Shown here piece by piece: positions 1 to 64,000 of a stretch of 64,000 nucleotides of DNA (position 1 is the first letter of the stretch; each line of letters opens with the position of its first letter). This stretch comes from Balanoglossus misakiensis (Eukaryota; Animalia; Hemichordata), in contig CM082596.2 of assembly GCA_040954595.2 (NCBI GenBank), positions 3,028,656-3,092,655 on the forward strand, read 5' to 3'. The notes beneath the pieces are model-generated. The model was not told where the DNA came from and did not search any database. It saw only the letters and a list, made by a program, of their open reading frames with translations. The position numbers and the translations under genes were made by a program.

Positions 1-305
1 GCTAATTAAAAGTTGGAAAGTACGTTGTAAAGTAAAGGCCGAGTGGAAAGCAGCCGGCAACTCCACACATTGATTTTTTTTTGCCGTCTTTTTTAAAATT
101 TGGATTCACATTTGTTTAGTATGTATGTAATTACCTGTAGAGATGTGGAGAGCTATTGGTTCGTGTGATTTGGGATACTTCCTGACTAGCGATTCAGAAC
201 ACGCGCCATCGATTTGAAAGAAAACAACATGCCATGCTGATGGTCAAACAAAAGTCACCTTTGGACCCCCCCCCAAAAAAAAAGACCAAATGGTTCACTC
301 CTTAC

Positions 306-9902
<9,597 letters not shown>

Positions 9903-12900
9903 AGTTCTGCAACACGCCTCGATCAAACAATGGATTCGTACAGTCTCTGATCAATGTCAACCAGCTGATGATGTAAACTACCGACCATGCGACCAGTTTT
10001 AATACACTTTTTCTCCGACAGTGCAGTATACATGTATCTAGCCGCCCCAATTACGCTAAAAGCATTACGGCGCATGCGTTTACATCTGCCAATACTGACA
10101 ACGCAGTTTTGCAATTGTATATAAAAAAACACTTTCCAACAAAATTGAAGTTACCTTAGAATATAAATATGACAGGGCAAGGTGAATATGTTTACCGCTC
10201 ACGAAAATTCGTCGATTTTTAAGCATATCACGGTTATATAGTTTGTGCCTTACAAATACAATCTGCCAACGCGATTCCTACAGTAAATGGGATATCTGCG
10301 AAGTTTTCGGAGTGGACCAAAATACTAAAACATACATGAAAACCAACAAGGTAAGATCTGGGGAGGGGGCGTGAATAGTGGCGTTTGGATATTGTCCATA
10401 TGCGCATGACAGCTCGTTTAAAAAAATCAAATCATTTTTTGACATGTCCAACAAATTTTTTATCGACCTTTATTATTGCGGTGAAATGAGGCTGGCTTAA
10501 TAGACCTCCACTGTACACGCCTACGGAGTCGATATTTCGATACAAGTTATTATTAATTACAATGCAGTCTGTGACCACTGACGACCATCTGATGTGTGTT
10601 TTCAATGCCAGGTCAGCTGCAGCATCGAGGTGAAAGATCCAGCGTGAATATCAGTCAACTAATAAATAGTTGTCGGTTTTGGTGACGTATGTGTCTTTCT
10701 AACACAAAACTTTATCATGATTTTTTGGGGGGGGGGATCATCAATGCCCTGGATTGAATTTTTGGGGATTTAGGCAATTTTTAGACTTGTTAATTTTCTT
10801 GCTAAGACCCTGGATGATGATAGGTTGGGTGAAAATTGGATACGTTTTGAGGAGGCGGTCACACGAAACCGTGCGCAAAAAGGTGACGGTATTCTGCAAA
10901 TGGGCGAATGTAATTTTAGAGAGAAAATTAAACTTAGCGAAAGAACGAAGATAGATTGCTATTCTGTGAAAAATTCTATAACTCTCGTCATCGTTTTTAG
11001 TAGGAGACTGGGTCACGTGAGTTACGCTTTCAAAACTATTCAAGAAAATGTAGAAGGAAAACCGCGCCACCGTCAGACGCTTATCTGACTTTTAGTCCAA
11101 ACCATGCGTCACCATCAAACCCGTGAATGCAGCATTTTTTCATGTCAAAATGTCGGTGTATAAACATGTTTTTTATGCGTTTTCATCAAAACCGTTACTT
11201 TAAGTTTTGGACCGAATAGACGAATTTCTACTGCCTACAGGTCTTGATCAAATCTTTACTAAAATGTGGAAAAAGTTTATACGAGGGCAAATTTATGAAC
11301 ATTGACGACAAGTTGACTTTGGCGTACGCGTTGAAAGTGGCCCACGGCGAAACCAGTACGGTGTGACCTTGCCAAAACGGTATAGTGTCAATGAACGTGT
11401 GTAAACTGTAAAATTAACAACTCGACAACGCCAGGAACAGCGCCGAGACGCAAGAAAGGCGTAGCGACAAGACAGCAGATAATCTCACGCTTCCGGCAGA
11501 AAGTCACTTAAGACCGATCCCATTCCGGTAATCTGATGATATCGATACATGATCTATGCTATGCGTACATACAATGACACTTGCAGACTTAAAGACTCGC
11601 GGTGCAATGACTAATATACTGCGGGAAGCTGCATGTGCTCGGTCGGGTTAAAAAACTACCGCAGTTTCGGTCACAGCACTAAACATCGTGCCGTCAGTAC
11701 TTCCATTGAAATTTCGCTGTTTAAAAAAAAGTAGAATTCAGTTTCCATAGTTACCAGTGTCGATAGAAAGATGTACGTAGGTGTAACTCTAACCGTGCCC
11801 TCCAGCAGAAAGACTGATATATTTGTGCGATTTCTGGTTCACCTAACACTGGCTTCCCGCAGTCAGAATTTGAAAAGACAGATTCTGAGTATCTTAAATG
11901 ATAGATTTATATTAAAAGTGACTAGTACATTTTAAATGTCACCCTTAGCGTAAAATGTGCTTCACCCACCCCAATACAGTTCCACTTTTAAATATTTAAG
12001 CAGACGTTAAAACTGAATCACGTTTCCCCGGCTCTCACTTTGCCATTATTATTTCATCCGAATACAATATGTCTATCACGTTAATAAATCGCATTTTCGA
12101 ATTTTCAAAATGGCCCATTTAATCACCAAATATCCTAATCTCTTAGCCATTGCTGGGATTACACTAGCAACGTTTATTGGAATTTATTTCGTTTTGTTAT
12201 ATTTGTCGAGTTGTTGTTTTATCATTTTAAAAAATCATGAGATATAATGCACAGAGCCATCGTAAATCGTTCGCGTATGCAGCGTACATTAAAACTAAGG
12301 CTTTGGTTTATTTCTATGCAGCAATTGTGTTTTTAGTTCAGTGAAGCTACACAAGTTCAAGCGTGGCCCGGGTCATTCAGAGTATCAGAGATACACAGAA
12401 AAAAACACCATGAATTTCAATGCCGGCGATAAATGTATACAGCCCACTTTCGGTTTAATTTCAAAACATGGAGATGGTAGGACGTGTTCCGCAGGCAAAA
12501 CCATACAAAAGCACGAGAGATGCATTAAACATGGCCCATCAAATGTTTCTCCGCACAAACAACATCAACGCAATGATTTTTACAGCAGTACTCAAGTTGA
12601 ACCCTGTCTTTCCAGAAGTCACGCGAAAACAGCCGTGGAGGTAGTAAGCCGACAAATGGAATATTTTACCGAATGTTTTTTCCGGCTTGAGCTATTAAAT
12701 TTTTTACTATATGTGGGCGATTGATAGTGTGACTGCTTTACCGACGGCTATCAATTTTATCTATTGTGTCATCACGGTCCTGATATCGGATTCCGTGGAG
12801 GTGATTTTACATGTACTTTCACCTGGGGGCGCTTTCGACTCGAGAAAAAAGGGACCCCCAGCAATAAGTGAAGTCTGCCGTTGGAAATCGGAATTCGTCG

Positions 12901-13516
12901 CATTTTAAAACGCTCGCGCCCCAAACGACTTCCTCAGTTGAATGTGTTATAGTTTATATTCACCCCTTTGAACGGTTGTCGCCACTGCCGAACACTCTAT
13001 ATGGACTGATATCGCGATCGTTATGTTGGCAAACAGGCGGATATATCTCCGTCTCTGTTTGTCATAACGACTAAGTCTGTTTACAATAGCCAAAGTCGTA
13101 ACGCGGGAGTCAAAGCAACTTTTAATCAGACCGCCGTGATCTGTGAACGAGACGAGCTTGAATGCATGCATACAGCATACGATCGGTGTGATTCGCTGTT
13201 GAATCACTTTGTGCAATGTTCTGGCGCATAACAAAGGTTTCCTGTTGGAAAACTCTCTACGCGGTGCCGGCAGTCTGCGCACGCGAATTCTATTAACAAT
13301 TATCTCACTATAAGCAAAGATTCGCCTGGAGATGATGTTGCGCGAAACCTTAAAGGAGAATGGTCGCATGGCAACGCTCGTGAGCGAATGGGGAGGGGCG
13401 GGGGGATTGGCGGGCTTCTTGTTTCAAATCATTTATGAAAGCGCTAACAGTACGCCTTACCTATAATCTAGACTGTCTGTTCTGTAATGCCATTCGGTAC
13501 TCGAACATTGTAGTGG

Positions 13517-13575
13517 TATCATCATCATCATCATCATCGTCATCGTCGTCGTCGTCGTCACCACCATCATCATCA
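13517..13575. repeat. (ATC/GTC)n trinucleotide microsatellite
   Basis: atcatcatc...gtcgtcgtc...catcatca; it accounts for the spurious poly-Asp ORF 13461-13724. Confidence 0.9.
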
Positions 13576-14726
13576 GTGCCAGCATAGATTGCCAATGTTT
13601 CTAGAAAAAGACCGAAAAGAGAAAAAAACATGTAATTTAATAAACTATTTCCAAAAGATTTTCCCAGATGTCTATTCCAGATTCTGTTGTGCCATTTCCA
13701 GTGGCTTTCATACAAGAAATCCATTCACACTTTACGCTATAAAAATTATACATTTGTTACTATTGCGGATGAGGCTTCTTAGAAATTGCGACCACAAAGT
13801 ACGACACTAACAACTTCTGCCGGCGCACCTTTCAGGTACGAACACCCCAATCCTTTTCCGCTGATTCGGGTCGAACTCTCACCCGCACTTTAATGGTCAG
13901 TAAGTTCCCCGTCACGGTCACAAGCATTCGGTCATGCGGGTATAGGGGGCGCTACTTCAAGATTGGCAAACGGGATTTGGAAGAACTGTGGGTTTGAGGA
14001 AACTATGCGCTTGGAGCGAGAAACAAATCCACTTCGAAAAACAAGGCAAGAATAAAAATGGAATTATACTTCTGCATCCTTCACCTGTCGTGAATCAAAG
14101 ACTGAAACAAATCGTTTTCATATTATCGTATATCGGGCAACACTTCCACATTTCTGCTCCACCACGGCACCGAGACTCCCGCAAGTAATAAACTGATCTA
14201 TATTTGATAAAGATATCCCAACGAACACCGTCAATCGTGACAAAGTGATACTGGTATTAAAATACTGAAAACGGCGATCGGAAGAAACTTGTTGTACAAC
14301 TGTGAAAGGTAACATATCCGACTGTTGTCGGTGAAATCTAAAGTTGTCCACTGTATCTTGTTGCATTGTTATTGCGCATTTATATGCTGTATTATATTTC
14401 CAACCGCCTTCACAGACATTTCCGTTCTATGTCCTGCTAAAAGATTGGAGACAATTTGCAGATTTTACAAAGAGGCTCAGTACAAGGAGGGGGTTCTATC
14501 CGTAAAGATCATGGTGCCAGGCTGATTCCGTTTTAATCAGTGTTAGCATATTGGTAAACAAATATGCAAAAATCAATACCTATAAACTTGACAAGCACGG
14601 TGTGATTTGAAAAGCTGGAAACTACTCCACGTAGGTCTGAACAAAAACCCCCTTCATTTTGGGGGGAAGTTGTTCCGTGTGGATACGTACGCAGTTTCAG
14701 TGACCTGACAACCTTTGACCCCGGCC

Positions 14727-15010
14727 GGGTATTCCCCCAGTTTTTCACGTTCGCAGAAGTGCACATGTCCTTGGAACGGTCGCACGTACTTGGGAAGGAA
14801 TTTATTGCCGTCTTCCAGATCGACTGCCATCATGAACGGAACACGACCCCGATGTGTGATTTAATAGGAGAGATCTTATTCCTGCAGAGTGATGTAGTAC
14901 AATAATTTAATTTCCGTCACGTGGCGCTGCAGCTGTGTTCATTCCATCTGATCGTGGGGTAATACCTACATGGTAAATACGTGTTATGGATGTGGGCGGG
15001 CGGGTTTCCC
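14727..15010 (+). promoter_or_regulatory. Proximal NF-kB-like sites and GC box upstream of the PDZ/IL-1-like ORF
   Basis: GGGTATTCCC (14727-14736) and GGGCGGGCGGGTTTCCC (ending at 15010); each kB-like site is one mismatch from GGGRNWYYCC. Confidence 0.45.
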
Positions 15011-15095
15011 TTCTCTATTTTTAGTCCATTAGTAATGATTCACCTAGGAGATATACTAGTATTAACGATACCAACCAAGGCAGACACAGTACAGA

Positions 15096-16163
15096 ATGCA
15101 TAGAGGGTACACAAGAAACGCCAACGTAACAATGCCGGAGAATATGGAGAGACCCGAAGTGCCAGTGGCTGAACAGCTAGAACCAGCAATTGACAGCGGT
15201 TATGGACCACTCAAGTGGATTAAGGGCATATTGAGACAAGTATCCCAGCACGACTCGGTGGAAAAGGAAGAGTCGCCCAGCGACGATGGTGGTGACGATG
15301 ACGGCGCGTTGGTAAGGCTACAGTTGCCCACTACGCCGGTGATTGAATTCGGAGCCACCATCACGGGGAAGAAGCACCGGGTGTTCGACGTTGTGCCGGG
15401 AAGCTACGCCGATGAACTGAAACTCAAGCCCGATGACGAACTAGCGGTGTTGAACGGACTCGACTTAACCGACCTGCCATCTCAGGAAGTTGGCCGGCTA
15501 TTTCGGCGCGCGCATGACGAAGTTCAACTTGTCATCCGACGACGAGGCGGTACCGTTCAGTGCGGGTTCCTCGCGAGTGGCCTGCGGCAAGGGCATGACG
15601 AGATCGGCGTGAAAGTGTCATGCCCGCACTTCCAAGAGAACATCATCCAGACACTCGAATGTTCCCCTACGCTGAAACCCAAGAAAATCTACACGGCGTA
15701 CGTGAAGAGCATCTCCCGTTCCAACGAGCGGAGGACTGACTGTTGTCTGAAAGCACAGAGCGGAAAGGTCGTAGCCACGCCCGTCAGAAACGGTCAGGAA
15801 CAGTGGCACAAGGTCAGACTGCACACCTATCAGAGTTTCACCGTCACCGAGGGAATCTGTTGCGTTCTGGAGATCGGGCCGAACAAGAAGACCATCGCCT
15901 GCCGCCGAGACGCGAGAACGAACGAACCGATCGTGTACCTCAGCGCTGATATGAGCGACGCCAAAAGCGTGTGTGACAAGAGGATTTTCATCAAGAAAAT
16001 CACAGACGGCCGAACGCTGTTCAAATCGGCAACACAGCCAAATGTCTACCTGTACATCGACGGTGAAAACCTCACCGCTAGACAGATTCCAGACGCTAGC
16101 GACATTGACAACCATTCCAGATTTGACGTGTGTCCAATCAAGAACAGGGAACTGCGCCGGTAA
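15096..16163 (+). CDS. Intronless leaderless protein with a PDZ domain (aa ~72-149) and a probable interleukin-1-family beta-trefoil (aa ~196-347)
   Basis: 355-aa GC-rich ORF, the longest in the window. PDZ pattern: EFGATITG..RVFDVVPGSYADELKLKPDDELAVLNG...VQLVIRR. The C-terminal KRIFIKKITDGRTLFKSATQPNVYLYID resembles the IL-1 family signature F-x-S-x6-F/Y-L preceded by RF(L/V)F. No signal peptide. AATAAA at 16782-16787. Confidence 0.8.
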   Translation: MHRGYTRNANVTMPENMERPEVPVAEQLEPAIDSGYGPLKWIKGILRQVSQHDSVEKEESPSDDGGDDDGALVRLQLPTTPVIEFGATITGKKHRVFDVVPGSYADELKLKPDDELAVLNGLDLTDLPSQEVGRLFRRAHDEVQLVIRRRGGTVQCGFLASGLRQGHDEIGVKVSCPHFQENIIQTLECSPTLKPKKIYTAYVKSISRSNERRTDCCLKAQSGKVVATPVRNGQEQWHKVRLHTYQSFTVTEGICCVLEIGPNKKTIACRRDARTNEPIVYLSADMSDAKSVCDKRIFIKKITDGRTLFKSATQPNVYLYIDGENLTARQIPDASDIDNHSRFDVCPIKNRELRR

Positions 16164-16859
16164 CTTGGGTATCGTGATGGAAAACGAACTTGTATTTTGC
16201 AAACTCAAAACCGCGGCACAGTTAGTGCTTACGTCGTCTAGAGAGGTCTTTGCGAAAAGCCTCTTTTAAGTAGTTCATGCTATGCATGTTGATCAGTTTC
16301 TTTCTGAAAATGATCAAGTTTGTCCAAATTGGGCATATTTATTTTGTGGAACGCTTTCTCAACTATTCTAAATACTAGTACGCGAACAGTAGAACTCGTA
16401 AACTGACATGTACATGTAAAACTTTTTATATTTAATATATTTTAACGTACGACAATATATTTATGATAAACTACGTACTGAAATAGCCGTTGTTGGGACA
16501 TTTCTACCCAAGAGGTTTTCTTCTGTATATTTTGGTTCACAAGATTTAAGTTTTTGTCACATTTTTGTCCTGCCTGGAGCATAACACATACATGTACTTT
16601 GTCTTTTTATACAGATATCTGTTTAGCGATTTTTTTAATTTGCTGCTATTCAAAGTATTGTGATTGTGTATTTATTCTACTGAGGTGCTTTGGTTCAAAT
16701 CATGTTTTTAGGGAGAGTGAGGTCGACAATTATGTAAAGAAGACCATGTCCTTATAGGCTTTCCTCTTGGTGATAACATTTAATAAAAGGTCTTGTCAAC
16801 GTTCAAGTACTCAGCACCTGTGCGCCTCATTTGCCTGTACATCCACCGCTCTAACACTG

Positions 16860-16901
16860 AGGACGAAATCTATCAGAAACAGGACGAAATCTATCAGAAA
16901 C
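16860..16901. repeat. 21-bp direct tandem duplication
   Basis: AGGACGAAATCTATCAGAAAC occurs twice in tandem. Confidence 0.9.
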
Positions 16902-17051
16902 AGACATCATTTTCGCAACGGACACCTCAATGGAGAAATGTACATCACAGCAGAGAAATGGACTACGCGTGCGCCCACGTGTGCCTCGAGTATGTCTCTT
17001 AACTAACAAACAACAGGCCGTTGAACTGCAATTGACGGAATGGGGAACAAA

Positions 17052-17836
17052 CGGAAAATCCCGGGGAAACACGTACGAGTAATGCCGTATCGGAAAACCC
17101 TTGTTAAGCGTCATATAAAGCGTGGGTGATGGAGGCGACCGTTAAATCGTGACGTGTTAGGTATGCCCTACGTTCGTCCATGAGCAGCCCGGCTGACGCA
17201 TTGTGACAGTACGGGGTCAGCTCTGCAAAACTCACAAAAGGTAGAGTGAAAAGCAGCCGGTTCCTATGACGTGGGCGTACTTTCTCTGAACGTCACATGA
17301 GCATCACAAGCAGGCTTGTATCAGGTTATGGGGAATTCCCCACTTTCACTTGTCACAAGCTGCGATGATGGTGTTGACTGTTGTTTAGAATGTTTGGTAC
17401 ATAACAAAATCTCGTTCATAAAAGAAGAGTTTCGTCCTGTAACCTTGAGGATTCAAACTAAAGTCTGGGAGTGGGTCGTGTGGTATTTTCACTCGGCCAA
17501 CGGGGCACTTGAAACATCGAACACTCAGGATACGCCCTCAACAGTTCAACAAAGCAGTGTGTTGCGGCATGGCTTTGCCCGGGGGTGCTGCGCAGCGTCG
17601 CCGGCCTGCCAAACAAGCTTCCCCACAGCCCGAGCAAGTTGGTTGGAACCATAATCCCTGCATTGCAATTTTAATAACTTATTATACGTTTCTTCAAGCA
17701 CTTGAATGATATAATTAACTGAATAAGTTTGTGGCCAAGCTGCACAGTCATTGCTTGGTAATCAAAGATTGTACGACAGGGTACGATTCGTGATACTGAT
17801 AGTTAAACAAACATTATTCGACACTGAGGAAATTCC
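17052..17836. promoter_or_regulatory. Cluster of NF-kB motifs plus an IRF-like motif downstream of the PDZ/IL-1-like gene
   Basis: GGAAAATCCC at 17053-17062 (perfect kB on the minus strand), GGAAAACCC at 17092-17100, palindromic GGGGAATTCCCC at 17330-17341 followed directly by ACTTTCACTT (AAGTGAAAGT on the minus strand), and GGAAATTCC at 17828-17836. Confidence 0.55.
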
Positions 17837-19952
17837 TTTGGCTGACTTCGTGCAAAACTTCAGACGTTGACGCTGGGGTGGAATCTATGGTGTCACAACC
17901 TCTTTTCAAGTTTTTATAAACCACAATGCGCACTCTCCGGGCGATGCTTCTGTCGTTTACGTGTGTCGAAGTACTTGTGTATTGATTCATTGACGTGACT
18001 CTTCAGCGCACATGTAGTGTTTACAACGGGGCGTGTTTCAAATTGTTGTGTTGATTGGTGACGTGTGTACCGCGTTGTAATTTGCCCGGATTGTGTTTAG
18101 GGTGATTTGTATACAGTCGCCATAGTGACCCCGGCCGTGTGTTTTCATATGCTAATGAGCCCGCATAAGTAATCAATTCGAGATTGTTTCCGTCGGGTTA
18201 ACGTCTCCTACAGAGCCCGGGCCTGTCGTGATATAGTCCTTTCATAAATCGAACGGGATTGCCCTCTTGGTAGGTAAGTGAACGGGTTTGAAACTTGCGG
18301 TCTAGTCTGTGAAACTTTCAGCATAATTTGGCTTCAGTTTGACAAGCTAGTGCAAGGACGACCAAGTTTGCTGTGATATGTCCACAGCGCCAGAATGGTC
18401 CACTGTGTCCGACCATAGTACTCCCAGCTGTATAGTCCACGGAGGATTACAGTGGACACAGGGTGACTGTGCAAGTTTGTGTGGGCTTGATAATTGGATT
18501 GCGATTCAGAATGACACCTGGTAGGGGGGAACAAGGTCGAGCCCGGATATTAGTATTTTAAAAGTTTTGCAGTGGATTCTACATAAACTTCGGGTTTTTG
18601 GGATACTCTATGTGAAAATTGGCCAGTAAAACAGGGCTTCGTGGTTCAGTCTATTTACATTGCAACGGCAGACTTGACAGTCGACAGAGGACGTGTTGAG
18701 GTGAACGTACGTACCAGGTTGGAAGCCACCGTCAAGTTTAATAAATTTTTCCACGACGAAAGACAGTTGCATGCCGGGAGTATTCTCAGTCACACGGCCG
18801 GGCAGTCGACAGACGATACCTCACTGCCATGTTTCGGTGTCAGTGCACATTCCTTCAGTTTCCAGTAATCCCAGTGAATATCTTTACTCGTCTCCACAAT
18901 GACATGGCACAATCAGAGCCCCTCTTGTTGGCAAAATGCTTCACAACAGGTCTAATCATGTGTTTCTTAATTTATCACCTAAAACATCCTCGAGATAGCC
19001 AATAACCCTGGATCTAAAACTCGTGCGCCAAGTCAAGAGGGAGGTGCACCACATATTGTCGAGTGCGTTCTAATTTTATCACATTGATTAATCAATTAAG
19101 AGAGTGGTCATTAACTTGTGGTCTCAAACTGCCCCTTTGGGACCAAGGAAGTTGTGTGGCTTCATCGTGTTCGAGCGCAGTCCGCTGAAGGCCGCACATC
19201 GCCACGGCTAACTATATTTACCCTATCGTACATATCTTAAAACAGCAGACTACATTGAGCGAATGTTGTCACTGTACCGAGGAAGCAGATATTTTTTTGT
19301 GTGTCATCATATGCTACACAGTATGGGGACAGGCATGACAATTGCCTGTGTTCACACACAAGTCTTGAGTTGTTCCAAGGCTGGGCACACTGGGCACCCG
19401 GCCTTGTACTCAACATCAAGCGTTGTGACGTGACCGATAGCAGGATTCCCAGTTCGAAACACTTTCACCGACTTATTGCTATTAGCTGAAAAGATTAAAA
19501 GAAATTAACATAAAAAACAGCGTTGCTTATGTAACGCGAGGGACTGTCGGTTTCACTCATCAAAAGTTGTTTTAGTTCTAAAGCAGAGAAATGCAGCTGT
19601 ATGTTGCCATGTTCGACAATTTTGGGAAGGGGTTTGGTTGGGGCGGATTCAGATTTGTCACTTATCCCGTAAATATCAAAAGATATCTTAAGACTTATTC
19701 GATGAGTGGTTATGGCGGTCTAAACTTTCCCTAACGAAGACCACAGTCCCTCAAGAAAGACGGACACTTGATATCAACGTTTGGGGACTAAACTTTTGAA
19801 TGAATAGAGACGCGTCACGACAAAAAAAAAGTCAGTGAGCGTCAAAAGCAGGAAATGAAAAAGTAGAACTCGGAAACAATAAATTACGTACGCGCTCAAA
19901 CAATATTGAAGTATTTTGCTATAAAATGAATGCAGGCAGCAAAAAATAAGAG

Positions 19953-20024
19953 TTCCCTAGCCGGGAATCGAACCCGGGCCTTGTGGGTGAAAGCCACATA
20001 TCCTAGCCACTAGACCACTAGGGA
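19953..20024 (-). tRNA. tRNA-Glu (anticodon TTC)
   Basis: 72-nt TCCCTAGTGGTCTAGTGGCTAGGATATGTGGCTTTCACCCACAAGGCCCGGGTTCGATTCCCGGCTAGGGAA. Acceptor stem TCCCTAG/CTAGGGA, anticodon arm TGTGG-CTTTCAC-CCACA, T-loop TTCGATT, and a T6 Pol III terminator at 19946-19941. Confidence 0.97.
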
Positions 20025-21336
20025 GAACATGCTGAAGACGAGTCAGCATTGCTTCATATAAACGACGCCGGGTCGCATAGATCGAAGTTCACGGCTAACG
20101 CATTAGTGAATAATGTGGTCATACGACACTGCGCGGACTGAGAAGTTAATTTGGAAGGAACTGAAAAATGTGCGCCGGGTTTCAAAGTGTTTAAAAGCAT
20201 TTGTGCGTTTCAATGCAATATACATACATGTATATGAAAATTGAAATATGCATAATTGCCGTACGCGCACGACGCGTACAGTCAAAACCACTCAGAAAGT
20301 TATATTTCTCGCGTTTTACAAGTAATATATATGTTACAGATAGACACATTGATTTATGCGTCGGGGCTTGGCCGGAATCATAGGTCAACAACTATGACTC
20401 TTACAGACGGAGTGATTACATGTATTTTAACATCTGTAGTACGATTGTGTCGTGGGTGTCGATGGGCTTTTTCGCGTTAAAATTACCATATTCACTTGGG
20501 GGTGCGAAACAAACTAATTAACATTATTAAACTTAAATTAGTACTTCACTACATTTTGTTAGCTCAGAAACTTGTAGTATCAGTACATATACTTCTTTTC
20601 CGCCTACAGTTTGGGGACAACCAGCACACAGCCAATCTACATAGTCGGTTGCGGATCCGTTTTCTGACGTGACGTCATAAATCCGGAGGCTATATCTCAA
20701 ATCCTATCAACAGACAACGAGAATAAATCGGAGATTTAATATTGACTCGCTCGATCGATAGGAGTTCAACGGCCCCGGGCAGCGTAGGAATGCGGGCAGA
20801 TTAACGCAATACTAGTAACAAGGCAATCGTGATTGTGCGCATAAAAATCACAGCACACCCGATCTCAGTGTCCAACCGCCAGCACACGTCATTAAAGTTA
20901 TCCCGCATATTTGAATTGACGTCAGAATTCGATAGAAAAGTTGCTCAGGTTCCTCAGCAAAAGTAAGCCACAAAGCACATGGAAACATTTATGGGATAAG
21001 GAAGAGTTTCGAATTCGGGGCTGGGCTAACGTGATCCTGTATACACAGTTCAAAGAGAGACACGAAACAAAATTTCCTGAAATGTATGAATTACGCAATA
21101 ATGAAGTCCATGCATGATGCAGACTTGGAGCAAGTCTAGCATTAATAGCTGAGAGCCGGCAGTGAAAACTGCGCAAACTTTAATTATTTATGCGCATGGT
21201 GGAATTATGAATTTTTCAACACAACGCGACCAAGGGCGGCTGACCAAACTATGAAATAACGAGAACCATTCATCATTCATTGTGTCTTGCAGGTGGGGAG
21301 ACGAGAATAAGTGGTTTGATAATAGAACCGGTCGAC

Positions 21337-24300
21337 ATGGGGGACTGGGCGGAAAAGCAGCGCCTTAGAGAGGTACGTTAAGTCGGTGTCTTTTCTGTGC
21401 AAATTTTTTAATACAGGCAGCGGAAATCTTGGCCTTCTGTTTGCTTATTTAATTTTCATAATTCAGGCAATTGCAGGTAAATTCATTTAATAATTGATGT
21501 ACTACACTTACACAATAAAAGCGCTCGCGTTAATTATTTACTTGCGACTAATATCGCTCAGTTATGTTCGTTTATTGATCAGATCGACTGCAGCTGATAG
21601 TCATCGCGTATTTTAGGTGATCGGCAACGATCTTGTATTTTCACACATCAAAGAAATATTTTGCGAAAAAAATAAAAAATATAGGTCTGTACCCCCCCGT
21701 GGTTTGGTCGCAGCGATATGATCAAGTCCGACGACCTTGTGAACAAAATTAATTATTGAAGGAATGCATGCTTCACTGCGTACTTCGAAGATACCGTTAG
21801 ATAGAAACAATCGGCCTTGTTTGTCATGTTTGTGATTGTTTTGTTGTGTTTGTTTAACGTCAATGCGACATAAAGAGGGAATCTTTAAGAGGCGTGTTGA
21901 AAAACAAAACAAAACACGTAACACTCTAAGTCCAGTGACCGAAACTTCTTTCTGTAGAAGATCGCACATATCAATTAATCAAATGAAAACTTTTTGTTGT
22001 TATCCCCAGGAAATCATCGAGGCAGTAAAACTGGGCGACACCGCAAACGTCACTCGGTTATTAGATAATGGGGCTGATATAAACGAATGTGAGGTGAGTG
22101 TCGCGTTACAATTGTGAATGAAAGAATGGATGCGCATTATGGTCACTTGACCATCTTAGAGTTGCGCTTTTTCCTTGGAAGCAAGCGACAGTCGCTCTAC
22201 TATCTACGATGGTTTTCCAGATATGTTTCAAGTATATTCCAATTCAGTACATTAAATTCATTCGACATGTTTTTAAAGACAAGGGAAGTGCACAATTTTG
22301 CGTATCAAATCGCTTCTTGTAGCACCTATTGTGGGCATACACATTTTGCGGGCGTTTCTGGGAACGCTTTTTTCTTACCCTTTTTTCGATGTTTTTTTTC
22401 CTCGAAAAAATTACCAAAAGCTATGTATGTTAACTCCAATATATAAGGTGTTAAGGTGTAAGGCAACTATATCGAAAATGAACGTTCTATTATACTTGTA
22501 CATTCCTGATTTTATGTGGGCACTTTTTGTCTGATCTCCAGGGTGGATACCTCACGAAGAAAAATTTACTGATGATGGCAATCCAAAGAAAAGATACAGA
22601 CACAGCAGTTGTACTCATAAATCGGGGAATAGATCTATCATTTACAGTGACGGTAAGCCACTAGTACTTGGATGCTACGTTCGTGTGTGGGGTTCTAGGA
22701 GGAAAAGCATACAAGACGTTATGTATGTACTGTCCCATCAAAAGCTGGTCAAAGGCAAAAGGGCTGAATCATCAGATGGCGGCAACAGTGTTTTTTGTTA
22801 CCACCAGACAATGAGGGTATCCAAATATAACATGTTTGATCAGTACACAGGTGTTTATCATCATTTTGTCATTTGTTAAAGAACTGAGCATACCAGAGTA
22901 ACCAACAACGCGTTCAGATCTAAGATTTTAAGGACAGTTACTGGGGACTATTCATGAGCACTCTGCCAAATACATGTACAGAAATTTTCAATATTTGACT
23001 ATGGTAGACAAACACTTGCAACAGAAAGGTGCGGCTACAAACATTTCTATTTTCGTCGATACTTCAGCTGCACGTTTCTTCCGCAGGTTGATCAGGAAGA
23101 AAAGTCGGCGTTAGACATGGCGAGGGCGTTGGATCAAAACCTCATAACTGAACTTATAGAGAAGCAAATAGGGGCCAATCAGGTGAGTTTGTGGTGTTGA
23201 GAGATGCTACAGAAGAGCAGAAAAGTCTTCCGTCGTCACCCTTCATCAAACCAACAAACAGAGGACAACTCATCCTGTACCAGTAATTTTCTACAATTCA
23301 TACTGAATAAACATTTTAATGATTCTTTTGTTTTATTCATAGGACCTAATCCGCGCTGTAAAACTAGGAATAATAGATTTAGCCAATCGAGCGATCCAAG
23401 GTGGGGCGAACATTAACATTGTTGAAGATGTAAGTACTGGTCATGCATAGCATCAAAAGATCCGTGAAACCACCTCGACCTCCACAATTGTCACTTCCAT
23501 TAGTGTTAGGTTTAACCGCTGAAAATGATCTGTTGTACTCTTACAGGATGGTACTCAACATTGTGGCACGCTCCTCATGATAGCCATTTGCAACGAACAG
23601 AAAGAAATGGCTCGGTTTTTGATAAAACAAGGCGTTAACCTGGACTACGTGAACAAGGTAGGGTAATTAATAATAACAAACTTGCATGGTGAAGAGAGGT
23701 GATATGTTGTTAAATTTGAGTGTCACATGGGAAGGGGCAATTCAATGAAAGATGAAGGAAACTTGACCATCTCAAACAGTATTGATCTATGATGTACATT
23801 GGTAACATGTCCTTGTTTTTTCCCTAGTGGGAGGACCCAGCGTCCGGAGAACGCTTTGCAGACACGGCTAGGGATTATGCCATGAAAATGCATTACAACG
23901 ACATCGTGGAATTGATTGATGAAGAAAGGAGGAAAACAAAGGTATAGTAATTCTAGCATCAGTAATCATGTAGCCATCTTCTGTGACTGCTCTGTCGTCT
24001 GACTACAAGTCATTGAACAGTTGACAAGCAAGAAACTCTTTGTATCTTTTAGGAACGTCAAGCGCAAGTCAGCAATAACCACACAACAGAACAAAACAGC
24101 CATGTACCTAATACACAGAATTCAAACAAGGTAAGTGAATTCTGATGAATATGTGATGTCAGCGTTTTGTGTTGCATCCATAGCTGTCACACTTCTTGAA
24201 CTATGACAACATATTTTATGACCGCCACAAAACTACTGAATATGCATGCGCATATAACATATTGGAGATTGTTTTCTCTTTGAAAAAACAGCAGCAAACA

Positions 24301-24560
24301 AAACAGGCAAATGGTGATTTACAAGACGTTGAAGATTTCGAACAAGAGGTGAGTGAGAGAATTTTTTCACACTGTTCTTTGGGTCATGGCGAGTACCCCC
24401 AACTGCTTGAGTGTGTGTTTTAATACTGAAATGTTATGTGTGTTTACAATCATTTGTGGCTCATTTTCAGGAGACAACAATTCAAGAAGCAAACAAACAA
24501 GACACAGGGAATAAGAGAAGACACAAAGCACCGGCGAGTGGTAGTTGTGTTATTTTCTGA
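21337..24560 (+). CDS. Ankyrin-repeat protein (~287 aa) with a C-terminal polybasic region and CaaX motif (CVIF)
   Basis: Ten phase-0 exons with GT/AG ends: 21337-21372, 22010-22093, 22542-22652, 23087-23182, 23343-23429, 23547-23657, 23828-23941, 24053-24130, 24292-24348, 24471-24560. Ankyrin motifs include AVKLGDTANVTRLLDNGADIN and TLLMIAICNEQKEMARFLIKQGVNLD. The protein ends ...NKRRHKAPASGSCVIF*. Confidence 0.88.
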
Positions 24561-26950
24561 TAGCCACCACTAGAGGACAGTGTCTGCCACCACACTTCCT
24601 TATTCTTTTGTTTTTTTCTCTCCTGTGAGCATCTGGACCATTCCAAGACGTCTTGTCTTTAAAGTGTTTACTTTAAGTAATTCTGTAAGTGTCTTTGCGA
24701 GAAAAACTAGCTGTATCATTCGTCTGACGAAGCAGAAGAAATGGTACTGCAGCAGGTTTTTTTCACCACAATTGGCACTGAGAGGAGCTTGTTTATTTTC
24801 TTGGAAATGTCCGGATTTGACACAACTCCAACAGTTAATTAACTCATAAAACAAAGGTATTGATGCGTAGGGTTTTCGATGGGCATAATCCCTTCACGTG
24901 CATATACCAAGACTTTTGACTGTGCCTGCGCTAAAATACCAGCTGAAGCAATAAAATAGCATGTGTGTATGAAAAACACTGCCTTAATTTGTACATGCAT
25001 ACGTTTTATGTGAATCATCTAAAGAAACCGTCCTCCCACTGGTAACCACTGTTGTTTTTTTTATACTTTACTATTATGAGTTTATCATGGAGTTGAACAC
25101 TTCATATGTTGGCTTTAAAACAGGAATTGGCTTTTTTTTTAAAGTCAGATATTGTCTGGTTTTTTGTGCTACAACTTGGCTTTAAGCAATCTGATATGAA
25201 CATATTTTATGTTAAGTTTATCTCGTCGCACTTTTCACATTTTGTTTGAAATGTAGTCTTTTATTAAACTCCGGTATTCTGTGCCATGTTGATTGTCAGC
25301 ATTACAGTCAAAAGATTGATATATTTATGCATTTTCATGCAAGTCTGTTACTATGCAAAGAATAGGGCGTGAACCCAAAAGCTTAGAGGCTCAGTAGAGA
25401 TATTAAAGTCATTTACAAAGGCACACAAAAACTGTTGCATGCCAGATGCCATCTATGACACCAAAAACGAAAATAATTTTGAATAATTTTTGGTATGGTC
25501 ATCCCCAGCATCTCTCTCCTTTGCTATTAAAGATGAGGGAAGAGGAGATGATTGTTTTGTTTCCCATGGTTACGTTTCCTTCTACTAGGAAGATGATACC
25601 CACTGCACTGTAATTGTACAATGCAATGTACACGGCAGCAATTTTGACAAACTATTTGCGTTTGCATTCTGTGAGAGAAAGCTTTTTTTCTCTGTTGTAC
25701 AGCTCATTAAACATTTAAATTAGTAGATACAAAGCTATGCAAATCTGTTGTGTTGGTGTTTTTCTTGTGTGTATTAGTACATGCACTACAAGCATGTGGA
25801 AAACCCACTTCTACTATCATGAACTTTTGCAGACAGCTGAATCGCCCCTTTGTAATAAAACAAGCATCCATCAGTCTTCTCTATGGCATCATGCTTTTGC
25901 AAGGAACACCTACCTTTGGAATCACCTTTCTTCCAGCTCAATGAACATAGGAAAGACTTTCACACACACACACACATACACACACCATATCCATGCCTTT
26001 GCAGCAACATTCAACCTTCAAAAACCAGAGGAAATTGCCTACCTTCACACACTCTCTCTCTCTCTATCTGCTGGAGCTTGTGGTGGTCTTCAAACATTCA
26101 CAACCAATGGGCCAAATATCGTACAGCTTGGTTCTTAGTATTTCTGTAGGACGTGGAGACCTGTTGATTGGTTGATATGGGTACAATAAGGGGCAAGAAT
26201 AGATCTACAAATATTGAGATGACTTTTGATTTGCTCTACTGTCTCAACATTTGATATCGATATTCTGTACAGGCTCTGTCTGCGACTGCAGGTTATATTC
26301 ATAAGCTGGGAAACTTGGTCAAAAGATAAACTGTTTCTAAAGTAAGGACTGGAGTTACTTGCCAAGCAAGCATTTTGCAAGTTTGTCACCTATTCTATAC
26401 AGGAAGATTGGCATATCAGAGATGACGAAGAGACTAGACAATATACAGCTCCATACACTCAACTGACTTGTGTGGTATGAAGCTGAATTTTCAACTAGTC
26501 ATTTTTATATCCACAACATGGGGAATGGCTCCCCGCACACACACACACACACACACGCGAAACTGACTCCAACAATTGACGACAGATCATTTCCAACTAT
26601 GATGATGGTACATGTAAAAGCTAACTTTTTATTACATAGAACTGAAACACATTGATGAGTACATCACAAGGTACCCACTTTCCCAAGTAAATACACAAAG
26701 CCAACATTTTTATTCAAAGTTGAAATATGTGACAATCCTGAGGTTGTCTAAAACACATCAAACATCAGTTCTTATTTCATCAGTCGATGAAACCAAGCAA
26801 ACATTGAATTGTGTAAGCCAAATTGTCCCAGAAATATTTATTGTTCCTGTACACAAAAATCTGCTGTGATTTAACAGCAGTGAGATTACTACAAGTAAAG
26901 TATGACTCCCTTTTTCTCGGAAGTGTGGTAAATCCAAAAGTTTGACAATA

Positions 26951-30903
<3,953 letters not shown>

Positions 30904-31700
30904 GTCTGTTATTGCCGAATTGCCCCACATCAAAGCTGCGACATCGCGAACGGTTGATCACTTGATAAACAGATGTAATTCCTCGCCACTGTTTTGTCTT
31001 TCAGTTGTTTGTTGATCTGCACGTTATTCTTTGTTTTCTGACACCATCTAAAACAGTTCGCGACCTGACATGACACTAGAAAATGACAAATCAGCTGGTC
31101 CCAAATTTATCATAACAGTGCAACTCCCCTTCCGCCTTCACCAGCCTCGTTTTCGACAAACTCACTGTTTGTCGGCAAATATTACAAATCACTTGGTAAA
31201 AAGTGAAAACATTAGCAAAATGACTCAAAAATATTATTTGACACGTACAGATAGTGTTCGGTATTGTATTTAGGTTCTTAATGGAGACAGCTGTGCCAAT
31301 ACAAGACTGGATTTCAAGGGCTTTCACTTTTGCGACAAGTCGTAAAAGGTTCGCCCTGCGTATAATTATTTAGTTGTGCCCATGACATTTTCCAAGGCAA
31401 CTGAACTAATGTTTTATGTTTCTTGTGAGGACCTTTGTTACAAAGGGTGAGTACAACGCTCTGCGTATATCACGTTGCTGTTCTCTTCTTTTATGTCTTT
31501 TTCGGAGACCGAGATCTGGTGGCGAAATTTTGCGTAAGTACTCGATAAAGTGTCGTGTTGTCAGGAAGGTCAAACCCACGTGCGAAGCCGGCCGGGTGTA
31601 CGCGTCTGCGTCGCGCCGGAGACGCTACGCTGCACCTCGCAAACGGGATATGTTTGTCGGTCCGCTTTTATGTAAACAACGAGTCTGCCCTCCGTGACTT
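30904..31700. promoter_or_regulatory. CpG-rich bidirectional promoter region shared by BECN1 (-) and guanylate kinase (+)
   Basis: Local CpG enrichment between CpG-poor gene bodies, the BECN1 ATG on the left, and a plus-strand first-exon donor (GC|GTAAGT at 31533/31534) on the right. Confidence 0.6.
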
Positions 31701-33977
31701 TGTTACCATTGGTTAAAATCACACCTAGTGACAAATGTGAATGTTGATGTGCGTGAACTGTTATATAACAGTTATGTGTACATTTCACAAACCGTTTGTG
31801 AAATCGATTACTGATGCAATCGTGGTATATTACTCATAATTCCCCCCATATTTACATAACGGCACGTTAATGAGATTACGTAACTAATATGTTAGTTTGT
31901 TACCACGTCTGGACTGGTATCGTTACTGACAACACAACGTGATTGTTCTCCGCAGTTGCTGCATTGATCTCAGCCTACATGTATTTGTCATGTGGTCTCT
32001 ATTAGTTTTTATGTGACACTTTGTGTTTATTTATATTTACCAGTCTCTCATTGATTACAAGGCTATCCATAAAAGCCATATTTGATGTGTATCTACCCGG
32101 AAATGCTAGCTTTGTATTTAAAAATTAATCAGAATGAATCTAGCTAGCTGTCCTGTATTTCTTGGATCTGATTTCATGTCAAGGCAATACAGAATAAATT
32201 TGAAGAGAGTGTGATATATACGTATTTGCTAACTACAAAAACATAAGTGAAGAAAAAGGACAATTTATAATATCCATCAAAGCAGTCTGTGTCAGTCAAC
32301 CACCTTCTTAGGATTTGGGAAGTGTGGTGAAGTGAAGTACATTACACACATCCGTAATTGTGATGTGCTTGGAATAGCAATTTCACATTCCGGGCAGTCG
32401 AGCTCCCCAGAGTATGAAATTGCTATGCCAAGCAGTACTTTCATTCTGTAAACAGGCTGTAGAAAGACTGATTTTCTGAGAGACTTTTAGAAAATGAAGA
32501 GGCACTGAGACATAATGAGTTCGTCCTGTCTTCCTCTTTGGAAGAAGTAGAGGACATAGGAAAAGATGGAGCACATCTTCAAGTCTGAATTGAATCATAA
32601 TTGTGACTGATCATTCTCCAGATTTGTCCTTGGTCAAATGATTATCCAATAAAGATGCTTTTGCGAACATCTTCGTTCATTACAAATTCAATGGAATGGT
32701 CACATGATGCCAGTAACATTCAGCTCATCACTCAGTGTACGTGCATTCTACCTGGATGCAAAATTAGCATCATTTCCTAATCTCAGTGTGCTTTCTATCC
32801 TATTAGAATGGAAAGAATGGCACTGCATGCAGTGGAATTCTCGGTTGGATATCTCAATTTTCTCAAAGGCCAGTGACTCCACTTTGGGTGCAAAACTCAT
32901 TTAATCATTAATGACCTTCAAATCCTGTCACCCCTCTCTTAATTTGAACATCCTGAAAGGCATATACCTCCCCAGAAGTGGAACGTTCCAAATCAATACA
33001 TTTATTAATCCCCCCAAGTGGGCACAGCTTGTGCATTGATTTGATTGTGAGAATCAGTAACATTTTGTTCATACGTGTAATAAATGTTGCTGGGCATACC
33101 ATTGAAATCAGTCCATTATTGGTGAACTGATACTGCCATAATCAGAACTGCAACTCTCTAAATATTGATTGAAGCATAATTCACTGAGTGAGTATTTTAT
33201 ATTTTCGTTAAGAACTTTAAATACTTTTTGTTTCTCAATTTATTCGTGGTATGTTTTGAAATTATCGTATGTAACTGGATGTTAATAGTTTTCGTGTAAG
33301 TTGAAAAAAATGGTGAAATTCAACAAGAGTTAGTGAAACATAATCTTATTGAGTGTCAGATAAAATTTATCTCTGCTGTGAAATCGACTCAGTGTCACTT
33401 TTCAAGGTATGTTTCCTGGGGTTCTTACACGTCATACTATTCTAACATTCCAACATGATAGTGATATCACCATAGAACGTATCATAAATACAACGATTGC
33501 AGAGAATAGGTATTAAATTGCCAAGTCCCTGTACCGGACTAACACTCACATTTCCAGATCTTTCTCAGCATGATGTTATTGGCAATTGTACGAGTGAAAT
33601 CTAATTCATTAGATGCTAGCATACTACACATTTGTACCCATGATTAAATTTAGTGTCGTGTCACACACATGCCGGGACACTGCACATATGAGTTAATCTA
33701 CTCTGAACATTTAAGGTTGAACAGCTGTACTCAGTTTAAGGACTTGGTTCAAAGGTTGGGTTGTATCAATCATTCTGAGGTCAGCAGGAGATACTAGTTG
33801 TCAAGACCACAATTCTCTGTGAGCATATGTTGAACGATGTATGTAGAATATACATGCTGTTTTGCAAGATTGATTGCAATAAAAAGTGTATATTATATTT
33901 ATAGTTAATAATAATTTCAGATAGATATAACATTATTGTTACTGTTTTGTATTGCAGTCTATACTCGTGTCCTAGCC

Positions 33978-35757
33978 ATGGCTGAGTTCGCACCACGTCC
34001 AATTGTAATCAGTGGCCCATCAGGGACTGGCAAAAGTACACTTATTAAAAAACTCATGGATGAGTACAGAGAATTTTTTGGATTCTCCATCAGTCGTAAG
34101 TAACCGAAATTTATCCCGTCTAAAAAATACTTGTGAATGAATTGAAGATTGTGTTGTCAAGCGATTTGCAATAAACGGTAATTTGCGAGAATACAGCCTA
34201 GCTATAATTATATTTGGATCTTTTCAAACCGTTTCAGGTCTGTTACCCATGATGACTTCACTAATGATGAAACCCTGGAGTGTGTCTTTGTTCAACATCT
34301 AATCATTTCCCCCAGTGATGATTGACTTTATTTTCTGGTCGCTAAGCAACTCTATAGGCATCTCACATCATTAGGTGTTTCCTTTTATCCTGTGTGTCCA
34401 ATTAGTTTGCCCAGTGATAATAAGGGATGAATTATGAAATATTGCAAAACAGGATTTGTTCAGAATGTATATAATTTACTTTAGTGTTTGTCTCACAGAT
34501 ACCACAAGAAAACCCCGTCCTGGCGAAGAGGATGGAAAAGGTATGATTCTAATCACTTCTCGATGAAGTCTACCATAGTTATTGCCTAAAGAACTGCCCA
34601 TGTATTACTATTGCATGCCGAGAACCAGTCAATAGATGTACACTGTTACACTGCAGATATGCATGTGTAATGCTAAGGTTTATTTCTGTCATATCAGATT
34701 ACCATTTTACAACCCGAGGTGAAATGGAAGCTGCAATTGAAAGAGGCGAGTTTGTAGAAACAGCTGAATACTCAGGGAACCTCTACGGCACTAGGTGAGT
34801 TGAGCGTGGTTCCAACTTGCCAAAAGGCAGCCATATCATGAAAGGCAGCCATGTTGTAGAAGGCGGCCGTTATCAACTTTTGAACACATATAAATGTTGT
34901 TTTGGAGAATGAAGAGTATTATAATATTAACATCATGATGAAAGAGGAAATGGGAAGAAGGTCTTTATTTTGGATTTTGTCTTTCAGTAAAAAAGCTGTT
35001 GAAGATGTCCTCAGGCAGAAGAAGATTTGCATACTTGATATTGATATGCAAGGAGTCAAAAGCGTCAGACAGACAAACTTGAAACCCCGTTATATATTTA
35101 TTAGGCCACCAGATATGAAAGCATTGGTAAGTCGAGATGTACAAATGTTAACCATTGATCACTAGATTTGAACACTTTAACTCGTAAATACAGTTTGCTG
35201 ACTGTATTCCCTTGTTTTTGATTTGCAGGAAGACAGATTGAAAGGCCGTGAGACTGAAACAGATGAAACACTACAGAGGCGGCTACTTTCAGCAATTGAT
35301 GAACTAGAGTATGGTAGGTAGAGAGAGCTAGGTGTTGACTAGTTGGAACGCACCAAATCCATGATTTGGAGTTCCTTGGGTCCATCAAACAAACATCTTG
35401 CTTTTGGAAAATGAGCAAGAGTGTATTGTCAAAATTGTGAATACTATAGTAGAACATTCTCAGTTGGATTCAACCTTGGCAGCTAGCTGGTTTTATCGGC
35501 CATTGTGTACAAAGATGCCCTGACTTCTGGGCGACTGCTGTGTTGATGCCACAGCACAATACAGTTCTTTCAGAAAAAACTGTCATTACTTTCATTTGTT
35601 TCTTAATTCATGTCTTTTTTGTTTTTCAGGGAAAAAAACTGGTGCTTATGATGTCACTATAATCAATGATGATTTAGAGGTAGCTTACGAAGAACTGAAA
35701 GGTTTTCTCAGTCGTGACATTGCTGAACTAAAAAAAGAGAAGTACAAGAAGCATTAA
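33978..35757 (+). CDS. GUK1: Guanylate kinase
   Basis: Six exons (33978-34095, 34499-34540, 34698-34794, 34988-35126, 35229-35313, 35630-35757). Motifs: [16 protein letters not shown]-loop, [52 protein letters not shown]. Confidence 0.96.
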
Positions 35758-37638
35758 CGCTGGTTGGAAAATAAACAACAACTGAGGAAAAGATGCAGAC
35801 ATACAATGTACAGCCAAATTTAACGCAGCCTGACAAACTTCCATGTTCTACCACGGTCACTCTGTGGTTCTACTAATCATGCCACTGACTTAGTATTTCC
35901 TGTTGTGAATTTCAAGTCTTTTCTGTTGTGAATTATAGTCATGAACGATTATGAATAGCAATTTATTATGTTCTGGATAGAGGCTCGTGTCAACACTATT
36001 GCCAGAATGCTGTATCTCTTTCTTAGTCGTGTGCTATGTATCTTTAACCCTTTCCTTGTTATGGTTTGGTCCAAACCCATTGATTTCTGGATAAAGGTGG
36101 ACCTGTGTACAAGGTAATAGAGGTGAAATGTTCATCCATGTTTTTCGGGGAGGAGAAATGATATCTTCATCTTATTTTTTCTTAATTTATCATTCCCATG
36201 TGCATATTCATGTTTTAATGATTTATGGACTTTTTCATGTTTATTTTACATTAATACAGAGTTTATAAAACGGCAATATCTGGTATCATTTATTTCAGAA
36301 GTATTTTTTTTATATTCTTATACGGAAACTTACAAAAATTGGTTACATCTGCATTTTGTAAAGGAATAGAAATATAGATTATCAGTGAGTTTGTTTAAAT
36401 TTTAAAAATGGTATCAAGTGTATGGTATACGGTATCAGTAATGGCAATTTTGTTCATGGTTATTTTTGTCTGTTATCTCATTTTGCTACTTCAAGTAATA
36501 TTTGAATAATTTTCCTACTTATTTATCTCTCAATAATTCAAAAACAAAAAGACAAAGAAACTTTTCCCAAAAGCCAAAATCCTTAAGCATTTTTAAGTGA
36601 GTTTTTGTTTGGCACTTTTTCTTTGTACTTAAGTATTCCATTTCCATCCTATTACCTTGTATTTACTCTAAGCTAGTCGGCAGGTCTTTACATTGTACAA
36701 CTTACATCCAATCTGTCTAAAACTTGGACTTGAATGAAGATAATCTGACTGTATTGCACTACTTCCAAAATGCAACAGATAAATCTATTGTACTACAGTG
36801 AAGATTTATGGCTGATATTTAATAATTTAATGGAGAACAAAGCAGCTGAATGGTTTTAATTTTATTATTTTCGGTGGTATCATTTCAAGTGTCAAACTGT
36901 ACCTCAGGGGAGATGTTTGTGTCAAAAGGGATGGTCACTTTTTGGAGTGTCAAGGGATCAAAAGTTATACTCGCAATCAGTCAATCTTCCTATGAACTGT
37001 GCAGGAGTCCATAAATATGCAGCAGACTATTAAATTATTGGGAGAACAAACAAAACATTATTTGCAGAAAAATTTATGCATAGACAACCATCTGTATTTT
37101 CATTGCAATATTGTGCAGCAATGTCATGTGTAGGTTTTCTATTTCGATCAACTTTTCAAATGCATTGAAATTCTGAGAGTGTAAAGCCACAGTCTAAGAC
37201 CACACGCCATGCAGTTATCATTTTTGAGGTTTGACTTTGTGTACACCAAACTAGTATATCCCCTGTTTATAGAATATCAGAGATGTAAATTTTGTTTTGC
37301 TTTGTACTGAGTTTGTGCAAGGCCACAGGTGCTCATAGACCCTTAACCAGAGAAATAATAAAATTTAAAACACATCACAGTTTTGTTGTCTTTCTATTAA
37401 TTAAAAGGTCATCATGAAGATGACACTGAATCATAGCAACATTGGTCAGATGTCAAGGTAATAATGGGGGGGGGGGGGGGGAGACCTACTCATGTTCCAA
37501 TTAGCGCCACCACTCGACAACACATAAAATCCTATCTGCTTTCGTTTTTTGCCATGAATGACCCCTGACCTCTCCATGTGTAGACAACACACTGCACCGG
37601 TAAGTTACATATGAGTTAACAATTCAAGATGTTCTCAA

Positions 37639-37660
37639 CCAATCAGAAACTATAAATAAG
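37639..37660 (+). promoter_or_regulatory. Candidate CCAAT and TATA core promoter of the oligopeptidase gene
   Basis: CCAATCAGAAACTATAAATAAG about 290 nt upstream of the proposed ATG. Confidence 0.35.
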
Positions 37661-37937
37661 TGGAACACCTGAGACCTTGACAATAAGTGGTCAAACTCAA
37701 ACCTTCCACTTGCCTTCAACACAGCATTGATCACAGTGATGTTATATTTCCTGAAATCGATTACATCACATTGCTTTGCTACTAAATCAACTACTTATAA
37801 AGTAGGATTTTGAATGTTGGCCCATTATGTTTTATGATTATCTAAGGTTTGACTGCATATCTTTTAAGTTTTTATGTACATTTCAGGATGAAGTGAGCAA
37901 GCATAGATTCTGATTCCAACCTTGATAATATTGAACC

Positions 37938-40900
37938 ATGAGTAGCAGGCAGGGTGTGGGTCTTTGCAGACTTGGGTGTCGAGAACTTTTGCTCAGAAGG
38001 AGGGCATGTTCATGGAGAAGGTAATTACAATGTTATTGTTCACCTGCAATCATTGATTAGTTAGTTGTCGAACTTGATGTTGAAACGTTATCTGCTAGCA
38101 AGACTATTTTGTTTTATATTCACAGGATCAATGTCTATTTCATCATTTTAATCATTCTTGTGGTAGTCCGGTTGGTTGCATCCAGCAGCTGCCCAGCCAA
38201 CAATATCTTCTATTATTTACCAATTGATAGATACTGCTCCGTGTCTCAGCAAAACAATCCCCTCCTCCAACAAGAAGGACTTCCAAAGTTCACAGACATC
38301 AAAGTAGACCATGTCATCCCTGGAGTTCAAAGACTTGTGGCTGAATTCGAAGAAAATCTTAAAGACGTCGAGATGGACTTAGCAGGTATAGGGGAATATT
38401 TTTTATGTATTCTAAGACTTTTGCCCACGGTGTTGTGAGAAAGGAGTGAATAAGTAAAATATATGCACATGTTGATTTGTCATGTGATCTCTGCTGTTCC
38501 ACAGATCCATCCAAAACAATAACATGGTCCAACCTGTTTGATCCATTGGAACGAGGGGGATCACCCCTCGTCTATGGCTGGGGTGTTGTCAGCCATCTTA
38601 TGGGCGTCAAGAATAGCGAAGGCCTGAGAAACGCCTATCAACAGATCCAGCCAGTAGTGATACAAGCCACAACAAAACTGTCACAGAGTGTGGACATTTA
38701 CAAAGCAATTAAAGTAGGTTGTGATATGCACAAGAGTCTGACATTCTGATTGGCCTGAAATTGTCATGTGACAAAATTTGATTTAACCATTACAAAATAG
38801 ATGTTTATGGAGTAAAAGATCAAAGCTGTTTGCTTACTCACATATCTGGCTCACTTAATATGATATCTGTGTTTTGTTTTCATCTAGAAATTACAAGAAA
38901 TTGACCCTTCACTAGATGATGCACAGCAAAGAATCATTGATTCCAGTTTGCTAGCAGCACAGCTTGGTGGTGTAGAACTGACAAGCGAACAAAAGCAACA
39001 ATTCAATAATAACAGACTCAAACTTGCCAAATTAAGTACAGATTTCAGGTAAGATTGGGAAGAGTTTCCTCTGGGAAATGGTGTTCTGAAATCAATTTAT
39101 CATGTTGTGTTTCACTAACAGTGATTTCATTCTTTCGTATATCCAGTAACAACGTTTTAGACTCCATCAAGTCATTCCACATACTTCTGTCGGATAAGAA
39201 AGACGTCGATGGCTTGCCACTGTCATTGTTGCAGTTGATGGCGTTCACTGCTGCAGAAGACAAAGCCATGTAAGGACAAACTCTCTGTTGTAGAGTGATT
39301 TGGACTCTTGTCAGAATGCCATGATGTGTGTACCTGTTGGTCCCTTCACTTCTGAGAACATTACCACACACAAACATTTATTGTTTGTTTTGCAGTGTAA
39401 ATCCAGAAGCTGGACCATGGAAAGTCACTCTAGATATACCATGCTATGAACCCTTCATGAAACACAGTACACAAAGAGAACTCAGAGAAAAATTGTACAG
39501 AGCTTTCATCACCAGGGCATCACAAGGAAACCACAGTAACAGTGAAATCATCGAAAATATCAGAAATCTAAGGTAGGTTCTGTCTCAGAACAGAGAATTC
39601 CCTGCTAATCTATATCAGTGGCATTATTTCAAGGGACTTGAATATCAAACCATTGCTAACTTGGTTCTTATTTCTTTATACAGACAAGAAAATGCGGAGA
39701 TTCTTGGTTTTGAGAACTACGCAGCCAAGTCTTTGAAATCTAAAATGGCCAAAGACGTAGAGGAAGTGATGACACTGATTCGAAGCCTCAAAGAGAAAAG
39801 TAAAGTAGCTGCTGAAAGGTAAATAGTCTTTGAATCCCCAAATATTGTACAAAGTTTACACATTTTATACATGTCCCCTATTAGATGCCTGTATGAACAT
39901 GGCTACTTTCACAATATTTCTTTCTGTTGTATTAGAGAAGTGGAAGAACTGAAATCATTTGCAAGTAGCCGTGGTTTCCAGGACGACCTCAGGCAGTGGG
40001 ATCTGCCATATTGGGCGGAGAGGAGACGGGAGCATCTTTTCAAGTAAGTCAAGCATTTCTCAGTCAAGTGCAGAAAATTAGACTCGGCATTGTGGTAGAA
40101 ATTAATGATGTACTTTTTGATTTCTGTTGCAGTTTCAGTGAGGAGGAATTGAGGCCATACTTTCCACTGAACAAAGTATTACAAGGGTTGTTTGATTTGA
40201 CAACTTTCCTCTTTGGTGTCAAAATACAGGTAAGAAAATCTTAATTTGGTCAAATACCTTCTTGTTCCAACAATACCCCTGCAAGATTTTCTCATCCAAG
40301 ATTTGTTTCTTTCACCAGCCAGCTGATGGTAAAGCTGAAATCTGGCATGAAGACGTCAGATTCTTTGATATATTGAATGAAACTGGTAAGAATTTTATCT
40401 GTAAATACTTCATTTATACTTTCTTGGCAGAGATAAGGTACCTGTATTCAAATCATTTTGTAGAGTGTTTGAGAAACTTCATCTCAAGGAAATCAAATTT
40501 GTATCACAGAAACTGCCAGTCAAAATCAGATTTCTGTTGTGGTTATAATGTCATATTTGTTAATGTTTAAGGTGAGCACATAGCATCATTTTACCTGGAT
40601 CCCTACAGCAGACCTGCTGAGAAGCGAGGTGGAGCGTGGATGGGTGATGCATTAGGTGAGATAATCACGAAAATTAAAGAGTACATCACTCTGGTATCTG
40701 TTTATGAATGCATATATTTCCACTCGGATATGATCCTGATTCTGGTCAAAATCGTCCTCTTTTTCATACAGTTATGTGTTTTCATATGATGGATTTTGTG
40801 CCAGAACGTGTTTAAATTTAATGGCATGGTTCAATATTTCAGGAAAGAGTGAGTTGCTCGGCAGGAAACCTGTCGCTTACTTGATTTGTAATCAAAGCCC

Positions 40901-42568
40901 ACCTGTGAAAGACAGGCCATCTTTGATGACTTTCAGAGAAGTGGAAACTCTGTTTCATGAGGTTTGTATGCAAAACATTCTTACTCAAATGTGTGTTATA
41001 TTTTCCATGATTGTTGAAGTAGTTGCAGTTAACTTTATATTTTGGCGTTAGTACAACACGAACCCAGTCAGCACTGGTAGCGCATCCATAGATGACAATC
41101 TCCTTGTATAAAAACACAATCAATCTTCCCCTCTCTCTTAGTTTGGCCATGGTCTGCAACACATGCTGACAACAGTGCCATACGCCGATGCAGCCGGCAT
41201 CAACAACATAGAGTGGGATGCCGTGGAACTGCCGTCTCAGTTCATGGAAAACTGGGTTTACGATGAAGCAACCATGGCAACCATCAGTGGTCACTACCAG
41301 ACTGGAGAGACATTGCCAAAGCGTCTTTTTGAGCAGCTAGTCAAAGGTACTGATGACAGTTTCAAATATTCATACGAATACTAACCAATGCATTAAACCT
41401 GATCCTAAAATTTAGAATGAACTGTGACCATCCTCGGTTTCATCTGAATAAGATTTTTATCTTTTTACAGCACGGAAATACAATGCCGGACTTCAGATGC
41501 TGAGACAGTTGTACTTTGGAGCCTTAGACATGGAACTACATACCAAGTGAGTTCAATGTTTTACCCCTACTTGTCATACTGAGTAGGAACTCCCTGCTTT
41601 GGTCTTATCCAGGTTTGTGAAGTCATCAATTGGAATTAATGCAGCAGTAGTAACCTTATCTCCCTCTCTTTCTTAGCAATGATGCTTGGCTTGACATCAT
41701 GAAGAGGATATCAGACGAGTACACAATCATTAAACCGTTGCCGGTAAGGGATAGAACTAATCTGCCATGTCAACTTACCGAACGTTGTCTGTTGTAGTGT
41801 GCAAAGCCCCGTCTGTGTAACTGTCTTCACTTCTTGAGCTGAAAGTTAAAAGGACGCAGGGTCAAGAGAGGGACCGGGTATTTGCAAGGACATTCAATGA
41901 CTTGTGCGATAAACAGATAATGAGAAGACCCTATGAAAATAGCCCATGACCTTCATCTTTTTACACGCAACATCACAACTTTTAGAGATACTGAATATAC
42001 TTCATGAATTTCCAGGAGGATCGGTTTCCGTGTTCCTTTCAACACATCTTTGCGGGTGGTTATTCAGCAGGGTATTACTCTTACAAGTGGGCAGAGGTGA
42101 GTTGAGAAAGATTTTCCTTTGCATCAGACATAACAGAAGTCATTCCTAATCATCTCAATACTACAAGTAGCAAGAGTTAACCGTTTTATTTCTCTGTCAG
42201 GTCATGTCAGCTGATGCATTTGAAGCATTCCAAGAGGTCGGACTCGACAATAGAGAAGAAATTGCCAAAGTTGGGAAAAGGTTTGTATCAGGCTTACACT
42301 CTATTTCATTCTAAACAAGTTCTGTTTAGACAATTCTAGTTGATGTAATAACTGTTAAATGACTTTTCTCCACCAGTGTCGGTTTTCTGTACCGGAAGTG
42401 CAAGAAGTGCAAGATTTCTTATTAAAATGTTACTTGATCATTTTTTGCAGGTTCAGAGATACAGTGCTCTCATTGGGTGGTGGTCTTCATCCGAGAACAG
42501 TCTTTCAAAAGTTCAGAGGTCGTGACCCTTCACCTGAACCACTTCTCAGATTATATGGGCTAAGTTGA
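37938..42568 (+). CDS. Oligopeptidase A-like zinc metallopeptidase (family M3A) with an N-terminal hydrophobic segment
   Basis: About 18 exons. Motifs: [57 protein letters not shown] (HEXXH split by the intron after 40961), [50 protein letters not shown] at 42566-42568. The start exon (37938-38020) is less certain. Confidence 0.93.
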
Positions 42569-44085
42569 AACATTATGTAGCATGGATGTTTATCATGTGG
42601 GGCTTCAATACAATGTATTTTTCTTTAACGTTGTCAAAAGTTCCCTATTTTTTATATCTGGTGATATGATCATATGTGTAATTTTAGTTATTGATCTCAC
42701 ATAATTATGTACAATAAAATATCAGAAAATATGACAGATTTCACATGGTCATGTTTTTGTTTGACTATTTTATTTCCATACAACCTGTTTGTTCTTTTCT
42801 ATAAAAAGGACCTCAGCTTTAAAGAAACCAACATATATGTCTAACAACCTTAGATTTCATCTTCCAATAGCATACAATGACTCACTGGTACCCAGTAGTC
42901 ATAGAAACAAGCAAACAAATGAGCTACAATACACATAATTCTCGATTATTGCACCTTGTACAAAATTTCACCCATCCCTGTACAATAAGCTACAAAATAT
43001 TCACCGTAAATATTGATCAAGTTCCAATTATTCCCAATGATGCCCACTCTTTTCCATTCAATGAGATGACAGTTACCACCATTTCCTAGTAGTTTAGACT
43101 TACATCAGAAACGTATTTCAGTATTTGTGCCATTGTAATAGTATCTTTTACCGTTGCTTTGAACACCTAGCAACATATTCGTGCTAAGCAGAGTTACAGG
43201 CCAGCCTTTCAATTGAAAATACAACAAGCAATATTAGTATTTTGCTTTTTCTTCAAAAATTTCACTCTTTAAAGTAGAAAGCCGTAGCATTAAGTAAAGC
43301 AACACTTCATCATTTTTTGATACCTTGCTATTCAAAAAAGACGTATTTACACCTGCTTTTGGGGTTCAGAATCAATTAATGTAGTTCAGCATTGAAATTG
43401 CATTACGGGAAGTCCTAGATTAATCTAGAAAAAAATTTGATTTTTATAGAAAACAGAAAAAACAACAATAGTTTGTAATATGAGGTACAATAAACATATA
43501 GACAGAAGTTGTCTATATTTAGTAAATATACATGACATTCTACATGACATTGTGCCTTCGAATATCATATTCAAAATCAAAAGATAAAAAAAAATTCACC
43601 AAAAAATACTAGTTATAGCATCACCAATTACATAACATATAACATAATTCATTAAAATTAACAATAAATGAGTTGATTTCTTCTTTCATAATCACATGTA
43701 TTCATTATAAATACAACTGTTGTATAAATTTCCATGTTTCAGTGATAATGAAATTCTCATCATTTCCTTATATGGGATTAATTCTCTAATATTTATATCA
43801 GATCATGAATATTAAAATCCCCTTCTGCAGATGTGATAATTGCTTTGCATATGAAAACATGAATATTTATACACTGGAGTTTCACTGGAGTTGATTCAGT
43901 ATCAATTAATAAATTAAATAAGTGGTATTCACAAAATTAGGTGGAATATTAAATGCATTGATATTCGTATAAATCCATAACTCAGGTTTTCAGTTATATA
44001 CAATGTCTGTCAGATGGTACTACCCAGACATGTGGGTATCGACAAGATTTCAGTCGATTCAACTGACAGAGAGAGTTTGGGCATC

Positions 44086-62797
<18,712 letters not shown>

Positions 62798-64000
62798 CTG
62801 TCACACACAAGACAAGGAAACAAAGTCAATCATTGATAACCAAGTTATATTGCTTACATCTTATCTACACATGTATAGCAGAAATTCATGGTGTTGTTCC
62901 CAAGGACATACATGGTATTGTTCCCAAGAGTTCCTTCAGTAATCATGGACTCCTGGAGGGACAATTAACTCCCTCCAATGATGATCCCATGGGAACCAAG
63001 TCCCACCAATTATTATTCCCACAAAAGAGATTACATGGACATCCCATGTTTATCCTGCTCGGATAATTAAAAGTCCATGCAATGCCAAGGTAATCCTACT
63101 GAAGGATTATGCTAGACATTGAAACAAGCACAAGCTAAAATGTTTACGACTACTGAATTGTCTCAGTGTCATTTTTCCAATGAGACTTCGACACCTACTG
63201 GGAATAGAGAAGTCGTATCATGCATGACTAGACTTGCTGACAGGGGCATGCAGTTGTACACATTGTATGCTAAATCCCTGTCATGAAGACACACAGATTC
63301 AGTATCAAAGAATGCGAAATCTGGCCTTTCTATTGCAGGTACTTCCCACCATTGTTTTTAATCATTGTTCCGTGTTAAAGCACAAAGACTAACTGCTTGG
63401 ATCTAAGGTCCTCAAGAAGGTTCACTGACTTCAACTACTGCAAGAAGCTATCTTTAGCTCAGTACACGAGTAGCATGTGACTACTGGGTGAAAGTAGCGT
63501 AACTTGAGATGATTGCGGCCGGCATGTAAAACCCAGTCTGCTTCCTCATAATTGTCATAATGAAAAGTGACCATCGCAAATTTAATCCCCTATGGAATCT
63601 ACATCAGAATAAGATTCCCACAATAATTTACATAATTTTTCATATAATGCCTAGCTGGTTCATCTGATACTGTCATAGAAAGGACTGTGAATTTTTAGTA
63701 ATTGTGCGCTTGGGCAGTTCTGAAGAGACGACCGGAAATCCAGCAGCAAAATCTAATTCATAAACAGTGGGTGGCGAGTTGAGAAAAATGTGAACTCTGT
63801 TAGTGTTCATCGCCTCCCCTTTTTCTTTCTAATTAAAGACATTTTCCACATTCCATTTTAGACATTTTTCAGATTTTTAATTTCTTTTTCACAAGAAAAT
63901 ACTTCACAAGATGGTGTCTTGTCACGTATGGTTGTGGGTGGTGCTCACAAGTTAAAATATACAACATTGAATGGGATGACCACTAGTACAACGTCGCTAC

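What the first reader, a model, noticed from the sequence alone, without database searches (positions are those of the whole stretch)
15096..16163. Invertebrate PDZ + interleukin-1-like beta-trefoil gene: candidate ancient leaderless cytokine
Seen: a single-exon 355-aa ORF with no signal peptide, an acidic N-terminus, a clear PDZ pattern (nt ~15309-15542) and a ~150-aa beta-rich C-terminal domain. Its end, CDKRIFIKKITDGRTLFKSATQPNVYLYIDG...SRFDV, parallels the IL-1 family C-terminal signature (IL-1beta EKRFVFNK...FESAQFPNWYIST...TDF). Established: IL-1 cytokines are leaderless beta-trefoils released after pro-domain cleavage and were long treated as vertebrate-specific. From memory, PDZ-bearing IL-1 relatives have been reported in teleosts and more recently in invertebrates, so the family may already be described even if this locus is unannotated. 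Inference: this is an inflammation-type ligand for an invertebrate TIR-domain receptor, with the PDZ acting as a pro-domain or localisation module.
Basis: partly seen in the sequence, partly recalled or inferred. Interest (0 to 1): 0.9.

Follow-up and report, generated by a model that had tools for sequence, protein, structure and literature searches.

The report
Intronless invertebrate interleukin-1-like gene
This is an intact invertebrate gene for a protein with a PDZ domain and a likely interleukin-1-type tail; it probably belongs to a recently published family of ancient immune signals, and it stands out because its coding sequence has none of the introns reported for that family, likely because it arose as a copy of a spliced RNA.

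Summary
The ORF is real: 355 codons at 15096-16163, no stop, no intron. A second haplotype keeps the frame and shows purifying selection (11 silent and 5 replacement changes among the 16 of 26 classified). The PDZ passes Pfam's cut-off. The IL-1 tail is likely but not proven. Pfam IL1 is its only match, below cut-off. Language-model and Foldseek rankings put IL-1/IL-18/IL-33 first, but both AlphaFold models were poor. The only full-length relative found is an uncharacterised acorn-worm protein (Glandiceps talaboti, 35% identical). PDZ plus IL-1 trefoil without a signal peptide is the published IL-1anc family (PMC13736523), so the headline idea is already known. What differs: the paper reports a trefoil split over 3-5 exons in all species compared; here the coding sequence is one exon and none of the family's usual neighbour genes was found in the window. 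That suggests an old, functional retrocopy. Agonist versus antagonist, cleavage, receptor and expression are untested. Interest is modest.

The parts
15096..16163 (+). Intronless coding sequence, 355 aa (the start could be M1, M13 or M17)
   Evidence: collinear with XP_077988165.1 over aa 72-345 with no insertion that could be a retained intron; GC3 0.65; second haplotype without gaps
15096..15305 (+). Acidic, likely disordered N-terminal segment (aa 1-70) with a predicted helix at aa 39-50 and several Asp residues that could be protease sites
   Evidence: 15 D/E vs 7 K/R; helix from a low-confidence model; largely absent in the Glandiceps relative
15309..15545 (+). PDZ domain (aa about 72-150); binding loop reads E-F-G-A, and the helix position that is His in class I PDZ domains is Ser
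   Evidence: Pfam PF00595 23.6 bits, cut-off 23.2; PDB PDZ hits E 0.003 and 0.0004; loop and His reading by eye against recalled PDZ consensus
15546..15680 (+). Linker (aa about 151-195); His-Asp at aa 167-168 aligns with His-Asp in the relative, a weak candidate cleavage site
   Evidence: P1' is Glu here, which caspases disfavour (own knowledge)
15681..16133 (+). Probable IL-1-type beta-trefoil (aa about 196-346)
   Evidence: Pfam IL1 E 0.038-0.044 on the domain alone, only family hit, below cut-off; Atlas features 0.89; Foldseek ranking; 41% identity to the relative
16020..16028 (+). FKS, at the position of the family's (F/L)ES motif in strand 9 (FQS in the relative)
   Evidence: motif defined in PMC13736523
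13738..13745 (+). Predicted TATA box
   Evidence: only TATA(A/T)A(A/T) match in 12501-15100; motif only
13900..15024 (+). Predicted 5'-UTR intron (GTAAGT donor; pyrimidine-rich TAG acceptor)
   Evidence: motif scan; no RNA evidence
16164..16787 (+). Predicted 3' UTR with six ATTTA pentamers and AATAAA at 16782
   Evidence: 6 observed vs 2.3 in dinucleotide shuffles, p 0.024 uncorrected
17000..18300 (.). Candidate downstream enhancer: NF-kB-type sites at 17053 and 17330 (palindromic) and nine TGACG half-sites
   Evidence: shuffle p 0.008 and 0.002, region chosen after seeing the data; no gene family above cut-off found in 10-27 kb apart from this gene

Best explanation
This is an intact, intronless gene under purifying selection for a PDZ-domain protein with no hydrophobic leader, whose C-terminal domain likely folds as an IL-1-type beta-trefoil; it likely arose as an old retrocopy of a spliced IL-1anc gene and would act as an infection-induced signal for an immunoglobulin-TIR receptor. 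Shown: the ORF, the missing coding introns, the PDZ match, selection on the frame, one distant relative. Inferred from profile and language-model rankings: the trefoil. Inferred from motifs: induction through NF-kB/CRE sites and a short-lived AU-rich mRNA. Inferred by analogy to IL-1anc and IL-1alpha/beta: a cytosolic precursor that leaves through gasdermin pores or cell lysis, with or without protease trimming, and triggers TIR-NF-kB signalling in neighbouring cells.
For: Selection: 11 silent and 5 replacement changes, omega 0.14-0.20, p 1.4e-4 to 1.8e-3 for transition bias 1-6; the same changes read 2 silent to 10 replacement in the antisense ORF. Relative: XP_077988165.1, E 3e-42, 35% identical over both domains. 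Trefoil type: Pfam IL1 is the only hit for aa 181-355; Atlas features give IL-18/IL-1/IL-33 clusters at 0.85-0.89, and the ten best hits with a family agree. The relative scores 0.95 to an echinoderm-dominated 309-aa PDZ cluster and 0.93 to two IL1 clusters of 356-358 aa. Foldseek lists IL-1-family chains in 28 of 46 rows and 18 of 45 rows, with no FGF, fascin or ricin chain in either list. By eye, the tail lines up with crinoid AjapIL-1.3 and amphioxus BfloIL-1 in the paper's Table S2. Retro-origin: the paper reports 3-5 trefoil exons and conserved PDZ introns, and all are absent here. Neighbours are a GPCR, Beclin-1, guanylate kinase, an M3 peptidase and a BEACH protein, not the GCC2/ESD/EIF2A/TRAF3/IL-1R set. 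IL-1anc genes are immune-induced in lamprey, sea urchin and sea anemone.
Confidence: 0.55

Rival explanations
1. Same gene and fold, but the protein is a receptor antagonist or damper, like teleost nIL-1F and mammalian IL-1Ra: it binds the receptor and blocks a spliced IL-1anc paralogue.
For: PMC7144542 passages report that nIL-1F, the fish PDZ-IL-1, binds the type 1 receptor and attenuates IL-1beta activity. Antagonists are immune-induced too, so the motifs do not discriminate. A divergent extra copy is free to specialise.
Against: Nothing in the sequence marks an antagonist; fish nIL-1F works beside a separate IL-1beta that has not been reported in invertebrates (text; Fig. 2 not seen).
Confidence: 0.2
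2. Same gene and fold, but it works inside the cell as a PDZ-anchored scaffold or nuclear factor, or in a non-immune signalling role, and is not a released cytokine.
For: No leader. In the paper only the signal-peptide member was secreted, and no PDZ-bearing member was reported as cleaved by the caspases tested. No Ig or TIR exon was found among the ORFs scanned in the window.
Against: Leaderless release is the norm for IL-1 cytokines; other family members are immune-induced in phagocytes; kB/ARE-like motifs flank this gene.
Confidence: 0.13
3. The C-terminal domain is not an IL-1-type trefoil but another beta-rich fold or another trefoil family.
For: No confident model and no significant structural hit; Pfam IL1 below cut-off; a two-sequence profile found no IL-1 chain in the PDB and gave only summed weak WD40-repeat matches.
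Against: Three partly independent rankings (Pfam, Atlas features, Foldseek) all put the IL-1 clan first and none lists FGF, fascin or ricin at a comparable rank; the one ricin-type Atlas cluster was rank 29 at 0.81. The domain order matches a known family.
Confidence: 0.08
4. A processed pseudogene, or a copy captured by a virus or transposon, with no host function.
For: No coding introns; no RNA data in hand.
Against: Intact frame in both haplotypes, omega 0.14-0.20; GC3 within the range of neighbouring exons, 0.37-0.89; no mobile-element or viral family above cut-off among 117 ORFs scanned; no repeat of the flanks elsewhere in the window.
Confidence: 0.04

Closest known systems
IL-1anc family (Fontenla-Iglesias et al., Nat Ecol Evol 2026, PMC13736523; preprint PMC12338702)
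   Same: N-terminal unstructured segment, PDZ, probable C-terminal IL-1 trefoil, no signal peptide, under 500 aa, variant of the strand-9 motif. By eye the nearest listed members are crinoid AjapIL-1.3 (GYIKSI / DPVLYL / DDRLFFK against AYVKSI / EPIVYL / DKRIFIK here) and amphioxus BfloIL-1.
   Different: No coding introns, against 3-5 trefoil exons 'in all species' compared and eight exons described for ambulacrarians. None of the reported neighbour genes found. FKS instead of (F/L)ES. Neither this protein nor Glandiceps appears in the supplements searched (cells cut at 400 characters; figures not seen).
Glandiceps talaboti LOC144442661 (XP_077988165.1, 'uncharacterized protein', acorn worm)
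   Same: 35% identity over aa 72-345, both domains collinear, E 3e-42 among 1.84 billion representatives; the only full-length relative found.
   Different: 334 aa, with about 13 residues before the PDZ instead of 71 and a linker about 20 residues longer. Its exon structure and neighbours could not be seen.
Teleost nIL-1F (lumpfish, PMC7144542)
   Same: PDZ + IL-1 domain, 352 aa, PAMP-induced.
   Different: Seven coding exons; reported as an IL-1beta antagonist; not detected by sequence search from this protein.
Mammalian IL-1beta / IL-18 / IL-33
   Same: Leaderless; probable trefoil; top of the Pfam, Atlas and Foldseek rankings.
   Different: No PDZ; 12-21% identity in Foldseek alignments of a poor model; multi-exon genes.

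Membership tests
IL-1anc | N-terminal PDZ domain | tested here: met
   Pfam PF00595 23.6 bits, cut-off 23.2; PDB PDZ hits
IL-1anc | C-terminal 12-strand IL-1 beta-trefoil confirmed by a structure model | tested here: inconclusive
IL-1anc | No signal peptide | tested here: met
   Hydropathy scan only: best 11-residue mean near the N-terminus 0.6; SignalP not available
IL-1anc | (F/L)ES-like motif in strand 9 ('often conserved', variants accepted) | tested here: met
   FKS at aa 309-311, FQS in the relative; FQS and FRS occur in listed cnidarian members. The acidic residue is not kept.
IL-1anc | Supporting feature, not part of the paper's definition: trefoil on 3-5 exons with conserved intron phases, plus PDZ introns | tested here: not met
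   Single coding exon, collinear with the relative versus PMC13736523. This is the variant feature.
IL-1anc | Supporting feature: linkage to GCC2, ESD, EIF2A, TRAF3 or an IL-1R-like gene | tested here: inconclusive
   None found among ORFs scanned in the 64 kb; short exons were not scanned, only 15 kb lies upstream, and the paper notes IL-1 genes outside these loci; the cephalochordate synteny figure was not visible
IL-1anc | Induction on immune challenge | not testable with these tools
   No RNA run was available to lay; motifs only
IL-1 cytokines (function) | Proteolytic release and signalling through an Ig-TIR receptor | not testable with these tools
   No genome held, no receptor sequence, no assay
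Retrogene | All coding introns of the parent absent | tested here: met
   against the exon structure in PMC13736523
Retrogene | Poly(A) remnant or target-site duplication; a spliced parent elsewhere in the genome | tested here: inconclusive
   No A-run of 7 or more in 14001-19000 and no flanking direct repeat, as expected for an old copy; no parent in the window; whole genome not held

The most novel reading that the evidence does not exclude
This gene and the Glandiceps protein mark an unlisted, anciently retroposed, intron-free branch of the IL-1 family in invertebrate deuterostomes that recruited its own NF-kB/CRE control region for fast induction, much as amniote type I interferons lost their introns (interferon parallel recalled, not checked). 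If the host is an amphioxus, it would also break the published statement that cephalochordates uniformly have one IL-1anc.
Probability: 0.3. Interest if true: 0.5.

Novelty: new variant of a known kind. Interest (0 to 1): 0.33.

Why it matters
The large claim, that IL-1 cytokines predate vertebrates, is already published, so this gene does not change that picture. It matters in two smaller ways. It is an exception to the conserved exon structure that the 2026 paper uses as evidence of common ancestry, which suggests that IL-1anc repertoires also grow by retroposition and that catalogues based on synteny or exon structure will miss copies. And a compact, single-exon member can be cloned straight from genomic DNA to test the family's open question: agonist, antagonist or intracellular factor.

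Tried and rejected
Word-indexed homologue searches: none for the protein alone; only the Glandiceps protein with the two-sequence alignment; both limited to about 183-622 aa. Four other phmmer hits match the PDZ only and were set aside (named). No whole genome is held, so paralogues and receptors could not be sought. No RNA holder listed. A search with a BEACH-gene exon to place the host lineage found nothing, so the lineage is not determined. No relative in metagenome or viral contigs. Two AlphaFold runs failed to converge; the geometric search on the second gave only generic beta-sheet matches. WD40 hits are summed repeats of 2-5 bits each and were rejected. The antisense ORF 15618-16265 has no Pfam match and its changes are mostly replacements: a shadow of the real gene. 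Upstream kB-like sites are not enriched (3 vs 1.9 expected, p 0.3). No second IL-1-like copy in the window. Ten haplotype differences near aa 40-81 remain unclassified because their positions were not listed. No complex prediction was sent, as no receptor sequence was in hand.

Full report
Observation. The + strand ORF at 15096-16163 encodes 355 aa without interruption. Thirty base shuffles of the window gave a longest ATG ORF of 96-198 aa. The ORF is 54% GC with GC3 0.65, against 43% and 39% GC in the flanking kilobases. There is no hydrophobic leader or membrane segment by hydropathy, and aa 1-70 are acidic. An in-frame stop lies just upstream, since the stop-to-stop frame begins at 15066. 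The start codon is not settled: an out-of-frame 22-codon ORF ends over M1, M17 has the better context, and the one relative has a much shorter N-terminus.

It is a gene under selection. Three coded runs from one sample, possibly the window's own source, hold the stretch. A contig of run X2 covering 15339-16340 differs from the window at 18 places with no gaps; 16 lie in the ORF. Eleven are silent and five change a residue; none makes a stop. Omega is 0.14-0.20 and p is 1.4e-4 to 1.8e-3 for transition bias from 1 to 6; read in the overlapping antisense ORF the changes are 2 silent to 10 replacement. I read this contig as the second haplotype. Ten more differences sit in a gap-free 184-base bubble at 15185-15368 and were not listed, so 16 of 26 coding differences were classified.

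Relatives. phmmer over 1.84 billion representatives returned five proteins at E 0.001 or better; one covers both domains (E 3.2e-42). It is XP_077988165.1, an uncharacterised protein of the acorn worm Glandiceps talaboti, 35% identical over aa 72-345. A profile of the two found nothing else. The host is therefore plausibly an invertebrate deuterostome, most simply a hemichordate, but I could not place it (one search failed) and amphioxus is not excluded.

What is known. PMC13736523 (Nat Ecol Evol 2026) defines IL-1anc as PDZ + IL-1 trefoil without a signal peptide, found across eumetazoans. I read the abstract, introduction, results, the first part of the discussion, the bioinformatics methods, the limitations and the first part of the extended-data legends. 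I also read parts 1-5 of 7 of the table file, with cells cut at 400 characters, and parts 4 and 9 of 10 of the review file. No figure was visible, including the exon, synteny and reviewer-tree figures, and the 80-plus extra ambulacrarian genes mentioned to reviewers are not listed in text; this subfamily could be among them. The paper reports immune induction in three species, no role of the PDZ in localisation, and caspase cleavage of one PDZ-less member only. It gives no direct proof of pro-inflammatory action. Passages of PMC7144542 describe fish nIL-1F as PDZ + IL-1, seven coding exons, and a reported antagonist. Of the preprint PMC12338702 I saw passages only. By eye, the tail resembles crinoid AjapIL-1.3 and amphioxus BfloIL-1 more than the three listed hemichordate proteins; this comparison was not scored.

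What differs. [quoted passage not shown] Here both domains lie in one exon, and the alignment to the relative has no insertion that could be a retained intron. Every neighbour is spliced: a rhodopsin-type GPCR (2-10 kb, minus), Beclin-1 (28-30 kb, minus), guanylate kinase (about 35 kb), an M3 peptidase (38-41 kb) and a BEACH/WD40 protein (45-62 kb, minus). None is among the neighbours reported for IL-1anc. Loss of all coding introns at an apparently different locus fits retroposition best (about 0.7); no poly(A) or target-site duplication survives, so it would be old. Stepwise intron loss in place cannot be excluded without the relative's gene model. I found no report of an intronless IL-1anc: paper searches (listings only, apart from the three papers above), and term searches of the paper and its supplements.

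Regulation, all predicted. A TATA box at 13738, a donor at 13900 and an acceptor at 15024 suggest a non-coding first exon. Six ATTTA pentamers precede AATAAA at 16782 (p 0.024). Two of the four strict NF-kB-type loci in the window lie at 17053 and 17330, within a stretch holding nine TGACG half-sites (2.9 expected). These tests are post hoc and uncorrected, and upstream kB-like sites are not enriched. No other gene family above cut-off was found between 10 and 27 kb, so this gene is the nearest candidate target, with the GPCR promoter as the alternative.

Mechanism. Most likely (0.55) the gene is induced on infection and makes a cytosolic precursor that leaves through gasdermin pores or lysis, and its trefoil activates an Ig-TIR receptor. 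Every step after 'intact gene with a PDZ' is inferred from the family. Rivals are an antagonist like fish nIL-1F (0.2), an intracellular or non-immune role (0.13), a different fold (0.08) and a dead copy (0.04). No convincing caspase site separates PDZ from trefoil: His-Asp at aa 167-168 is shared with the relative but is followed by Glu.

Earlier notes of this scan describe six other unlisted IL-1anc-like genes, four of them stated to be spliced. They are unchecked AI notes and give no support here, but they suggest that unlisted members are common, which lowers the interest of one more.

Verdict. This is a probable IL-1anc whose only new trait is an intron-free coding sequence. Interest 0.33.

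Noticed in passing
window 15185-15368: The two haplotypes differ at 10 places in this 184-base bubble without gaps, against 18 in 1002 bases over the rest of the gene and none in 15096-15214. The acidic stretch before the PDZ may be hypervariable; the changes were not listed.
   Followed up: no
window 1-64000: CpG observed/expected is about 0.7-1.3 over 1-24 kb (GPCR and this gene) and mostly 0.2-0.7 over the Beclin-1, guanylate kinase, M3 peptidase and BEACH genes, with a peak of 1.16 at 31-32 kb that may be a shared promoter. This fits mosaic gene-body methylation of housekeeping genes.
   Followed up: partly
window 2284-9950 (-): Spliced rhodopsin-type, neuropeptide-receptor-like GPCR transcribed away from the IL-1-like gene; GC3 0.84-0.89.
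   Followed up: no
window 27927-62000: Beclin-1 (27.9-30.3 kb, -), guanylate kinase (about 35 kb, +), M3 oligopeptidase (38-41 kb, +) and a neurobeachin-like BEACH/WD40 gene (45-62 kb, -), all multi-exon.
   Followed up: partly
window 15035-15103 (+): A 22-codon upstream ORF ends across the first ATG of the gene, out of frame, and could shift initiation to M13 or M17.
   Followed up: no
window 16860-16901: Perfect 21-nt tandem duplication just past the predicted polyadenylation signal.
   Followed up: no
PMC13736523 Table S2, compared with window 15186-15245: By eye, many listed IL-1anc proteins either start Met-Gly with nearby Cys (amphioxus, sea stars) or carry an Asp-x-x-Asp-Gly motif followed by a hydrophobic stretch upstream of the PDZ, the motif cleaved in SpurIL-1.3. 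Cleavage there would expose a Gly that might be lipidated and would leave the PDZ on the trefoil. 'Myristoyl' does not occur in the paper's main text. This protein has only Asp33-Ser-Gly before a predicted helix. Not counted or tested.
   Followed up: no
PMC13736523 Table S2, row LreiIL-1.2: The sequence given for this lamprey entry is hydrophobic throughout and looks like a four-pass membrane protein (TM4SF-like, recalled), not a PDZ-IL-1; possibly a wrong accession in the table.
   Followed up: no
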